Shown here in pieces: positions 1 through 64,000 of a stretch of 64,000 nucleotides of DNA. Numbering within the stretch: the stretch's first letter is position 1; every line of letters begins with the position of its first letter. A model generated the notes under the pieces. That model worked only from the letters and a program-made list of their open reading frames with translations. It made no database searches and had not been told where the DNA came from. Source of the stretch: Candidatus Methylacidiphilales bacterium. Its GTDB lineage: Bacteria > Verrucomicrobiota > Verrucomicrobiia > Methylacidiphilales > CAZTYG01. Location of the stretch: positions 64,467-128,466 of the forward strand of contig JANRJG010000041.1 of NCBI GenBank assembly GCA_033875315.1. The letters are read 5' to 3'. The position numbers were made by a program, and so were the translations under genes.

Positions 1-1281
1 GGTACGGTTCCCCGAGCAGGTCTGTAGTGCCTGCTGGATGGAGTGTTTTTCAATCACTTGCAGGTTGAGCGTTTCCACGGACGGGGAATTGTGTTCCATC
101 ACGGCCGAACGCAGGTCGGGAGGCAGGTCACCGGGAAGGATTTCTCTTCCACGGCACATCACCACCCCATGTTCCACGGCGGCACGCAACTGGCGCACGT
201 TACCGGGCCAGGTGTATTGCACAAGCATATCTTCCACCCGGGGGCTGAAGTGCAGCCCGGGCTTCCCGTTCTCACGCGCGAATTCCTCCAGAAACGTCCT
301 GGCCAGGAGGGCGATGTCGCCGGTCCGTTCGCGCAAAGGCGGGAGGTCGATGCGGACGACATTGATGCGGTAATACAGGTCCTCCCGGAAGGTCCCTTCC
401 TTGACCATGGCCGCAAGGTCCCGGTTGGTCGCGGCAATCACCCGGACATCGACCTGGATGCGCTTGTTCCCACCGACCCTTTCAAAAGAACGCTCGCCCA
501 GGACCCGGAGCAACTTGACCTGGATCGTGGCGTCAATTTCCCCGATCTCATCCAGGAAGATCGTGCCACCGTCCGCCTCCTCGAAGCGCCCGGTCCTCCG
601 TTCCATCGCCCCGGTAAAGGCCCCTTTTTCGTGGCCAAAAAGCTCACTCTCCAGCAACTGGGCGGACAAGGCCGCGCAATGCACCGCCAGAAACGGGCGG
701 GCTTTGCGCGAGCTGAGTTGGTGGAGGGCCTGGGCCACCAATTCCTTGCCTGTGCCACTCTCGCCCTGCACCAGGACAGTGGCCCGGGTGTCGGCCACCT
801 GACGCAGGGTCTCAAAGATTTCCACCATCCGCGGCGAGCGTCCGACAAACCGTTCCAAACCGTGCTCTTTCTCGATCCGGTCGCGCAGGCGGCGGTTTTC
901 CACCTCCACACGGCGGCCGCGCAGGGCCCGCAAGAGCATCATTTCCAGTTTGTCGATGTTGACCGGCTTGGTCACATAATCCTGCGCTCCGCGTCGCATG
1001 GCCTCGACCGCATTCTCCACCGATCCGTAGGCGGTCATCATGAAACAGACCGGTTGGTGCGGCAGGTTCTGGCACCGCTTCAACACGTCCATGCCGCTGT
1101 CCGAACCCAGTCGCAGGTCGGTCAGGACCAGGTCCACCGTCTCGGTGGTGAGCACGTTCTCCGCACCCGCCAGGTCCGGGGCCAGATAAACCTCGAAGTG
1201 GTCCGCCAAGGCACGGCGCAGCCCCTCGCGGGTGTGTTTTTCATCCTCGACGATCAACAGGGTCGGCTTCAATCCACTCAT
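1..1281 (-). CDS. sigma-54-dependent response regulator (NtrC/AtoC family), C-terminus beyond window edge
   Basis: Not in the ORF track because it has no stop inside the window. The reverse complement from ATG at 1281 reads MSGLKPTLLIVEDEKHTREGLRRAL... (receiver domain). AAA+ sigma54-activator motifs follow: GESGTGKE, ESELFGHEKGAFTGA, GGTIFLDEIG, RVIAATN, WPGNVRQL. ATGA overlap with the upstream kinase stop (1278-1281). The listed + ORF 43..1488 is its antisense shadow. Confidence 0.9.
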   Translation of the reverse strand, partial: MSGLKPTLLIVEDEKHTREGLRRALADHFEVYLAPDLAGAENVLTTETVDLVLTDLRLGSDSGMDVLKRCQNLPHQPVCFMMTAYGSVENAVEAMRRGAQDYVTKPVNIDKLEMMLLRALRGRRVEVENRRLRDRIEKEHGLERFVGRSPRMVEIFETLRQVADTRATVLVQGESGTGKELVAQALHQLSSRKARPFLAVHCAALSAQLLESELFGHEKGAFTGAMERRTGRFEEADGGTIFLDEIGEIDATIQVKLLRVLGERSFERVGGNKRIQVDVRVIAATNRDLAAMVKEGTFREDLYYRINVVRIDLPPLRERTGDIALLARTFLEEFARENGKPGLHFSPRVEDMLVQYTWPGNVRQLRAAVEHGVVMCRGREILPGDLPPDLRSAVMEHNSPSVETLNLQVIEKHSIQQALQTCSGNRT

Positions 1282-2468
1282 CCGTTTTTGCCCTTTCTGC
1301 CTTCCGCACGGGCCTTGTCCGGGGTGCTTTCCAGCAACCGGACTTGTCGACCGCCGGCCGGGAACTTCAGTCGCACCGCCGTACCGCGGCCCGGATGGCT
1401 CTCGATTTCCATCTCACCCCCGTGCTCCCTGACAATCCGTTGGACAATCATCAACCCCAGCCCGGACCCACCCTCCTTGGTGGTGTAATAGGCCTCGGTC
1501 ACTCGCGGCAAGTCCTCGACCGAGATCCCACAGCCGTTGTCCCGGAAGACCACCACCACCCATTCATCCTGCCTGGCCACTGTGATGTTGAGCAGCCCCT
1601 GGGCTCCCATGGCCTGGAAAGCGTTTCGGGAAAGATTGTATATCACCTGCTTGACCTGCACCGGATCGAGCAAAAGATCGGGCAGGTCGGACGCAATGTC
1701 AGTTTCCACCAGAACGCCGCGGTCCCGGATCTCCGCATCCAAGGTTTCCAAGGTCTCGCGGATGAGCAGTCCGAGCTGCAGGGGCTGGAAATCCGGCACG
1801 GTGGGACGGATGGCCCTGAGAAATTGCTGGATGATGGCATCCAAGCGGTCGATTTCCCGACGGGCGATGCCGATCGACTCTTTCAAGGGGGCCGCCACGT
1901 CGGGTTCTAGGCGGCGCAAATCGCGCTGCATCAATTGGAGATGGATGTTCAGACTGTTGATCGGGTTGCCCAACTCATGCGCCACACCCGCCGCCAGCAA
2001 GGTCAGGGCCTGCATCCGCTCGGATTCGATCGCCTCACGGGCCGTCGACTCCCGTTCGGTGATGTCATGGAAAATCGCCACCCGCATCCCCTCCCATGCC
2101 CCCTCGGTCACTTCCATCGGCAACAGGACCAACTCGACCACCTTCGGCTCGGGGTAATGAATCGACAGCCGCCGGGTCACCCCTTGGGGCTCGTCCAGCC
2201 ATTCTTTCCATGGCACGTCGCGCAAATAGCGCTCCACGGGCTGGCCCGAGGCCGTTTCGCGCGGAAAAGGCAGGAGCCGCGTGGCTGCACGATTGGTGTA
2301 TTGGATCACGCCTTTCCCATCCAGGACCACGATGGCGTCCTGGAGCGTGTTGAAGAGGGTTTCCAAATAACCGTGCTCCCGGGCCAGGCGCACCAAATAG
2401 CGCTGCAGCTGTTCCGGCTCCAACTGGTCCACCCGTTCCAGCAATTTCCCTAGAAAAGACGCTTTCAC
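1278..2468 (-). CDS. PAS-domain sensor histidine kinase (NtrB-like, no obvious TM segments)
   Basis: PAS-like N-terminal part (LQDAIVVLDGKGVIQYTNRAA), H-box HELGNPINSL, ATPase motifs NLSRNAFQAM, FRDNGCGI, GGSGLGL. The first codon in the track is GTG. Coupled to the regulator downstream. Confidence 0.88.
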   Translation of the reverse strand: MKASFLGKLLERVDQLEPEQLQRYLVRLAREHGYLETLFNTLQDAIVVLDGKGVIQYTNRAATRLLPFPRETASGQPVERYLRDVPWKEWLDEPQGVTRRLSIHYPEPKVVELVLLPMEVTEGAWEGMRVAIFHDITERESTAREAIESERMQALTLLAAGVAHELGNPINSLNIHLQLMQRDLRRLEPDVAAPLKESIGIARREIDRLDAIIQQFLRAIRPTVPDFQPLQLGLLIRETLETLDAEIRDRGVLVETDIASDLPDLLLDPVQVKQVIYNLSRNAFQAMGAQGLLNITVARQDEWVVVVFRDNGCGISVEDLPRVTEAYYTTKEGGSGLGLMIVQRIVREHGGEMEIESHPGRGTAVRLKFPAGGRQVRLLESTPDKARAEGRKGKNG

Positions 2469-2569
2469 AGAGACAAAATGTCTCTTATCCCCTCATTTTC
2501 GACAAGAGCGAATTTTGCTGACAAAATGACGCAAATACCCTCGCCTGTCACGATGTCACTGCAGAGGCT

Positions 2570-3541
2570 TCAAAACCACTTCTTGCGCTTGAGCCAGATG
2601 GCCATTCCGATCACGCCCAGGATGTTGAGCAAAAAAGCCATCGGATAGGAAGACGCCCACTTCAACTCCGGCATCTGCTCGAAATTCATCCCGTACCAAC
2701 TCCCGATCACCACCGGGGGCAGGGTCAAGGCGGTCAGGGCGGTCAGAACTTTGATCCCCTCGTTGGACTGCTGGGCCGTGCGGTTCAGGTAAAGATCAAA
2801 CGAGGTCAACAACTGTTCGCTCGCCGACAGCGCCGTTTCATCGATCCGCACCAGATTGTCATGAATGTCGCGGAAGTAGGGCAGCAGATTCGGCCGGATG
2901 AGCTTGTATTCACCGCGGGCCAGACGGCCGATGATTTCCCGTTGGGGCCGGACGATGCGGCGGAGCAACCCGATGTCCTTCCGGCAGTCCAGGATCATCG
3001 GCACCATGTCCTGGGTGTGCGATTTCCCCAAAAGCAGATCTTCCAGTTCCTCCAATTCCTCGTGCAACTCATCCATCACCGGATTGTAATTATCCACCAT
3101 CAAATCGATGATGGTGTGGGCCAGGCGGTCGGGACCGCGGGCGATCGTGCCGATCTTGTTCACGGATCGTTCGATCGCCGTCTTGAGCGAGCGCAGGGGC
3201 AATTCATGGTAGGTGACGAGGTAATCCTTGCCCAAGAACAGGTTCAATTCGGTGGTGGTGAATTTTTCCTGACGGTTGAAATCCACCGCGTGCATGACCA
3301 TGAAGAGATAGTCCTCATAGTCCTCGATTTTGGGCAGTTGCGAAACCGCCACACAGTCCTCGATCGAGAGCGGGTGGAAATGAAAGAGCCCTTCCAGGAC
3401 CTCCCGGGTTTCTTCGTCGGTCGGATTGTCCAAGTCGATCCAGATGATCAATCCCTTGTCCGAGCGGACCAGACGCAGGGCGTCGAGGTCGAGATCCTGC
3501 GCCGCCAGCTTGCCCTCGTTGAATACAAACGTGCGGATCAT
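2570..3541 (-). CDS. corA: CorA-family magnesium/cobalt transporter
   Basis: 323 aa. C-terminal two-TM region carries the signature YGMNF (WYGMNFEQMPEL). Typical CorA length and acidic N-terminal domain. Confidence 0.92.
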   Translation of the reverse strand: MIRTFVFNEGKLAAQDLDLDALRLVRSDKGLIIWIDLDNPTDEETREVLEGLFHFHPLSIEDCVAVSQLPKIEDYEDYLFMVMHAVDFNRQEKFTTTELNLFLGKDYLVTYHELPLRSLKTAIERSVNKIGTIARGPDRLAHTIIDLMVDNYNPVMDELHEELEELEDLLLGKSHTQDMVPMILDCRKDIGLLRRIVRPQREIIGRLARGEYKLIRPNLLPYFRDIHDNLVRIDETALSASEQLLTSFDLYLNRTAQQSNEGIKVLTALTALTLPPVVIGSWYGMNFEQMPELKWASSYPMAFLLNILGVIGMAIWLKRKKWF

Positions 3542-3896
3542 CCCTGCTTCTTACGCTCTGGACCCGACCGGGCAAGCCCGATCTTGGCCCCGGGAAACCA
3601 ACGCCTCATGGCGGACTGCTTCTACCCATCCCTGAAATCAGGCCGGCAAAGCACACCGGAATAGACTCAAGAAATAAAAATCTGATCTCTCGGAAGATTC
3701 TGTCAAATTTAGCCAGGCAAATTTCGTTGAAACTACCGCCTCCCGAAAGGAGCTAAGAACCTATCCGGATAGGCTCTTGGTCTCCGAATCTACACCTTGA
3801 GGAATTACGGTTTGTCGCCGGCCGCCGTTACTGAATGCTCCAAAGGAAATTTTTTGCCGGATTGATACGTCTGTATGGGCTGCCTCTCGCTCGGCG

Positions 3897-4631
3897 TTAA
3901 GGCGATTCGCGTGGCAGAAGAAAGGAGGGAGCAATTTCCGACGTAAACGATTTCAACATGTCCAGAGTCTGGGCTTCATCTTTACCGTTGAGGACATACC
4001 CTTGGGTGACCACGCTCATGACACTGACGTAAGCCCAACGGTGGTTGATTTGGCGGAACACCCGATCCCAACTGGTCAAAAAGAGTCGCTTCCAATGGTG
4101 CGGAGTTGTCGTGTCCTTGCCAATGAACCAATAAAGAAAGACCGCGCGCATCTGGTTCTTGCGACCGTTCCCAAAATCGACTTCACGCTGCAGGTCCAGC
4201 TTCATTGCTTCGAGATTGCCGCCATCCTTCATCGGGATGTTCACGGTCTGGCCCTTGCGCATGTACCAACCTTGGGCAGGCAGACAGACTTCTGGGCGGT
4301 GGATGCTGCGCTTCTCCCCACCCGCCAGCACGATGGAAACCGTGATGCGGTCACCTTTGGTCGAAAAGTAGGCCTTGCGGACAATCTCGGTGTCGCTTGG
4401 CAGGAGGAGTTTTTCGCCAGGGGACATTTCCTGGGGTTCCGAGAGCATGCCCAGAGGGAAATCAGGCAAAACCATCCGCACTCCGGGTTGGGAGGCCGTG
4501 TTTGGGTTGGGTGTGATCCAGCATATCCCCACCGCCAGAATCGAGAGCCCGAGCAGGACCAGTCCGCGCCCGAGAGCGATGCGGATCGGCCCGGTCTTTG
4601 TGCCCGTGATGTCCAGTGTCAGCTCAGTCAT
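3897..4631 (-). CDS. epsI: exosortase-associated EpsI-family protein
   Basis: N-terminal TM anchor, then the EpsI-type motif HRPEVCLPAQGW. Lies directly downstream of the exosortase with a 1-nt TGATG overlap. Confidence 0.8.
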   Translation of the reverse strand: MTELTLDITGTKTGPIRIALGRGLVLLGLSILAVGICWITPNPNTASQPGVRMVLPDFPLGMLSEPQEMSPGEKLLLPSDTEIVRKAYFSTKGDRITVSIVLAGGEKRSIHRPEVCLPAQGWYMRKGQTVNIPMKDGGNLEAMKLDLQREVDFGNGRKNQMRAVFLYWFIGKDTTTPHHWKRLFLTSWDRVFRQINHRWAYVSVMSVVTQGYVLNGKDEAQTLDMLKSFTSEIAPSFLLPRESP

Positions 4632-5773
4632 CAGAACTCCTTTCCGGGCTGGGGAGGACTCTTTACCGCGCCGATCACTGCGTACAATCCCTTGCTCCTC
4701 TCGATCAGTGTTTTGCAGCCTTCATTCAGGAACCAACCCCACGTGAACATTCCTCCCAACGCCACCCCGAATACCAGAAATCCGGAAGCCATGTGGTACG
4801 TGCTTGGATGCTCCAAATCCCCGATGGCCACCTTGCTGCCCAATAGAAGAGTGCCGAAGGTGAGCATGAGGATGCGACAAAAGTTGCCCAGCACGGCAAA
4901 CGGGGCCGCCGAAAGAAAAACCAGCCAACCCCGCCAATGGTCGGTGAAAAAGGCCAGGAATTCGACGCACCCCCTCTGCCAAAACGGCCCCCCAGCCACC
5001 TGCTTGCGCCATCCGGCCAGGGTGTCGTCTTTGGTGGTACCGAAATAGGCGAAAAGGGCGGAAACCATGGTCAGGGCAAAGAGCGACCGGATACCGCTGC
5101 ACGGATCGGCCACATCCAGGGCGAATCGGGCCCCCTGGGCCAGCCCGCGCACCGGATCAGGAGCCGAAACAATCGACGTCCCCACCCGCAGAACGTCGAG
5201 GCCGATGAGATTCAGAAACCCATGCGAAAAACGGGCCATGATGTCACGCAGGGGAAATGCGATCGTCGCTTCCAGAAATGGCATCGGCCAGGCAAAAAAC
5301 AGAAAAGCATAGGGAAAAAAAACCGCCCGCAACAGCGGCCAACCAAACAGCCACACTGCCGTGGCCCCAATCATGAGATGAAAAACCAAAAAGCTGAAAA
5401 CCACGATGTCGATGAGGTAACCAACCCAGAAGAGCCCCATGCCTAACAGGAAAAGATACAATCCGGAAATCTGCCCCTCCCAAGGAACATCTCGCAATTT
5501 CTCACGATCCAACCAAATGATGAAAAGGGAAATCAGCGGCACCAATTGGCAGTGCTCCCATTCTTTTGCGTGCTTCCACATCCAGAGGAGGTTGGAGACC
5601 ACCGAAGTCGGCTGGTCACCCCAACCCGCCCCATAGGGGAACAAGGCAAACATCAGGGCCAAGCCGGCACCGGCCGCTGCCACAGAAGCCGAAGGCATGA
5701 GCCATACCGGAAATCGCGAATGGCTTCCGTTCTGCATGGCCAACAAAGTAGACACATCGCCCGAAGGTTCCAA
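4631..5773 (-). CDS. exosortase (Xrt family; subtype not assignable)
   Basis: Polytopic membrane protein with the exosortase catalytic-type motifs DPCSGIRS (Cys), LGNFCR (Arg) and a later conserved His (YHMASG). Partnered with EpsI. Confidence 0.85.
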   Translation of the reverse strand: MEPSGDVSTLLAMQNGSHSRFPVWLMPSASVAAAGAGLALMFALFPYGAGWGDQPTSVVSNLLWMWKHAKEWEHCQLVPLISLFIIWLDREKLRDVPWEGQISGLYLFLLGMGLFWVGYLIDIVVFSFLVFHLMIGATAVWLFGWPLLRAVFFPYAFLFFAWPMPFLEATIAFPLRDIMARFSHGFLNLIGLDVLRVGTSIVSAPDPVRGLAQGARFALDVADPCSGIRSLFALTMVSALFAYFGTTKDDTLAGWRKQVAGGPFWQRGCVEFLAFFTDHWRGWLVFLSAAPFAVLGNFCRILMLTFGTLLLGSKVAIGDLEHPSTYHMASGFLVFGVALGGMFTWGWFLNEGCKTLIERSKGLYAVIGAVKSPPQPGKEF

Positions 5774-5822
5774 ACGCTTTTTTCAATGTGGCACGCCCCT
5801 GCCTTGCCGGAAGTCTCCGCAA

Positions 5823-6866
5823 TCAACGATTGTCCGCCGAAGACGCCTTCACCGCCGCGACCACTTCATCCACTTCCAATTCGCGCAGCAGTGACAACCC
5901 CTTGGTCACATAATCCCGCAGGCACCCCTCGGTCATGGGCTTCTTCATGACACGGACATGCGGTCCGCGCGGGGCAAACCAGACATCGGGCATTTCGCCA
6001 AAAAGGACCACCGTGTCTTTACCCATGGAAGCCGAGAGATGGGCCGGAAACGAATCCAACCCGATCAACCCCCGGGCTCCCGCCACCAACTCCGCAAAAC
6101 CGCGCAGCCCGCCCGCTTCAAAGACTTCCTGCCCCGGAGGCAGCTCGACTTCATCATCCATCCCCTGACTCCGCACCCAGACCGTGGACACATCGAGCGC
6201 GCGCAAGCGGATTAAGAGCTCCCGCCATTTCTCCCCACTCCAACGCTTGGGCAACAATCTGCCCCCGGAATGCACCACCCAATAAGAGTTGCGGCGGCCC
6301 GCAGATTTAAGTCCTGGAGCAGGAACAACCGGCCATGAAAACAACTCATTGACAGAAAACCCCAGCATCCGCGCCATCTCGCCCCAGTTGTCCTGGTGGT
6401 GCAGGTCGCGGCGGGGTCGCAACCAGGCTTCGGTCAGCAGGGGACCGGCGAGACCATTCAACAAACGCCCGAAAGCCTGTGTCTCCCGCAGGCAGGGACG
6501 AAGGAAAGCAGCCTCGCGGGCGTAACAGTTGTTCGGCACCGCAGGCAGGCCGATGCGTCGATCAAAGCCCGCACGCTTCATCCAAAAATGTGTCCGCGGA
6601 TCACCCCAGGCACAAACCGCCGTATCCGCTCCATGCTTCTGCCTCCACCCCCCCCAATCGTCTCCCCTCCACCAGTTGTCCACATCCGGGCGGAAAATCC
6701 CCACAGCCAGATCCGGAAAAGCCAACTGGATGACAGACGCCGGCCCCGGCGTGGCACAGGCCGTGACCTCGATTCCCGCCTCGCGCGCCCCATGGATGAA
6801 GGGCAACGCCATGACCGCATCGCCCATCTGGTGCCATTCCACCACCGTTATCTTTGCAGGCCTCAC
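5823..6866 (-). CDS. glycosyltransferase family 9 (heptosyltransferase-like)
   Basis: N-terminal QMGDAVMALPF and C-terminal LIGLDSFPAHLSASMGKDTVVLFG resemble GT9 donor-binding motifs. Confidence 0.72.
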   Translation of the reverse strand: MRPAKITVVEWHQMGDAVMALPFIHGAREAGIEVTACATPGPASVIQLAFPDLAVGIFRPDVDNWWRGDDWGGWRQKHGADTAVCAWGDPRTHFWMKRAGFDRRIGLPAVPNNCYAREAAFLRPCLRETQAFGRLLNGLAGPLLTEAWLRPRRDLHHQDNWGEMARMLGFSVNELFSWPVVPAPGLKSAGRRNSYWVVHSGGRLLPKRWSGEKWRELLIRLRALDVSTVWVRSQGMDDEVELPPGQEVFEAGGLRGFAELVAGARGLIGLDSFPAHLSASMGKDTVVLFGEMPDVWFAPRGPHVRVMKKPMTEGCLRDYVTKGLSLLRELEVDEVVAAVKASSADNR

Positions 6867-6938
6867 GCGGTCAACTTATCGGCTCCCGAAGCTGATGTCA
6901 CCTTTCACCTACCAACGACCATCTCCCGATTCCAGCCA

Positions 6939-7646
6939 CTAGTCACAGACTCGGCAAAGTGCCACCACGGAAAGGCCCGCCAGCCTGTTTTGACAGGCCC
7001 AGGAAAGCTCCCACCGGCATACCCGCTCAAGGAGCACCCCCGCCCAGACCGGCAACGTTTTCATATCAGATGACGTGGGATTCCGGTTCAACCACCCGCG
7101 CATGCGCACCGGAACCGCCAGTGGCAGTATGCTGGCAAAAAAATAATGAGTCCTCAAGATTTCCAGCCGTCCCTCACTTTCCAGTAACCGCCTCAAACTG
7201 GCAATGGTGTAGCGCCGGTAATGACCCAAAAAGCGATCGTGAGAAGAATACAAAAAAGGCAGGGCAGGAACGGTGATAAAGACATAGCCGTTTTTTGACA
7301 CCCGCGAAACGGAATCCGATAGAACCTTTTGGTCGTCCGGCACGTGCTCAAGCACATCCATCATGATCGCGAGATCGTAAGTCTTTCCCGGCAAAAAAGA
7401 TGGATGGATTTCGATCCGGCTGTTGAGCGCCGTGGTTACCTGGGCATAGACCGGATCCACCCCGAGGGAGCGCGCGGGAGAAGCCAGACCCACTTGTTCC
7501 AGCTTGTGGAGAAACAGGCCCAACCCAGAGCCAACATCGACGCAAGTGAACCGCTCGGGATCGAGGGGCAGCGAACGCAAATGTTCGAGCAACAAGGCAA
7601 ATTTGGCTTTGTAGTACCAGTGAGCCAAAGCCTCCCCACCGATCAT
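6939..7646 (-). CDS. class I SAM-dependent methyltransferase
   Basis: SAM motif I VDVGSGLGLFL and DLAIMMDVLEHV. I prefer the ATG at 7646 because it forms an ATGA overlap with the upstream stop (7643-7646). Alternative starts are 7670 (MDVTEKE) and the track maximum 7763. Confidence 0.75.
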   Translation of the reverse strand: MIGGEALAHWYYKAKFALLLEHLRSLPLDPERFTCVDVGSGLGLFLHKLEQVGLASPARSLGVDPVYAQVTTALNSRIEIHPSFLPGKTYDLAIMMDVLEHVPDDQKVLSDSVSRVSKNGYVFITVPALPFLYSSHDRFLGHYRRYTIASLRRLLESEGRLEILRTHYFFASILPLAVPVRMRGWLNRNPTSSDMKTLPVWAGVLLERVCRWELSWACQNRLAGLSVVALCRVCD

Positions 7647-8404
7647 CTGTTCTTTCTCTGTGACATCCATGCCAGCCTTTCCTTCCGGATCTGCCACAGG
7701 GAAGTGACCATCCGAATTGTGTCCCTCATCAATCGAACCTTGCTGCCGGGAACATCCTCCCAATCAATGGGCACCTCCAGGACGGGCCAACCGGATGTTT
7801 TCAAGGCCGCCAGCAGTTCCACATCAAAGGCAAAACGGTGGCCACGAAGTCTGCCCCTGACCGCCTGGAATCCTGCTTGGGGAATAAATTTTAGACCACA
7901 CTGGCTGTCATATATCCCCGGGTCGATCATCACACCAACCAGAAAGGCAAAGAACCGCCCCATGAAGTGTCGTGCGGTCGTTCTGGTTATGGAACGCCCC
8001 AGCATTTTGATGCGAGAGCCAAAAAAAACCGGATCGCCATCACCACCGAGCAAAGACGCCACCCGACACACTTCTTCCGGAGATACCGCCCCGTCGGCAT
8101 CGACGAAGCCCAGATAAGGATAATCGTTGCCGCGGTCCCATGCCGTCAGCACGGCCCCGCCTTTGCCTTTGTTTTCTTCCAGCCAGATGGTCTCTAACAG
8201 ACAACTATACTGGGCTGCGATGGGCTTGATTTTTTCCCGCAGCAGGTTTTGCTCGGCCTCTCCGGATCCGTCATCGACAACCTGGATCCGCGCTCCGGGG
8301 AACTGCCTCTCCAAAGCCTCGGCCAACTTCCCCAAGTAAACCGGCAGCCGCCGGCTTTCCCGATAGGCAGGAATAGCCAACAGAAACTTCAAGGGCGCGG
8401 TCAT
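7643..8404 (-). CDS. GT2 glycosyltransferase, polyprenyl-phosphate hexosyltransferase-like
   Basis: LAIPAYRESRRLPVYL ... VVDDGSGE ... DADGAV: typical GT2 DxD architecture of dolichyl-/undecaprenyl-phosphate glycosyltransferases. Confidence 0.82.
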   Translation of the reverse strand: MTAPLKFLLAIPAYRESRRLPVYLGKLAEALERQFPGARIQVVDDGSGEAEQNLLREKIKPIAAQYSCLLETIWLEENKGKGGAVLTAWDRGNDYPYLGFVDADGAVSPEEVCRVASLLGGDGDPVFFGSRIKMLGRSITRTTARHFMGRFFAFLVGVMIDPGIYDSQCGLKFIPQAGFQAVRGRLRGHRFAFDVELLAALKTSGWPVLEVPIDWEDVPGSKVRLMRDTIRMVTSLWQIRKERLAWMSQRKNR

Positions 8405-8655
8405 AACCAGAAATAGAGGCGGCTTCGGCGGGCACTAGGCACCTACTTGGGAAAGGCTCGTCTCCTGCAAAGAGGAGGGGCAGCCCCTCCCTCCCGGGTT
8501 GCGAACCACCGCAAGCCCGATCAAACCCGAGCAGCGGCCCTTCCCCACACGTATGAGCAGTGATAACGCCATGTAGTCGCTTTGCACGGGCATCATGTCC
8601 GCAATAGACCGGAAAACAAGCATTCGGTATCCGGAAACCCCGCGGCTCACCAACC

Positions 8656-9627
8656 TCACTTCACCGCTTCCCCGCCGCTCGACTCCGCAAGCCTATTCCT
8701 CACCCGCACTCCGGCCCCGCACCCAGCAGGAATACCACAACAACCCGATAGAAAACAATCCCCCGCATCACGCAGCGCGGCCCAACCCCATCCCTCTGTT
8801 CTGAAAAAGCGGCGGTAATTCCCCGGCAGATACCTCCACAAATGCGCGCTGCCCCTGTTCCAATAGGCCAGGTAGGTCAAGTTCTGCAGCAGGGCACAAA
8901 ATTTGGCGTAACCCCTCCGGGAATTACTCCCGGGACTTTCTGGAGGAAGATGGGGAACGGCCACATCGCCCCTGAATACAGCCCCTTCAACTTGGGCCAC
9001 CCGCATGGAAAAATCCAAATCTTCGCCCAGCATCCAAAAATCTGTCCGGTGCAGTCCGGCTTTTGACACGGCGGCCACCGACACCAACTGACAGGCCCCG
9101 GTGGTCCACAAACAGGGATGCGCCGAGGATCCACATGCCCGGGCCACCGCCACAGGGTCACTCGTGCGGCGAAAAAGTCGCCGCAGCCCGAGTTGCCGTG
9201 GCTCGGGGAACCCCCAAATTTTCCCCTCGTGGTCCGTCAACAGCGGAACCGCCATGCCCGCCCCGGCCCCCGCCAGGGCCTCGAGTAAAAGGGCCAGGGT
9301 TTCCGGAGGTGGCGCCACATCATCATCCAGAATCCACCAGTGTGTCGGCGTGGGTTCAACAGACGCCGCCCTTTCCAACAAATGTTCCTCGGCCAACCTT
9401 AATCCCGCCCCACAACCCAGGTTCGATGCAGCCGCCAGATAAGTGGACTTGACCGGGAGCGTGGACACCGTTTCCCGTGTGGTGGGATCATTGGCATTGT
9501 CCACCACCACGATACCCGCCACTGGGTGGGTCTGTCTGGACAGACACTCTCCCAGTCTGCGGATTTCCTGTGGACGACGGTAAGTCGCCACCAATGCCAC
9601 CACCACCGCCGATCCTCCGGCTTTCAC
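8656..9627 (-). CDS. GT2 glycosyltransferase (rhamnosyltransferase-like)
   Basis: VVVALVATYRRPQEIRRLGECLSRQTHPVAGIVVVDNA... Start chosen at GTG 9627, which forms a GTGA overlap with the upstream stop. The track maximum is 9690. Confidence 0.75.
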   Translation of the reverse strand: MKAGGSAVVVALVATYRRPQEIRRLGECLSRQTHPVAGIVVVDNANDPTTRETVSTLPVKSTYLAAASNLGCGAGLRLAEEHLLERAASVEPTPTHWWILDDDVAPPPETLALLLEALAGAGAGMAVPLLTDHEGKIWGFPEPRQLGLRRLFRRTSDPVAVARACGSSAHPCLWTTGACQLVSVAAVSKAGLHRTDFWMLGEDLDFSMRVAQVEGAVFRGDVAVPHLPPESPGSNSRRGYAKFCALLQNLTYLAYWNRGSAHLWRYLPGNYRRFFRTEGWGWAALRDAGDCFLSGCCGIPAGCGAGVRVRNRLAESSGGEAVK

Positions 9628-10583
9628 CGCATCCACCTTCCCACACAGGCCCCTATCCGGCGACGTAGCGAATAAAGCCTTGCCCCGCACAAGCGCATCC
9701 AGCGTGCTCGTGCGCGGAAAAGCTCCCCCATGCCGTAACGTTCCGTCATTTCAGCCGTTTCATTCCACGCCCGCACCAATTGGGATCCTGTCTTCGAATC
9801 TGCATGCAGCCGTTGCACCGCCAAAACTTCGGCCAGATAAAACCAACGGGTATCTCGGGCAATCCTCAACCAGTATTCATGGTCCATGCAATATCGGAGG
9901 GCAGAATCCAAGGGACCGAAATGCTCATAAACCCGCCTCCGGATGAAAGTCGCCGGTTGGGAAACAAAATTGTCCCGCAGAAGGCGGGCGACCGAAAACG
10001 GTCCCGTCCGTTTTCTCCTCACCCAACCAGAATCCCCTTCCAAAAAAGCAAAGTCTCCGTAAACCACATCCACCTCGGGATTGGACTGGAAAACTTCCGC
10101 CACCCGGCCCAGGGCGCAAGGTTGCAGATAATCATCCGCACAAAGATACGATAGGAGGTCTCCTTTCGCCGCAGCGAAGCCCCGATTGATCGCATCCGTC
10201 TGCCCCCCATCCGGTTCGCTCACAAAACGGAATTCATATCGGTCCATTACGATGGAAGTCGGGTGATCCCGGAGCAAACCAGAATCCCGCCCCCTTTCAA
10301 CGCAAGGCGTTTCCCGCTTTTTTGTGTTTTCCTCCAACCACGCCACCGTCCCATCTGTGGAAACTCCGTCCTGAACCAGATGTTCCACGGAAAAATCCGA
10401 AACACTGGAACACTGAAATAAAGAGGGGGGCACCTCTCCCCCCTCTCCCCTTTTCAGCGTTTCAGTTTTCAATTTTTCAGCTTTTTCCAGAATCTGCCCC
10501 CGCACACTCTCCACACACTCCGGCAAATAAGCCACTTGGTTGAGGCTCGGGGTGATGATCGAAAACTTCAACATACCTTCCAC
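9624..10583 (-). CDS. GT2 glycosyltransferase with low-complexity insert
   Basis: MLKFSIITPSLNQ...VEHLVQDGVSTDGT...SEPDGGQTDAINRG...CADDY. A Lys/Glu/Gly-rich insert interrupts the N-terminal nucleotide-binding region (see findings). Confidence 0.8.
   Translation of the reverse strand: MEGMLKFSIITPSLNQVAYLPECVESVRGQILEKAEKLKTETLKRGEGGEVPPSLFQCSSVSDFSVEHLVQDGVSTDGTVAWLEENTKKRETPCVERGRDSGLLRDHPTSIVMDRYEFRFVSEPDGGQTDAINRGFAAAKGDLLSYLCADDYLQPCALGRVAEVFQSNPEVDVVYGDFAFLEGDSGWVRRKRTGPFSVARLLRDNFVSQPATFIRRRVYEHFGPLDSALRYCMDHEYWLRIARDTRWFYLAEVLAVQRLHADSKTGSQLVRAWNETAEMTERYGMGELFRARARWMRLCGARLYSLRRRIGACVGRWMR
10422..10446. other. perfect 9-bp GC-rich hairpin (agagggggg / cccccctct, 7-nt loop) inside the GT2 insert
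   Basis: Read directly. Followed on the + strand by cccc + tttcag-type T-rich octamers (10451-10490) and on the - strand by ttatttcag. Confidence 0.8.
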
Positions 10584-10713
10584 CTTCCGGACCCCACAAA
10601 ACCATCCACCCCAGCCCGATCAGGGCCTTCGAGCTTCGGCAGATGGCCGGGACCGCGAGTGGTGAAGTGAAAAGTCATGAACGCCCTCCAAATGGGGTTA
10701 ACCAATGCGCCTG

Positions 10714-12648
10714 TCAAGTGGAGCCCGCTTTCTCTGCTCGCTTGCTTTGTAGTTCGTGGAATAAATCGCGGTAAAGCCCTGCCACTCGCTCCCAAGAGTA
10801 TTGTGTCCGGGCGCGTTCCAGGGCGGCCTGGCCCAGTTGATGGCAGAGGACTTTCTGAGCTGCCAAGTGCCGCATTTTGTCCGAGAGATCGGCGCAAAGC
10901 GCGTCCGGACTCCCGCAATTTTCACCGCCGAAGGCCATGCCTGCATCGGCCACCACCTCGCGGGTCGCCTCACAATCCTGATAAAGGATGGCCTGCGCCA
11001 TCCCCATCTGGTCCAGAAGCACCAGCCGGGTGGCCTCAATGGCTGCTGGCATGACAAAGAACAGGGCATTCTGGCTCAGCTCCACGTAGGCTTCGGCATA
11101 GCGTCCCCCGGTGAAAATGACCCGGTCCGAAGCCAGATTGCGGAGCTCCCGTTCGTATGCTTTTTCATAGCCAGCCGACCCAACGATCACCAAGGGCGGC
11201 ACCTCATCCGGGGACAAGTTTCGGTGCGCCCGCAGGAGAAGATCGGTTTCATTTTCCGGACTCAGACGGGAAACATGCAATAGATAGCCCTTGGGAACCA
11301 AACCCCAGCGCTCCAATTCTCCCTGGCGGATGGGAACCGTCCGGATCGGGGCACCGTAGCTGATGTACTTCGGGGTATGCCCATACTCCCGTTGATAATG
11401 CCGGACGACCTGAAGATTGTCCGCGATGACCGCATCCCCAAGGGAAACGGCCCGCTTTTCCGAACGTCGCAGCCACCAACGGGCCACTGGGCCCCATTTT
11501 TTCCGCTTGAAATCTGCCCCATCCACATTGATGACCACCAAGCTGCCGGTCAGGCGGTTGAAGTATCGACCCCACGGGGTATTCCCCACCCCGCACACGT
11601 AGATGATGTCGTAACGCCGGAAGAAGGTATCGAGGTAGGACAATGAGGTGTGAACTATGCTTTCCAGATTTTTTGTAGGCAGAGTGGGATACCAACGCAG
11701 ATGCATCCCGAGATATTCCCGAAGCCGGTCCCGGTAGTGCTGCCAACGGTTGTAAACCACCACCTGGTAGCCGTCTGCTGCCAGACGCCGGCCCAACTCC
11801 TCGACCACGGTCTCGAAGCCGGAGTATCTAGCAGGCACCCCGCGCGAACCGATGAAGGCGATGCTCGGTTGGCCAGCCTGCGCAGCGGGCCGTCCGACTC
11901 CCAAGCAACCATCCCGGATGAGGTAGTAGACAAAGAGCGCATTGTAGCGCGCGTACCTGCGCCACAGGCGTCGCGGTTCCTGCATCAAGCGATAAAGCCA
12001 GGTCAGGGACATCGCCTGCATCCAATCCGGAGCAAAGGGCCGTTGCCCGGCCAACAAGGCAAAGGCGTCGCCTACCGCGAAGAAGACACCCCGGGTGTGG
12101 CGTCCCAAATTTTCGACGATCCATGCTTCTTGCCGTTCTCCTCCCAGGGCCACCCAAATGAAATCAGCCCCACACTGGCGGATTCTCCGAGCAAAGTCCT
12201 CTTGATCATCCCCGGTCCATGGGCGGAAGGGCGGGGAGCAGGTTCCGGCAATGACAATGTCCGGATTCAATTCGCGGGCTTTTTGTTGCAGAAGCGCGAG
12301 CGTTTCTTCCGTACCTCCGAAGAAAAAATGGCGTGTGCCAGGCGCTGCATTCTGGAGTGCGTAGCGCATGAAGTAGGGTCCATAGACACGGTCTTTGAGT
12401 CCCGCACCCAGAAAATTCAGGGCCCAAATCAGAGGCATCCCGTCAGGGAGGACCAGATCGAACCGGTCCATGACCTGTCGGAAAGAGGGGCTGTGGCGGG
12501 CTTGGGAAACAATATGTGTGTTGCAGGCCGATACCGCGCCCGGCTTCTCCCTGCGGACCATCTCCTGACAAGCCCGCAAGGCCTCCCGATAATCCACGCA
12601 GGCGATGCGCGTCCCCAACAAGGAAAGATATTTCACCCGTTCGGGCAT
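10714..12648 (-). CDS. fusion glycosyltransferase: N-terminal WecG/TagA/CpsF (GT26) domain + C-terminal DUF1972/GT4 domain
   Basis: Residues ~1-250: NTHIVSQA..., LVLPDGMPLIWA, VALGGERQEAWI (GT26). Residues ~265-640: IAFIGSRGVPARYSGFETVVEELGRRLAADGYQVVVY (DUF1972-type) followed by a GT1-type C-terminal domain. Confidence 0.8.
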   Translation of the reverse strand: MPERVKYLSLLGTRIACVDYREALRACQEMVRREKPGAVSACNTHIVSQARHSPSFRQVMDRFDLVLPDGMPLIWALNFLGAGLKDRVYGPYFMRYALQNAAPGTRHFFFGGTEETLALLQQKARELNPDIVIAGTCSPPFRPWTGDDQEDFARRIRQCGADFIWVALGGERQEAWIVENLGRHTRGVFFAVGDAFALLAGQRPFAPDWMQAMSLTWLYRLMQEPRRLWRRYARYNALFVYYLIRDGCLGVGRPAAQAGQPSIAFIGSRGVPARYSGFETVVEELGRRLAADGYQVVVYNRWQHYRDRLREYLGMHLRWYPTLPTKNLESIVHTSLSYLDTFFRRYDIIYVCGVGNTPWGRYFNRLTGSLVVINVDGADFKRKKWGPVARWWLRRSEKRAVSLGDAVIADNLQVVRHYQREYGHTPKYISYGAPIRTVPIRQGELERWGLVPKGYLLHVSRLSPENETDLLLRAHRNLSPDEVPPLVIVGSAGYEKAYERELRNLASDRVIFTGGRYAEAYVELSQNALFFVMPAAIEATRLVLLDQMGMAQAILYQDCEATREVVADAGMAFGGENCGSPDALCADLSDKMRHLAAQKVLCHQLGQAALERARTQYSWERVAGLYRDLFHELQSKRAEKAGST

Positions 12649-12841
12649 GATTCAAGAATGACCGGATTGCAAACCCTTGTCAGCGTCAATTTCCCCAATC
12701 CTCCCTGATCTTTTCCCCATGGGAGACACCGCTCATTTACGGGGAAAACGCCCCTCCGGGAACCTTCTCATCGAGACCACCCGGCGCTGGTCTTACAATT
12801 TAGAGCCATTCCGGTTTAACTAGATGCATTTCTTGTTCTGG

Positions 12842-12905
12842 GGTGGAGCGGGCTGCGTGAGGTCGCGTTCTGCTTCCAACGCGGTCACACGACTCTCCGA
12901 GCACG
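12842..12905. repeat. intergenic hairpin element, copy 1 (short-loop version)
   Basis: ggtggagcgggctgcgtgaggtcgcgtt-ctgcttcc-aacgcggtcacacga... The stem is gtga..cgcgtt / aacgcg..tcac with an 8-nt loop. Homologous to 47857-47960. Confidence 0.7.
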
Positions 12906-13017
12906 CTGGGATCAAGCAACGCTACTTTACCCCGCCCAGTTCCCCTAATTTGCATTACGCGGAATTCTGGACCGCCATAGTCCGGACCCGGCTCCAGGTT
13001 TCCTTCATTTTCCTATT

Positions 13018-13767
13018 TCAGCTTTTCCCTGCCACGTCCTTGGAAAGGGAAAAGGTCGTGAACACACTCATCAGAAATTTGCGGGACTCCAGGGTCACGG
13101 CAACCTGTCTGGCTTTGGCCTGGATACCCATATGCCGGATCAGGATCGCCGTCTCGATCGTCTGGCCCGATGGCTTGTCCAAAAAATCCAGATACGCGGC
13201 GATCGTCTTGCCCTGTTCGTGGGGATTGGAAAACAGATAAAAATAGGAAAGACTGTTGAGGTCCCCATCTTTTGCTCGTATCAACTCTTTGGCCGAATCA
13301 TTCATCATCACGATCATGCCGGCCGCATCGGAAAGGATCACCGGCAGGGGCATGGCCATCAGTAGATTGAAAATATCTTTCTTCTGTTGGATCAAAAAAA
13401 GCCGGTTGCGGGAAAGCAGGACCAACAACCCACAGGTGATGGCAAAGCCGGACAAGCGGACCGCGACCGTGGCCTTTTCTTCCATGGTGAAATCCGGGCC
13501 GTAGTGGGTCAGCAGCCCCCACAGCACCACCAAGACATAAACGAAAGCCCATGCCCGCACCACCCGGGGACGCGAATTCAAAGCCATCAGGCCCAAGAAA
13601 ATCAGGCACAGCAATGGGGCCATGAGCACTTTCGGCATCAGCCAATCCAACGCGTAGGAGAGGAAGATTGCACCCGCGGGCAGGAGCATGGTAAGGACTG
13701 GACGATCCCACATCGGATGGGTCTGGCTGCCTCCTATTTTGTCGATGGCGGTGCTTTGGGAATTCAT
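13018..13767 (-). CDS. membrane protein with C-terminal PAS-like domain, no output domain
   Basis: About 4 hydrophobic segments, then LPVILSDAAGMIVMMNDSAKELI (PAS-like). ATG 13767 forms an ATGA overlap with the upstream stop. Confidence 0.5.
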   Translation of the reverse strand: MNSQSTAIDKIGGSQTHPMWDRPVLTMLLPAGAIFLSYALDWLMPKVLMAPLLCLIFLGLMALNSRPRVVRAWAFVYVLVVLWGLLTHYGPDFTMEEKATVAVRLSGFAITCGLLVLLSRNRLFLIQQKKDIFNLLMAMPLPVILSDAAGMIVMMNDSAKELIRAKDGDLNSLSYFYLFSNPHEQGKTIAAYLDFLDKPSGQTIETAILIRHMGIQAKARQVAVTLESRKFLMSVFTTFSLSKDVAGKS

Positions 13768-14945
13768 GGCAGGATATCCTTGTAAATGGAATCCATCTGG
13801 CGCAGCCAGCATGCTTCGTTGAATTTTTCTTCCAAGCCTTTCCGGCCCATGAAACCCATGGTAGCGGCCTCTTCAGGATTGGAAAGGATGTGATCCAAAA
13901 CAGAAGCCCAGACTTCCGGGTCGCCCGCACGTGCCAGCCATCCCGTTTCCCCATGTTGGATCAGCTCGGGCAGGGCCCCGATGTGCGAGGCCAGCACCGC
14001 CCGGCCGCGGGCCCAGGATTCCAGCACGGTCATGCCAAATGGCTCCTCCCAAATCGAGGGAACCACGGAAAAAAGCGATTGCTGCCAGATTTCCTGAATA
14101 TCCGCAGGCTTTTTGAAGCCCTCGAAGATGACCCCCCGTATGCGCTCCTCTCGCACTTTATTGACCAATCCGGTCAATTCAGGGCCTTCGCCGACAATGC
14201 GCAGGCGCACCTTGTCCGTTGCCAACCGCTTCCACGCGTCCAAAAGAACACCCACACCTTTTTCCTGTGACAGCCTCCCCACATAAACCACATCTCGGGC
14301 CTGCTCGAAAGAAAGGGCGGGCCCCTTGGGCTCGAAGAAATGATGCACGACCCGGATGCGGTCGGAGGGCACGCCCATGCGGATGTGGATGTCTTTCTGG
14401 GCCTGGCTGATGGCAATCCAGTATTTCACATGCGAAAAAAGGTCCATCTGGCGGATGCTCGTCAGCACCAACCCCATGATCCCGCTCTTGATATGGCTGT
14501 CGTGCCAACAGGCCGTACTCGCCGCCGCGAAAAAGTTTCCCCGGATACACCGCTGGCAGGCTTCCCCATGGTTCAGAAACATGCCGTTGACGCACGACAT
14601 CCGGTAATTGTGCAAATAATGCACAATCGGAATCCCCCGCTTGAGCGCCTCTCGGTAGACGACAGGTGACATCGCGGGAAACACATTATGGATCTGCCAG
14701 ACGTGGAACTTGCCCGCCTCTTGGTAGCGCCGCAACGTCTCCAAGACCTGCCGGTTGTAGAATACCGAGGCCAGCCCGTTCAAGACAGAAGACCTCTGAT
14801 TGAGCAGTTCGGATGTGCTGTACAAAAGGTATTCCACATCGTGCAGTTTTTGCAGCGCATCGCCGATCCGATAAACACTCCCTTCCTCGCCACCGTATTG
14901 CAGGTAGCGGTTGAATACTTGGAGGATGCGAAGCCGTTTATTCAC
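13764..14945 (-). CDS. GT4 (group 1) glycosyltransferase
   Basis: RILQVFNRYLQYGGEEGSV... with C-terminal EEPFGMTVLESWARGRAVLASHIGALPELI. The first 139 aa of the track ORF overlap the upstream gene and look non-protein-like. GTG 14945 gives a GTGA overlap with the upstream stop. Confidence 0.8.
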   Translation of the reverse strand: MNKRLRILQVFNRYLQYGGEEGSVYRIGDALQKLHDVEYLLYSTSELLNQRSSVLNGLASVFYNRQVLETLRRYQEAGKFHVWQIHNVFPAMSPVVYREALKRGIPIVHYLHNYRMSCVNGMFLNHGEACQRCIRGNFFAAASTACWHDSHIKSGIMGLVLTSIRQMDLFSHVKYWIAISQAQKDIHIRMGVPSDRIRVVHHFFEPKGPALSFEQARDVVYVGRLSQEKGVGVLLDAWKRLATDKVRLRIVGEGPELTGLVNKVREERIRGVIFEGFKKPADIQEIWQQSLFSVVPSIWEEPFGMTVLESWARGRAVLASHIGALPELIQHGETGWLARAGDPEVWASVLDHILSNPEEAATMGFMGRKGLEEKFNEACWLRQMDSIYKDILP

Positions 14946-15985
14946 CTGCTCCCCTTCCAACGCCAGGAGACGTTTCGGCAGACGAAGGCACTCCGCTGGC
15001 CGGGTTTTAGCGGGGTGTAAAGCGCATAGTCGACATGGCGGCGCCGGTAGGCCCCGGCAAACCCCTTCTCCAGCCAGTGCGCGGCTTTGACGAAGGGACG
15101 CAGCAGCCCACCCCGCCAGCCCATTCCCGTCCGCCATTGGCGCGCCTCCGCCAGAGCTCCCGGAGTCTGGCCCAGGTTCCCTTCGCCCATGGCGAAAGTA
15201 GCCAATGGCTTGGGCAGGACGGCCACCCGGAAACCCGCATGCATTACCCCGTGGACAAAAACCGCATCCCCGATGGCCTTCCATTCCACGGGAAAGCGGT
15301 GACCGGCCTCGGCCACCTTCCTGCGGTAAAACATGGCGCAACTCCAAACCCCCAGATGGCACAGACGGATATGCAGTGCCCGCGGCGGCACCACGCGACG
15401 ATAAGACAAAAGGGACCCATCCTCCCGGGTCAGCAGGGCATCCCCGAAGAGGACATCCGTGGCGGCATCACCCGAAAAAAAGTCGGCCACAACAGCCAGC
15501 GTGTCCGGCAGATACTGTTCATCACAATTCAAGTAAGCCAGGATTGCCCCCTCCGCCCGGGAGATCCCCTTGTTGATCGCATCGTACATACCGGTATCCG
15601 GCTCTTTGAAAATACGAAGCGCGTAACCGCATCGGGTGCGAAAGTGTAAAAGTTCAAAAGGTTGAAGGCCGGTGATGGCCTCTCCTCCATATTGGGAACG
15701 CAGGGTTTCGCCAAGTTCTTGGGCAAATTCCTCAATTCCCGGCGTGCCCCCGTCCTGGATCAAATGCTCCACGGCAAAGCCGTGGGTAGGAAAGGGGGAA
15801 GGTAATAAAGTGGGAACGTCCCCCGGTCCAAACTTGTTTACATTCCCACCTTCGCACTTTTTTACCTGCGTACCTTTCGACTTTTCACCTGCGCACTCCC
15901 CCCCCCCCTGATCCGCCACACTGGCAATACAAAGCCTCAACTTGTCCAATTGACCGAACGAGGGCGTGATGATGGAAAAGGTCAT
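14942..15985 (-). CDS. GT2 glycosyltransferase (paralogue of 9624..10583) with low-complexity insert and G11 tract
   Basis: MTFSIITPSFGQ...VEHLIQDGGTPG...EPDTGMYDAINKG...NCDEQY. ATG 15985 is preferred over the track start 16021, which would run into the repeat arm. Confidence 0.8.
   Translation of the reverse strand: MTFSIITPSFGQLDKLRLCIASVADQGGGECAGEKSKGTQVKKCEGGNVNKFGPGDVPTLLPSPFPTHGFAVEHLIQDGGTPGIEEFAQELGETLRSQYGGEAITGLQPFELLHFRTRCGYALRIFKEPDTGMYDAINKGISRAEGAILAYLNCDEQYLPDTLAVVADFFSGDAATDVLFGDALLTREDGSLLSYRRVVPPRALHIRLCHLGVWSCAMFYRRKVAEAGHRFPVEWKAIGDAVFVHGVMHAGFRVAVLPKPLATFAMGEGNLGQTPGALAEARQWRTGMGWRGGLLRPFVKAAHWLEKGFAGAYRRRHVDYALYTPLKPGQRSAFVCRNVSWRWKGSR
15898..15908. repeat. C11 (coding-strand G11) homopolymer inside GT2 gene 14942..15985
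   Basis: 3 C at 15898-15900 plus 8 C at 15901-15908. The coding strand reads CAG GGG GGG GGG GAG (QGGGE). Confidence 0.9.
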
Positions 15986-16003
15986 GGGAATCAGGAAAGT
16001 GCT

Positions 16004-16022
16004 AAGGTGGAAAAGTAGCAAG
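16004..16022. repeat. inverted-repeat arm (stop-codon side) of four-helix-bundle cassette 1
   Basis: aaggtggaaaagtagcaag. The reverse complement of 16444-16463 is aaggtgtaaaagtaggaaag. About 16 of 19 positions match by hand alignment. Confidence 0.6.
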
Positions 16023-16032
16023 TCTTCTCGCT

Positions 16033-16389
16033 CTAATCACGCAAATGCTTGGTAAATGCGGCTATCCGCTTCGACAGTTTTTCAGAAAGCTCGCGCAATT
16101 CCACCGTTTTGCTTTCGGACAATACCCGTATGTCCTCTGCTGCGTAAGTCATGCTGCGCACCTCCCCACAGGACCCCTTGGCCATATCCAGAAAATGGGC
16201 AAAATCCCGAGAAGTGTGCCGCTCGAATCCTTCGGCGATGTTGTTCATGACGGAGAGGGCCGCCCTCCGCATCTGATCGCGAAAAGAAAAATCCCTGCAA
16301 GATTCCAATGCCACATACGCTTGGAAATGAAGTTGTCGCGCTTCCTGCCAAATTTCCAAGTCTTCAAAACGCTGGGCAAACCGCTTCAT
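16033..16389 (-). CDS. four-helix-bundle protein (23S rRNA intervening-sequence protein / Avd-like family)
   Basis: FEDLEIWQEARQL..., RRAALSVMNNIAEGFER, FLDMAKGSCGEVRS: the motifs of this family. Confidence 0.85.
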   Translation of the reverse strand: MKRFAQRFEDLEIWQEARQLHFQAYVALESCRDFSFRDQMRRAALSVMNNIAEGFERHTSRDFAHFLDMAKGSCGEVRSMTYAAEDIRVLSESKTVELRELSEKLSKRIAAFTKHLRD

Positions 16390-16443
16390 GCCTCGTAAAA
16401 ACTACCTAAACCCATTCAGCCTTCAACCTTTCCGATCTTTATT

Positions 16444-16463
16444 CTTTCCTACTTTTACACCTT
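16444..16463. repeat. inverted-repeat arm (start-codon side) of four-helix-bundle cassette 1
   Basis: ctttcctacttttacacctt, partner of 16004-16022. 16403-16429 (ctacctaaacccattcagccttcaacc) next to it resembles the 28-nt element family. Confidence 0.6.
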
Positions 16464-16478
16464 CTTACTTCGCTGCCT

Positions 16479-17492
16479 ATGAAACTCCTCTTCGACCACC
16501 CCAGCCCGTTTCTTCTGGCCCATGGGGGATTTCAAACCCAGATCGAACAGACCAAGGCCGCCTTGGAAGGACTGGGCGTCGAAGTCGAATACCTCCGATG
16601 GTGGGACGACCGCCAGACCGGCAATATCATCCACTACTTCGGCCGCCCCTCCGGCGGTTACATCGACTTCGCCCATGGCAAAGGCATGAAAGTCGTCGTG
16701 GGAGAGCTCCACACCGGCCTCGCCTCACGGCCGGGCTGGCAGCGCTTGCTGCAGAAGCAAATCATGCGGACCGCCCAGTTCGCCCTCCCCCATGCTTTCA
16801 CGGCCAAACTCGCTTGGGAAGCCTATCAAAAAGCAGACGCCTTCATCGCCCTCACCGACTGGGAAAAACATCTCATGGTCGCAATGTTCGATGCCGATCC
16901 CGCCAAGGTTCACGTCATCCCGAATGGCGTCGAGGAGGTCTTCTTCCTGCCACCATCCGTAGTCCGCCGTCCATCCTCCGACTATTTGGTAAGCACCGCC
17001 ACCATCACCCCGCGCAAGCGCGTTCTGGAACTGGCCCAAGCCGCCGTCCTCGCCCAAGTTCCCGTTTGGATCATCGGAAAGCCCTACGCCGAGTCCGACC
17101 CTTATCACCAGCGCTTCCTCGAAACCGTTCGCGCCTCTGCGGGAATCGTGAAGTATGAAGGCGGCATTTCGGACCGTAAACGCTTGGCGGAAATTTACCA
17201 GAAGGCCAGGGGCTTTGTCCTGTTGAGCAGCATGGAATCCCTGAGCCTGTCCGCGTTGGAAGCATCGGCCAGCGGCTGTCCCCTCCTGCTGGCCGATCTG
17301 CCCTGGGCACGGAGCAGCTTCGGAAACGCGGCCACCTACGTCCCGGCAAAGACCACCCCAGAAGCCACCGCCAAACACCTGCTAACCTTCTACCACGCCG
17401 CCCCCGACCACCATCACACACCCATCGCCCATTCCTGGCCAGTCATCGCCCAAAAGTTCAAATCCCTGTACGAACAGCTTCTTGTCGGCTGA
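16479..17492 (+). CDS. GT4 (group 1) glycosyltransferase
   Basis: LLSSMESLSLSALEASASGCPLLLADLPW... GT1-type C-terminal domain. One of the few + strand genes. Confidence 0.78.
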   Translation: MKLLFDHPSPFLLAHGGFQTQIEQTKAALEGLGVEVEYLRWWDDRQTGNIIHYFGRPSGGYIDFAHGKGMKVVVGELHTGLASRPGWQRLLQKQIMRTAQFALPHAFTAKLAWEAYQKADAFIALTDWEKHLMVAMFDADPAKVHVIPNGVEEVFFLPPSVVRRPSSDYLVSTATITPRKRVLELAQAAVLAQVPVWIIGKPYAESDPYHQRFLETVRASAGIVKYEGGISDRKRLAEIYQKARGFVLLSSMESLSLSALEASASGCPLLLADLPWARSSFGNAATYVPAKTTPEATAKHLLTFYHAAPDHHHTPIAHSWPVIAQKFKSLYEQLLVG

Positions 17493-17513
17493 CCCCCCAA
17501 CCTCTGGCCTGGT

Positions 17514-19037
17514 TCAGGATTTTCCAATTTCTGGATTTTCCAATTTTTGCCTCTCGTGTTCCGGCAGATCGTCCAGCGCCACATAAAGCACTCCACCATA
17601 ACAAGCAAGTTGCACAATAGTATTTTGCAGGGCCCCGAACGTGGTAAAGTATGTAATTACTTCAGCAATCACATAAGCGCAGGCCCAAATCTGCACCGGT
17701 TTAGCCTGTCTGGCCTTGAACATAAACACACCCGCCTTCAGGAGGAAGGCCAAGCAGAGCAGACAGAAAGCCACTGAACCCACAATCCCGGTCGTGTCAT
17801 ACACGCTGATCCATCCAATGTGGTAGTCCTTCCGCGTGATAAACTCGCGTGATTCGTCCGCAGCATTCAGTCCCACTTGTATACCCCGATTCATGAATTG
17901 ACTGGGATCAAATTGAAATCCTGTTCCGATCCAGGGGCTCCTCATGGCAAACTCCTCAAGGTAAATTGTCTTCATGCTTTCGCGGAAAGCATTGGAGGCC
18001 AGCGCGCTCTTCATGGCGGAATCATCCCACTCTCCAGGAAGAAAGCTGAGGCTTCGCTGGACCATGACGGGCAGGTTGAAGACTCTATTTTGCCCCATTG
18101 TTAAAAAAACCATGCCAACAAGACCGATCAATAAGAACGGCAACACCTTCCAACGCAAAGTCATAAAGGCGGCGACAGAATTGACCACAACGTACACAAA
18201 CAACGCACCGCGAAATCCACTTGCGAGCGTTCCATAAAGACAGAGCACGGATAACAACAGCACCCACAGTCGTCCGGGATGCCACCATGAGGTGATTTTG
18301 TAGCGGGTGATCAGCAGCACTTGTAGTGCTGTGGTAAAAGTGGCCAATTCACCCTGTCGCTTCGCCGCTTCGTCCCCCGAAAAACCTGAGACCATCTGCT
18401 CGTAGGCCGAAGCGTCGTACATGCCAAACAACTGATAAATCACTCCGGAAGTGGAAGGAAAAAAAGTGGTGATGTAGAGCGGCACAATGGCAACCAGCGT
18501 GCTCAGACAGTAAATCAACGGCAGCCTCTCGAGAGACATCATGTCCCCCTTGCGCAGGGTGAGGATCAGGCTAAAGGCCAAGAGTGCGAAGATAAAATTA
18601 AGGTTACGTCGCGCACCAAAAGTCTCTCCCCCCAGCAAATTCATTCCAATACCGCCCATGTACCAATGATAGAGAATGATGGAAAAAAGAATCGCGAAGG
18701 GAAGCCATATCCAGACCGGACCCACCCGCAGCATGCGCTTTTGGAATGAAAGGTAGGAGGTTAGATAAAAAGCCGTACCAGCCAATATAACAAACTCAAA
18801 AACGGTGAACCGCCCGGGAAGGAAGTTGAATTTCCATTTGATCACAATGGCTATGGGTATAAACACCCATGTGTTGTCTTTGACCAAACCGAATATTGCC
18901 AACACAACGCTCAACCCAACAAACAGAAGGATGCCCTTGTAATCTCCATCTCCCACATTGATGCCGAAATAAAAAGCCAAGAGAATCCCCGCCAACAGAA
19001 CGGCACCAATCACCAGTTTTTGCACGTAGTACTGCAT
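17514..19037 (-). CDS. polytopic membrane protein, O-antigen polymerase/ligase (Wzy)-like
   Basis: More than 10 hydrophobic segments, visibly more AT-rich than its neighbours, and located in a glycan locus. No diagnostic motif recognised. Confidence 0.5.
   Translation of the reverse strand: MQYYVQKLVIGAVLLAGILLAFYFGINVGDGDYKGILLFVGLSVVLAIFGLVKDNTWVFIPIAIVIKWKFNFLPGRFTVFEFVILAGTAFYLTSYLSFQKRMLRVGPVWIWLPFAILFSIILYHWYMGGIGMNLLGGETFGARRNLNFIFALLAFSLILTLRKGDMMSLERLPLIYCLSTLVAIVPLYITTFFPSTSGVIYQLFGMYDASAYEQMVSGFSGDEAAKRQGELATFTTALQVLLITRYKITSWWHPGRLWVLLLSVLCLYGTLASGFRGALFVYVVVNSVAAFMTLRWKVLPFLLIGLVGMVFLTMGQNRVFNLPVMVQRSLSFLPGEWDDSAMKSALASNAFRESMKTIYLEEFAMRSPWIGTGFQFDPSQFMNRGIQVGLNAADESREFITRKDYHIGWISVYDTTGIVGSVAFCLLCLAFLLKAGVFMFKARQAKPVQIWACAYVIAEVITYFTTFGALQNTIVQLACYGGVLYVALDDLPEHERQKLENPEIGKS
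17518..17549. repeat. 16-nt tandem duplication (ggattttccaatttct / ggattttccaattttt) at the 3' end of the Wzy-like gene
   Basis: Read directly. Encodes the C-terminal ...KLENPEIGKS. Confidence 0.8.
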
Positions 19038-19062
19038 GTTGTTTTATGGCGGTGATAAAATT

Positions 19063-20274
19063 CTAGTTCCCGACCGATCTGTTGGCCATTCCCAAATGCG
19101 CCACCCCTTTTTCCACAGGCGAAACGCTTTCCACCCAGGCCTGCAAACTCCCACTGGGCACTTCAAACGAACAATCCGGCCTAGACGGATGAATGTGAAA
19201 ATCGTGTCTTCCTCCCACACAGCGCATGATGCCCTCATAACAGCCATTGAGAAAGCCCTCCGCACACAATTCCAATACCGCGCAACCGGGCCCCGTCCAA
19301 ACCAAGTTGGTGAAGGCCGCCCCGTGTTCGCCCACCACAGCCCGCGCCCGGGCAAACCAACCCATCTGCTCGGCAAACGACAAGGTCTCCATATCGACAA
19401 CCCCCCATCCCTGCGCAGCGAGAGCCGTCCAAAGACTCTCCTGATTGCGGATACCACGTGTTTTACCCCTGCGCCGGATGCAAAAAAAAGGCGGCGATTC
19501 CCCGGGTGCGGCAAAGGGAAGAAACCGCCGCCGCAACCACCCGACCGCATAGGGATTGGTGCATCCGGTCATACCCACGGGAGAGGAAAAGAAATACTCC
19601 TCGACCAGAAGATGGTCTTCCACTGTCTCGCGGACCCTTTCCAAGAGACCCAGCATCTCCAAGCTCTCTTTCTGGTAGGAGCGCAGGGGACCACGCATCA
19701 GGATGCCCACATCAGAAGGCCATTCCTCCAGAGGTGCCAGGCGGGGCAGCGCGTCTGTGATCCAGTGATAGTATCCTTCGGACCAACTGTGGATCACACT
19801 GGTCCAACGTCCGGGGAGACGGACCGGTTTCCCCAGCCGGCTGTAGAGGTAGGAAGGGTCACGCCGACAGAATTCCTCGCCGTAGACAGATTCGATCATC
19901 AGTTTTTTATCCGGCCCCATGACTGCCAACGAAGGGCCGACCAAACGTGCAGATGGAAGGCGGGACCAGAACACCGGCCAGGGCTGGCGCCCGTTCTGAT
20001 CCATCCTTGCGCGTTCGATCAAAGAGACAGCCGGAAGCACTGGCAGGGACTGTCCCTCCAGAAGGACTCCACCTTCGGTCCGGCCTTCACGGATGTCAGC
20101 CAAACCCGAGTAAAATCCCCGTGCCGCACCCCAACAGGGACCGCAGCCGAAGCGGCGGAAGCTCTCAACCCACACCGTGGACAGGATTCGTCGCACGGCA
20201 CGCAAAAGCAAATACAGGCCGCCCCATCGCCGCAACCGGTTCAACCAACGGGTTTGAGGGTTGATTTCTGCCAT
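19063..20274 (-). CDS. glycosyltransferase family 61 / DUF563 protein
   Basis: YYHWITDALPRLAPLEE and VVGEHGAAFTNLVW resemble the GT61/DUF563 motifs. Confidence 0.68.
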   Translation of the reverse strand: MAEINPQTRWLNRLRRWGGLYLLLRAVRRILSTVWVESFRRFGCGPCWGAARGFYSGLADIREGRTEGGVLLEGQSLPVLPAVSLIERARMDQNGRQPWPVFWSRLPSARLVGPSLAVMGPDKKLMIESVYGEEFCRRDPSYLYSRLGKPVRLPGRWTSVIHSWSEGYYHWITDALPRLAPLEEWPSDVGILMRGPLRSYQKESLEMLGLLERVRETVEDHLLVEEYFFSSPVGMTGCTNPYAVGWLRRRFLPFAAPGESPPFFCIRRRGKTRGIRNQESLWTALAAQGWGVVDMETLSFAEQMGWFARARAVVGEHGAAFTNLVWTGPGCAVLELCAEGFLNGCYEGIMRCVGGRHDFHIHPSRPDCSFEVPSGSLQAWVESVSPVEKGVAHLGMANRSVGN

Positions 20275-20314
20275 GGATTTAAATGGAGGACGCCCGGCCC
20301 AATCTCAACTCGAT

Positions 20315-21670
20315 TCAAGTTGCACCCACCCTGGTCTCCGATGCAGGCAGGCTCCGAATCGATAAAGCCTGTCCGAAACAAGCGAATGTCAACGGCATGG
20401 CATACAACCAGAACATCCAGTTGTTGAGATGGAAATGATGTTGGTGCCCTTTGGCGAGGAACAACCAACTGAAGGAAAGTCCCCATGAAATCAACGCGGT
20501 CCAAAGAGCAGCATGCACTTTTTGATCCTGATACTTCCCGGAAAGATAGACCCCGGCAGTGTACAGACCCAACATAGCCAGGATCCCTTGGTAGGTGGCC
20601 TTAAAGAAGTAAAAATCCCCCCGACCAAAGGGAATCTTGATCCCCACATCCACCGCATCCACCACCAGATATTTCATGATCAGCATCGTATAGAGTTTGA
20701 CGCCGTGCATCTCTTGAAACATGGGGTGGGCAGGCATAATCGTATTGGAGCTGATGCGTTCCATCACGGCAGAGAAGCCCCCACCATCGGGAAGCACCAC
20801 CTTCGTCACAAAGACCAGATGGATGGCGAAGGCCACAAAGAACCCGGTGCAGGCCAGGGCGCAGACAAGAGCGCAACTGGGCACGATTTTTTTCCAGAAG
20901 GGCAACCCCTCCCTCATTCCCAGGTAAAGGAAAGGCACCGCACAACCCAGAACCAGATTGCTCAAGTATTCATAGCCGCACAAACATTTGACCAAAACAA
21001 ATAATGGCACGGCCAGCCAAACCCACCGACTACGCAATACGGATGCGAATGAGTCGGCGGATTGTTCATTCCGCAGCCACCTTGAAGCCCCGAAGCATGC
21101 GGCGAGTACAGGAAGATAAAACGTAAAAGGCACCCAGTAAAGATTACGCCCCATGCTGGCGGGCAGGGGAGCAAAGAAAATACCCAAGGCCATCAGCACA
21201 GCCGCAGCGGTATTGAATTCCAAACCGATCCATCTGACCCAGAGCGCCAAGGTCAGGCAGGTCAATGCGGCGACTATGATCTCATGATAGCGCACCCAAG
21301 CTACCGCCGGACCTATGCCAGCCTCCGTGATCCATGCCGTCACGAATCCCTGCAATCCGAACTGCGAGGTATACGGCTTGGTTAACTCATGATCGAGGAT
21401 GCCCCTGTGTTGGAAAAACGGGACGTTCTGCCTCAAATTGCCTCCCTGCAAGGGAGAAAGACCGCGCTCCGTGTCAATCATGCGGACTTCAACCAAGGAT
21501 TGGGAATCCTTCTGGAACCCATACCAATAACCCTGCTCGCTGATACGGAAGATATTCCAGCCAGCAGAAGCAAAAAACAATATCCCGAAAACCACGGAAA
21601 CACTAGTGGCAGAACAATGCCACCGGCGACAGGACCGAACCAAATGAGGTATGTATTTCATGAAAATCAT
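20315..21670 (-). CDS. hypothetical polytopic membrane protein
   Basis: 451 aa with many hydrophobic segments. Coding-like and in an operon, but no family recognised. Confidence 0.5.
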   Translation of the reverse strand: MIFMKYIPHLVRSCRRWHCSATSVSVVFGILFFASAGWNIFRISEQGYWYGFQKDSQSLVEVRMIDTERGLSPLQGGNLRQNVPFFQHRGILDHELTKPYTSQFGLQGFVTAWITEAGIGPAVAWVRYHEIIVAALTCLTLALWVRWIGLEFNTAAAVLMALGIFFAPLPASMGRNLYWVPFTFYLPVLAACFGASRWLRNEQSADSFASVLRSRWVWLAVPLFVLVKCLCGYEYLSNLVLGCAVPFLYLGMREGLPFWKKIVPSCALVCALACTGFFVAFAIHLVFVTKVVLPDGGGFSAVMERISSNTIMPAHPMFQEMHGVKLYTMLIMKYLVVDAVDVGIKIPFGRGDFYFFKATYQGILAMLGLYTAGVYLSGKYQDQKVHAALWTALISWGLSFSWLFLAKGHQHHFHLNNWMFWLYAMPLTFACFGQALSIRSLPASETRVGAT

Positions 21671-21682
21671 TGGGTCGTTTTA

Positions 21683-22828
21683 TTAAGCGAACGACGGACC
21701 TGATTGCAACACTTCACGGTAGATACTGACGTGTCGATCCGCCACCCCCCGAGGATGATAGCGCAGACGGGCCTGGGCACAGGCCCTTGCCGCCATCGCA
21801 TGTGAGTGCTCCGCGAACAAGGCCATGACGCCGCGAGCCATGGATGCCGCATCAAGCGGGTCGAAAAGGATGCCCGTTAGGTCGTTCTCAATCAAATCCG
21901 GCACCCCTCCCACGGACGCCGCCGCCACCGGGACTCCGGCTGCCATCGCCTCCAGAACCACCATCGGGCAATTGTCTTCCAACGATGGCAGCACCACGCC
22001 TGAGGCCCGCGAAAACCATTCCTTCAGCACCACACGATTGGCAAAGCCCTCATAACGACACCAGGGGCGCGTCTCGATGAGATTCAGGAACTCCCGTCCG
22101 TAGGGGTCTTGTCTTCCCACCCCGCCCAAGAAAACCAAATCGAAGTCCGGCTCGGCTCCATCCAAAGCGCGAATGAGCGCATTCTGGTTTTTGCGTGGGC
22201 AAATGTTCCCCACACAAAGGATCAAGGGCCGCTCCCCCGCATCTGCACCGGGCTCGATCTCGAAAAAAGAGGGATCAACAGCATTGGGCACAATCCAGGT
22301 TTTCCGGGCCAGACCAGCCACGGCCTGTTGCGTGTAGGAAGTGATACAGACCACCCCGTCCGCGCGCGGAAGCGTCCAACCTTCCAGACGGGCGGCCAGC
22401 CACTCGAAGCTCAGGGGACGGGCCCGGTTCAAGGCAGCCACCAGGCGCATGTTTCCATGCAAGGTCAGTACATTGGGGAAACCGGAGAGTACCGCACTGA
22501 TGGCACAATCGCGTTCGGTGCCCTGGCCGTGGACAATGTCCGGCTGTATTTCCCTCAGCTTCCTTCGTACCGCCCGAATGCAGCCTTGGTAGCCGGTTTT
22601 CAGCCAACCGATCGAGGAAACCGCCAACCCATGGTAATGGATGTTATCCGCCAGCTTGGGCGGAGACACCATAGGACGATGAAGACAAGAAAGGACGTGA
22701 ACTTCAACAGCTTCCATGCCCTTGAAACCCTCCAACAAGGCCTCTGGGGCAGTCCCAAAATAAGGGTCATTCCGGTCATACTGACCAAAGTGATCCCGGC
22801 TGTCGGTGGTCAGTATGGCGATGCGCAT
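21683..22828 (-). CDS. GT4 (group 1) glycosyltransferase
   Basis: MRIAILTTDSRDHFG..., LPSLEDNCPMVVLEAMAAGVPVAAASVGGVPDLI. ATG 22828 lies just after the upstream stop (22830). Confidence 0.85.
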   Translation of the reverse strand: MRIAILTTDSRDHFGQYDRNDPYFGTAPEALLEGFKGMEAVEVHVLSCLHRPMVSPPKLADNIHYHGLAVSSIGWLKTGYQGCIRAVRRKLREIQPDIVHGQGTERDCAISAVLSGFPNVLTLHGNMRLVAALNRARPLSFEWLAARLEGWTLPRADGVVCITSYTQQAVAGLARKTWIVPNAVDPSFFEIEPGADAGERPLILCVGNICPRKNQNALIRALDGAEPDFDLVFLGGVGRQDPYGREFLNLIETRPWCRYEGFANRVVLKEWFSRASGVVLPSLEDNCPMVVLEAMAAGVPVAAASVGGVPDLIENDLTGILFDPLDAASMARGVMALFAEHSHAMAARACAQARLRYHPRGVADRHVSIYREVLQSGPSFA

Positions 22829-22829
22829 G

Positions 22830-23651
22830 TCAGGCGATTTTCTGGAAAACCCGGTTGTGGCCGACTTGCAGGATTTCCTGGAAGCGAGTCCGATCCACTT
22901 CGGCCGCCAGACGCGAGGGCCCCGGATGACCGCCCGTGGCAAAGGCGGGGGGACGGTAGCTCGTCGTCAGCCCGGAATCATCCAGAACCACGATCCCTCC
23001 TTTCCTCAAGCTCACCGAACAATGCTCCCAATCCTGCAGGGCCACCTCGTAATCATGGTTGCCATCGATGTAAATGGCATCCCATTCCTGGGATCGAAGA
23101 CGGGCGATGGCCGCCGGATCGGTGGAGAAGGCTTGGACCAATTCCGGCTTGGACAAACCAAAATGACTGAAGTTCTTCAAGGTATCTTCAAGGTAATGGA
23201 TATCGGTTCGATAACGACTGACGGCGTCCCCAGCAGGGACGAAGGGGGAAATCCCGGTGACACTTCCTGATATGTCGTGTTGCTGCTGCAACATGGCAGC
23301 CAGCGAAAGGATCTGTCCCCGATAAACTCCGATTTCAAGGAAGCGCGCCGGGCGGAATTCCCGGAACAACATCCACCACAGAACATGGAAGGCATCCTCC
23401 CCAAAGCCCCTGCCCTCTTGTTGAAAATAATTCCGGTGGCTTACCAAACGTCGATCCAATTTCCGGTGAAAAAAGCGGAAACAATCCAAATAAAAGTCTG
23501 TAGAGGAATGAAGACTGTTTGCCCAACCCGCCAATAATGCTTCTGGATCGGGGGCAGGCGCCGCATTGAGGGCGCGCACTTTGTCCCGTCCTGCGAGAAA
23601 CTGCTTCAAACGGCCGCCAAGGACCGACCGGATTTTTTTAATCATGTTCAT
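22830..23651 (-). CDS. class I SAM-dependent methyltransferase (Methyltransf_24-like)
   Basis: FLEIGVYRGQILSLAA and AIYIDGNHDYEVALQDWE. Confidence 0.72.
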   Translation of the reverse strand: MNMIKKIRSVLGGRLKQFLAGRDKVRALNAAPAPDPEALLAGWANSLHSSTDFYLDCFRFFHRKLDRRLVSHRNYFQQEGRGFGEDAFHVLWWMLFREFRPARFLEIGVYRGQILSLAAMLQQQHDISGSVTGISPFVPAGDAVSRYRTDIHYLEDTLKNFSHFGLSKPELVQAFSTDPAAIARLRSQEWDAIYIDGNHDYEVALQDWEHCSVSLRKGGIVVLDDSGLTTSYRPPAFATGGHPGPSRLAAEVDRTRFQEILQVGHNRVFQKIA

Positions 23652-24817
23652 TTCAATGGATTGATGGTGAATCCGAGCGAAACAAAAACCGAGGCGAAGC
23701 GGTGCGCCCAGGTGTGTTGGTCCTTGGCCCGCAAATAGCCCGCTTCCGCAATTTTCCTGCAGAGTTCAGGACGTCTCCGATAATACGCGAAGATTTCACA
23801 AAAGTCATGCACATCGCGGTAACACAGGATTTCCTTTCCCACCTCGAAACAATCGGCAAGCTCCCAATCAAACGTCGTGAGGTAACATCCCCCGGAGCCC
23901 GGGCACTCAAAATCCCGGTTTTTAAGATTGGTGAACTGGCTGCCCGGCAGATTGTAACCGATCCCCAAATTGATCAGCGAACGCCGATAGACCGACGGCC
24001 CCTCGTCCGTGAATTCAGCACCCTCCCAACCTCCGCCGAAAAGTTTGACTTCAATCCCCATATCTTGAAGCGCACCAACAAACTTCCGACGTTCGTGCTT
24101 GCAACTGCCGACAAAACTCAGCTCATAGTCAAACGAGCCCTGCGGCTGGAAACGATGAACCTCCGGATTGAAATGAAACCCAGTCGGAAGATAGAGGCAC
24201 GGATGACCGTCGTCGTTGTAAATGTCAACCAAGGACCTGCTATTGCTTAGATTGCAATCAAAGTGTCGGGCCCAGTTCCGGTAATTCTGCGGGGACGTGC
24301 GAAAGGCCGTAAATTCAGAATAACTGGTTTTATCATCTAAATTCAAACCCAGAAGCAGCCCGTCCGTTTTTCTGCGCACCTCTTGCAATAAGTCCAAATT
24401 GAGTAGTGCGGCATTGAGATATACCACCGAAACATCGTAGCTCCTCTCTCCGGAGGACTTCCACGAATTTCGTAATGCTTCGAAATCCAACCGATCGTCG
24501 GCATTTACCTGGCCTTGAAGGATAAATGGACTGACATCCATGAAGTCGACCTCAGCCAATTTGCGCAGTTCCGGCAGCAGCTCTCTCTTCTCCCACATGT
24601 TTGCACAAAGAAATAGAATTCGTTTCAGACTGCGCACACTGGAAACACGCGCCTGGCAGGGGACGGGTTTGGCGCGCGATGATGCCGCCAGAACAAAGCA
24701 AGAGTATTCTGCAGCCAGACGACGGGTCTGTCTCCACAACCAAACGTCCATGACTTTACCCTTGAGAATAAAGTGGGCCGCCGTGCGACGGATGAAATAA
24801 AGAACGCGCTTGATCAT
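23648..24817 (-). CDS. CgeB-like / Glyco_trans_1_2-type glycosyltransferase
   Basis: C-terminal NLKNRDFECPGSGGCYLTTF...EILCYRD...AYYRRRPELCRKIAEAGYLRA resembles the CgeB/DUF3880 family. ATG 24817 forms an ATGA overlap. Confidence 0.62.
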   Translation of the reverse strand: MIKRVLYFIRRTAAHFILKGKVMDVWLWRQTRRLAAEYSCFVLAASSRAKPVPCQARVSSVRSLKRILFLCANMWEKRELLPELRKLAEVDFMDVSPFILQGQVNADDRLDFEALRNSWKSSGERSYDVSVVYLNAALLNLDLLQEVRRKTDGLLLGLNLDDKTSYSEFTAFRTSPQNYRNWARHFDCNLSNSRSLVDIYNDDGHPCLYLPTGFHFNPEVHRFQPQGSFDYELSFVGSCKHERRKFVGALQDMGIEVKLFGGGWEGAEFTDEGPSVYRRSLINLGIGYNLPGSQFTNLKNRDFECPGSGGCYLTTFDWELADCFEVGKEILCYRDVHDFCEIFAYYRRRPELCRKIAEAGYLRAKDQHTWAHRFASVFVSLGFTINPLK

Positions 24818-26004
24818 ATTTTGGCGGGGACCCGGGACTGTAGAGAAAGCAACAACTTTTCCTGGGCATCCAACACCCGGCCCCAGTTGTATTGTGCCTC
24901 GGCTGCCCGACGGCCCTGCCGTCCCAATTCCGCTGCCCAATCAGGTTTATCCAGCATCTGCCTCATCATCTCGGTCATTTCCGTCTCCCCTGAAACCACC
25001 ACCCCGCCCGGAAGATTGCGGACACACCCGGTGTCCGTGCTGATCCACGGCTTTCCTGCCGCCATACTTTCAATCAGGACAATAGGCTGGGTTTCCTCAC
25101 GCGCTGAAAGCAGGGTCATGTCGCATTCCAGATAAGCCTCCAAAACATCCTCTCGCGACAGCCTTTCCATCATAAACACACGTCTCCGCTCATTTCCCGG
25201 AAAGAGATCTCCCACTAACTTCAGCAAATACGATGAATACTCGTTGAATTCGCTTCCAACCAACACCAAGGAGGCTTCCGTCTGTTCCAGGCGATGGAAA
25301 GCACGGATAGCCACCTCTTGATTTTTGCGGGTGCTGAAATTCGCCACACATAAAAGCATCGGGCCCAAGCCTATCCCAAAGCGCTCTCGAAAGGAGGTTT
25401 TTTTTAGATCGAATGCCCTCAGGTCAGTGCCATTCGGAATCACCTCAACGCGTGGATGACAAAAAAGCCGGGCCAACGTGTGGTCAAAGAATCGATTCCA
25501 ATCCCTCTGTTGACTGAGAAATACCAGGGCGTCGAAACGCCATAAAATCAGCGGCAGGAACCAAACGAGGGGCTGAAATCTCAACCAGTAACCCAGCCCC
25601 CAAGGAAAAGTCCCAACGGGTTTCCAGCATTGCAATGAAAAGCCATGACTTATCTGGATCTTGACCGCCCGCATGCGGGGAAAAACGGACAGCGCCAGAC
25701 AAGTCGGCCAAGTGTCCGCACCACAGTGGCAAACGAGATAATCAGGATTCTCTTCCTCCAGAAGCCGTTTGTATTCTTCGACCTGTCCAGAGACTCCACC
25801 CTTGAGAAGGGGATGCCCTCCGACATGAAACTGCATGATCCGAAGATTGGGCATTGGTGAAAAATCAAGCCGACTTGGATCGTAGGAAGTGGCCACAACA
25901 ACATCCCAACCCCGTTCTGCCAGGCCTTCCGCCATAGCACGCGCAGCTTCCGAAACCCCATCTTTGCTGGGCGGAAAAGTGAATGTGGTGATGAGAATTT
26001 TCAT
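24814..26004 (-). CDS. GT4 (group 1) glycosyltransferase
   Basis: MKILITTFTFPPSKDGVSEAA..., LSAREETQPIVLIESMAAGKPWISTDTG. Start at ATG 26004. Confidence 0.8.
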   Translation of the reverse strand: MKILITTFTFPPSKDGVSEAARAMAEGLAERGWDVVVATSYDPSRLDFSPMPNLRIMQFHVGGHPLLKGGVSGQVEEYKRLLEEENPDYLVCHCGADTWPTCLALSVFPRMRAVKIQISHGFSLQCWKPVGTFPWGLGYWLRFQPLVWFLPLILWRFDALVFLSQQRDWNRFFDHTLARLFCHPRVEVIPNGTDLRAFDLKKTSFRERFGIGLGPMLLCVANFSTRKNQEVAIRAFHRLEQTEASLVLVGSEFNEYSSYLLKLVGDLFPGNERRRVFMMERLSREDVLEAYLECDMTLLSAREETQPIVLIESMAAGKPWISTDTGCVRNLPGGVVVSGETEMTEMMRQMLDKPDWAAELGRQGRRAAEAQYNWGRVLDAQEKLLLSLQSRVPAKI

Positions 26005-26125
26005 GAGCCCAACCTTATCAAACCACCCTTCCACTTGCACACATGGAAGCAACAGCACCTTGTCGAAGCGACGACGTATGCAGCCCCTCTTTGCGCGCCA
26101 CAACCATCAGAACGGCAATAGCAAG

Positions 26126-26866
26126 TTAGTTTCGAAGGGCATAGGCCAAGGCCGTGCCCTGCACTCTTTGTGGCATCCACCCACATTCCTTGACAAACTT
26201 GACCACCTCGGGATGACTGGGGACGCAGTCATGCCAGACGAGGATTCCACCCGGGCGAAGCATCTCCCAACCCTTTTTAGAATCGTTTTTGACATACTCG
26301 TAGCTGTGCGCCCCATCAACAAAGACCAGATCCATCGAACCCGCATATGGAGCCACCTCAAAAGAGGCCGAATCGCTTTTCAGAAAAGTCACTTTATGCC
26401 GCAGGTCCGCCGGGACCAGGACACCCTTGCCACCCTCGGCGGCGATCATCCTTTCTTCCTCCTTGGTGATGGCCAGGGAGTAGCAGGGATGATCCTCCGG
26501 AAGATCCAAGGTAATGATCTGACCATCTTCGGGTAAATTCAGGGCAAACTGGGTGGTGGACACTCCTTTGTACGTTCCGAATTCAAATATGCGCTTGGCC
26601 CGGACTGAACGACACAAAGCCGCCAGCGCGGCAGCTTCAGCCAGTGAGACGGAGGCTCCCACGCCGGGGAAGGTCTGGACCACGGTTCGACCGGGTGCGC
26701 CGGGAAGTTCCTGCATGTCCACAACCGGGATCGTGCGCGTGTCCGCAGCCGCATCAACAATCTGACCCGCTGCATGACGGGCAATACCCAGTACATGTCC
26801 GATGTCCGCCGGTTGTCGCAGGCCGATGATGAAGAGATCCCGAAGGAAGGTCGTCAGTTTTTTCAT
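26126..26866 (-). CDS. class I SAM-dependent (O-)methyltransferase (Methyltransf_24-like)
   Basis: IFEFGTYKGVSTTQFA and VFVDGAHSYEYVKNDS. Confidence 0.72.
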   Translation of the reverse strand: MKKLTTFLRDLFIIGLRQPADIGHVLGIARHAAGQIVDAAADTRTIPVVDMQELPGAPGRTVVQTFPGVGASVSLAEAAALAALCRSVRAKRIFEFGTYKGVSTTQFALNLPEDGQIITLDLPEDHPCYSLAITKEEERMIAAEGGKGVLVPADLRHKVTFLKSDSASFEVAPYAGSMDLVFVDGAHSYEYVKNDSKKGWEMLRPGGILVWHDCVPSHPEVVKFVKECGWMPQRVQGTALAYALRN

Positions 26867-26888
26867 AGGAAGATGTCAAACTTATCGT

Positions 26889-28406
26889 TCACTTGACGGG
26901 CGGGAACGGGAACCAGCGCCGCATTCGGCCGAGCAGGTCACCCCTTAGATTGTAGGGAAACAGATAAAACCAGGCAAGCAGGCAGGAAAGCATCGCTGTC
27001 AGAGGCAGCAGGAAGATCGTGCTCAGGGGTGAAATACCCGCCCTCAGGCCCAACCATCCGGCCACAGATCCCAGAGCCAGAATTCCCAGAGCCACGACAA
27101 ACGGCCGCCTGAGTGTCCGCAGACTTCCCAGGTACGGCACCGCCGCACGCATCGCATTCCATGCCGTGGTGGACAAATGGGCCAGAAGCATGGCCACCAG
27201 AATCCCCCACAGTCCAAAGCCGCGGCCCGCCAGAATTGCCAAGAGCACAAAAACGGAACCTTCCAGCAGGTAGAGGTAACGCACCGGCTGCAATTGGCCC
27301 ACGATGCCAAAAACCCCGACGAAACAGCGGCTGACGCCAATCACGAGGATGAGTGCGGCCAGGAAGACATCACCTCCCCATGTCCAGGAAACCGCCCCCG
27401 AAGTCCAAAGCGAGATCAAGGACCGGTTGCCCATGGCCAGACACGAGCCCCCGACCGCAGACAGTGCCAGTGTCAGCAGGATCACTTGTTCCAGACGTTC
27501 CCGGAAGCGGCTGGTTTCCCCACGCACGAACATCTCCGTCAGCGTGGGGGCGGCGCCTTCCAATACCTTGGCGACAAACTGCTGGCCCAGGGTATAAAAC
27601 TTCGTGGCCACGGCGAAAGTCCCCGCCGCTTCCAGACCGATAAAGCGGCCGATGATCAGGATCTGGCTGGCATTGACCAGCTGCGAGCCCAAAGTCATCA
27701 GGACCACGTCTTTACCAAATCCAAAAACTTTCCGGAACACGGCCCACTGAGGACGCCCCCAGCGTCCAGGGCGGGCGTAGTAACCATTCCTCCAGCAAAT
27801 GACAAGGGCGATGGCCGTTCCGGCGACAGTGCCCGGCACTCCGGCCGCCGCCAGACTGTAAATACCCCAGCCCCGGCCGAAGGCCCACCAGATCCATCCC
27901 AACGAGAGCAGGAGGGAAAGCGCGGCGCAGCCATTGACGACATCCAGCCGCTGGAAAGCCCAAAGCGGGGAACCGATGGAACGCAGCATCACCGATACAC
28001 CCGCCACGATTGAGAGCAAGGACAAGACCAGGGTGAAATCGAGACGCAACTCGGCCGGCACAGCAAAGAGGAACGGTGCAGCCCAAGACAGCCCCACTCC
28101 CACGAGGGCAATCACCATCCCCTGAATCAAAAAAACCAAGGAACCGGTGAGGAGCATGCTCCCATAGCGGTCTCCCTCGGCCTCGTCCTTGTGATCGGCA
28201 AGAAACCGGCTGAGGGCGGAAGACATCCCGAAATCCAAAAGCATCAAATATCCTGAAATTTGCTGGGCCAGGGCCCACAGGCCGAATTCTTCCTTGCCCA
28301 GATAGTGCAGCGCAAGGGGGATGCTGGCCATGGTGTAGCCGATATTGACCGCCATGGCCAGATAGCCCGTGGCCATGGAAGCGGCAAATTTCTTGACCCG
28401 GCCCAT
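26889..28406 (-). CDS. Wzx-like oligosaccharide flippase (polysaccharide biosynthesis protein family)
   Basis: 505 aa, about 12-14 TM segments. The N-terminus ASMATGYLAMAVNIGYTMASIPLALHYLGKEEFGLWAL is typical of MOP-superfamily flippases. Confidence 0.78.
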   Translation of the reverse strand: MGRVKKFAASMATGYLAMAVNIGYTMASIPLALHYLGKEEFGLWALAQQISGYLMLLDFGMSSALSRFLADHKDEAEGDRYGSMLLTGSLVFLIQGMVIALVGVGLSWAAPFLFAVPAELRLDFTLVLSLLSIVAGVSVMLRSIGSPLWAFQRLDVVNGCAALSLLLSLGWIWWAFGRGWGIYSLAAAGVPGTVAGTAIALVICWRNGYYARPGRWGRPQWAVFRKVFGFGKDVVLMTLGSQLVNASQILIIGRFIGLEAAGTFAVATKFYTLGQQFVAKVLEGAAPTLTEMFVRGETSRFRERLEQVILLTLALSAVGGSCLAMGNRSLISLWTSGAVSWTWGGDVFLAALILVIGVSRCFVGVFGIVGQLQPVRYLYLLEGSVFVLLAILAGRGFGLWGILVAMLLAHLSTTAWNAMRAAVPYLGSLRTLRRPFVVALGILALGSVAGWLGLRAGISPLSTIFLLPLTAMLSCLLAWFYLFPYNLRGDLLGRMRRWFPFPPVK

Positions 28407-28442
28407 AAGGAGATGAGCATAGCGTTCTTACATGAATACAAC

Positions 28443-29639
28443 ATGAAAAAGTCTTTTGAAATGGCGGTGATCGGCGGGGGAATCGTGGGTTTGGGCACCG
28501 CTCTGGCCCTGTTGAAGAAGCGACCTTCTTGCCGCCTGGTCCTCTTTGAAAAAGAAAAATCCTGCGGCACCCACCAAAGTACGCACAACAGCGGCGTCCT
28601 CCACGCCGGATTGTATTACAAACCCGGATCCCTCAAGGCCCGGCTGGCCGTGGAGGGCATACGTAGAATGACCGCATTCTGCGCTGAGCATGCCGTCCCC
28701 CACGAGATTTGTGGCAAAGTGGTGGTGGCGACGAATCCGGAGGAAATCATCCGACTCAACGCCCTCTATGACCGCGGGCAACAAAATGGTTTGTCCGGAC
28801 TCCGGTTGCTCTCCCAACCCGAGTTATTGCAACGCGAACCCCACGCAGCCGGCCAGGCCGCCCTCCTGGTTCCAGAGGAAGGCATTGTGGACTATGAATC
28901 CGTTTGCGCCGCCCTGGTCGCGGAGATCCGGCAACTCGGCGGTGAAATCGCGACTTCGTCACGGGTGCTAAAGGCCACGGAACATCACTCGGAATGGATA
29001 TTGCAAACCACCTCCGGGGACTACGCTGCCTCGTTTCTCATCAATTGCGCAGGCCTGCATTCGGATCGCGTGGCCACCCTCTCCGGAGAAAAACCGGATT
29101 CCCGGATCATTCCCTTCAGGGGCGAGTACTACAAACTTAAACCTTCGGCTTTCCACTTGGTCAACCACCTCATCTATCCGGTTCCCGACCCCACATTCCC
29201 TTTTTTGGGGGTTCACTTCACCCGGCTCATCCACGGAGGCATCGAAGCCGGACCCAATGCAGTCCTGGCCCTGGCCCGCGAAGGCTACCGCAAGACCGAC
29301 ATCCATCTCCGAGATCTGGCCGGGTCCCTGGCCTATAAGGGTCTTTGGAAGTTTTTATTCCGGCACCCATCCATGTGCTGGCAGGAATGGGCCCAATCGC
29401 TCAGCCCCACTCTTTTTGTCAGGGCTCTGCAAAAACTGGTTCCGAGTATCCAGCTTTCCGACATCGAACCGGGCGGCGCGGGCGTTCGGGCCCAAGCCAT
29501 GGGCGGAGACGGAACCCTGGTGCAGGATTTTGCCCTCATCGCACGTCCCCGAGCCCTCCACGTCCTGAACGCCCCCAGCCCGGCAGCCACCGCATCTTTG
29601 TCCATCGGAGAGGAAATCGCCCGCCGAGTTCTCGACTGA
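28443..29639 (+). CDS. lhgO: FAD-dependent L-2-hydroxyglutarate oxidase/dehydrogenase-like protein
   Basis: MAVIGGGIVGLGTA (FAD fold), SGVLHAGLYYKPGSLKA, IPFRGEYY, VLNAPSPAATASL. Start at ATG 28443. The track N-terminal extension overlaps the divergent flippase gene. Confidence 0.75.
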   Translation: MKKSFEMAVIGGGIVGLGTALALLKKRPSCRLVLFEKEKSCGTHQSTHNSGVLHAGLYYKPGSLKARLAVEGIRRMTAFCAEHAVPHEICGKVVVATNPEEIIRLNALYDRGQQNGLSGLRLLSQPELLQREPHAAGQAALLVPEEGIVDYESVCAALVAEIRQLGGEIATSSRVLKATEHHSEWILQTTSGDYAASFLINCAGLHSDRVATLSGEKPDSRIIPFRGEYYKLKPSAFHLVNHLIYPVPDPTFPFLGVHFTRLIHGGIEAGPNAVLALAREGYRKTDIHLRDLAGSLAYKGLWKFLFRHPSMCWQEWAQSLSPTLFVRALQKLVPSIQLSDIEPGGAGVRAQAMGGDGTLVQDFALIARPRALHVLNAPSPAATASLSIGEEIARRVLD

Positions 29640-29741
29640 TTTCTCCTGCTGGCCAGTTTCTTGTTTCCGCGTGATGGCGTGCCCGCCAAACGCGGCCTTC
29701 AGCCCTTCCCGGTTTACGCGTCACGGCACGGGCAAACTTTG

Positions 29742-29819
29742 GCTTTCCGCTTTCCGCTTTCCGCTTTTCGACTTTTCGACTTTTCGAAATTTCAGCTTTT
29801 CGCTATTTTAGAATCTTTC
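29742..29819. repeat. tandem array of ~10 units of 7-8 nt (gctttcc x3, gcttttc, gacttttc x2, gaaatttc, agcttttc ...)
   Basis: Read directly. Spans the last codons and stop (29792-29794) of the GT4 gene and the convergent intergenic space. Confidence 0.8.
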
Positions 29820-31060
29820 AACCCCAGCGCCATTTCGTAGCAGAGCCGGGTCTGTTCGCGATAGGTGGCTTCGTTGTAATTCTCGGCAATCCGTTTGCTC
29901 GCCTGGTTTCCCAATTGCATGAGCCGGACCCGATCCTGATCGAGATCCAGGATCGCCTCCGCGATCGCCGACGCCATGGTCTCGGGCCGGGTCACGGGAA
30001 TCTTGATGCCACAATCCTCCGTGACGATCTCCGAAGGCCCGCACCAATCCGCCACCACCGGGGCACAACCGGCCAGCATCGCTTCCATCATGGTTTGCCC
30101 CGCCCCTTCCCTCAGGCTGGGCAGAAGGTAAATGTCGGAGGATTGAAGGGTTTTGAAAAAATCCTCGCGGGACAGGGTGTTCCCGATCGACACCTCGCGC
30201 TCCAAACCCAATCGTGCGGCCAAGGCCACCAGATGCTCCAGTTCCGGACCGCGGCTGGTGATGGTATAAGAAAAACGCAGCCCCCGGGCTTTCAACTGGG
30301 CCAGGGCGTGGAGGGCAATGGCCACGCCTTTGCGCCCTTCGAGGTTGCCGCTGCCAAAAATTCGCAGCGGACCCAGGGGGGGAGATGATGTTCCCGGACG
30401 ACGCAATTGCGCGATATGCGCATCAGCAAAGAAAACATTGCAGAAGACAAACACGCCCTCCGCCCTTCCTCGCAGGGGGACCAAAGCCTCCAAGGCCTGT
30501 CCATGGGTCACCGGCACCACCGCGGCATGGCGGGCAGTGGCCCTCACCCCTGGGTTGAACCGGCTCCACACTCCGGACAGACGACGGAACTGCTCGAACA
30601 AGTACGCCGATGGACTGAGGATCCCATAGCAACTCGAAGGAAAAACTTCAGTTCCGCTGATCGGCCCCCAGACCAGTGGAACGGGCAACCGCCACAGGTC
30701 ACATCCCACCCTCCAGGTGGTGTACGTGACGAGGTGGGAAAGATCGAAACCCACCTCCGCGTGCCATCGGCTGGCCTCGGGAAGGATTGCGGCGTTGAAA
30801 TCCATGTAACCCTTCCAGCTTTGGAGCCGTGCCACCATCCGGTTCTCCGAACACTTGGCCTGTCGGCCGAGAAATCGGAAATGAAGGTTCGTCGGGATCA
30901 AGCCCTCACTGCGGGCCCGCTCCAGGGGTGCGGCGTTGTCGCCAGAAGTGATGACATAGATTTCATGATCTTCCGCCAAGGCCCGGCAGGCACGCCAACC
31001 ATAGGCCCCTTCGGAGCCCGCGTAGGGATTGCAGGCGATGGCCGAAACGAGGACTTTCAT
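29792..31060 (-). CDS. GT4 (group 1) glycosyltransferase
   Basis: MKVLVSAIACNPYAGSEGAYGW..., LPSLREGAGQTMMEAMLAGCAPVVADWCGPSEIV. Confidence 0.8.
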   Translation of the reverse strand: MKVLVSAIACNPYAGSEGAYGWRACRALAEDHEIYVITSGDNAAPLERARSEGLIPTNLHFRFLGRQAKCSENRMVARLQSWKGYMDFNAAILPEASRWHAEVGFDLSHLVTYTTWRVGCDLWRLPVPLVWGPISGTEVFPSSCYGILSPSAYLFEQFRRLSGVWSRFNPGVRATARHAAVVPVTHGQALEALVPLRGRAEGVFVFCNVFFADAHIAQLRRPGTSSPPLGPLRIFGSGNLEGRKGVAIALHALAQLKARGLRFSYTITSRGPELEHLVALAARLGLEREVSIGNTLSREDFFKTLQSSDIYLLPSLREGAGQTMMEAMLAGCAPVVADWCGPSEIVTEDCGIKIPVTRPETMASAIAEAILDLDQDRVRLMQLGNQASKRIAENYNEATYREQTRLCYEMALGLKDSKIAKS

Positions 31061-32046
31061 GACAATTGCAAATGAATGAGCCGGGTCCCGTCATCCTCAA
31101 AGGCCGCGCCAGCCACCACCAAGGGTTCGAGTGCCTTCGTCACGGCGGCATGACTCTCTGGCGGAGCCAGCACCAGCAGAAATCCGCCGCCACCCGCCCC
31201 CAGGAGTTTTCCGCCGTAAGCTCCGGCCTTTCTGGCCCGGTCATAGGCTTCATTGACAGAGGAATTGCTGATCTTGGAAGAAAGCCGCTGTTTGGACTCC
31301 CAAGCCTCATGCAGCAGCCGTCCAAAATCACGGACATGGAAAGCATTCCCGCATAGCATTTCGGAGGCTGCCGCCACTTGTTCCCGCATCGCCGCAAGGG
31401 TGGCCAAATTGACTTGGGTACGTTTCTTTTGTTCATCCAGCACATCCTCCGAAAAACGGGTGATGCCGGTGAAGAAGAGAAGCATGTGGCGTTGCAATTC
31501 CGCCTTGCGCTCCAAGGAGAGCGGAAGCGGATCGGCGCGGAAGACCGGTGAACGCGCAAAGGTGATCCGGCGGAAGCCCCCCAGTGCCGCGGCCACCTGA
31601 TCCTGGCTGCCCACTTTTTCCCCGATGACCTTTTGCTCCAAATGGATGGCGTCCAAGGCCAGTTGTTCCTGACTGACCAGCTTTCCCTTGAAGGCATAGA
31701 GTGCGTGAAGCAAGCCAACGGTGAAGGACGAGGAGGACCCCAGTCCACTGCGGGCCGGAAGATCGGTCGTGACTGAAATCTCAATGCCGGAATCGATACC
31801 GAGCCACTCAAGGGCGTTGCGCACACAGGGATGGGCGATCTCGGAAACGGTGCGGACCAATTCGGTTTTGGAATAAGCCACGCGGATTCGATGCTCAAAC
31901 AAAGGATTCAGGCGCGAAACCGTGACATACACGTACTGATTGATGCTGGTGCTCAACACCTCCCCACCGTGTTCCTCATAGTATTCCGGATAGTCGGTGC
32001 CACCCCCAAAAAAACTGACACGTAGGGGGGTTTTGGAGATCACCAT
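31057..32046 (-). CDS. GHMP-family sugar kinase (D-glycero-D-manno-heptose 7-phosphate kinase HddA-like)
   Basis: ISKTPLRVSFFGGGTDYPEYY and DLPARSGLGSSSSF (GHMP motif II). Confidence 0.78.
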   Translation of the reverse strand: MVISKTPLRVSFFGGGTDYPEYYEEHGGEVLSTSINQYVYVTVSRLNPLFEHRIRVAYSKTELVRTVSEIAHPCVRNALEWLGIDSGIEISVTTDLPARSGLGSSSSFTVGLLHALYAFKGKLVSQEQLALDAIHLEQKVIGEKVGSQDQVAAALGGFRRITFARSPVFRADPLPLSLERKAELQRHMLLFFTGITRFSEDVLDEQKKRTQVNLATLAAMREQVAAASEMLCGNAFHVRDFGRLLHEAWESKQRLSSKISNSSVNEAYDRARKAGAYGGKLLGAGGGGFLLVLAPPESHAAVTKALEPLVVAGAAFEDDGTRLIHLQLS

Positions 32047-32095
32047 GAGATGATCTTTACTATACCCACGGGTTCTTTTAGAAAAGTCGAAATTT

Positions 32096-33052
32096 ATGAG
32101 TTATAGCCTAGAGAAGAAACGGGTTCTCGTAACCGGAGCAAAGGGCTTCGTTGGACGCAACCTGGTCCCGCGATTGGCCGCATCGGGTTGCGAATTGATC
32201 ACCCCGGGCCGCAAAGATTACGACCTCTTGGAACAGGATCAGGTGCGCGCCTTGTTCCGCGATACCCGTCCCCAGGTGGTCTTCCATCTGGCCGCTTATG
32301 TGGGCGGGATTCTGGCCAACCGCGATTACCCGGCGGATTTCTGCTACCGCAACATGGCCTTGGCGGCCCATCCCCTTCATGAAGCTTGGAAGAGCGGAGT
32401 GGAAAAGTTTGTCGGGCTCATGGGCGGATGCAGTTATCCGGCGACCGCCCCCAGTCCCATCCGCGAGGACCAGTTGTGGAATGGCTATCCGCAACCGGAA
32501 AGCGCCCCTTACTCCCTGGCCAAGGCCATGGGCCACGAACTGGCAAAGGCCTACCGACGGCAATACGGCTTCGATGCCATTGTCCTCGTGCCGGGCAACA
32601 TCTACGGACCGTGGGACAACTTTGATCTCAACGCTTCCCATGTCATCCCCGCGCTCATCCGCAAATATGTGGAGGCCCGTGAATCCGGCACAAATGAGAT
32701 CACGGCCTGGGGAACCGGGGCACCCAAGCGCGATTTCGTTTACATCGAGGACGTCTGTCGCGCCGTGGTCCATGCCGCGCAGGTTTACAGCGGCCCTGAA
32801 ATCATCAACATTTCCTCCGGCACCCGGGTGACCATCCGCGAATTGGTCGAACTCATCTCAAATTTGGCCGGCTACCAGGGAAAAATCCTCTGGGACAGCA
32901 CCAAGCCGGACGGACAGATGGACAAGGGCTTCGATGTCGGACGGATGCGTGATATCCTCGGCTTCGAATGCACCACCCCGTTGCGTGAGGGCCTTGAAAA
33001 AACGTTCGCCTGGTTCACCCAAAACCGCAAAGCCGCCCTCCGACTATCCTGA
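32096..33052 (+). CDS. GDP-L-fucose synthase-like NAD(P)-dependent epimerase/reductase (second copy; may act on a GDP-heptose/6-deoxyhexose)
   Basis: VLVTGAKGFVGRNL, YPADFCYRNM, APYSLAKAMG, PGNIYGPWDNFDLNASHVIPALIRKY. Paralogous to 59087..60016. Confidence 0.72.
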   Translation: MSYSLEKKRVLVTGAKGFVGRNLVPRLAASGCELITPGRKDYDLLEQDQVRALFRDTRPQVVFHLAAYVGGILANRDYPADFCYRNMALAAHPLHEAWKSGVEKFVGLMGGCSYPATAPSPIREDQLWNGYPQPESAPYSLAKAMGHELAKAYRRQYGFDAIVLVPGNIYGPWDNFDLNASHVIPALIRKYVEARESGTNEITAWGTGAPKRDFVYIEDVCRAVVHAAQVYSGPEIINISSGTRVTIRELVELISNLAGYQGKILWDSTKPDGQMDKGFDVGRMRDILGFECTTPLREGLEKTFAWFTQNRKAALRLS

Positions 33053-33182
33053 AAGCCCGACCAGATATCGGCGTATCTAGTTTCTAGTTTCCGTTCGGGT
33101 ATTCACCCATCCAGCTTTTCCCCTGCCCGCTTTGCGACAATTGAGGGTTCGAAGTTTTGGCTTTCTCCAAAAAACCGATTCT

Positions 33183-33959
33183 TCAGATTTTCCGAGCAAT
33201 AAATTCAGCGACGGTATCCACGGAGCGGGGAACCGGAAGGATTCCGAGGAGTTTATCCACCGAAACGTCGACGATCCGGGGTTTGGCATCGGGGGGCAGT
33301 GCGGAAAGGTCCATGGTTCTGCCTGCCATTTCGGCAACCCGCCTGGGGGTCACGGTGCCCTGACCACAGATATTCACCACTTCACCGGCTGCTCCTTTCT
33401 CGAAAAGCGTCCAAGAAAGACGGGCGGCATCCTCCGTCGAAAGGAACTGATAACGCGAGTCCGGATGGATGCGGAGCGGTAGACCGTGGAGGATGTCATA
33501 GACCGGGTTCTTGCGCAGGCCCGGGCCGACCATGCCGGCGAGGCGGACGATCAACCATCCCTTGGCGTATTTTCGAACCAATTCTTCGGCCATCCATTTG
33601 TGCAACCCATAGTAGGAAGTTTGTTCCGCGGGTATGACCGTGCTTTCCCGGGTGGTTGAGGGGGAAGTGAGATCGGCGTAAACATCGACACTGGAAACAT
33701 GGAGATGGAAGGCGGCGGGGAAATCACGGAGGGTGCGGAGCCGGTGTCCCACCGAGGTATCGAATTCTTCGAAAGGTTTTTCCTCGGCGAAAAATTTCTT
33801 CGAGTTACAGGCCGCCTCAATGACCAAGTCAGCCGGGGTGCCGACGTGAGCGGCGTAATTCGCGCGGGTGACGGGAATCAATTCATGTGCACCGCTGGCA
33901 AGCAGCCGATGGAATGCCGAGCCGACAAAGCCATTTGCACCGATTAGGATGATTTTCAT
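33183..33959 (-). CDS. NAD-dependent epimerase/dehydratase family protein
   Basis: MKIILIGANGFVGSAF..., YYGLHKWMAE (YxxxK). Confidence 0.7.
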   Translation of the reverse strand: MKIILIGANGFVGSAFHRLLASGAHELIPVTRANYAAHVGTPADLVIEAACNSKKFFAEEKPFEEFDTSVGHRLRTLRDFPAAFHLHVSSVDVYADLTSPSTTRESTVIPAEQTSYYGLHKWMAEELVRKYAKGWLIVRLAGMVGPGLRKNPVYDILHGLPLRIHPDSRYQFLSTEDAARLSWTLFEKGAAGEVVNICGQGTVTPRRVAEMAGRTMDLSALPPDAKPRIVDVSVDKLLGILPVPRSVDTVAEFIARKI

Positions 33960-34702
33960 GCGAGCACACTCCGGTTCCGTTGGATAAATGCTCCGGCCCG
34001 GGCCAAGCTTTCCGGCAGTCCGATGTCGAGAAACTCCCCTTCGACGCGGGCTACCCGGATATTTTTTCCGGAGGCGATCAATCCGGGAAATACTTCCGTT
34101 TCAAAACTCAGGGGATTTTTGGTGGGGAATTCCATCAATAGAGCGCTTCTAAAAAGATACACCCCGGCGTTGATCCAAGCCGCACCAGGTTTCTTTTCGC
34201 GGAAACCCCGCAACCGCCCCTCGGTGTCGGTGTCCAGGCTGCCATAGCGCGAAGCATCTTCCTGCCACAAAGCCAGCACTCCCGCGTCCACTTCAGGATC
34301 TGCAAACAGGGAAAGGAGCGGATCCAGAGGGGCAGCGACGAGGGAATCTCCATTACAGACCAGCCAACTCCCCGGATGGAATCCTGATTGGGCCGCGGCG
34401 TGCAGAAATCCACCGGCCGTTCCAAGCGGAGAGGACTCGGCCACACAAACGAAGCGGGCTTGGGGAAGGATTCCATCGTGGAAATGTTCCTCCACTTTGT
34501 GGGCCAAATAGCCGGTTGACAGGACGAAGTCGCGGATGCCCTGATGGTGGAGCGCCCGCGCTATCCACTCAACAAATGGACGACCTTCCACGGGAGCCAT
34601 CGGTTTGGGCAGATCTTTCAAAACACCTTGCAGACGCGTGCCAAAACCACCCGCCAGAATGACGGTAGCAAACATCGGAAATTTTTTAGGATCAGATGAC
34701 AT
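33956..34702 (-). CDS. sugar-1-phosphate nucleotidyltransferase (HddC-like guanylyltransferase)
   Basis: ILAGGFGTRLQGVLKDLPKPMAPV. ATGA overlap with the downstream gene. Confidence 0.78.
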   Translation of the reverse strand: MSSDPKKFPMFATVILAGGFGTRLQGVLKDLPKPMAPVEGRPFVEWIARALHHQGIRDFVLSTGYLAHKVEEHFHDGILPQARFVCVAESSPLGTAGGFLHAAAQSGFHPGSWLVCNGDSLVAAPLDPLLSLFADPEVDAGVLALWQEDASRYGSLDTDTEGRLRGFREKKPGAAWINAGVYLFRSALLMEFPTKNPLSFETEVFPGLIASGKNIRVARVEGEFLDIGLPESLARAGAFIQRNRSVLA

Positions 34703-34871
34703 GTTCAGGCGACGGGAGAAGAAAACGGGGGTTGGATGAATGACGGCAGGCGACAGGCCAATATGAAGGCAACCGATGGCAACAGCCCAGAATAGTCCAT
34801 AGATCGGAAAATGAAGTCAAACCGATCGGAACCCCGCCAAAATGCAACCCAAGCATTGATCCCGACGGGCT

Positions 34872-35768
34872 TCACCATGAGGAATTTTGCATCCTGATAT
34901 TCCGGTCCTCCGTCAAACGGGATGTATGGACAGCAATGTAGTCGCCACATTCTGGAATCGCAGGGATCATTTTGTTTCCCGAGAAGGCAAAAAATGTATA
35001 CCCGGCGTCGCGAAGCAGATCGATCAATGCTCCAACTGTATGACCGGCCCGTTCACAGGACGGAGGGATCAGCTCAAAAATGATCGTGGGAGTGGCCGCA
35101 GAAAGTGTTTTCAGCGCCCCGAGTAAAATGCTCCGCTCATGCCCCTCCACGTCCAGTTTGATCACCGTGGGAAGGGGGAATCGATGCTGGGCCCATAAAT
35201 CGTCTAGCCTCTTTTTCTCCACTTTTACTGTGGCAATCGTCTCGCTGGCATCCAAGGCCAGCGAATTGCGGCCAGGGTCATCATGGACCCCCAACCGGGC
35301 TTCCCCGTTTTCATCTGAGAGAGCCACTTGAAAAAGCTCCACGTTATCCAAGCGATTACGGTCGATATTTTTGACAACCAGTTCGTGGGATTCAGGAAAT
35401 GGCTCAAACGCGAAAACGCGGCCAGCACTTCCCAGGTGGCGTGCCGCCATGATCGTGTACAGTCCAAAGTTTGCCCCTCCATCGACAAAGACATCTCCCT
35501 CCCTGAGATAAGATTCCAAGAATTTGATCTCAGGTTCATAGTCCCGCCCGAAAACATAGAAAACCTTGGCGGGGCTTCGAAAGACACTCGGCAACAGATA
35601 GGAAGCGTTCCAAGCCCCAACTTTCATCGTTGGATTCCTTCCGGTCAACACCAGGAGATACCAGGCAAAAACCCGCCAGACACACCGCAAGGGGTGTGAG
35701 GAAAAGCCTTCATGCCCGACGAGGAACCGGAAACTGGATTCCAGTCCGCTGAATAGCTTACGGCTCAT
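34872..35768 (-). CDS. FkbM-family methyltransferase
   Basis: VFVDGGANFGLYT..., VIKLDVEGHE. Confidence 0.8.
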   Translation of the reverse strand: MSRKLFSGLESSFRFLVGHEGFSSHPLRCVWRVFAWYLLVLTGRNPTMKVGAWNASYLLPSVFRSPAKVFYVFGRDYEPEIKFLESYLREGDVFVDGGANFGLYTIMAARHLGSAGRVFAFEPFPESHELVVKNIDRNRLDNVELFQVALSDENGEARLGVHDDPGRNSLALDASETIATVKVEKKRLDDLWAQHRFPLPTVIKLDVEGHERSILLGALKTLSAATPTIIFELIPPSCERAGHTVGALIDLLRDAGYTFFAFSGNKMIPAIPECGDYIAVHTSRLTEDRNIRMQNSSW

Positions 35769-35773
35769 TGGGT

Positions 35774-36709
35774 CTACACGTTACCGAATTTATTGTTTCG
35801 GATGATCGTGTAGGCTTTGATCAACTCTTGGATGCCCCGGTCCAACGACCACTCCGGCTTGAAGCCCGTGGACGCAATGCGCGCATTGGAAACAATGTAG
35901 TCGCGTTTGTCCGGGTCCTCGCCAATGGGGGCTTCCAGATAGACAAATTGGGGCAGGTATTCCTGGATTTTCGCGCACAATTCCAGTTTGGAAAGATTGG
36001 CATCGTCCAAGCCCACGTTGTACGGCTTGCCCTTCATGGCCTCAAAATTCCGGATGGCATGGGAAAAGACCTTGGCCACATCACGAATGTGGATGTAATT
36101 GCGCTTGAAATGGCCTTCAAAGATCACCACCGCCCGGTCATTCACCGCCCGGTGGACAAAGTCATTCACCAAGAGGTCCAACCGCATCCGGGGCGACGCC
36201 CCGAAAACGGTCGCCAGGCGGAAGCTCAAACCGTTCGGCCGTTCCAAGACCGCAGCCTCGGCCTCACATTTGCTGGTGCCGTAGAGTGAAATCGGACGCA
36301 GGGGTGTTTCTTCCGTGCAGAATTTCCCTTTTTCTCCAATGCCATAACCGCTGTTGGTGACAGGGACAAGGATCCACTGCGATGGGCTGGCCAGACGGCA
36401 CAACATTTTCACCGCATCGGCATTGGTGGATTGGGCCGCCAGCTTGTCCAGCTTGCACATGGGCGCCCCCACCAAGGCGGCAAGAGGAATGACGATGTCT
36501 GCCTTGGCCAGGAGAGGCTTGACGATGGATTCGTCGCGACAATCGCCACGGACGACCTCGAAAATCGGATTCTGAACACAATCAAGCAGGGGAGCCTGAC
36601 CGAACAGGAAGCTGTCCAGAACGGTCACATGGTGACCTTCGGACAAGAGCGAGGGAACGAGAACGGAACCGATGTAACCGGCTCCACCGGTGATGAGAAT
36701 ATGAGCCAT
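35774..36709 (-). CDS. NAD-dependent epimerase/dehydratase (SDR)
   Basis: ILITGGAGYIGSVLVPSLL, YGTSKCEAE. Confidence 0.8.
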   Translation of the reverse strand: MAHILITGGAGYIGSVLVPSLLSEGHHVTVLDSFLFGQAPLLDCVQNPIFEVVRGDCRDESIVKPLLAKADIVIPLAALVGAPMCKLDKLAAQSTNADAVKMLCRLASPSQWILVPVTNSGYGIGEKGKFCTEETPLRPISLYGTSKCEAEAAVLERPNGLSFRLATVFGASPRMRLDLLVNDFVHRAVNDRAVVIFEGHFKRNYIHIRDVAKVFSHAIRNFEAMKGKPYNVGLDDANLSKLELCAKIQEYLPQFVYLEAPIGEDPDKRDYIVSNARIASTGFKPEWSLDRGIQELIKAYTIIRNNKFGNV

Positions 36710-36864
36710 GGCGGGCTTAAAAATACCCGGGATGATGAAGCCTCGGCAAGGATCGTTTTATCCCAAGGCTTGCTCTACTCTTCCAAATTATACATTCCCG
36801 ATGTAAGAAGTTGTTTGTTTTCAGGACTGGTGTGTGACACGGAAATAACAGAAACCCACATTTT

Positions 36865-39006
36865 ATGCCCAGCTTAACTATTCCCAAAAAAACCCTTCAA
36901 CTGGCCTGGGTGCCCTGGGTGCTTATGTCCGCCCTCCTATTGCTGGCCGTCTCGCTGCAACGGGGGATCGTATTGGATTTTCTGGGCACAGACGGAGATC
37001 TCCAAAACTGGAATCCGGTCCACCGGTTGATCCAAGGTCAAAGGATCGGTGCTGATTTCGATCCCTACTTGGGCTGGCTGCTCAGTTACGTCATGTTCCT
37101 CGTCACACTAGTCTTCGGCCCAAACTTCGCCGGATCGAAGATTGCCGCGTATTTGTTGAGTAGCGGAAGCTTTGTCTTTATCGCTGCACTCGGTCTCTAT
37201 TGGGGCGGAATGCGCCTGCGGACGAGCTTGTTTTATCCCACGCTTTTGGTCTTTCTCTATTCGCTGCCGGACGTACAAATCATCATCTACCGATTGCTTG
37301 AAATGTCCCCAGCGCCTTCAGGTGCGAAACCCCTGCGCCTTCTTTTATCCCATCTGACCTACATTGACCCGGGAACTTCACTCCGCACCGTGCGACCCGT
37401 CTGTTTGTTTGTATCGTTCGCCCTGCTGATTGGTTTGGAATCGCACCTGCATCGGTCAAACGGGAAGAGCAGACCTCTGATGGTCGCGCTTGCGGGAGGA
37501 GTGCTGGCCGGGTTCTGTGCGCTCTGGTCAACGGATTACGGTCTACCCGCCTCATTGGCCACCCTCGCACTTACAGTATTGCTTGCACAATACCGGAGCC
37601 CGATCTTCCCGGACTTCAAGTCCGTTTTCCTAACAGGAATCCTGGGCGCATCAACGGCTTTCACGACCTTCTATCTGGCATCCTTCAGCTTATCCGGACG
37701 ATGGGATGCTCCATTGATTTATTTCGGCTATCTCAAGGACATCTCCGAGACATCATACTGGTATTTCGATGTGTCTGCCAAAAAAGCTTACTCTTGGAAC
37801 ACGCTCCATTGGGCGCGTATCACTTTGGAATGCGGGGCCTGCGCGCTTTCGCTCTACTTATTTCTTAAGAAGAAAAAAATTACTTTCCTGGCCACGTCAC
37901 TGGCTCTGGCCTGCTTGGTTACATCCGGCACCCTTGCCTCTATCGTCAATGTCAACCAAGTGGACAATTTCAGGGACAGCATCCTATTCGGTTTTTTTTG
38001 GGTAGCCGGCCTGGGAATTCATCATTTTACCACCGCGCTCCAAAAGCGCCTCCCAGTTCATCCTGCCCCCGAATGGCCCCATCGGATTATGGCTATTGTT
38101 ATGGCAGTAATCGTCTCCCTTTCCTGGACGGAATGGTGGCACCTGCACAAGGGAGTCGATGCCAGACTGCTTTTGGCGAACAGCAGCCCGGCCCCCACCC
38201 ATCCCGCAAAAATGACCGAATTCTGGCATTCCCGATACCGGGCCCCCCTTATCAGCGTGCCGGAATTGGGCGGCTACCTTTCGACGGCTTTCACCTCTGA
38301 CGTCAAAATTGCCCGCTCTCTTCGGGATACTGAAAATGTGAAGTCCCTTTGGTGCAGTTACGGAGGATTTTATGATACCCTGATCGGCACGCGCAATTCA
38401 TTGCGGACCGATTACCTCATCCATGCCTTGGGCCCAAAAAATGAGGAGAGGGTCATTTCACACCTCATCCAACATCCCCCCGATCGCATCATTACGATCA
38501 ATCCCGCTTATATTGCCTTCGAAAGCTGGCTGCGTGCGCAGAACTGGCACGTCTACGAAACCCTCCTGCTGGAGGGTTATGAAAAAGTTAAGGAAACCGG
38601 CATGGTCTTTGTTTGGAAAAAAAACAATGTTTCCCAGGCTGAGATTATTCCGGGCGGAGAAGCTGCCGTGCGGCAGATTTCACCAACCGAATCGCTTGTC
38701 AACATGCCCCAAGCCGACCGCGAGCGCCTCATGTTGAGGCGAACTCCGCTCTCGAAACCCTTTTACATACTCTTCGATATTGAATACAGCGCACTACCTA
38801 AACACCATCTACTCCTCAAAACCCACGCCCAAGTAGAACCGACTGAAAGCAACATGGGTTTCGGACTCGAAACCGGATCACACGTGAAGCGAAGAATACC
38901 CTTTCTTTACCACGAACTGACAAACCCGGAAATCAGGCTGAAAGTCCGGCCTTCGGACTCAAAACTTACCATACACTCGGCAACGTGGTCCTTACTGACT
39001 TATTGA
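36865..39006 (+). CDS. large hypothetical membrane protein (polytopic N-terminal ~420 aa + soluble C-terminal domain)
   Basis: 713 aa, coding-like, more AT-rich than its neighbours. No family recognised. The topology is compatible with a GT-C-type or polymerase-type enzyme. Confidence 0.5.
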   Translation: MPSLTIPKKTLQLAWVPWVLMSALLLLAVSLQRGIVLDFLGTDGDLQNWNPVHRLIQGQRIGADFDPYLGWLLSYVMFLVTLVFGPNFAGSKIAAYLLSSGSFVFIAALGLYWGGMRLRTSLFYPTLLVFLYSLPDVQIIIYRLLEMSPAPSGAKPLRLLLSHLTYIDPGTSLRTVRPVCLFVSFALLIGLESHLHRSNGKSRPLMVALAGGVLAGFCALWSTDYGLPASLATLALTVLLAQYRSPIFPDFKSVFLTGILGASTAFTTFYLASFSLSGRWDAPLIYFGYLKDISETSYWYFDVSAKKAYSWNTLHWARITLECGACALSLYLFLKKKKITFLATSLALACLVTSGTLASIVNVNQVDNFRDSILFGFFWVAGLGIHHFTTALQKRLPVHPAPEWPHRIMAIVMAVIVSLSWTEWWHLHKGVDARLLLANSSPAPTHPAKMTEFWHSRYRAPLISVPELGGYLSTAFTSDVKIARSLRDTENVKSLWCSYGGFYDTLIGTRNSLRTDYLIHALGPKNEERVISHLIQHPPDRIITINPAYIAFESWLRAQNWHVYETLLLEGYEKVKETGMVFVWKKNNVSQAEIIPGGEAAVRQISPTESLVNMPQADRERLMLRRTPLSKPFYILFDIEYSALPKHHLLLKTHAQVEPTESNMGFGLETGSHVKRRIPFLYHELTNPEIRLKVRPSDSKLTIHSATWSLLTY

Positions 39007-39019
39007 TCCACCGAACCCT

Positions 39020-40165
39020 TCATGGACACGCATGTTGTTTTTTTAGAAAAGACAAATACTGCGAAAGTGAGGAAGCCGGGTTTACCGCCGCCAACAAACC
39101 TTCGCGTGCACTGAAAAACTCCTTCCAGTCCAAGTCGCTCCAGGCACATATTCGGGCGATGGCCGCGGACAGTGTTCCCCTGTCCCCATAGTCGAACAAT
39201 TCTCCCAGTTTGCCAAATCTGGCGAAACACTCAATGCCGTCCGGGAAGCGCGAGGACACCACTGGCAGTCCACACGCAATTGATTGCAAAAAAAGCGCAC
39301 TCATTGCCGGGAATGTCCCCGCGTAAGCGATCAGACTGGCATCAGCCCGGGCGAACAGCTCAAGCCAAGCCCCACCAGTGAAGTATCCGGATATGCCCGT
39401 CAACTTGACCGATGGGCATGTCGCCAATCGATCCCGCAATGGCTGGAGCTTTTCAGCATTGAGTTCGGGATCATGGATGATGATCTCGTTGAGACCGGCA
39501 AAATCCTCCAAACGTTCCAAATGGCCCACCGGTGAGCGCCTCGCATTGTCCCATCCCGTGGCCAATAATCTGCGAATTTTTCGCTCAGTAATCTTTTCAG
39601 GGCCGGGCAAGGCGATGAATTCAGGAATGCAGACCGTAGCCCCAGGACCCACTGACTGATCAAATGTCGTTTGCATCAATTCATTAAAGCAAACCAATCG
39701 CCCTCCATTACGCACCAAGCATTTCCATGCAAGAGCTCGCCTCCGAACAATCCCCCATCCCCCGGAAACAGGGAAAAGTCCCGGGTGGATCATGCGCTGT
39801 AGGTAGGCAGCCGGAGGATGACAAAAAAAGGAGGCGAATACGGGACCGTAAGGTCCGGATGAAGTCATGCCGATGACCCCCATTTTTCCGCTACGAGAAG
39901 CGATAAATGCCGTGAGATAGACCCAAAACTCAATATACAAAGTGGTGAGTTTTCGAGGTATCCATCCGGCCACGTGCCGCACAAAAGACGGAGGACACAC
40001 GTAATCATCGAGAACAACATCCGGTGGCGGTGTTTCCGCCCAACCCACCAAGGTCACGCCGACTCCAAGCTCACGCAGACTTACCGCAGCAAGGAGTATT
40101 TTTTCCCGCATATGTCCGGACAAATGATGTCCGCCCGGCTCCACAAGGATCAGTTTCACCAACAC
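39020..40165 (-). CDS. GT1/GT4-like glycosyltransferase (divergent)
   Basis: C-terminal AYAGTFPAMSALFLQSIACGLPVVSSRFPDGIECF resembles the GT1 donor-binding region. The N-terminal half is divergent. Confidence 0.5.
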   Translation of the reverse strand: MLVKLILVEPGGHHLSGHMREKILLAAVSLRELGVGVTLVGWAETPPPDVVLDDYVCPPSFVRHVAGWIPRKLTTLYIEFWVYLTAFIASRSGKMGVIGMTSSGPYGPVFASFFCHPPAAYLQRMIHPGLFPVSGGWGIVRRRALAWKCLVRNGGRLVCFNELMQTTFDQSVGPGATVCIPEFIALPGPEKITERKIRRLLATGWDNARRSPVGHLERLEDFAGLNEIIIHDPELNAEKLQPLRDRLATCPSVKLTGISGYFTGGAWLELFARADASLIAYAGTFPAMSALFLQSIACGLPVVSSRFPDGIECFARFGKLGELFDYGDRGTLSAAIARICAWSDLDWKEFFSAREGLLAAVNPASSLSQYLSFLKKQHACP

Positions 40166-40207
40166 TCCCGCTTGCCTTCCGAAGCCGACAAGTCGCTTGC
40201 CACTTTA

Positions 40208-40993
40208 TCACAGGAGAGGATCATATTTACCCCTAACTGCATCAAAGAGCGTCTTCAAGACCAACCAATTCCCTTTCAGTCCGCTTATTTTGGTGGGGGT
40301 TTTCCCGTGCCGGGGATAAACCCGGCTGACGGGCGTTTCCACGCACCGGAACCCCAATCTTGCCGCACGGATGGCCAGGTAGTAGTGCAGTTCATACGAG
40401 ACAAAACAGTCCCGGAAAGGCCGCACCCGCTCATCCACCAAGAACTTCCGGCTGTAGGCTCGGAAGCCATTGGTGGTGTCGGTGTAACGAAACCTTGCGG
40501 CCAGGCTGATCAATGGGGCATGGAGCAGTTGGACCCCCCAGTGCCGCAGGAATGGTGTGTTCTCATGATGTCCCCCGGCAATGTACCGCGATCCCTGGAC
40601 GTGGTCATATCCGGCTTCCAATAATTTGATAAATTGGGGGATGGCCCCGATCCCATCCTTTCCATTCCCATCAATGGTCACCACGCCCTCATAACCCTGC
40701 TGCAGGCACCAAGCCAAGCCCATCCGCATTTGGGCGCTCAATCTCCCCGGGCCGGTTTTGACCAAAAGCGCCGTCACGCCGGCCTCCTCCAGGATGTCTC
40801 CGTCAAAGGACCCGTCCGTGCTCCCCCCATCGGCAATCACGACATCCACCCCGTCGGTCAGGGGCTTCATGCGCTGAAGCTGCGCCCTCACACGTTCACC
40901 TTCATTGATGACAAAGACACACACCGCATAGCGGTTGCGCCCGGGCTTCCCCCACGCCACCTGGTAGGTCGGCACTTGCCAGGCGGGGTTCAT
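40208..40993 (-). CDS. GT2 glycosyltransferase
   Basis: VCVFVINEGERVRAQL..., VVIADGGSTDGS, IDGNGKD. Confidence 0.75.
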   Translation of the reverse strand: MNPAWQVPTYQVAWGKPGRNRYAVCVFVINEGERVRAQLQRMKPLTDGVDVVIADGGSTDGSFDGDILEEAGVTALLVKTGPGRLSAQMRMGLAWCLQQGYEGVVTIDGNGKDGIGAIPQFIKLLEAGYDHVQGSRYIAGGHHENTPFLRHWGVQLLHAPLISLAARFRYTDTTNGFRAYSRKFLVDERVRPFRDCFVSYELHYYLAIRAARLGFRCVETPVSRVYPRHGKTPTKISGLKGNWLVLKTLFDAVRGKYDPLL

Positions 40994-41976
40994 ATTGCCT
41001 TGGCCTCGTTCAGGATATTCTTTTCGATCGAAGTTTCCAGGAGCACGGAGCTGGTCTGCTCGGCGGCCACGTAATACAGGGGCCGCTCCTGGGTTTCTTC
41101 CAAAATCCGTCCCACATATTCACACAGCACGGCGAGGATCAGGAACAGGAAAAAAAACATCCCGGTCATCTGCATGGAGAGCGTGGTCCATCCCCGGGCC
41201 ACATCGGGTTTCAAAAAATAGATGGCCACAATGTATCCCGCATAGAGGACATTCAATACGCTCATGAGCAGACCCAACCGGCTTACCACGCGCAGGGGAT
41301 GGCGGGATTGGGCAATGACAATCTCTATGGCGTGTTCCACCCGTTCCTGCAACCCGCCCCGGCTTTGGTTGACTGCCGTCCTCGGCTGGTAGGTGAAGCA
41401 CTCCTGCTGGTACCCCAAGGTGGCGGCAAAAATCCGCAGGTATCGCCGACGATCCCGGATGCGGGTGACGGCATTGACCGCCTGGCGGCTGAGGACGCGG
41501 AAATCGGTGGAGTTTTCCCGATAATCGATATCCAACACCTTCCGACAATAGGTGTGAAAGAGTCGCGTGGCCCAGGCGGTCAGCAGACCGGACTTTTCAG
41601 GCTCACTGGATATCCCGCAGAGCACACCGCTGCCCAAACGACAGCGCGCCACCAGGTCCGGAATCATGGCCGGCGGATCGGTCAGGGCATCCATGACCAC
41701 GACAAAATCCCCAATGGCGGTTTCCAAGCCGGCCGCCGTGGCAATCTCCCGCCCGTAGGGCCGCGAAAGCTGGAGGAAGCGGACGCGCTCCTGCACGCGC
41801 AGCAATTCCGCCACCACCCTGGGCGTGCGATCGGTGGAGCCATCGTCCACCAGGATGATTTCGTAGAAGTAATAGGCCTCTTTCAGAACCCCGGCCAACT
41901 CCCCGAGAAAGGCAGGCAGTATCTCCGCCCCATTTCTCAGGGGCACAACCACCGAAACAACCAGGCTTTTATCCAT
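40990..41976 (-). CDS. GT2 polyprenyl-phosphate glycosyltransferase (GtrB/ArnC-like, C-terminal TM helices)
   Basis: VSVVVPLRNGAEIL..., IILVDDGSTDRT, two C-terminal hydrophobic helices. Confidence 0.8.
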   Translation of the reverse strand: MDKSLVVSVVVPLRNGAEILPAFLGELAGVLKEAYYFYEIILVDDGSTDRTPRVVAELLRVQERVRFLQLSRPYGREIATAAGLETAIGDFVVVMDALTDPPAMIPDLVARCRLGSGVLCGISSEPEKSGLLTAWATRLFHTYCRKVLDIDYRENSTDFRVLSRQAVNAVTRIRDRRRYLRIFAATLGYQQECFTYQPRTAVNQSRGGLQERVEHAIEIVIAQSRHPLRVVSRLGLLMSVLNVLYAGYIVAIYFLKPDVARGWTTLSMQMTGMFFFLFLILAVLCEYVGRILEETQERPLYYVAAEQTSSVLLETSIEKNILNEAKAI

Positions 41977-41997
41977 AATCCGTTTCTTTCTCTCTGT

Positions 41998-43146
41998 TTA
42001 CATTCCCAACCCCAAGGCCGCCAGTTCTTGGGGGATGTCGTAGATGTTGTCCAATTTCCCCCCCATGAGGCTCACCAAACCGCGCATTTCCGGATCCCTA
42101 TGAAAGAGGATCGGCCGACCATCGTCGAGTTCGCTTTGCGGGAGGACGGTCTTCACCTCCCACAACGACCCCTCCTGACGACACTTGGACATGGCAGGAA
42201 GGTAGCGGGCGGCATCGCGGATCATGAGGGGACCGTCGGTGCTTTTGACTGCACGGTCAAAATGTTCATACGCGTCCTGCCAGGCTTCCGTTCCGCTTTG
42301 CGAGCCTCCTTCCTTCCAAGCATGGTGCGGGGTGTAGCGCACGTGGCTCAGGGTCCAAAGTCCGCGGTCGGGAAAAGGCATCAAGGAAAAAAACGGACCA
42401 CACATGACCGTGACCGCCAGATTTTGCAATTCCTGCGGAGGCTGGACCAGTGCCATCTCGGTCAATTCGTGTTTGAGGGGAAGGAGGGGCAGTCCGGAAT
42501 GGTACCGCAGCCGATTCAGTCCGCTGTAGGTGCAATTGAATACCCAAGGGGTTCCGTACAAACGCCGACCCCCATTGGTTTCCACGGCCAATTCCATCGC
42601 CCCATCAGCTCTATGGGTCAGGCACCGGGCGTCGGCCTCAAAATAAAACTCGACCCCCGCCTCCTCCAAGCGCTTCCGCATGGTGAGGCGTAGCTTGCCG
42701 GCATCAAAGGCCACTTCCCGGACTTTCCAGACTTTCTCAATCAACGGCGAGCTGAACAAGCGGGAGACGCGTTCTGGGGCTGGTTGTAGGGGAGCCCCGA
42801 CCCGGGCCATGAAGGTTTCAAACTGGTCCGCCGTCACCTTTCCGAGCACGCGGCCCACGGCGTAGTATTTGTCGAAATCCTCGACAATTGATTCCGGGAA
42901 ATCCTGGAGGAAGTGGGGAAAGTTGACCCGGGAGCGGACGGCGGTCATGAGGCTGCGCGGATAATGGTAGCCATTGTGAACGCGTGCTTGGTTGTGGTAG
43001 GAGGCCCGGAGCATGAAATCCGGACCACGCTCCAGGATCACCGGCGAAAGACCCCGCGCCTTGAGCAACAAGGCCAGATACATGCCAAAAAATCCCCCGC
43101 CCACAACCACGGCATCGGCAGACTGCGTCATACGGGGAGTTTCCAT
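41998..43146 (-). CDS. FAD-dependent oxidoreductase (DAO-type)
   Basis: DAVVVGGGFFGMYLALLLKARG (dinucleotide fold). Confidence 0.72.
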   Translation of the reverse strand: METPRMTQSADAVVVGGGFFGMYLALLLKARGLSPVILERGPDFMLRASYHNQARVHNGYHYPRSLMTAVRSRVNFPHFLQDFPESIVEDFDKYYAVGRVLGKVTADQFETFMARVGAPLQPAPERVSRLFSSPLIEKVWKVREVAFDAGKLRLTMRKRLEEAGVEFYFEADARCLTHRADGAMELAVETNGGRRLYGTPWVFNCTYSGLNRLRYHSGLPLLPLKHELTEMALVQPPQELQNLAVTVMCGPFFSLMPFPDRGLWTLSHVRYTPHHAWKEGGSQSGTEAWQDAYEHFDRAVKSTDGPLMIRDAARYLPAMSKCRQEGSLWEVKTVLPQSELDDGRPILFHRDPEMRGLVSLMGGKLDNIYDIPQELAALGLGM

Positions 43147-43164
43147 GAAAAGGGCCTGGCTGGT

Positions 43165-43986
43165 TCAGGGCAGGTAGATACGGCTCACGTGTTCCACGGC
43201 CTCCCGCACGGATTCCAAGCCGGCCGGCTGTCGCTTCATTTCAATCGAAAGGGTGCCCGCGTAACCGATCTGTTCCAGGCAACGCGCCACTTTGGCATGC
43301 CCCTCCCAAGGAGATGCAAATCCATCCAGGTTGGCCTCACTGACGTGAACCGATCCGACCCAGGGCGCGTGTTCAAGGATGGTTTCGGGAAGCTTTTCCG
43401 CATTCATCGCCAGTTCACCGGCATCGAGATGCCATCGGAAACCCGGTGAATCCACTTCGCGCACCAACCCCACCGTGTCTGCGACATGGGTGCAGAAATT
43501 GCAGCCGTAGGAAGCGGGATTGGCTTCCATCCCGAATACCACCCCCAGGCCGGCGGCCTCACGGCCCAACTCACGGAAAAAATCCACCGCCTCCCGTCGG
43601 GCCGAAGACGCGTCCAACGAATCGGGAACCCAACGATTCTTGGGGGCACCAAATACCAGATAACGCCCTCCCACCATGGCACACACCCGTGCCAATCCCT
43701 TCAAGTGTTCCATCAGCCTGGGTCGTGTTTGATCATCAAAAAGCAATAGTTCGCTTTTTTGATAGAGGATGGCTTGGAATCCAGAAACCGAAAGCCCACG
43801 CGCGACAATTGGCCCCAGGGCTTGGCGCACCTCCACATCCGTGGCCTCCGCTGGCTGCGGCCAAAGACGCCCGGGGGCACATTCCACCTGGCTTACTCCG
43901 AGTTTCCCCAAAAGGTCATAGGCCGGAAGATCCTCCTCCGGAGACCAGGCGATATTGGAAAAGGCCAGACAGGGCTGGGGTTTCAT
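43165..43986 (-). CDS. sugar phosphate isomerase/epimerase (xylose-isomerase-like TIM barrel)
   Basis: General fold-level resemblance (FSNIAW..., LVFGAPKNR, HLDAGE). ATG 43986 forms an ATGA overlap. Confidence 0.65.
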   Translation of the reverse strand: MKPQPCLAFSNIAWSPEEDLPAYDLLGKLGVSQVECAPGRLWPQPAEATDVEVRQALGPIVARGLSVSGFQAILYQKSELLLFDDQTRPRLMEHLKGLARVCAMVGGRYLVFGAPKNRWVPDSLDASSARREAVDFFRELGREAAGLGVVFGMEANPASYGCNFCTHVADTVGLVREVDSPGFRWHLDAGELAMNAEKLPETILEHAPWVGSVHVSEANLDGFASPWEGHAKVARCLEQIGYAGTLSIEMKRQPAGLESVREAVEHVSRIYLP

Positions 43987-44771
43987 GAGTTTGAAGACAC
44001 AGAACGCACGCCGTGCCGTCCCAGAAAAACTTCCAACTGACCGAGCACATCCCCACGGCTGAAAAGATACCCCGGCCGCTTCGATCCCCAAGCGTCGGCA
44101 TACTTGCTGTGCATGTCGTAAGACGCCTTGAACGCGGTTTCCGGCCCCACCTGCTTGTCGGGGAAAAAGCGCCCGATAATTTCACGGGTGCTGACGGGCT
44201 CAGCGGAAAAATTCACCAAAGGAATGCCCATGGCGACAGCTTTGTCGATGTCCGCTTGGATGCGGTCGAGGCTGTAATACTGGTATACCCCGGCGGGGTT
44301 GATCTTGTGCAATTCATGATCGTGAAGGAGATCATGAATGACATTCTTTTTGATCCCCTCTCCGAAAAGGCCGGGAAGACGGACCACCACGTGGGAGGGG
44401 AAAAGGGCGCGGATGGATTGCTCCGCCTCGAAGCGATTCCGTCCATAGGCGTGATTGATCCCGGGGTCGATGGGGGAATCTTCATCAACCCCGGAAGGCT
44501 GGGGGTAGACATCGACCGTCGAAATGAGGACCATGCAACCGGCACGCACCGTGGCCAGAACGTCCAACAAGCGGCGGATGCCTTGGCGGTCTTCTTCGGC
44601 ATGGTCGTTGGCCCACCACTTTTTGGCCTGGATGCCGGCACAGACGACGAGGTCGTAGGACTGACCGGCCATGTCTTCGATGTTCCGGCTGCGAAAAAAG
44701 GCGTCATAGGAACCCTGGGCGGCGAGGTTCGATCCGACGAAGCCGGTGTGTCCGATGAGAGCTCGTTTCAT
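43983..44771 (-). CDS. NAD(P)-dependent oxidoreductase (RmlD/SDR-like)
   Basis: MKRALIGHTGFVGSNL..., YGRNRFEAE. Start at ATG 44771. Confidence 0.62.
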   Translation of the reverse strand: MKRALIGHTGFVGSNLAAQGSYDAFFRSRNIEDMAGQSYDLVVCAGIQAKKWWANDHAEEDRQGIRRLLDVLATVRAGCMVLISTVDVYPQPSGVDEDSPIDPGINHAYGRNRFEAEQSIRALFPSHVVVRLPGLFGEGIKKNVIHDLLHDHELHKINPAGVYQYYSLDRIQADIDKAVAMGIPLVNFSAEPVSTREIIGRFFPDKQVGPETAFKASYDMHSKYADAWGSKRPGYLFSRGDVLGQLEVFLGRHGVRSVSSNS

Positions 44772-44876
44772 GAGGGACACAATTTTTCCACGATGCCCGT
44801 AGAGGGTCACGAGTAATTCTCGGGTAATTTTTCGGAAACAACTATCCGACAGGCCAGAGGCCTTTGAGCAGGCGGG

Positions 44877-46814
44877 TCAAGGAAGCCGTTCCCAGATATC
44901 CCACCAACACGATCCTTCCCTGATTTTGCTCACGACAGGCACCGAAGACCGTAACCGGTAGCGGCCCGAACCGACAGGAGGAGACGCCTCGGACGCATCG
45001 GGTTTTCTCTTGAGCACGACCCAGTCCAACCCATCCATCCCGTCCGAATGGAACCGCACCTGGCGTCTGCCAAAAGGTCGCCAAAGGGATACTTCCGAAT
45101 CATCGCCCGAACCGGCAAAACCGACCACCCGGACCCCGCTTGGCAGGGCTTCGCGCACGGGCGCAAGCGCATCCCACCTCCGCGAGTACACCTCATAGAC
45201 TTGCTTCACTCTCTCCCAGGTTTTCCCTTCGGCGCGGTTCCCCAAGCATTCCCTCACAATGACCTCCACTGGCACGAGGGGACGCGACGGGGTCAGGGCA
45301 AGCGGAATCCAGGCGGTGGCGGCGACCCCCACTCCGCACCAGGAAATCCACCGGCAGTCAGGAACAGGACCGGACAAACGCAACACCGCCGCAATCAGAA
45401 GGGGGTAATAGGGCGCCAGAAGCCTGGCCGTGCATTCGCTCCCCATCTTGGCGGCATAGACCGCAGCCGCCAAAAACCCAGTTAGGCAAACCCCTATCAC
45501 CAGCCAGTCCAGCAGGCCCTTCGATGTCCCGGGCTGTTCCGCCTTCCCGAACCGCCTCCACAATCGAAGACGGGTGGCCATCGCGGTGGCACCAGAAAGC
45601 CCCAGAAACAGGGTCAATCCCAGTCCCAGTCCGGCTCCTTCTTCGTTGGGCAATTCCCCCATGTTCAGGCTCAGGCGGGGAAAGTCCGTTTTCAGTTGCC
45701 CCACCCCCAAAGAGTCCGCCAACCGGTTCACGGGTCCGTTCCACCATGCAGGCAGGGGTAGGAGCGGAGGCTGAAGGCTCCCCACAGCCAGTTGGAGGAC
45801 ATTGCCCGCCACTCCCGCTGCGGGATTATCCAGTTTCATTTTGCCGTTGTTGTCGGGATCTCCACTCCAGTCGCCGACATGAAGATGATTGAGAACAGCC
45901 AGGGGCAGGAATGACACCCCTGCCGCGACCACTCCTAGGCTGACCCAGCGAAGGGGTTGCCGAAATGGTTCTTTCCACAGAGGCAAAAGGGGGAGAAGAC
46001 AGGGCAGAAGCAACGGCAGGTTCGAGGCCTTTGCCCCGGTCAGCAGGGCGGCAGAAAGAACCGACAAGGCCGCGGGAAGAAACACTCCCGGACCCGGGCC
46101 TGCACTCCAGAGATCCCGGGCCATGAATCCGAAATGCAGCGCCGCCAGAACATAGACGACCGCGTAGCTGTCATTTCCCGCGCTCCCGGCCTGCATGGCA
46201 TAGCAATAGCCGGAGGGCAGGAGCCACATCCAAACCCAGGCGGTTTTCCGGCCCAATCCCAAACGCTTGAAAACGGAATAAACCAATCCCGGCATCAGGA
46301 GGTAGGGAATCCAGTTGAGGAGAAAGAATAGGCGGTCGCTCCGGGTGAACTGGAAGAGGGGCATGACCATCCATTCAAAACCGGTTCCACTGTAGTTGAG
46401 GCGGTCGTTCCCGGTCACAATCCAATGCCACCCCCCCTCCCACCACCAATGAAGTATCCGGGGAAAGCGGTAGGTCAGAAAATCGTAGTTGTTGGGATGG
46501 TACAACAGACCTCCCGCCAGTGCGAACAAGGAAGTCACCAACCAAATAAATGGCAGCCAGTTCGGCAACGTACCTGGATTTTTGAGTGCCCGTAAAAAAC
46601 GAAGGCGCCTTGGAAACCAGTCCGCCCCTCCTGCCAAACCCAGATCACGCCGTCTCCAAATGCAACATCCGACGAACCCAGCCAGGAAGCAGGCATACCC
46701 CGGTCGGCTCATCCAACCCGGCAGAGAAAGCAACCAGCCCGTCAGCGTGGCCCAAGCCGAGAAGAGCAACCAGCAAACAGACCCCTTCTCCGTGCCGCCA
46801 AAGACTCGGGTCAT
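44877..46814 (-). CDS. polytopic membrane protein, GT-C (GT39/GT83-like) candidate
   Basis: More than 12 hydrophobic segments. Lies directly downstream of, and ATGA-coupled to, a Ppm1-like GT2 (46811-46814), the usual donor-synthase/GT-C pairing. Confidence 0.55.
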
Positions 46815-47527
46815 CGGAAAAGGTTGTAGCGGACGATGCACCACAAGGCCCTCACCCCGTCTTTCCAGCCGATTTTTTTCCCCTCTTCGTAGGTACGCCC
46901 GTAGTAAGAGATGGGAACCTCGTAAATGCGCAGCCTGGGTTGGTGGCGCGCCACTTTGGCGGTGATCTCAGGCTCAAATCCAAATCGCTCTTCCTCGATC
47001 TTCATCCCTTGGATGATTTCCCGTTTGAAGACTTTGTAGCACGTTTCCATATCGGTGAGGTTGAGATTGGTGAACATGTTCGAAAGCAGGGTGAGGAACG
47101 TATTCCCCACGTAGTGCCAAAAATACAGCACCCGGTGGGTACCCGATCCCATGAAACGCGACCCGAAAACCACATCGGCCCGGTCATCCCAGAGGGGACG
47201 CAAGAGGGTGGGATAATCCTCCGGGGTGTATTCCAAATCGGCATCCTGAATCAACACATAGGGTGCCGTGGCGTGTCCGAAGCCGCTCCGCAGGGCGGCA
47301 CCCTTTCCCCGGTTCACCTCGTGCCGGAAAATCCGAATACGGCGATCGCCCTCGGCCAGTTTCTCCATCACCCTCCAAGTCCCGTCCCGCGAGCAATCAT
47401 CCACCAGAATCAGTTCCGCCACTTCGGGACGGACCAAAACGGCTTCCACCACCCGGGAAAGGGTGGATTCCTCATTGAACACAGGCATGACGACAGAAAC
47501 AGTTCTCTGGACATCTTCAGGTGTCAT
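46811..47527 (-). CDS. GT2 polyprenol-monophosphate hexose synthase (Ppm1/DPM1-like)
   Basis: [34 protein letters not shown]. Confidence 0.85.
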
Positions 47528-47856
47528 CTTGCCGGGAATTTATCGGATTCTTGTTCCATTGCCAACGAAAGCTTCCCACTTCGCGGCATCTTCATTCTCC
47601 CCTTCGTAACGCCCGGAACATAGCGCTTCGCCCCGTTCTTGACTCTGGCGTGTTACACAACACGGAACAAACTGGACCTGTGAAGTTTGGGGGTAGTGTC
47701 AAAAGGCAATTGATGGCCACTTCCTCCTGCTTGTCTGGTCCGATCAGGCTTATACCAAGTTGAATGGATTAAGCGGAAAATGAGGCAAACGCGCTCGGCT
47801 TGTCCCGCCATAGGCCCGGCGACGGCGGAAGTGCGCGTTCCGCCTTGGATGCCTTT

Positions 47857-47960
47857 GGTGGAGCGGGCCGTGTGAGGTCGCGTTCTCCCGTGACCACGTC
47901 ACCGTGGAACGGGACACGTGGCGCTTCCAACGCGGTCACGCGAACCTCCGCGTGAGCGGC
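47857..47960. repeat. intergenic hairpin element, copy 2 (44-nt structured loop)
   Basis: Same flanks and stem (47872-47884 / 47929-47939). A 36-nt insertion is confined to the loop, and it is itself self-complementary (cccg..ccacg tcac cgtgg..cggg). Confidence 0.7.
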
Positions 47961-48107
47961 ACGTTGCCGCAACGGGGCTCACAGTGCCGGGCACGTTGGG
48001 TTCCCGCCCATTCAGTTAGATTTGATATTAGAGCCTGCGGAACCTTCTGATCGGCTCAAATTCCCAATCCCTCCTATTGAAAAACCACTCTCTGAACCTT
48101 CCTTCAT

Positions 48108-48146
48108 AAAAAGACTCCCCGGCCATATCCTCTCATGGGCCGGCTC
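48108..48146 (-). terminator. possible intrinsic terminator downstream of 48270..49418
   Basis: The minus strand reads gagCCGGCCcatgagaggatatGGCCGGggagtcttttta: a GC stem followed by a T-run after a 4-nt gap. Imperfect geometry. Confidence 0.35.
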
Positions 48147-48269
48147 TGAACATCGTATGTGTTTGCCGCGCCTTGAACACCGGGACCTCAATGCCTTCCA
48201 CCGACTACTGCAAGATTGACCATGAAAAGGATCGGCATGGATTTACTTTCCATTTTTTGGCGCAGGATC

Positions 48270-49418
48270 TCAATCCAAGGGCAGATGAAAGGGCAGCCAT
48301 TTCACGCGATAAAAGAGACGTCCAGCGCCGGCGGGGTCATGGTCCGTCAGGACTTCGGCCCCTGCCCCTTGGATGACAGAACCCAGCGAAGTCCAAGTCA
48401 CCAGGTCCGGTGATGACTCTACCTGATAACCATTTTTATTCACTCCAGGAAAACGCAGACGGACTTGCAAGCCCGGAAGGATTTCCAAAGAAGGCTTAAG
48501 TTCGGGGAGGGAGGGATTGAATACCACGGTGCCATGATTAAAGACGACCGGCGAATCCATCAACACAGGCGCGTTCCAGTTTGCCCAATCATTGGTCGAT
48601 TCAACGTAAGACATTCTACTGTAAATAGCATCGGCAAAGTAAAACCGCCAATTCGTGCCGCCCAGGTGGACCATGGTGCCGCCTTCCTTATAAGCACCAA
48701 TGCCCTGCCAATTCCCGCCACGGACCACTGCATAGGGACCGGTCAGGGCATTAGACTTGGCCCATTGGATACAACTTGTCGATACATCAAAGTAAAACAA
48801 GTGGTACTCTCCTCCCCGCTTCACCACATAGGCATCATAATACCCCACGAATGTGGTGCTCCCCGGGGGATGGGTGAATGAGGGGAAAGCACTTCCAGTC
48901 AATTCCGTCGGAGCAGACCAGGAGGACCATTGCCCGGATGATGTGGGATGGATCTCATACAAACGATGCTCGCGGGTTATCAGCGGTGAAACACTGAATA
49001 ATATGTGCAGCGATCCATCGTCGTCGCGAAACCACTCCGGAGCCCAGGTGTAGTTTGTGTTCGGAATACCTGCGGTACTGACATCGATCACCTTGGTCCA
49101 GTTGACCAAGTCGGTAGACCTTAGGATGGTGAAGTAGGCCGCGTTCCCCAAATTACTCCCAGCGGTGTGGCAGACATACCAAGCATCCGGCAATTTGATA
49201 ATCGAAGGGTCGCGCAGGGTTTCGGGTGAAGTCGTTGTAAAAACCGGCCCCCCGGTGAGCGGATCAAAGCGCCTGCCATCAAATGAGGAAGCGAGATAAA
49301 GTTGTGTCTGAGCCGAATTGGAAAACGTGGCAAAGTAATAGCGCGGCGTTGTTGCGTCGAGAGACCAAGCCCGCGTCATGCCGCAAAAAACCGCCGTGCC
49401 GGCAGCCGCACAGCGCAT
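48270..49418 (-). CDS. secreted beta-propeller glycoside-hydrolase-like protein (GH43-like) with C-terminal beta-sandwich
   Basis: Signal-like start MRCAAAGTAVFCGMTRAWS. LRDPSII, WAPEWF and AYKEGGTMV resemble 5-bladed propeller hydrolases. Weak call. The track start is 49553. Confidence 0.42.
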   Translation of the reverse strand: MRCAAAGTAVFCGMTRAWSLDATTPRYYFATFSNSAQTQLYLASSFDGRRFDPLTGGPVFTTTSPETLRDPSIIKLPDAWYVCHTAGSNLGNAAYFTILRSTDLVNWTKVIDVSTAGIPNTNYTWAPEWFRDDDGSLHILFSVSPLITREHRLYEIHPTSSGQWSSWSAPTELTGSAFPSFTHPPGSTTFVGYYDAYVVKRGGEYHLFYFDVSTSCIQWAKSNALTGPYAVVRGGNWQGIGAYKEGGTMVHLGGTNWRFYFADAIYSRMSYVESTNDWANWNAPVLMDSPVVFNHGTVVFNPSLPELKPSLEILPGLQVRLRFPGVNKNGYQVESSPDLVTWTSLGSVIQGAGAEVLTDHDPAGAGRLFYRVKWLPFHLPLD

Positions 49419-49777
49419 CAAAGACTTGATGTCCAGATGAATCACTCTGCCATGGTATCCAAGCCCGGGATCGCCTTCAATACTTATTATTGCTAAGTTA
49501 GGTGTCTCTTTCCCCCATTCTTTTAGAGAAACAAGCAACCAGGACCAAGACATGCCGGCCCCTGATGTCCCTCACGAGGAGACCCAAGAGAACTTGCGTC
49601 AAAAGAACCGTTCTCACACATGTCCAACTGCGCGTTCCCGCCTCGTTTCGCTCGAGGTGTAAACGCACACCAATCAACCAGACAGGGCGGATCAATCAAA
49701 CAAAGAAAAAACACGAGAGCCCCATTGCAGAAGCGTCCGTGGCCATCCCGCCCTACGTCCCCGCATTTGGATTAGAA

Positions 49778-51775
49778 TCAACCGCTCACTTGTCGCTCTG
49801 TACCAACAAAACCCCTGATCACCCTCACCATGCGGTCGATCTGGGCCGGGGTCAGGCCGGGATAGACTCCGATGAAGATCGCCTCATTCATGATTCTATC
49901 CGCACCCGGGAGAAGGCTTGTTGCTCCTTGTTTGCCCCGGCTTCCCCCGACGACGCGGAACGCGTCCGGGTTGTCATGACGCAACTGGACGAATGCCGGC
50001 TGGCGGACGAGGTTGCCACCAAAGAGCATGCGGTTGCCGATCTTGTGTTCGTCCAAATGCCGGGCCAGATCTGTGCGGGAAAAAGGAGCCCCGGGCTTCA
50101 CCAGCATCATGAAGCCGAACCAGGACGGACTGCAGCGCAGCCCGTGTTCATGTGACATGTCTGAGTTTAAGGGAGAAAGACCGTCGGATTTCCATCCGAA
50201 TGAGGCCTCCTGCCATTCGTCTTTTCTTGAACTTAAACCTTCAACTTCAACTCCCAACCATGCGGATGCATGGGTGGGCAGGGCAAACTCCAGCACATCC
50301 TCCAGCCCGGCCAATCCCCGGCGCAACAATTCCCAGTTGCGTTTGCGGGCCTCGATGAAGGCGGGCATCTTCTTCAATTGGGCCCGGCCGATGGCCGCCT
50401 GCGGATCGAGCGGCTTCAGGTTGTAGCCGATGTGGCTGTAGATGTATTTGTGGTCGTAGCCCTCGGGCAGTTCACCCAGTTGCCAGCCGAACCGTTTCCG
50501 GCAGGTGTTATCGACCCCGCTGGCGCACCAGCAATCCCGGCCCCAGTCCCGGAAGCTCTCCACCAGCACCTTGAGCTTCATGTCCTTGACGATGTTGATG
50601 GCCCCACCCTCGCCCATGGTCAGGTGGTGCGGCGGGTAGAAGGACTGTGTGCTGAGGTCACCGAAAGTGCCGGTGTAGGCGGTCAAAATCCCGTCCACGA
50701 TACGGGGGATTTTGAGTGCCTGGTTCTGTGTGTTTGATTCTGGGTTGGCTCTCGCGCGCTGGAGAAGATGCTGCAATCCCAAGGATTCGGCCAACGCGAC
50801 GGGAAGCGAATATGTGCAACCCAGGGCATCACAATTGTCCTCGATCAGCCAGAGGTCGTGTTTTTTGCAGAAGGCCAGCACGGTGGCCAGATCGAAGGGG
50901 TTGCCCAGGGCGTGGGCCATCATGACGGCCTTGGTTTTCCCGGGGACAAAGGCTTCCTCCAAGCGGGAGAGATCGGCGTTGCCGGTCGTGGGGTCATTGT
51001 CGAGGAAAACGGGCACCGCGCCATTTTGCAGGATCGGGGCCACGGTGGTGGGGAATCCGGCCGCGCAGGTGATGATTTCGTCGCTGGGACGGATGCGTTT
51101 CTCCGGTGGCAGTTTGTGGCTGGTCAGGGCGGTGAAGGCCAGCAGGTTGGCCGAAGAGCCGGAATTGGTCAGGATACAGCGGCGCACCCCGAGGAATTCC
51201 GCCAGTTCGGATTCAAAAGCCTCACCCTCCTTGCCCAGGGTGAGCCAAAAATCGAGGGTGGCGGAAACCGCCGCCGTCACTTCGTCTTCATCAAAGACAC
51301 GACCGGCGTAGGGAATGGCTTCCGGCTTCAAGTTTCCGGCTTCAAGTTTCCGGTGGGTTTCAGCCTCCGTTTCCAAGCGGACCTCATCATCCCCGGGCCT
51401 TTGCGCCAAGTGGGTCAGGCGGGAGAAGGAACGGGAATTGGACAAGGCCAAGGCTTTGTGACAATCCTTCAAACGAGAGGGCTTCAGTGACGCGCCCCAA
51501 TCCCGAAGCTCGGATTCATGAACGGTCAGAAAGCGGTCTGTGCGGATATAACTCGTCTTCAGCAAACGACCGCTGGCCAGATCTTCCTGGGTAAAGGCGA
51601 TCGCATGAGGATAGTGCGGCGCACCGGTGACTTTGAGAAGAGTGACGTCACCCTGTTTATCAGCGCCCGTGATCGCCAATGCAGGCCTGCTTTTCGAAGA
51701 AAAGGATGCCGACCCCTTGCGGTCGGAATCCGTATGTGGCCAGTCAAGGTAGTAAAAGCGGCCGGGTTGGATCAT
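49778..51775 (-). CDS. rfbH: RfbH/DdhC-type CDP-6-deoxy-4-hexulose 3-dehydrase with an N-terminal PemK/MazF-like domain fused in frame
   Basis: Residues ~150-665 match RfbH-family motifs from memory: YAGRVFDEDEV, NSGSSANLLA, AAGFPTTVAP, SFYPPHHLTMGEGG (His replaces the PLP Lys), DWGRDCWCASGVDNTCRKRFG (Cys cluster), GYDHKYIYSHIGYNLKP, SWFGF, RMLFGGNL. Residues 1-~110 look like a PemK/MazF toxin: GRFYYLDW, SKSRPALAIT, LLKTSYIRTDRFLTV. Confidence 0.8.
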   Translation of the reverse strand: MIQPGRFYYLDWPHTDSDRKGSASFSSKSRPALAITGADKQGDVTLLKVTGAPHYPHAIAFTQEDLASGRLLKTSYIRTDRFLTVHESELRDWGASLKPSRLKDCHKALALSNSRSFSRLTHLAQRPGDDEVRLETEAETHRKLEAGNLKPEAIPYAGRVFDEDEVTAAVSATLDFWLTLGKEGEAFESELAEFLGVRRCILTNSGSSANLLAFTALTSHKLPPEKRIRPSDEIITCAAGFPTTVAPILQNGAVPVFLDNDPTTGNADLSRLEEAFVPGKTKAVMMAHALGNPFDLATVLAFCKKHDLWLIEDNCDALGCTYSLPVALAESLGLQHLLQRARANPESNTQNQALKIPRIVDGILTAYTGTFGDLSTQSFYPPHHLTMGEGGAINIVKDMKLKVLVESFRDWGRDCWCASGVDNTCRKRFGWQLGELPEGYDHKYIYSHIGYNLKPLDPQAAIGRAQLKKMPAFIEARKRNWELLRRGLAGLEDVLEFALPTHASAWLGVEVEGLSSRKDEWQEASFGWKSDGLSPLNSDMSHEHGLRCSPSWFGFMMLVKPGAPFSRTDLARHLDEHKIGNRMLFGGNLVRQPAFVQLRHDNPDAFRVVGGSRGKQGATSLLPGADRIMNEAIFIGVYPGLTPAQIDRMVRVIRGFVGTERQVSG
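50226..50253. repeat. solo copy of the ~28-nt cassette-arm element, in frame inside rfbH
   Basis: cttgaacttaaaccttcaacttcaactc. Its reverse complement shares the first 12 nt (gagttgaagttg) and an 8-nt block (tttaagtt) with 53187-53216. About 20 of 26 positions match 53594-53619 in the same orientation. Confidence 0.65.
51322..51349. repeat. perfect 14-nt tandem duplication (ccggcttcaagttt x2) inside the PemK-RfbH linker
   Basis: Read directly from the sequence. Encodes ...KLEAGNLKPEA... Confidence 0.8.
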
Positions 51776-51987
51776 TTGCCGGGGATTTCAAAGAGTTCTT
51801 CCGCAGATTCATCTTCATCCCCTCGGATGAAGGAAGGCATTTGCAGGTCCAGCATCGCTTTTCGTTCGAGCGAGATACTCAGAAGCTCATTTTCGGTATA
51901 AAGTTCTAAGTGTGCCCCCTCGGGAATGGGTTCGCTCGAGTCTATGACCCGCAACACGCCACCCTCCTTGACGACAGTGATACTCAT
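51772..51987 (-). CDS. small antitoxin-like protein (DUF104/AF2212-like N-terminus)
   Basis: 71 aa MSITVVKEGGVLRVIDSSEPIPEGAHLEL... with an acidic tail. ATGA overlaps at both ends: with the rfbG stop (51984-51987) and the toxin-domain start (51772-51775). The track's longer 145-aa version overlaps rfbG. Confidence 0.5.
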   Translation of the reverse strand: MSITVVKEGGVLRVIDSSEPIPEGAHLELYTENELLSISLERKAMLDLQMPSFIRGDEDESAEELFEIPGK

Positions 51988-53225
51988 AATGGTGCATGAT
52001 ACTCCCTGATCTGTCTCCGGGTCAATTCTCCCGGATTGCCCCCCTCGTGAACTCCACGATACCACGCCACGGTTTGTGACAACGTGGTGGCAAAATCCCA
52101 TCGCGGTGACCAGCCCAACAGATGATGGGCCTTGTCCCAGACGAGATTGAGCTTCCCGGCCTCGTGGGGGGCGTTCGGGTCGGAGCGGTCCTCCCAGGTG
52201 CCTGGCCAATGTTTGAGTATTTCCTCGACCAGCTCTTCGACCGTCTTGTTGGATTCCAGATGGGGACCGAAGTTGAAGGCGGCGCAGAGCTCTGCCGTTG
52301 AAGGGTTGAAGGGTTGAGAGGTCGAGGGGATTCCACCTTTAAATCCTTCAACGCCGCCTGCGGCGGCATTCACCCCATCAACACTTGCGGCGAGACGAGC
52401 CGCAAGGAGGAGATAACCGGACAGAGGCTCCAACACGTGCTGCCAGGGACGGGTGGAGATTTTGTTGCGCACGGGCACCGGATGTCCGGAAGCAAGGGCG
52501 CGGATGGCGTCGGGCACAATACGGTCCATAGCCCAATCCCCGCCCCCGATGACATTGCCCGCCCGGGCCGAGGCAACGAAGCACGATGCACGAAGCCCTT
52601 CATCTTCGAAAAACGAATTCCGCCAGGAAGCAATGGCGATCTCCGCCGCGCCTTTGCTCGAACTGTAGGGATCGTGGCCGCCGAGCGGATCCACTTCCCG
52701 GTAGCCGTGCAACCACTCACGGTTTTCGTACACTTTGTCGGTGGTGATGAGGACCGCGACGGTCGTCACCTTGCTCAAGTTTGAGTCGGAAGTTGAAACT
52801 CCCCTTAAACTTGCGGCTTTGGCTTCTTGAAGTGCCCTCAGCGCTTCAAGAACATGGATGGTGCCCATGACGTTGGTTTCCCAGGTCTCCACCGGGGTGC
52901 TGTAGGACAAGCGGACCAAGGGTTGGGCGGCCAGGTGGAAGACGAAGTCGGGCGAAATTTCCAATACGGTCTTTTTCACCGAAGCCCCGTCGCGGATGTC
53001 ACCTCGGCGGTCATTCATTCGGGAGGCGAGTCCCAGTTGATCGAAGAGACAGGGCGAGGACACGGGCTCCGGCAGGCTGAAGCCATGGACCTTGGCCCCG
53101 AGGGAGAGGAGCCACTCACAGAGCCAGGCCCCTTTGAATCCGGTGTGGCCGGTCACGAAAACGTTCTTTCCAAGGAACGTTTTCGTGAGTTGAAGTTGTG
53201 AATTTAAGTTTAAGAGGGAACTCAT
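51984..53225 (-). CDS. rfbG: CDP-glucose 4,6-dehydratase
   Basis: VFVTGHTGFKGAWL, FHLAAQPLVRLSY, DKVYENREW, DPYSSSKGAAE, RAGNVIGGGDW, RPWQHVLEPLSGY. Carries in-frame inserts (see findings). Confidence 0.9.
   Translation of the reverse strand: MSSLLNLNSQLQLTKTFLGKNVFVTGHTGFKGAWLCEWLLSLGAKVHGFSLPEPVSSPCLFDQLGLASRMNDRRGDIRDGASVKKTVLEISPDFVFHLAAQPLVRLSYSTPVETWETNVMGTIHVLEALRALQEAKAASLRGVSTSDSNLSKVTTVAVLITTDKVYENREWLHGYREVDPLGGHDPYSSSKGAAEIAIASWRNSFFEDEGLRASCFVASARAGNVIGGGDWAMDRIVPDAIRALASGHPVPVRNKISTRPWQHVLEPLSGYLLLAARLAASVDGVNAAAGGVEGFKGGIPSTSQPFNPSTAELCAAFNFGPHLESNKTVEELVEEILKHWPGTWEDRSDPNAPHEAGKLNLVWDKAHHLLGWSPRWDFATTLSQTVAWYRGVHEGGNPGELTRRQIREYHAPL
52297..52328. repeat. tandem octamer array (gttgaagg x2, gttgagag, gtcgaggg) inside rfbG
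   Basis: Four consecutive 8-nt units. A further gttgaagg lies at 52272-52279 and an inverted copy ccttcaac at 52345-52352. Confidence 0.75.
52824..52852. other. perfect 9-bp hairpin (ttcttgaag / cttcaagaa, 11-nt loop) inside rfbG; neighbouring 9/10 hairpin 52776-52785 / 52804-52813
   Basis: Read directly. Both lie in the segment encoding the rfbG insert ...QEAKAASLRGVSTSDSNLSKVTT... Confidence 0.75.
53187..53216. repeat. inverted-repeat arm (stop-codon side) of four-helix-bundle cassette 2; also encodes the rfbG N-terminal extension
   Basis: gagttgaagttgtgaatttaagtttaagag. The reverse complement of 53594-53619 is cttgaagttgtaattttaagttagag. Matched blocks of 10+5+5+4 nt separated by small bulges. 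Confidence 0.7.
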
Positions 53226-53584
53226 TTTAAGACATCCGGGGTTTTCAGGCTTCTGGTAAACGCATAAAGTATGTGCGAAAAATCCGCACGTTCACGCAGA
53301 TAAGTTTCCAACTCGGCACCGGTTGCGACCGCCAACTCCCAGGCAATCATCAACTGCGATCTAAGTTCACCAAGTGGGCCCCGGGCGATGCCCACAAAAC
53401 GGGCAAATTCCGCAGGAAAGTTTCGTTCCGCCCGTTCTGCGATTTTGGAGGGCACACTGATGGCGGTTCGTAAAATCCGGCCTCGTAGTGCAAAGAAACG
53501 GCAATCAATGAACACACGACAAACGTAGACGGTCGGTTTGTGGGCTCTTTCCCAAATTTCCAGATCCTCAAAGCCTCTGCTCAT
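53222..53584 (-). CDS. four-helix-bundle protein (23S rRNA IVS protein / Avd-like family), divergent copy
   Basis: FEDLEIWERAHK..., RTAISVPSKIAERAER, IARGPLGELRSQL. ATGA overlap with the rfbG start. Confidence 0.75.
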   Translation of the reverse strand: MSRGFEDLEIWERAHKPTVYVCRVFIDCRFFALRGRILRTAISVPSKIAERAERNFPAEFARFVGIARGPLGELRSQLMIAWELAVATGAELETYLRERADFSHILYAFTRSLKTPDVLK

Positions 53585-53593
53585 GACAATCCG

Positions 53594-53619
53594 CTCTAAC
53601 TTAAAATTACAACTTCAAG
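53594..53619. repeat. inverted-repeat arm (start-codon side) of four-helix-bundle cassette 2
   Basis: ctctaacttaaaattacaacttcaag, 9 nt upstream of the ATG at 53584. Confidence 0.7.
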
Positions 53620-53635
53620 ACGCGACAGAGCCGCG

Positions 53636-54403
53636 TCACCAAACCTTCCAAGGCGCTTTCCCGCTGTTCCAAAGTTCTTCAAGGTGATTCTTATCCCGGA
53701 GGGTATCCATCGGCTGCCAGAATCCTTCGTGCTTGAAGGCCCTCATCTGGCCTTCGGCGGCCAATCGCTCCATGGGCTCCTTTTCCCAAAGCGTTCCATC
53801 ACCCTCCACATGCCCGAGAACCGAGGGATCGAGGACAAAAAAACCACCGTTGATCCAGGAGCCGTCTCCCTTGGGTTTCTCTTGGAAGGCAACCATTTCG
53901 TCCCCGTCTAGTTGCAGCGCACCGAATCTCCCGCTGGGCTGCACGGCGGTCAAAGTGGCCTTTTTCCCATGGGCCTTGTGGAAGGCGATAAGCGCCTTGA
54001 TGTCAACATCCCCCACACCATCTCCATAGGTCATACAGAAGGCACCGTCCTGCACATAAGGAGCGATCCGCTTCAGCCGCCCACCGGTCATCGTGTCTTC
54101 ACCCGTGTCGACGATGGTGACCCGCCAAGGCTCGGTGCGTTTTTCATGTACTTCCATTTTATTGTCCCGCATGTCAAAGGTTACATCGGATTGGTGGAGA
54201 AAATAATTGGCGAAATATTCTTTGATCAGGTATCCCCGGTAACCCGCGCAAATGACAAAGTCATGGATGCCGTGGGCCGAGTAAATCTTCATGATGTGCC
54301 AAAGGATGGGATAATTCCCGATCTGGACCATGGGCTTGGGCTTGAGGGAGGTTTCTTCGCTGAGTCGGGTGCCCAAACCTCCGGCCAAAAGAACTGCTTT
54401 CAT
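53636..54403 (-). CDS. rfbF: glucose-1-phosphate cytidylyltransferase
   Basis: MKAVLLAGGLGTRLSEETSLKPKPMVQIGNYPILWHIMKIYSAHGIHDFVICAGYRGYLIKEYFANY is nearly canonical RfbF. Confidence 0.92.
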   Translation of the reverse strand: MKAVLLAGGLGTRLSEETSLKPKPMVQIGNYPILWHIMKIYSAHGIHDFVICAGYRGYLIKEYFANYFLHQSDVTFDMRDNKMEVHEKRTEPWRVTIVDTGEDTMTGGRLKRIAPYVQDGAFCMTYGDGVGDVDIKALIAFHKAHGKKATLTAVQPSGRFGALQLDGDEMVAFQEKPKGDGSWINGGFFVLDPSVLGHVEGDGTLWEKEPMERLAAEGQMRAFKHEGFWQPMDTLRDKNHLEELWNSGKAPWKVW

Positions 54404-54650
54404 ATCTACAACCTATTGAAGAAAGCGAAATCTGGAAACCGGAAACTTAATGGCCCGCTCCGGGCCATACGTCGACCCGGTCCAGAGCCGCTTCGGAGGG
54501 GATTCGCCAGCTCATTGGTGAAGTCACGGCACGCCGTCCGGGCGATTCTTAACGGGATGCCCGGGGACCATGCGTTTTCGTTCATCAGCCACTTCCACCC
54601 TGTCGGCTTCGGGGTTGTCATTCCTTGGAAACCCCTATTAGTCTAAGCAG

Positions 54651-55526
54651 ATGATATTGCTTTTGGGAGCTTCCGGTTACATAGGTTCGGCATTCCAAAC
54701 GCACTACCGTTCCAGGAACCTTGATTTCAAGGCTGTTTCCCTGACCCATTCACCTGACCCAAGGGAATCACTGGCCAAAGCCATCCGGGAGCTCCGCCCC
54801 ACTTTCTTGGTCAATTGCGCGGGCTTTACAGGGAAACCCAATGTGGACGCAGCAGAAGACCGCAAGGCCGAGTGCCTGGAGGTCAACACCCATCTCCCAA
54901 GCATGATTGCCCAAATATGCGCCGATCACCAATTGCCCTGGGGTCACGTTTCTTCGGGCTGCATTTATACCGGCAGCAAATCCTGCGGCTCGGGATTTTC
55001 CGAGGAAGACCCACCCAACTTCGATTTCCGCCACAACAACTGCAGTTTCTACAGCGGCTCCAAAGCCCTGGCCGAAGAAGTTCTCAAAGAAGCCCCCAAC
55101 TGTTTCCTCTGGCGACTCCGCATTCCCTTCAATGAGTTCGACCATCCTCGCAATTACCTCACCAAACTCATGCGCTACTCCCGTCTCCTCGATGTGCGCA
55201 ACTCCATTTCCCAGGTAGACGATTTCGTCCGGGCCTGTTGTGAAACCTGGTCCAAACGGCTTCCCTATGGCACCTACAATATGACCAATCCCGGCTCGGT
55301 CACCACCCGCGAGGTGGCCGCCCTCATTGAAAAATACGGTCTTGGACGCCCCGGAGGCTTCCAGTTTTTCGAGTCCGAGGATGAATTCATGCAACTGGCC
55401 GCGACCACACCGCGGGCCAGTTGCGTTCTTGACTCATCCAAGTTGGCTACGCATGGCATCGTTCTCAGGGAAGTACATGACTCCATCGAATGGTGTTTGA
55501 AGAACTGGCGCCCGGCCGCCCCTTGA
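54651..55526 (+). CDS. NAD(P)-dependent sugar nucleotide reductase, NRS/ER-like (4-keto-6-deoxyhexose epimerase/reductase type)
   Basis: ILLLGASGYIGSAF, SFYSGSKALAE, HPRNYLTKLMRYSRLLDVRNSIS resembles the plant/viral NRS/ER (UER1) C-terminal motif. Paralogue of 60018..60890. Could instead be the terminal reductase of the CDP-dideoxyhexose route. Confidence 0.65.
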   Translation: MILLLGASGYIGSAFQTHYRSRNLDFKAVSLTHSPDPRESLAKAIRELRPTFLVNCAGFTGKPNVDAAEDRKAECLEVNTHLPSMIAQICADHQLPWGHVSSGCIYTGSKSCGSGFSEEDPPNFDFRHNNCSFYSGSKALAEEVLKEAPNCFLWRLRIPFNEFDHPRNYLTKLMRYSRLLDVRNSISQVDDFVRACCETWSKRLPYGTYNMTNPGSVTTREVAALIEKYGLGRPGGFQFFESEDEFMQLAATTPRASCVLDSSKLATHGIVLREVHDSIEWCLKNWRPAAP

Positions 55527-55883
55527 CCAGCGCCACGTCCCTGCCCTTATGCCACCGGGCACGGAACGAGAACCGACAGACACGACAAAACAAAGGCTAC
55601 ACCCTGACGGGTCTTGTTCGGTATCCAAATCTTCCCCGAAGCCCCTCTCCAACCCATACAAGGAATTGCATCCAGTTAAACCGGAATGGCTCCAAGCAAG
55701 GAGACCCGGTGAAGACGATGGTTGATGGCCATTGCGGTTCAGCGCCCGAAGGTTCGGTCGCATACGCTCAACATCCAAGTGGATTGATTTTCTGAACCCG
55801 CGTGAATCCGGGCTCAAGACGCCCGCACCTTGATTGATGGCCACACCAGCATTCAAGGTGCGTCCTGCATGTCCACCCGCCTG

Positions 55884-56990
55884 TCATACACCCCGGTGTA
55901 CTGATGCGGGCCCGGCGTCCCCAGCCTTCTGGGGAAACGAGGAATGACCGGGCAGATCCAGCAAATCCTTCAGCCAAGCATCCAGCAAATCCATTTCCTC
56001 TGGACCAATCCACCCCTTCGCGATGAGTTCTCCATAGCAGGCCCGAATATTGGCCGTAATGGCCGCAGGCCCCTGGGGTAAATCCAAACGCTCCAAAGCC
56101 TCGGCGATGTGGCGATTATGCAGATAACCCGGCACTTCATCCCGGAAATCCACGATCAGGCTGTGCTCATTCCGTTCCTGCCAGACGGTGGCCGAGTGGA
56201 AAGAAAGCCCCCATCCACAGGTCCACAGGATGCGTTGGGCGACAAAGCTGCGCCAGATATCCGTCATCCGGAAGCTGCAATGGGCCGGGAGGTAGAGGAG
56301 GGGATAGACTTCGGGGAAGAACGTCGTGTTCTGGCTGTTGAACGGGCACCACTGGTTTTTTTGCAAAACCATGGGCCGGTCCTTGCGGAAGTTGAAGGGC
56401 AGGGGATAAAGCATGCGGTAGACGGCATCCACATCGGGATTTTCATCCGCCAAACCCTGTTGGATGGGACAAGCCCCGGAGAACGCGTTCGGCAGACGAG
56501 GCGGAACCGAGCCGGCCGAGCGAACGCCGTCCAGCGGATACCCCCTGGGATAAATAAAATCATCCGCGAAATGGCCATAGACATTGACCCATCCCGAGGC
56601 TTCCACCGCATCCCCATTCACCAAGCGGTTGCGCGGTGCCCAAAAATCAGGACGAGGAAAATTATCATCGTCGGTCTCGACAATAAACCGCGCCCCGCCC
56701 GCAATGGCCGCGAGGTAGGCAATGTTCTTCCGGGTATAGGAGCGGGTCGGACAAAGCCCGGCGTATTGGAACGGCATTTGCCTCTGCTGGTCAACGGAAA
56801 GGAACTCACAACCCGGCAGCAGAAAATGATCCGGGCTTTTGGTGTCACCCGCGACGATGAACCGGCAACCCGCACCCGCCGCACCCTGGGCCAGGGCGCG
56901 CAAAACGGGATTGGGCGCCGAAATCGAGGTGACGACCAGGGCCCCCTGCCCGAAAGGAATCGGATCCATGTTGCAACCAAGCTCAGTCAT
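55884..56990 (-). CDS. STELLO/DUF288-like glycosyltransferase
   Basis: FIVAGDTKSP..., SYTRKNIAYLAAIAGGARFIVETDDDNFP resembles the STELLO family core. Confidence 0.55.
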   Translation of the reverse strand: MTELGCNMDPIPFGQGALVVTSISAPNPVLRALAQGAAGAGCRFIVAGDTKSPDHFLLPGCEFLSVDQQRQMPFQYAGLCPTRSYTRKNIAYLAAIAGGARFIVETDDDNFPRPDFWAPRNRLVNGDAVEASGWVNVYGHFADDFIYPRGYPLDGVRSAGSVPPRLPNAFSGACPIQQGLADENPDVDAVYRMLYPLPFNFRKDRPMVLQKNQWCPFNSQNTTFFPEVYPLLYLPAHCSFRMTDIWRSFVAQRILWTCGWGLSFHSATVWQERNEHSLIVDFRDEVPGYLHNRHIAEALERLDLPQGPAAITANIRACYGELIAKGWIGPEEMDLLDAWLKDLLDLPGHSSFPQKAGDAGPASVHRGV

Positions 56991-56996
56991 GATGTT

Positions 56997-57734
56997 TCAT
57001 TCGATTTGGGGGCTCTTCCCCATCAGCCGCAACAGGAAGTAATGCCACAGGACCAGGAGGGAATTCTTGATGGCATTTTCGGAAACCCGCGGAGAAGGGG
57101 CGCGGTAGTGGATCGGCACCTCGATCAACCGGTGGTGCCGAAGCAAGTGGCGCACTTCCGTCTGATAAAAATGCGCCCGGGAGAGCAACGGATAGTCCAC
57201 CAGTTTTTGCAGTACATTGCGATGGAAACCTTGGAAGCCCGAAGTCATATCGGCCAGCCTGGCCCCGAGCAGGATCTGTGCGGCCAGCGTGCCGCCCTTG
57301 GAAAGCAATCTCCTGCTCCAGGGGGAATCCGCCATCGATCCCCCGTTGATGTAACGGCTGCCGAAGGCGCATTCGTTGCCTTCGTTCAACACCCGGAGAA
57401 ACATAGGCAGGGCCCGTGGGTCGTGCGCAAGGCCGGCATCCATCTCGATCACGATCTGATGACCGCGGGCCAAGGCCTCGCGGAAACCATGCAGGTAGGC
57501 ATCCACCACATTCCTGTTGTCGGGTGCCCAGCAGGTGCGGAAACGGGGGTCTTTTTGTTCCCATTCGCGGCAGAGCTCCAGTGTCCGGTCTTTCGATACA
57601 TGGTCCACGATGAAATAGACCACCCCACTGCCGATCTGGTCCAGCGTGCCACGGAGAACGGCGGCAAATGCTTCGAAGTCCGCCTCCTCATTGGCCATGG
57701 GCACAATCACACACCAATCGATCGATGAATACAT
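56997..57734 (-). CDS. GT2 polyprenyl-phosphate glycosyltransferase-like
   Basis: WCVIVPMANEEADF, YFIVDHVSKDRT, IVIEMDAGLAHDP. Confidence 0.75.
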   Translation of the reverse strand: MYSSIDWCVIVPMANEEADFEAFAAVLRGTLDQIGSGVVYFIVDHVSKDRTLELCREWEQKDPRFRTCWAPDNRNVVDAYLHGFREALARGHQIVIEMDAGLAHDPRALPMFLRVLNEGNECAFGSRYINGGSMADSPWSRRLLSKGGTLAAQILLGARLADMTSGFQGFHRNVLQKLVDYPLLSRAHFYQTEVRHLLRHHRLIEVPIHYRAPSPRVSENAIKNSLLVLWHYFLLRLMGKSPQIE

Positions 57735-57877
57735 AGCTGCGGCTTTCCGTTCAATTTACAGGTCCTATTGATACGAGGGTTTTTATAAATGACGCGAAAC
57801 GTTTAGCCGAACCAAAATCAATGAACCGGCCCAAGCTGCCCATCAACTGCTTTTTCGACCCCCGAAGCGATTGGCCA

Positions 57878-57908
57878 AATTTCAAACTAAACCCCTTTTC
57901 AAGCCGGC
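57878..57908. repeat. related element in the gmd upstream region
   Basis: aaatttcaaactaaaccccttttcaagccgg shares the AACT(T/A)AAACC...TTCAAG pattern. Weaker match. Confidence 0.4.
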
Positions 57909-58057
57909 TCAATATCCTCCTTGTAATCACCTGCGGAAGATATCCACCAAACAGCGGGGACAATCTTGCTTCTGCAGGCGCAGGACGACGCCCCAGTTTT
58001 TCCTCTGTCATTCTACTCCTTCTCGACAGCCCCTCGATGTTTCGATAAAACCCTCGG

Positions 58058-59065
58058 ATGCCCACTGCACTCATCACCGGCATCACCGGCCAAGACGGTT
58101 CCTACCTCGCAGAGCTGCTTCTACAAAAAGGATACACCGTCCATGGCATCATGCGCCGGTCCTCCAGCTTCAACACCGACCGCATCGAACCCATCTACCA
58201 ATCCCCGCAGGACGGGAGTCGCAGGCTTTTCCTCCACTATGGCGACCTTTCCGATTCCAGTTCGACGCTCTCCCTCGTGGGGGACATCAAGCCGGACGAG
58301 ATTTACCACCTCGGCGCCCAAAGCCATGTCCGGGTCAGCTTCGATATCCCGGAATACACCGGCGACGTCACCGGCCTGGGCACCACTCGCCTCCTCGAGG
58401 CCATGCGCCGATCCTGTCCGAAGAGCCGCTTCTACCAGGCCTCCAGCAGCGAGATGTATGGACTGGTCCAGGAAGTGCCCCAGAAGGAAACCACCCCTTT
58501 CTATCCCCGCAGCCCCTACGGCGCCGCCAAGGTCTACGCCTACTGGCTAACTGTCAATTACCGCGAAAGCTACGGCCTCCATGCCACCAATGGCATCCTC
58601 TTCAACCACGAATCCCCGCGGCGCGGGGAAACCTTCGTCACACGCAAGATCACCCGCGCGGTCGCCCGCATCAAGAAAGGTCTCCAGAAAAAGCTCCACA
58701 TGGGCAACCTTGAGGCCAAGCGGGACTGGGGCTACGCCCCCGATTACGTCGAGGCCATGTGGATGATGCTCCAACAGGAAAAGGGCGACGACTATGTGGT
58801 CGCCACCGGGGAGACACACAGTGTGCGTGAGTTTCTAGAATTGGCCTTTGGTCGTGCCGGGATGGACTACCGCGATTATGTCGAACACGACGCCCGTTAC
58901 GAACGCCCGGCAGAAGTCGATCTGCTCATCGGCGACCCCTCCAAGGCCCGCCGCCAGCTCGGCTGGGAACCCCGGGTCAAGTTCAAGGAACTGGTCGAAA
59001 TCATGGTCGACGCTGATATCCACCTTCTCGACGAGGAACTGGCCGGTCAGCATGTGCGGGCCTGA
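58058..59065 (+). CDS. gmd: GDP-mannose 4,6-dehydratase
   Basis: [79 protein letters not shown]. Confidence 0.95.
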
Positions 59066-59086
59066 GGAGCCACACCACCCCAGGAC

Positions 59087-60016
59087 ATGAGCACCCTTCA
59101 GGGAAAATTGTTCATCGCCGGCCACCGCGGCCTCGTCGGCCGCGCCCTCTGCCGTGCCGCCGGTCATCATCCCGGACTGGAACTGGTGACACGCACCCGC
59201 CAAGAGGTCAATCTTGAGGACGAGGCCGCCGTTCGCGCTTTTTTCATCCAGGAAAAGCCGGATTACGTCATCGATGCCGCGGCCAAGGTCGGCGGCATAA
59301 AGGCCAACAACGACTTCCCTGTCGATTTCCTCCTGACCAACCTGCGTATCCAGAACAACATCATATCCGCCGCCCACACGGCCGGGGTGCGTAAATTGCT
59401 TTTCCTCGGCAGTTCGTGCATCTATCCGAAGCTGGCGCCCCAGCCCATCCGCGAGGACGCCCTCCTCACCGGGCCGCTCGAACCGACCAACGAGTGGTAT
59501 GCCGTGGCCAAGATCACCGGGATCAAACTCTGCCAGGCCTACCGCAAACAGTACGGCGCCTCCTTCATCAGCGCCATGCCCACCAACCTTTACGGACCCC
59601 ATGACAACTTCGACCTCCAGTCGTCACATGTGCTCCCCGCCCTCATCCGCAAATTTCACGAAGCCAAATCCTCCGGAGGCAAAGTCACCCTCTGGGGCAC
59701 CGGCAGCCCCCGCCGGGAGTTCCTCCACGTCGACGACCTGGCCGCCGCCTGTTTCCTGCTTCTGGAGGTTTACGACGGAGGGGAACCGGTGAACCTGGGC
59801 TGCGGCGAGGATGTCACCATCAAAGAACTGGCAGAAACCGTTGCCCGGGTCACCGGGTTCGCAGGCGGACTCGAGTGGGACACCCGCATGCCGGACGGCA
59901 CGCCACGCAAGCTCCTCGATATTTCCCGCATCCGGGCCATGGGCTGGAGCCCGCAGATCTCTCTGGAGGAAGGCATCCGCCAGACCTATTCTTGGTATCT
60001 GAACACCAGCGCTTGA
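59087..60016 (+). CDS. fcl: GDP-L-fucose synthase
   Basis: IAGHRGLVGRAL, NNDFPVDFLLTNLRIQNN, LGSSCIYPK, NEWYAVAKITG, PTNLYGPHDNFDLQSSHVLPALIRKF. Confidence 0.92.
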   Translation: MSTLQGKLFIAGHRGLVGRALCRAAGHHPGLELVTRTRQEVNLEDEAAVRAFFIQEKPDYVIDAAAKVGGIKANNDFPVDFLLTNLRIQNNIISAAHTAGVRKLLFLGSSCIYPKLAPQPIREDALLTGPLEPTNEWYAVAKITGIKLCQAYRKQYGASFISAMPTNLYGPHDNFDLQSSHVLPALIRKFHEAKSSGGKVTLWGTGSPRREFLHVDDLAAACFLLLEVYDGGEPVNLGCGEDVTIKELAETVARVTGFAGGLEWDTRMPDGTPRKLLDISRIRAMGWSPQISLEEGIRQTYSWYLNTSA

Positions 60017-60017
60017 G

Positions 60018-60890
60018 TCAGGAGCCGGTCCGCCGTTCACGCACCGAGCGCTCCAGCGCTTCGTGTATCTCCGTGAACCTTACCCCTTGGGCCAATGCTT
60101 TGGAGGAATCGAGAACACATTCCGATCGCGGGGTGCGGCCGGCCACCGAGACAAATTCCTGGGAATCGGCAAAGAAGCGCACGGGCCCGGCAATCAAGCC
60201 CGCCCGAACGAGCAGGGCAGTCAGTTCCGAGGTGCGCACCACTCCCGGATTGGTCATGTTGTAAATCCCGAAAGGCGCCCGGTTCATGGCCAAATCCAGA
60301 CATCCGGCCGTGAACTCATCGATTTGGCTGATCGAATTTTCCGATTCCAGATGGCAGGGGTAACCCATGATTTTTGACAGATAATTGCGCGGTTCTGCAT
60401 CCCCGTTGAACGGGCGGCGCAGACGCCAGATCCAAACCTGTTCCTTCAATCGCAGCATCTCCTCCGCCAATGCCTTGCAGCCGCTGTAGAAACTGGAGTT
60501 GTTGTGACGGAAATCAAAGTTGGGCAAATCGCTTTCACACCAACCCTGTCCCTCCTTTTTGCATCCACTGTAAATGCAACCACTGGAGACGTGCCCCAAA
60601 GGAATGCCCCTGGCGGCACAGGCCTCACTCAAGCGGACTGGAAAGGCCAGATTGGCTTCCAGGCAGCGTATTTTTTGCCGTTCCGCGGCCTCGACGTTGG
60701 GGATACCCGTAAAACCGGCCGCACATATCACCAGCGTGGGTTGGATTTCATCCAGCAATTGCCCCAAGACCCACGGAATACCATAGTCCCGCTGACCGCG
60801 CACGGGACCATAAAAGGAGATCCCCCTCTGCCCAAGCGCACGCTGGAAGGCTTTCCCGACATATCCCGTGGCACCCAACAACAAAACCAT
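60018..60890 (-). CDS. NAD(P)-dependent sugar nucleotide reductase, NRS/ER-like (paralogue of 54651..55526)
   Basis: VLLLGATGYVGKAF, SFYSGCKALAE, EPRNYLSKIMGYPCHLESENSIS. Roughly half the positions match the paralogue by eye. Confidence 0.65.
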   Translation of the reverse strand: MVLLLGATGYVGKAFQRALGQRGISFYGPVRGQRDYGIPWVLGQLLDEIQPTLVICAAGFTGIPNVEAAERQKIRCLEANLAFPVRLSEACAARGIPLGHVSSGCIYSGCKKEGQGWCESDLPNFDFRHNNSSFYSGCKALAEEMLRLKEQVWIWRLRRPFNGDAEPRNYLSKIMGYPCHLESENSISQIDEFTAGCLDLAMNRAPFGIYNMTNPGVVRTSELTALLVRAGLIAGPVRFFADSQEFVSVAGRTPRSECVLDSSKALAQGVRFTEIHEALERSVRERRTGS

Positions 60891-60933
60891 AATGCAAGCT
60901 AGAAAGACCCCAACGGGTGTCGAGTATGTTGAA

Positions 60934-62049
60934 TCAACTTTTCAGTGACGGGGCGATGCGGTCGAATTCCGCCAAAGCCATGCCCACCACTTGGTCCATG
61001 TTGTAGTAGCGGTAGGTGGCCAGGCGTCCGATGAAACTGGTATTCGGCTCGGCCTCGGCCATCAAACGGTATTTTTCGTACAAGGCCCGGGCGTCAGGGG
61101 CCGGGATGGGGTAATAGGCCTCTTTGCCCGGCCCGTAGTCCTCGGGGTATTCGCGCACAATGGTCGTCACCGGGAGCTTCTGGCCGGTGGCGTGTTTCAA
61201 TTCAACAATGCGGGTGAAGGCCTCGTCGTTGGGGTAGTTGACCTGCATGGCCGGCTGGAAGTATTCCCGGGCCAGGGTTTCGGGCTCGAAACGCAGGGAA
61301 CGATAGGGTAGCGGCCCGTGGCAACAGTCGAAATACTCATCCACGGCCCCGGTATATACCAGATGACGGTGACCGGTTTCGCCTTGGATGGAACGGTAGT
61401 CGGTCCCCAACCGGACCTCGATGAGCGGATGGTCGAGGATCTTCTCAAACATGCGGGTGTATCCTTCTTTGGGCAGGGCTTGGAATTTTTCCGAAAAATA
61501 ACGATCGTCGCGGTTGGTGCGGATGGGGATGCGACCACAGACACTGGCGTCCAGTTCCTTGGGATCGCGCCGCCACTGCTTGCCGGTGTAGTTCTTGAAA
61601 AACATCTCATAAAGCTTCCAACCCACCTGGGAGACGATCACCTCCTCGGAATTCTTCGGCTCGGCAATATCCACCCGCCACTCTTCCAGGGTGGCCTGCA
61701 TTTCCTCGGGAGTGGAGGATCGTCCGATGAGTTGCTCGAAGGTGTTGAGGTTGATCGGGAACTGCCAGTAACGCCCGTCCACCCGCGAGAGGATCTTGTA
61801 CTCGACGGCATGCCATTCGGTGAACTGCCCGAGGTAGGCGACGATCCGTTCGGAATTGCTGCGGAAATAATGCGGACCATAGGTGTGGAGCAGAACCCCG
61901 GCGGCATCGGTGTGGTCATGGGCGTTTCCACCGATATGGGTGCGCCGGTCAACCACCAGACATCGCAGGCCCAACTGCGAGGCCAGACGTTCCGCGATGA
62001 CGGCCCCGGCGAAACCCGCGCCGGCGATGAGGATATCACAGCGACTCAT
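60934..62049 (-). CDS. glf: UDP-galactopyranose mutase
   Basis: ILIAGAGFAGAVIAERL, VVDRRTHIGGNA, HTYGPHYFRSN, YTGKQWR, GRLATYRYYNMDQ. Confidence 0.92.
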   Translation of the reverse strand: MSRCDILIAGAGFAGAVIAERLASQLGLRCLVVDRRTHIGGNAHDHTDAAGVLLHTYGPHYFRSNSERIVAYLGQFTEWHAVEYKILSRVDGRYWQFPINLNTFEQLIGRSSTPEEMQATLEEWRVDIAEPKNSEEVIVSQVGWKLYEMFFKNYTGKQWRRDPKELDASVCGRIPIRTNRDDRYFSEKFQALPKEGYTRMFEKILDHPLIEVRLGTDYRSIQGETGHRHLVYTGAVDEYFDCCHGPLPYRSLRFEPETLAREYFQPAMQVNYPNDEAFTRIVELKHATGQKLPVTTIVREYPEDYGPGKEAYYPIPAPDARALYEKYRLMAEAEPNTSFIGRLATYRYYNMDQVVGMALAEFDRIAPSLKS

Positions 62050-62071
62050 GACTCAATGGTCTCGGACCCCA

Positions 62072-62953
62072 TTATTTAAGGCCGGTTGCCGATAGTTTGC
62101 GAAGATAGTCCGCGTAGGTGCTACGGCCCATTCGGACCACTGATTGCTCCAAGGCCGCCGCATCCAACCAGCCCTGACGCCAACCGATTTCCTCCAAGCA
62201 GGCGATTTGCAGGCCTTGCCGCTCCTGCACGGCCTGGACAAACTGGCCCGCTTGCAGGAGCGATTCGTGGGTGCCGGTGTCCAGCCAAGCCACCCCGCGC
62301 CCCATGATACGAACGTGGAGAGCGCCCTCCCGCAGATAGGTTTCATTAAGGGCGGTGATTTCCAGTTCCCCGCGGGCGCTGGGCTTGAGCTGCCGGGCTT
62401 TCTCCGGGGCGCGCCCATCATAAAAATACAATCCGGGCACGGCAAAACTCGACTTGGGCTGTGCCGGTTTCTCTTCCAGCGAAACGGCCCGCCCTTCCGG
62501 ACCGAACTCCACCACTCCATAGCGTTGGGGATCGGCGACATGATAGGCAAAAATGGTCGCCCCCTGTTCCAGACTGGAAACTTCAAGAAGGGTCTCCCCC
62601 AGGGCATGCCCGTAGAAAAGGTTGTCGCCGAGCACCAGGCAGGAAGGCGCGCCGTCCAAGAACTTCTCCCCGATCAGGAAGGCCTGCGCCAGACCATCGG
62701 GCCTGGCTTGTTCGGCGTATTGGAGGGAAATACCGAAGGCACTGCCATCTCCGAGCAGCCGCCGGAAGAGGGGGAGGTCTTCCGGGGTGGAGATGACCAG
62801 AATCTCCCGGATGCCCGCGAGCATGAGCACGGACAACGGGTAATAGACCATGGGCTTGTCATATATGGGGAGCAGTTGCTTGCTCACCGCCTTGGTCAGG
62901 GGGAAAAGACGGGTGCCGCTGCCTCCGGCGAGGATGATGCCTTTGCGTTGCAT
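62072..62953 (-). CDS. rfbA: glucose-1-phosphate thymidylyltransferase
   Basis: [54 protein letters not shown] is canonical RmlA. Confidence 0.95.
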
Positions 62954-62974
62954 GGACGGGTCTCCGGGAAGAAT

Positions 62975-64000
62975 TCAATTCCGGGAACCGAGGCGCTCCC
63001 GGGCATACTTCTTAGCCGTGATGTTGTCGCACCACTGGCGGTTCTGCAAATACCATTGCACGGTTTCGCGCAGGCCGGTTTCCAATGTCCAGCGGGGCGA
63101 CCAACCCAGCTCGCGCTGGATTTTGCGGATGTCCATGGCGTAGCGGCGGTCATGGCCCGGCCGGTCGGGAACAAAGCTTTTCAATACGGCATAAGAGCCT
63201 CCTCCAGCCCGCGGTGCCAGTTCGTCGAGCAGACGGATGAGGGCGTCGATCAGCACCAGGTTGGTGCGCTCGGATGCTCCGCCGATGTTGTAGGATTCCC
63301 CGGGAACTCCAGCCTCCAGGACACGGGCGATGGCGGTGCAATGGTCCTCGACATAGAGCCAATCGCGGATGTTGGCCCCATCACCATAAATGGGCAGGGG
63401 CTTGCCCTCAAGAGCGTTGAGGATCATCAGGGGGATCAGCTTCTCCGGGAACTGGCGCGGACCGTAATTATTGGAACAGTTGGTCAGAAGAACCGGGAGT
63501 CCATAAGTGTGGTGCGCCGCGCGCACCAAGTGGTCACTCCCGGCCTTGGACGCAGCGTAGGGACTGTTGGGAGCGTAGGGCGTGGTCTCGGAGAAGGCCG
63601 GGTCCTCAAGTCCGAGTGAACCAAAGACCTCATCGGTGGAAATATGCAGGAACCGCATCGCGGCACGGGCCGCCTCCGGGGCGGCCTTCCAATGACGACG
63701 GAAGACATCCAGCAGCCGCAGCGTGCCCACCACGTTCGTTTGTACAAACGGCTCCGGGGTGTCGATGGAACGGTCGACGTGCGATTCAGCGGCAAAATGG
63801 ACCAGCCGTCCGATACCGTGCACGCGGAGCAGGCCGGATACGAGGTCCGCATCCAGGATATCGCCGTGGACAAAGACCACACGCGGATCGTCGGGCACAT
63901 TCGTCCGAACGCCGGCATAGGTCAGCGCGTCGAGGACCACCAAGCGGTCCACAGGCCGGGCTGTGGAGCCCAGGACATGGCGGACAAAATGGGAACCTAT
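62975..64000 (-). CDS. rfbB: dTDP-glucose 4,6-dehydratase, N-terminus beyond window edge
   Basis: HFAAESHVDRS, ISTDEVFG, PNSPYAASKAGSDHLV, CSNNYGPRQFPEKLIP. The frame stays open to position 64000 (..IGSHFVRHVLGS..), so the real start lies outside the window. The track ORF begins at an internal Met (63952). Confidence 0.92.
   Translation of the reverse strand: MGSHFVRHVLGSTARPVDRLVVLDALTYAGVRTNVPDDPRVVFVHGDILDADLVSGLLRVHGIGRLVHFAAESHVDRSIDTPEPFVQTNVVGTLRLLDVFRRHWKAAPEAARAAMRFLHISTDEVFGSLGLEDPAFSETTPYAPNSPYAASKAGSDHLVRAAHHTYGLPVLLTNCSNNYGPRQFPEKLIPLMILNALEGKPLPIYGDGANIRDWLYVEDHCTAIARVLEAGVPGESYNIGGASERTNLVLIDALIRLLDELAPRAGGGSYAVLKSFVPDRPGHDRRYAMDIRKIQRELGWSPRWTLETGLRETVQWYLQNRQWCDNITAKKYARERLGSRN

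Follow-up and report, generated by a model that had tools for sequence, protein, structure and literature searches.

An inverted-arm cassette carrying a four-helix-bundle gene between rfbF and rfbG, and its counterparts around related genes in many bacterial phyla

Background

Intervening sequences (IVS) that carry an open reading frame (ORF) are found in 23S rRNA genes of bacteria such as Leptospira and Coxiella burnetii (Ralph & McClelland 1993; Warrier et al. 2016, PMC4990558). The ORF encodes a four-helix-bundle (4HB) protein and is enclosed by terminal inverted repeats. In Coxiella the element is 428-444 nt long, with a 28-bp stem and tandem heptamers upstream of the ORF, and homologous IVS stems are cut by RNase III in Coxiella and other bacteria (PMC4990558). 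A selfish or mobile origin has long been suspected. The origin and purpose of 23S rRNA IVSs and the function of their conserved 4HB ORF have been open questions since the early 1990s. A homologous 4HB fold is found in Avd, the accessory protein of diversity-generating retroelements (DGRs), which forms a pentamer and acts as a nucleic-acid and reverse-transcriptase partner.

Tandem hepta- or octanucleotide arrays arranged as inverted pairs are described separately. Examples are the cyanobacterial STRR hairpins in hupS-hupL spacers (PMC2670836), the paired sites in Geobacter metallireducens, guessed to serve a "global regulator" (PMC2700814), and the TAACTGA repeats of Beggiatoaceae (PMC4679880). 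They can form hairpins and lie between co-transcribed genes (in Geobacter sometimes inside genes), and their function is unknown. These papers describe no gene between the arms and no link to 4HB proteins, and their unit sequences differ from those found here. In RAYT/REPIN systems and Correia/NEMIS miniature elements, a single gene is flanked by inverted copies of a short element that also occurs as many ORF-less hairpins. The hairpins are co-transcribed within operons, and Correia elements are cut by RNase III in mRNA. However, RAYT is a recognisable HUH/Y1 transposase, whereas PF05635 (the 4HB family) has no known catalytic activity, and REP and Correia termini are unique sequences rather than arrays of 7-9-nt repeats. 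This last comparison was not tested here.

The cassette between rfbF and rfbG

The window analysed is a 64,000-nt stretch of a Candidatus Methylacidiphilales bacterium (GCA_033875315.1, contig JANRJG010000041.1, positions 64,467 to 128,466). The initial annotation described an IVS-like cassette between rfbF and rfbG, consisting of a 4HB gene closed by inverted arms of about 28 nt, and this observation was confirmed. The features of this cassette (cassette 2) and its surroundings, all on the minus strand, are:

53636..54403 (-), rfbF (glucose-1-phosphate cytidylyltransferase-like), the upstream neighbour
53619..53637 (-), short GC-rich hairpin (GACGCGgctctgtCGCGUC) between the rfbF stop codon and the 5' arm
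53591..53625 (-), 5' arm (sense RNA: UCGCGUCUUGAAGUUGUAAUUUUAAGUUAGAGCGG), containing GAAGT/TAAGT units
53222..53584 (-), four-helix-bundle gene (120 aa)
53222..53225 (-), ATGA overlap of the 4HB stop codon and the rfbG start codon
53183..53217 (-), 3' arm, inside the rfbG ORF (codons 3-15, SLLNLNSQLQLT)
53153..53188 (-), near-perfect hairpin (17-nt arms, 2-nt loop) directly after the 3' arm, within rfbG codons 13-25
51984..53225 (-), rfbG (CDP-glucose 4,6-dehydratase-like), with an N-terminal extension encoded by the arm

The ORF belongs to the IVS/Avd 4HB family, as had been proposed. It matches PF05635 (E=2.6e-17, 63.4 bits against a cut-off of 33.8, profile positions 1-104 of 106) and TIGR02436 (E=2.1e-17, 63.3 bits against a cut-off of 24). 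A profile of the family alignment that includes this protein hits the solved pentameric four-helix bundle XCC0516 (PDB 2GSC, chain A) at E=5.5e-18; no structure was predicted for the protein itself. The protein is a divergent member, with SKIAERAER where relatives have NNIAEGFER. Of the conserved helix motif R-x3-S-x2-NN-x2-EG-x-ER it keeps R, S and two E residues, while NN is replaced by SK and EGFER by ERAER, so that the presence of the motif is left undecided. This copy departs from several near-invariant family residues and may be decaying. The neighbours match PF16363/PF01370 (rfbG) and PF00483 (rfbF). No reverse transcriptase or template/variable repeat pair lies next to the gene, and direct repeats in 53100-53700 are only short chance-level pairs. 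Neither this 4HB protein nor the second one in the window was hit in PADLOC or PHROGs. A toxin-antitoxin pair formed by the small ORF and the N-terminal extension of rfbH was also considered, but got no support from Pfam or NCBIfam.

The arms are 35 nt long, 77% complementary, and 373 nt apart. A local-alignment scan of 6336 window positions for inverted repeats spaced 330-600 nt ranked this pair first (score 34; mean 15.0, sd 2.4, 99.9th percentile 28). The pair around the window's other 4HB gene (16033-16389) ranked fourth (score 26). A duplex-energy scan of the whole window was dominated by G+C content and long internal loops and did not single out the AT-rich arms. Folding of the minus-strand RNA 53170-53640 against shuffled controls had been proposed as a test of the stem. 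The minimum-free-energy (MFE) fold pairs the two arms at -158.6 kcal/mol against -140.5 +/- 6.4 for shuffles (z=-2.84; 1 of 100 shuffles as good). The arm-arm duplex alone has 29 pairs at -31.0 kcal/mol (z=-6.2; 0 of 500 shuffles of the 3' arm as good). The GC-rich hairpin forms in the MFE folds, and the hairpin after the 3' arm (94% complementary) forms in the extended fold.

The unit spans 443 nt from arm tip to arm tip, which together with the 29-pair stem matches the size and stem length of ORF-bearing 23S rRNA IVSs, for which a stem of 20 bp or more and a total length of about 430-760 nt were taken as the criterion. The total size in both is about 430-480 nt or more, and the Shine-Dalgarno sequence is poor or absent in both. 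Here the host is an mRNA operon rather than helix 9, 25 or 45 of 23S rRNA, and the 3' arm is translated as part of the downstream protein. The window has no Rfam rRNA match, and none of the 80 related loci contains the sarcin-ricin loop motif. Rfam found no family on the arms, either at gathering thresholds or at relaxed E-values. Two corrections to the initial annotation follow: the arms are not merely complementary but are built from short units with an RARGT core, and the 3' arm lies wholly inside the rfbG reading frame. The array in this cassette is weak, with only 2 RARGT units upstream of the gene and 1 ACYTY unit downstream.

Arms around related genes

Whether relatives carry the ORF without complementary arms had been named in advance as a point that could refute the reading. 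A word-index protein search with the cassette 2 protein found only itself, so the canonical protein of the window's second 4HB gene was used as the query (7871 homologues with E <= 0.001). In 77 4HB genes from 80 genomes of many phyla, the median inverted-repeat score of the flanks is 36, compared with 16 for shifted-window controls (p=6.4e-45), and 96% of the genes lie above the control 95th percentile. The flanks of 166 other genes in the same loci also have a median of 16 (p=1.2e-32), and 58% of the 4HB genes exceed the control maximum. The median unit size is 470 nt and the median arm length 35 nt. A cassette's own 3' arm is the best partner for its 5' arm in 28 of 77 cases and is in the top three in 44. 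No paper was found that links 4HB genes outside rRNA to such arms.

The arms are inverted arrays of 7-9-nt units. AAAGT is 12-fold enriched upstream of the gene and ACTTT 14-fold downstream, with spacings of 7, 8, and 9 nt dominating. Polarity is strongly preferred (AAAGT-first 64, ACTTT-first 4). This arrangement resembles the STRR-type hairpins, from which the cassette differs in having a 363-nt ORF between the arms. An RARGT-core array shared across phyla is not described in PMC4990558; no genuine 23S IVS sequence was included for a direct comparison of arm repeats.

Between unrelated genomic contexts, DNA homology stops at the outer arm ends. Nucleotide identity of 68-75% is confined to arm-ORF-arm in the trio of loci L014/L016/L066 and in the pair L044/L053, and 4HB proteins are 70-77% identical across phyla. 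Arm-ORF-arm is therefore the transferable unit. Of the neighbouring genes, 63 of 72 upstream and 63 of 74 downstream are co-directional. In 69 of 77 ORFs a start codon and no internal stop were found; four have in-frame stops, and for four no start codon was detected. No target-site duplications were seen at nine inspected elements. The arms of the window's two cassettes do not cross-match (scores 13 and 16, at background), so the near-identical termini of a classical transposon or MITE are also absent. No recombinase, transposase, or reverse transcriptase is adjacent to the cassette, and the means of spread is unknown.

The rfbF-rfbG junction in relatives

Orthologous junctions had been suggested as the place to look for empty sites. 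In most relatives with rfbF upstream, the tblastn hits lie -21 to +86 nt apart, meaning that rfbF abuts rfbG and the cassette is an insertion into a normally tight junction. Relatives of rfbF with 70-73% identity lie upstream of rfbG in other contigs. Most of the 80 RfbG relatives align only from query residue 11-20 onward, and the 3' arm does encode the extra N-terminal residues, as the initial annotation stated.

Two metagenome contigs, L082 and L083 (RfbG 60%, RfbF 70% identical), carry an orthologous cassette with arms and the same arm-encoded LNLNSQL in RfbG. This copy is therefore not recent. In L082 the homologous arm and peptide (NYLNLNSQL) are present and the 4HB orthologue keeps SNIAEG. 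A hairpin of different sequence (GGCCACaccGTGGCC) occupies the place of the GC-rich hairpin, while the near-perfect hairpin after the 3' arm is not conserved. No close relative of this genome (RfbG more than 63% identical) was found in the metagenome scan, and no recent empty or filled site was compared.

Interpretation

The interpretation given in the initial annotation was only partly supported: its reading as a mobile IVS-type element that also colonises mRNA operons was borne out and generalised, while its alternative, an RNase III site that uncouples rfbF from rfbG-rfbH, remains untested, and several results sit badly with it. Cassette 2 is best explained (probability about 0.7) as an old, vertically retained copy of a widespread, horizontally transferable element, a PF05635 gene bracketed by inverted arrays of 7-9-nt repeats with an RARGT core. 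In this view it is the same kind of element as the ORF-bearing IVSs, which appear to be one landing site of a widespread mobile cassette. The analysis itself demonstrates that the arm-ORF-arm unit is near-universal for this subfamily, that arms tend to match within their own cassette (to the extent counted above), and that the borders of the unit coincide with the limits of DNA homology. It also demonstrates that the unit usually sits co-directionally between operon genes, right after an upstream stop codon and right before a downstream start codon, and that here it entered the rfbF-rfbG junction long ago, its 3' arm now encoding the first residues of RfbG and the 4HB stop overlapping the rfbG start.

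The remainder is inferred, in decreasing order of likelihood. The cassette would have no promoter of its own and be co-transcribed with rfbF, rfbG, and rfbH; no transcript data exist for this organism. A scan of 52900-53900 found no promoter-like site and one terminator-like hairpin inside the 4HB ORF, no more than shuffles give. In the transcript the arms could zip into a 29-pair interrupted helix that loops out the ORF, which would be what lets the same element be tolerated, and excised by RNase III, in rRNA. Here the helix and the adjacent 17-bp hairpin would mask the rfbG start region, RfbG synthesis would depend on ribosomes translating the 4HB ORF and re-initiating at ATGA, and any RNase III cut would lower rfbG and rfbH expression rather than productively uncouple them. 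Least likely of these, the conserved RARGT arrays would be binding sites for the element's own 4HB oligomer, for autoregulation or for spread; such binding is pure inference.

A built-in RNase III processing site is a doubtful alternative. The stem is longer than about two helical turns and forms in the MFE folds, homologous IVS stems are cut by RNase III, cassettes are mostly co-directional with their neighbours, and the small GC hairpin just upstream of the 5' arm is structurally conserved in L082 and could protect a processed rfbF 3' end. However, the 3' arm lies downstream of the only plausible rfbG start codon, so that a cut in the stem would sever rfbG from it and inactivate the mRNA rather than release it, and L082 keeps the same arrangement. 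Excision from the precursor RNA was not measured here, although the stem length is adequate. No RNA-level signature was found: sense G·U mismatches are not in excess (66 against 85 A·C), sense and antisense duplex energies do not differ (-38.0 against -38.5 kcal/mol, p=0.52), and for this cassette the antisense duplex is the more stable (-38.1 against -31.0 kcal/mol). A motif conserved across phyla is not needed for RNase III and is not predicted by a purely structural stem.

A DNA-level mobile element is possible, though less likely than not. In this reading the arms are terminal inverted repeats made of sub-repeats (foldback-like or RAYT/REPIN-like), recognised as DNA by the 4HB protein or by a host or trans-acting enzyme, ORF-less hairpins are non-autonomous derivatives, and any RNA stem is a by-product. 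The symmetric mismatch spectrum, the equal folding of both strands, the end of homology at the arm tips, the ORF-less hairpins, the conserved, phased motif, and the arm polarity agree with it. The lack of target-site duplications, of any known catalytic domain in PF05635, and of PADLOC or PHROGs hits speaks against it, as do the different arms of the two copies in one genome and the long residence of this copy. It is unlikely that the 4HB protein is a host regulator or insulator with its own operator arrays and that the element is neither selfish nor mobile. The motif phasing, the mostly intact ORFs, the long retention at rfbF-rfbG, and the earlier guess for Geobacter (PMC2700814) would fit, but the distribution is sporadic with most junctions empty, homology limited to the unit across phyla implies transfer, and a local operator makes little sense inside rRNA genes, where the same element occurs. 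Chance complementarity of AT-rich sequence around a hitch-hiking gene, suggested only by the low G+C and imperfect arms, is refuted by the window ranking, the arm shuffles, and both comparative controls.

A more speculative and tentative reading is also compatible with the data. 4HB (S23p/Avd-like) proteins could be the trans-acting partner of a large, so far unrecognised class of bacterial hairpin elements built from tandem 7-9-nt repeats. Arm-4HB-arm cassettes would be the autonomous form, STRR-like ORF-less hairpins the non-autonomous form, and ORF-bearing rRNA IVSs simply cassettes that landed in rRNA helix tips. The 4HB oligomer would bind the phased RARGT repeats and promote spread or maintenance of the element, analogously to RAYT and REPINs.

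If the arm-ORF-arm unit is the general form of this gene family, several scattered observations become one phenomenon with a testable model: rRNA IVSs, 4HB genes wedged into cas and polysaccharide operons, the paired arrays once called "global regulator sites", and possibly the listing of 23S_rRNA_IVP as "CRISPR-associated" in array-based screens. The meaning of tandem-heptamer hairpins inside operons has likewise been an open question. For annotation, these cassettes alter the start regions of downstream genes, as with RfbG, can insert repeat-encoded peptides into proteins, and may mimic small CRISPR arrays.

The second cassette and an ORF-less hairpin in the window

Additional arm-flanked copies had also been listed beforehand as something the mobile reading should produce, and the window contains one (cassette 1). 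No tRNA genes were found in the window. The relevant features are:

16446..16475 (-), 5' arm of cassette 1 (GAAGT-AAGAAGGT-GTAAAAGT units)
16033..16389 (-), second four-helix-bundle gene (118 aa, canonical sequence)
15992..16021 (-), 3' arm of cassette 1, ending 6 nt before the ATG of the downstream GT2 gene
15770..15905 (-), ORF-less hairpin made of the same kind of purine and pyrimidine repeat arrays, in frame inside the GT2 gene

The cassette 1 protein matches PF05635 at E=6.1e-30. Its arms carry 4 units on each side and form a duplex of 24 pairs at -26.7 kcal/mol (z=-2.9). ORF-less hairpins with similar units also occur in the same loci as the 4HB genes of other genomes, and match the STRR-like arrays.

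A four-helix-bundle gene between rfbF and rfbG

In the analyzed Candidatus Methylacidiphilales MAG sequence a small gene is located between rfbF and rfbG. The gene order on the minus strand is:

53636-54403 (-), rfbF
53222-53584 (-), 120-aa ORF
51984-53225 (-), rfbG
49778-51775 (-), rfbH-like aminotransferase

The 120-aa ORF matches PF05635 (E=2.6e-17) and TIGR02436, and a profile which includes it hits the pentameric four-helix bundle (4HB) XCC0516 (PDB 2GSC, E=5.5e-18). Its TGA stop codon overlaps the rfbG ATG as ATGA. Further downstream, the rfbH-like gene has an N-terminal extension of about 150 aa (51330-51775, minus strand) with no family match, and the C-terminal ~71 aa (MSITVVKEGG... 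to the end, about 51772-51987) of the minus-strand ORF 51772-52209 fills the short rfbG-rfbH gap, while the rest of that ORF overlaps rfbG. These two looked like an inserted toxin-antitoxin pair, but neither Pfam nor NCBIfam supports this. The cassette around the 120-aa ORF (cassette 2) consists of the gene and two arms of 35 nt each, 53591-53625 (5' arm) and 53183-53217 (3' arm), which are 77% complementary.

The initial annotation described an inverted repeat around this gene, and this observation is confirmed. Its stability against shuffled controls had been put forward beforehand as a criterion. The minimum-free-energy fold of the sense RNA pairs the arms (z=-2.84), and the arm duplex alone has 29 pairs at -31.0 kcal/mol, with none of 500 shuffles of the 3' arm as stable. 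In a scan of all 6336 positions of the window for inverted repeats spaced 330-600 nt, this pair ranks first (score 34; mean 15.0, sd 2.4). A separate energy scan found its strongest long-range RNA duplex (-66 kcal/mol) elsewhere, at about 29560-30080 (minus strand), between 30031-30080 and 29561-29710; this duplex was not examined further.

Two additional hairpins flank the arms. A short GC-rich hairpin lies between the rfbF stop codon and the 5' arm (53619-53637, minus strand) and might protect an mRNA 3' end. A near-perfect hairpin with 17-nt arms (94% complementary, 2-nt loop) directly follows the 3' arm, within rfbG codons 13-25 (53153-53188, minus strand). In it the non-conserved N-terminal codons are complementary to the codons of the conserved GKNVFVT motif.

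A second cassette in the window

Whether other 4HB genes with the same arms exist had also been named as a test. A phmmer search of all window ORFs found one more 4HB gene, at 16033-16389 on the minus strand (PF05635, E=6.1e-30). Its arms, 16446-16475 and 15992-16021, are the fourth-best inverted repeat in the window. However, the arm sequences of the two cassettes do not cross-match (scores of 13 and 16, at background).

Inverted arms are general among 4HB genes

An alignment of 4HB proteins was used to retrieve 80 loci from the species-representative genome collection. These span Verrucomicrobiota, Patescibacteria, Bacteroidota, Omnitrophota, Desulfobacterota, Spirochaetota, Nitrospirota, and others. 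For 77 4HB ORFs the best local inverted-repeat alignment between the 150 nt upstream and the 150 nt downstream was scored.

Table. Inverted-repeat scores of 4HB gene flanks and of two kinds of control.
4HB genes: n 77; median score 36; mean 38.3
Shifted windows in the same loci: n 665; median score 16; 95th percentile 21, 99th percentile 25
Flanks of other genes in the same loci: n 166; median score 16; 95th percentile 24, maximum 33

Against shifted windows (Mann-Whitney p=6.4e-45), 96% of 4HB genes exceed the 95th percentile and 83% the 99th. Against the flanks of other genes (p=1.2e-32), 86% exceed the 95th percentile and 58% exceed the maximum. A cassette's own 3' arm is the best partner for its 5' arm in 28 of 77 cases and among the best three in 44. 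The arms are therefore matched to each other, not merely alike in composition. The median unit size is 470 nt (IQR 440-489) and the median arm length is 35 nt. Three 4HB genes lie within 3 kb of one Patescibacteria contig (locus L046: 976-1326, 2986-3369, and 3514-3945), two of them adjacent, and each has its own, different arms.

In a check for a start codon and no internal stop, 69 of 77 ORFs passed. For four no start codon was found by the script, and four have in-frame stops yet keep their arms. In loci L045, L066/L071, and L072 there is a single in-frame stop codon (in L066, TAG where W is expected in FEDxxxW) while the arms remain good, with scores of 27-62. Upstream neighbors are co-directional in 63 of 72 cases and downstream neighbors in 63 of 74. 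The arms typically begin just after the upstream stop codon and end just before the downstream start codon.

Composition of the arms

The arms are arrays of short units. AAAGT is 12-fold enriched in the 100 nt upstream of the gene and ACTTT is 14-fold enriched downstream, and successive RARGT cores are spaced 7, 8, or 9 nt apart. The polarity is fixed: AAAGT-first against ACTTT-first is 64 to 4. Cassette 2 is a weak example (GAAGT and TAAGT units), while the second cassette of the window (cassette 1) is a typical one. The window holds five arrays of three or more RARGT units, where shuffles give 0.16, and two of the five are the arms of cassette 1. Two further arrays of three RARGT units, at 42713-42735 and 10565-10586 (both minus strand), have no 4HB gene nearby, and no inverted partner of 16 nt or more was found near them. 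No Rfam family covers the arms.

The arm-ORF-arm unit is transferable

Among high-identity pairs of cassettes, some are orthologous loci in which the flanks are homologous too. Others share 68-75% nucleotide identity only from arm tip to arm tip, with unrelated flanks: the trio of loci L014 (Flavobacteriales), L016 (Bacteroides), and L066 (Nitrospirota), and the pair L044 (Berkelbacteria) and L053 (Patescibacteria). Proteins from different phyla are 70-77% identical. No target-site duplications were seen.

History of the rfbF-rfbG copy

Empty rfbF-rfbG junctions in relatives were a further prediction made in advance for an inserted cassette. Among 80 metagenomic RfbG relatives, rfbF lies directly upstream in most, with tblastn hits -21 to +86 nt apart; these are empty sites. 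The exception is a pair of these loci, L082 and L083, whose RfbG is 60% and RfbF 70% identical to those of the window. They carry a 4HB gene (38% identical) at the same junction, with arms at 2082-2101 and 2508-2527, and a GC hairpin after the rfbF stop codon. This hairpin (L082 2062-2077) has an entirely different stem sequence from that of the window (GGCCAC/GTGGCC against GACGCG/CGCGTC). The 17-nt-arm hairpin after the 3' arm is not present in L082. In L082 and L083 RfbG starts upstream of the arm and reads NYLNLNSQL, where the window reads SSLLNLNSQL. The insertion is therefore ancient and has been inherited vertically here. The closest RfbG relative, in locus L081 (63% identical), has a 184-nt rfbF-rfbG spacer (1684-1866) with no 4HB gene and only faint arm-like sequence (AGAAGTTCAAAG), which could be a decayed cassette or unrelated sequence.

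Action at the RNA or DNA level

Two tests for selection on a sense-strand RNA helix were both neutral. Mismatches which would be G·U in the sense RNA number 66, against 85 A·C (p=0.14). Sense and antisense arm duplexes are equally stable (-38.0 against -38.5 kcal/mol; p=0.52), and for cassette 2 the antisense duplex is the more stable. The helix would still form in any transcript, and homologous stems of 23S rRNA intervening sequences (IVSs) are RNase III substrates (PMC4990558).

The interpretation in the initial annotation is partly supported. Its reading of an IVS-like mobile cassette is supported and extended to a whole family, but the proposed function as an RNase III site uncoupling rfbF from the downstream genes is unproven and fits this locus poorly. 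The 3' arm covers rfbG codons 3-15, and there is no alternative start codon before the Rossmann motif, so a cut would inactivate rfbG mRNA rather than productively uncouple the genes. The most economical reading is that the structures mask the rfbG start region, and that RfbG synthesis then depends on ribosomes finishing the 4HB ORF and re-initiating at ATGA. This masking and re-initiation model is inferred, not a result.

Comparison with known elements

The closest known kind is the ORF-bearing 23S rRNA IVS, which has the same protein family, the same geometry, and, in Coxiella, tandem heptamers upstream of the ORF (PMC4990558). Its defining location in rRNA does not apply to the present cassette. 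The arms and the ORF-less hairpins resemble cyanobacterial STRR hairpins between operon genes (PMC2670836), the paired tandem hepta- and octanucleotide arrays of Geobacter metallireducens, which were read as global-regulator sites (PMC2700814), and the TAACTGA repeats of Beggiatoaceae (PMC4679880).

Earlier work noted 23S_rRNA_IVP genes wedged between cas genes (PMC3936711), listed the family as CRISPR-array-associated (PMC10910872), and found it in CPR rRNA insertions. None of the papers searched links non-rRNA 4HB genes to flanking inverted repeat arrays, although coverage of the literature was incomplete and a prior description cannot be excluded. The result ties together IVSs, heptamer hairpins, and the 4HB family, and opens a thirty-year-old question to direct experiments.

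Hairpins without an ORF

ORF-less hairpins made of RARGT and ACYTY arrays occur in several 4HB loci (L010 510-577; L023 2853-2965 and 3338-3492; L029 2200-2282; L059 764-830; L070 2127-2226; L077 2925-2977), some with units visibly like those of the arms of the local cassette. None was found in the 80 rfb loci. In the Nitrospirota locus L066 a long, near-perfect ORF-less hairpin of tandem purine heptamers (GGATGAA / GGATGGA / GAATGGA) and their complement (2484-2602) lies about 330 nt upstream of a 4HB cassette. It is found just upstream of the ribosome-binding site of a gene that looks like a STAS-type anti-sigma-factor antagonist (its family was not checked). Rfam microRNA models matched this sequence only because it is a long hairpin.

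In the window, an ORF-less hairpin built from the same kind of repeats (15770-15905, minus strand) lies in frame inside a GT2 glycosyltransferase gene (ORF 14942-16021). The purine array is GTGAAAAGTCGAAAGGTACGCAGGTAAAAAAGTGCGAAGGTGGGAATGT and the pyrimidine array is CCCACTTTATTACCTTCCCCCTTTCC. The hairpin adds about 45 residues between the SVADQ and EHLIQDGG motifs and folds at -59.8 kcal/mol (z=-2.47). A run of 13 G (minus strand, about 15895-15907), which may be a slippage-prone tract or an assembly weakness, lies at the 5' edge of this in-frame insertion. The purine array is 86% complementary to the 3' arm of cassette 1, 135 nt upstream.

Follow-up and report, generated by a model that had tools for sequence, protein, structure and literature searches.

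Several kinds of small repeat are known that pair with themselves and occur within or beside bacterial genes. Rickettsia palindromic elements (RPEs) are palindromic repeats of about 100-150 bp that are often inserted in frame into unrelated housekeeping genes, where they are translated and remain compatible with the fold of the host protein (PMC10969869). Intervening sequences of 23S rRNA, found in Coxiella, Leptospira and others, sit in helix 45 and carry an S23p/PF05635 open reading frame enclosed by terminal inverted repeats that form a long stem; in Coxiella this stem is 28 bp long, the element also has tandem heptamers (GACAGAT) whose copy number varies between strains, and it is excised by RNase III (PMC4990558). 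In Geobacter metallireducens, multicopy elements made of four tandem hepta- or octanucleotide repeats, paired on opposite strands at variable distance, lie between genes (for example between proB and proA) and within genes, and were interpreted as binding sites for global regulators or as regulatory RNAs (Aklujkar et al. 2009, PMC2700814). REP/BIME/REPIN elements and bacterial MITEs are short, non-autonomous, palindromic and multicopy, while simple-sequence contingency loci place a non-triplet repeat unit inside a glycan-synthesis gene. Here, we analyzed a 64,000-nucleotide window from a Candidatus Methylacidiphilales bacterium (contig JANRJG010000041.1 of assembly GCA_033875315.1, a 42-contig draft of 3.15 Mb), in which the sugar-dehydratase gene rfbG appears to carry two worn, translated copies of a small hairpin repeat that resemble the stems around a small neighbouring gene.

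Two in-frame inserts in rfbG

The rfbG open reading frame (51984-53225, minus strand) encodes 413 aa, compared with 357-359 aa for characterised enzymes. It is a bona fide CDP-glucose 4,6-dehydratase: it matches TIGR02622 at 446.6 bits against a cut-off of 278.45, covering profile positions 2-351 of 352, and aligns to 1rkx with E = 6e-96. The catalytic core and the motifs GHTGFKG, TTDKVY, YSSSK and RPWQHVLEP are intact, and the AlphaFold model superposes on 1rkx and 1wvg at target-normalised TM-scores of 0.88-0.90 (0.90 for 1rkx). A preliminary description, made from the sequence alone, had proposed that two segments of this gene are in-frame repeat/hairpin insertions at points where characterised dehydratases have short connections. 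We could confirm this observation, as every repeat and stem that it listed is present in the sequence.

To place the inserts, we aligned the protein to the solved Yersinia and Salmonella enzymes (1rkx and 1wvg), which have no residues at either point. Insert A (52770-52826, minus strand, E134-K152) corresponds to a 19-residue gap, and its stem is CAAGTTTAAG / CTCAAACTTG (52776-52813), in which 52776-52785 and 52804-52813 pair at 9 of 10 positions. It resembles a decayed TTTAAG/TTCAAC-type hairpin read in frame; it meets the description of tandem 7-8-nt arms only weakly in this genome, but can be aligned with the insert at the same site in one relative (L016), and relatives carry clear tandem-unit hairpins at this site (for example L119, with a score of 13). 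At its edge lies a junction hairpin (52824-52852, minus strand), in which 52824-52835 and 52841-52852 pair at 11 of 12 positions, including the perfect 9-bp stem described previously; however, it is made largely of native helix codons (VLEALRALQE), with the native codons VLEAL pairing with an inverted copy that encodes ALQE.

Insert C (52296-52382, minus strand, V282-T310, ~26-29 aa) corresponds to a stretch, at about residues 285-310, that does not align with either structure, and resembles a decayed GTTGAAGG-type hairpin read in frame. On the coding strand it consists of a degenerate arm copy GTTGATGGGGTGAATG (52367-52382), the GC palindrome GCCGCCGCAGGCGGC (52353-52367), the 5' arm GTTGAAGGATTTAAAGGTGGA (52332-52352, read as VEGFKGG) and the 3' arm CCCTCGACCTCTCAACCCTTCAACCCTTCAAC (52296-52327, read as PSTSQPFNPST). 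On the plus strand, GTTGAAGG lies at 52272, 52297 and 52305, and CCTTCAAC at 52345-52352. Tandem Repeats Finder gives 2.6 exact octamers at 52297-52317, and 2 degenerate units extend the run to 52328; one strand has 4 units and the other 2-3 degenerate ones. The arms form a 22-nt inverted repeat (52296-52317 / 52332-52353) that is 82% complementary with a 14-nt loop. In the closest relative (L118), GTTGAAGGGTTGAA / TTCAACCCATCAAC occupy the same site. The octamer at 52272-52279, which had been counted as a solo member of the repeat, is not part of the insert but constitutes the codons GC|C TTC AAC of the invariant A-F-N of the FNFGP motif.

We compared insert lengths across 87 distinct orthologues, most of which are at basal length at both sites: site A has a median of 14 residues where this protein has 33, and site C a median of 18 where it has 41. 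A conserved ancestral loop was therefore rejected; both segments are lineage-specific in-frame insertions. The inserts fall in low-confidence surface segments of an otherwise intact predicted fold, with a pLDDT of about 50-61 over residues 291-309. The earlier interpretation, namely insertions that the enzyme probably tolerates and that are not ordinary codon-repeat expansions, is thus supported, and the 8-nt period does argue against triplet expansion. The proposal that both segments share one repeat vocabulary is weak in this genome, as they share only TTGAAG / TTTAAG / TTCAAC words and one 17-of-23 match, and the adjacent cassette that provides the context had not been seen. On their own, the two segments fold only modestly better than shuffled sequences (z = -1.87 and -1.90), and their significance comes from comparison with other loci rather than from folding energy.

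PF05635 cassettes and relatives of the inserts

Directly upstream of rfbG, a cassette (53183-53625) occupies the spacer behind the rfbF-like glucose-1-phosphate cytidylyltransferase gene, the upstream gene of the operon (53636-54403, minus strand, PF00483). It contains a gene of 120 aa (53222-53584, minus strand) that belongs to PF05635 (23S rRNA intervening-sequence protein, Avd-like four-helix bundle; 63.4 bits against a cut-off of 33.8 for 53225-53584), and whose stop codon overlaps the rfbG start codon (ATGA). The gene is enclosed by a 35-nt inverted repeat that is 77% complementary, and whose arms pair in the minimum-free-energy fold of the whole cassette: the 5' arm TCGCGTCTTGAAGTTGTAATTTTAAGTTAGAGCGG (53591-53625, minus strand) and the 3' arm (53183-53217, minus strand), which is translated as the RfbG N-terminal extension (S)LLNLNSQLQLT. 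Over rfbG codons 13-24 (53153-53188, minus strand) lies a perfect 14-bp palindrome (TCACGAAAACGTTC / GAACGTTTTCGTGA; z = -4.26), the 3' arm of which is the native K-N-V-F-V-T coding sequence. Strong versions of this palindrome were found only in loci that carry a cassette, and in six relatives 97.6% of positions pair and 5 of 14 pairs show compensatory changes, a level reached by 0 of 500 shuffles. The neighbouring rfbH-like dehydrase gene also has an insert of about 48 aa (50126-50290, minus strand, residues 500-547), seen as a gap against 3bcx, which contains GTTGAAGTTGAAGGTTTAAGTTCAAG (about 50230-50250) in the same repeat dialect.

We next asked whether such hairpins occur elsewhere in the genome. 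All 7 PF05635 genes are flanked by inverted arms made of tandem 7-8-mers, with a different unit for each cassette, and 5 of the 7 exceed all 400 random controls. A strict scan for 7-8-nt arrays (14 of 16 matches) found only 90 arrays, 3 of them paired, the same number as in the mirror-repeat control; this was too strict for decayed copies, and we therefore scanned for hairpins directly, which gave 125 hairpins against 46 mirror controls. Gene-less hairpins with the same units as particular cassettes exist elsewhere in the genome: for example, the arm at position 52874 of contig C11 differs by one base from the arm of the cassette on contig C30, and at least 6 GAGAACGAG-type hairpins match the cassette on contig C15. 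In contrast, BLAST of each 111-nt rfbG segment against the genome found no second copy, so that the segments are not a dispersed repeat in this genome, (GTTGAAGG)2 occurs exactly once, and a regular-expression search for three or more TT[GTC]AAG units found 3 places, one of them in rfbH. The GTTGAAGG dialect is thus found only in this operon, and nothing shows it to be active here, while other dialects of this genome are multicopy. An Rfam search of 49700-54500 gave no meaningful match.

Among relatives, four sites of RfbG hold such inserts, the whole set turns over quickly, and sister RfbGs differ in insert presence, length and content (for example 33 against 0 at site A, and 65 against -1 at site C). 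Relatives also have cassettes in the rfbF-rfbG spacer whose 3' arm is the RfbG N-terminus, read as MPLQPFN..., MSLQPFNFS... or MNLNSQ.... In the unbiased set of orthologues, PF05635 lies next to rfbG in 3 of 8 loci with at least 12 aa of inserts and in 0 of 63 without (Fisher p = 0.001), although these counts come from related sequences and one of the 3 positive loci is the query locus itself. Inserts at different sites of one gene share 8-mers 3.1 times on average, against 1.0-1.2 between loci (permutation p = 0.0005); in other words, sites within one gene share a genome-specific repeat dialect. The present RfbG and its sister in L118 carry different cassette lineages, and in L118 site A shares GCACCAGG and CCAAGCAC with its first cassette, while site C matches its second. 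Cassette protein lineage tracks arm dialect, in that group 1 (61-70% identical) has GTTGAAGG arms and group 2 (44-57% identical) has TTAAAC arms, but this covariation could be plain co-inheritance. Finally, the exact 21-mer of 2.6 GTTGAAGG units was found in at least 120 loci of many phyla, where about 0.3 would be expected by chance. Of these, 22 are short-loop hairpins, 4 lie inside long ORFs and are read as VEGLKG..LQPFNPST, and one (L194) has PF05635 between the arms; about 80% of the cross-phylum arrays have no detected inverted partner.

Interpretation and alternative origins

We consider it most likely, with moderate confidence, that the two segments are old, partly decayed copies of a class of small palindromic repeat elements in which each arm is a short tandem array of 7-8-nt units, the dialects here being GTTGAAGG and TTTAAGG. 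In this view, the long form is a PF05635 gene bracketed by such arms, and the short form is the two arms with a small loop; one long form sits in the rfbF-rfbG spacer, and short forms sit at two surface points of RfbG and at one point of rfbH. Copies landing in a gene would survive only if they add a multiple of three bases and carry no stop codon. A perfect (GTTGAAGG)n arm has TGA in every frame within three units, so that the coding-strand 5' arm would have to mutate while the CCTTCAAC arm, open in all frames, stays nearly intact; the 5' arm here is indeed mutated at exactly those positions. The inserts would then be read as floppy loops (VEGFKGG...STSQPFNPST) that the enzyme tolerates. The analysis itself establishes the anatomy, the absence from characterised enzymes, the family relationship, the turnover among relatives and the association with the cassette. 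That the hairpins are tolerated, mobile or unstable passengers rather than functional parts, and that they spread by copying or insertion, we infer: no transposase or other known mobility gene was found, codon-by-codon alignment of filled and empty orthologues showed no target-site duplication at the insert borders, and the PF05635 protein is a candidate only because it is always linked and its lineage matches the arm dialect.

The alternative that survives best, though we consider it unlikely, is a local origin without any mobile element, in which native quasi-palindromes at permissive loops are expanded by replication slippage and strand or template switching, intragenic gene conversion homogenises the sites, and template-switch quasipalindrome correction keeps the arms complementary. 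Native sequence next to the inserts does resemble the arms, which leaves room for this reading: GCC TTC AAC of FNFGP lies 17 nt (about 6 codons) downstream of the CCTTCAAC array, CTTGAAG occurs in VLEAL, where CTT GAA GC pairs with ALQE, and the palindrome over codons 13-24 is an inverted copy of native codons. The absence of other GTTGAAGG copies in this genome and of target-site duplications is also in line with it. However, other relatives hold unrelated dialects (TTAAAC, GAACCAA, TTTCAGC) at the same sites although the native flanks are the same, dialects match the stems of adjacent cassettes, and the cassettes themselves are replaced between sister lineages. Because the same array occurs at unrelated loci in many phyla, we rejected an origin solely from the FNFGP codons.

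Less likely still, the hairpins could be functional RNA structures, such as RNase III or other processing sites or stability elements that set the relative expression of rfbF, rfbG and rfbH, by analogy with the intervening sequence of Coxiella. The predicted pairing of the cassette stem, the compensatory changes over codons 13-24 and the ATGA overlap, which is kept in at least 4 loci and suggests translational coupling through the stem, are in favour. The in-gene hairpins, on the other hand, are degraded, are lost cleanly in sister lineages, have their content replaced by unrelated sequence at the same site and have no Rfam match, and cutting inside the coding region, or in the stem that holds the start codon, would destroy the message. 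Two further readings are very doubtful. A phase-variation switch, in which gain or loss of one 8-nt unit would frameshift rfbG and switch a surface dideoxy-sugar on or off, fits the classical context of a non-triplet unit in a surface-polysaccharide gene, but such tracts usually have 5 or more perfect units; only 2.6 are present, the array is half of a hairpin rather than free-standing, and relatives show replacement and loss of whole inserts, not unit-number series. Selected peptide features, for example for oligomer contacts or localisation, could be suggested by the extension of the long interface helix by insert A (H111-142 in the model) and by the recurring motifs VE.LKG and QPFN.S, but these motifs are simply the translation of the two DNA arms and appear at four different sites and in unrelated proteins, lengths and sequences vary widely between sister proteins, and model confidence over the inserts is low. 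An assembly artefact is all but ruled out, as the frame is intact across both segments and homologous inserts occur at the same sites in independent assemblies from other samples.

A further, speculative possibility, which we consider doubtful but not excluded, is that PF05635 cassettes and ORF-less hairpins are the autonomous and non-autonomous forms of one unrecognised, transposase-less mobile system. Each lineage of the Avd-like pentameric protein would recognise its own 7-8-nt arm dialect, and the system would repeatedly colonise the same permissive slots, namely operon spacers, surface loops of enzymes and rRNA helices, with the perfect inverted copies of native flank at the junctions (codons 13-24 and the edge of insert A) as footprints of a hairpin-mediated insertion step. 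If the hairpins are one family with the cassettes, the function of a very widespread orphan protein family becomes testable, the question being whether the protein binds or moves its own repeat-built stems. A source of protein-length variation in uncultured bacteria would also be explained, with RfbG ranging from 344 to 505 aa in this clade purely through such inserts, and annotators would have a rule for recognising low-complexity loops such as VE.LKG...QPFN.S as translated DNA palindromes rather than as functional domains. For enzymology, the clade offers natural insertion-tolerance maps of an extended-SDR fold.

Comparison with described elements

The inserts share with RPEs their small palindromic form, in-frame placement, translation and compatibility with the host fold. 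RPEs, however, have a family consensus and an encoded peptide and are confined to Rickettsia and its relatives, whereas here the arms are tandem 7-8-nt units, the dialects differ between genomes, and the elements are about 50-90 bp and linked to PF05635 cassettes. The cassette has the layout of a 23S rRNA intervening sequence, but sits in an mRNA operon spacer rather than in a 23S rRNA helix and its 3' arm is translated, and the in-gene copies have no ORF. The Geobacter elements share the four tandem 7-8-nt units, the pairing on opposite strands and the positions between and within genes, and the consensus of one family, TWGTTGAY, shares the GTTGA core; no link to PF05635, to in-frame translation or to turnover was described for them. 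With REP/BIME/REPIN elements and MITEs the repeats share their short, non-autonomous, palindromic and multicopy nature, but no RAYT or transposase is present, there are no terminal inverted repeats with target-site duplication, and the arms are internally periodic. With simple-sequence contingency loci, finally, they share the non-triplet unit in a glycan-synthesis gene, but differ in having too few perfect units, an array that is half of a hairpin, and no copy-number series among relatives.

Confirmation and variability of the rfbG inserts

We first examined whether the repeats and hairpins described in rfbG are present, and whether they indeed represent additions to a characterised enzyme. 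The ORF at 51984-53225 (minus strand, 413 aa) matches the CDP-glucose 4,6-dehydratase equivalog TIGR02622 at 446.6 bits against a cut-off of 278, and matches the solved enzymes of Yersinia (1rkx, 357 aa) and Salmonella (1wvg, 359 aa) with E-values of 6e-96 and 5e-94, respectively. These alignments leave a 19-residue gap at E134-K152 (insert A) and an unaligned stretch at about residues 285-310 (insert C), while about 10 further residues are extra at the N-terminus. All repeats and stems listed in the preliminary description were found where it had placed them, and its observation therefore holds, although 3 details needed correcting. The octamer at 52272-52279, which had been counted as an upstream solo copy of the repeat, consists of the native codons of the invariant A-F-N of FNFGP; the stem at 52824-52852 is made mostly of the native helix codons VLEALRALQE; and, taken alone, the 2 segments fold only slightly better than shuffled sequences (z = -1.87 and -1.90). 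An AlphaFold model (pTM 0.87) keeps the fold, with a target-normalised TM-score of 0.90 to 1rkx, and in this model insert A is a helix extension plus a loop, while insert C is a low-confidence loop. The suggestion that these are insertions probably tolerated by the enzyme is thus supported, with tolerance being inferred from sequence and the predicted structure.

Conservation of the 2 segments across homologs had been named as an outcome that would contradict this interpretation, and the inserts proved not to be conserved loops. Homologs from Verrucomicrobiota metagenome-assembled genomes range from 344 to 505 aa, and an alignment of 37 of them shows 4 hypervariable places: the N-terminus, and the positions after VLEALR, after SFF and after LLAARLA. 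In 87 distinct orthologs taken without regard to inserts, the insert sites are at basal length in most sequences (site A has a median of 14 residues, compared to 33 in this protein). On a tree built from the core only, sister proteins differ greatly, as exemplified by the orthologs P0045 (33 additional residues at site A) and P0097 (none), by P0038 (65 additional residues at site C) and P0086 (one residue fewer), and by P0025 and P0041.

Composition of the inserts and the adjacent PF05635 cassette

The recurrent peptide motifs VE.LKG and QPFN.S are the translations of the 2 arms of a DNA palindrome, (GTTGAAGG)n ... (CCTTCAAC)n, and on the coding strand insert C reads GTTGAAGG ATTTAAAG GTGGAATC / CCCTCGACCTCTCAACCCTTCAACCCTTCAAC. 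A perfect G-rich arm contains TGA in every frame within 3 units (as the seventh codon of the frame beginning GTT GAA GGG, as the fourth codon in TTG AAG GGT TGA, and as the first codon in the remaining frame), while the other arm is open in all frames and reads cyclically as PSTLQPFN. A copy inside a gene therefore has to have a mutated 5' arm, which is what is seen, and this explains why the hairpin is only 82% paired. Clear hairpins of this kind are found at the same sites in relatives (site C of loci L118, L121 and L123, and site A of locus L119), while other relatives carry other unit "dialects": TTAAAC read as LNLN, GAACCAA read as EPRTKNQ, and TTTCAGC read as SAF. A related array was found in the neighboring rfbH-like CDP-4-keto-6-deoxyglucose 3-dehydrase (49778-51775, minus strand), which has 665 aa compared to 437 aa in 3bcx. 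This protein has 2 internal inserts, at residues 324-367 (with a 16-nt stem at 50677-50721) and at residues 500-547 (with the GTTGAAGTTGAAGGTTTAAGTTCAAG array at about 50230-50250), as well as an N-terminal extension of about 120-140 aa with a weak, below-cut-off match to PemK/MazF (20.4 bits). Between rfbG and rfbH, and overlapping both, lies a small ORF of about 72 aa without a family match (51772-51990, minus strand), and relatives have ORFs of 54-85 aa at the same place; together with the PemK-like N-terminus of rfbH, it could be an antitoxin-toxin remnant fused into the operon.

Between rfbF and rfbG lies a 120-aa PF05635 gene (63 bits), whose stop codon overlaps the rfbG start codon (ATGA). 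It is enclosed by a 35-nt inverted repeat of TTGAAGTT/TTTTAAGT-type units at 53591-53625 and 53183-53217, the arms of which pair in the minimum-free-energy fold of the cassette, and the 3' arm is translated as RfbG residues LLNLNSQLQLT. Ahead of the 5' arm, a short GC hairpin (GACGCGGCTCTGTCGCGTC; 53626-53640, minus strand) directly follows the rfbF stop codon, and similar hairpins sit at the same place in relatives (L016 and L119). In addition, a perfect 14-bp palindrome lies over rfbG codons 13-24 (53153-53188, minus strand); its 3' arm is the native K-N-V-F-V-T coding sequence and its 5' arm encodes LTKTF. Strong versions of this palindrome occur only in orthologs that carry a PF05635 cassette or hairpin upstream, and pairing is kept through 5 compensatory pair changes in 6 relatives; it could be an RNA structure or a footprint of insertion. 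All 7 PF05635 genes of this genome are enclosed by inverted tandem-unit arms, each cassette with its own unit, and 5 of the 7 beat all 400 random controls. A second of these genes lies in the window (16033-16389, minus strand; genome position C41:80526-80831), and is flanked by the inverted repeat-built arms AAGGTGTAAAAGTAG / CTACTTTTCCACCTT. Hairpins without an ORF but with the same units as particular cassettes occur elsewhere in the genome, mostly between genes. The strongest hairpins of the genome, however, are dominated by a separate and abundant REP-like palindrome family, CGGGAGGGCGAAGCTCCTGCTGAGCCG ... CGGCTCGGCAGGAGCCTCGCCCTCCCG, with dozens of copies (outside the window, for example at C9:42124-42200, C5:35225-35301 and C41:133313-133387).

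Association between cassettes and in-gene hairpins across genomes

To determine whether the cassettes and the in-gene hairpins are linked, we retrieved 10 insert-bearing relatives; here as elsewhere in the analysis, relatives are mostly short metagenome contigs. Of the 10, 8 have 1 to 3 PF05635 genes on record in the operon, 6 of them directly upstream of rfbG, and in 6 loci read at the DNA level the 3' arm of the cassette forms the RfbG N-terminus. In the orthologs taken without regard to inserts, PF05635 accompanies 3 of 8 insert-bearing loci and 0 of 63 loci without inserts (p = 0.001), although this count includes the query locus, and the sequences are related to one another. Inserts at different sites of one gene share 3.1 8-mers on average, compared to 1.0-1.2 between loci (permutation p = 0.0005); none of these statistics are phylogenetically corrected. 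The cassette proteins next to rfbG fall into 2 lineages that track the arm dialect, and this genome and L118, which carries its RfbG sister, have different lineages. L118 has 2 cassettes, each with an in-gene counterpart of its own dialect. The slots are therefore refilled, and the cassette in the spacer is replaced, on the time-scale of about 25% protein divergence.

The repeat is also broadly distributed. The exact 21-mer GTTGAAGGGTTGAAGGGTTGA occurs in at least 120 stretches of species-representative genomes, where about 0.3 would be expected by chance, from phyla including Bacteroidota, Verrucomicrobiota, Gemmatimonadota, Planctomycetota, Acidobacteriota, Chloroflexota and Proteobacteria. 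Of these 120 stretches, 25 have an inverted partner within 700 nt, nearly always with the G-rich arm first. We found 22 short-loop hairpin pairs, 4 of which lie inside long ORFs and read VEGLKG...LQPFNPST, and a single stretch (L194) has a PF05635 gene between the arms. Long pure (GTTGAAGG)n arrays of up to about 490 nt, with no detected inverted partner, also occur in many phyla among these stretches (L129-L248), and may be coding repeats, gene-end arrays or something else.

Possible origins and comparison with known elements

While the repeats, their arrangement and their variation among relatives were observed directly, their origin is inferred. We consider it most likely, with reasonable though not high confidence, that the 2 segments are tolerated, decayed, in-frame copies of this hairpin class that are related to the cassette stems, without a route of spread being implied. 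A purely local origin through slippage and template switching is less likely, but is kept alive by the resemblance of the native flanks to the arms and by the junction palindromes. A role in RNA processing is doubtful overall: it is possible for the cassette stem and for the stem over codons 13-24, but fits the degraded in-gene copies poorly. Phase variation, functional peptides and an artefact are unlikely.

In our searches of the literature, we found no paper that joins these observations. Rickettsia palindromic elements (RPEs) are the known case of palindromic repeats inserted in frame (PMC10969869). PF05635 is related to the Avd accessory protein of diversity-generating retroelements (PMC10053308). 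The paper describing the Geobacter metallireducens genome lists families of 4 tandem hepta- or octamers, paired on opposite strands, that are located between and within genes, and reads them as regulator binding sites (PMC2700814). Finally, the 23S intervening sequence of Coxiella is a PF05635 ORF inside a 28-bp stem, which carries tandem heptamers of variable number and is cut out by RNase III (PMC4990558).
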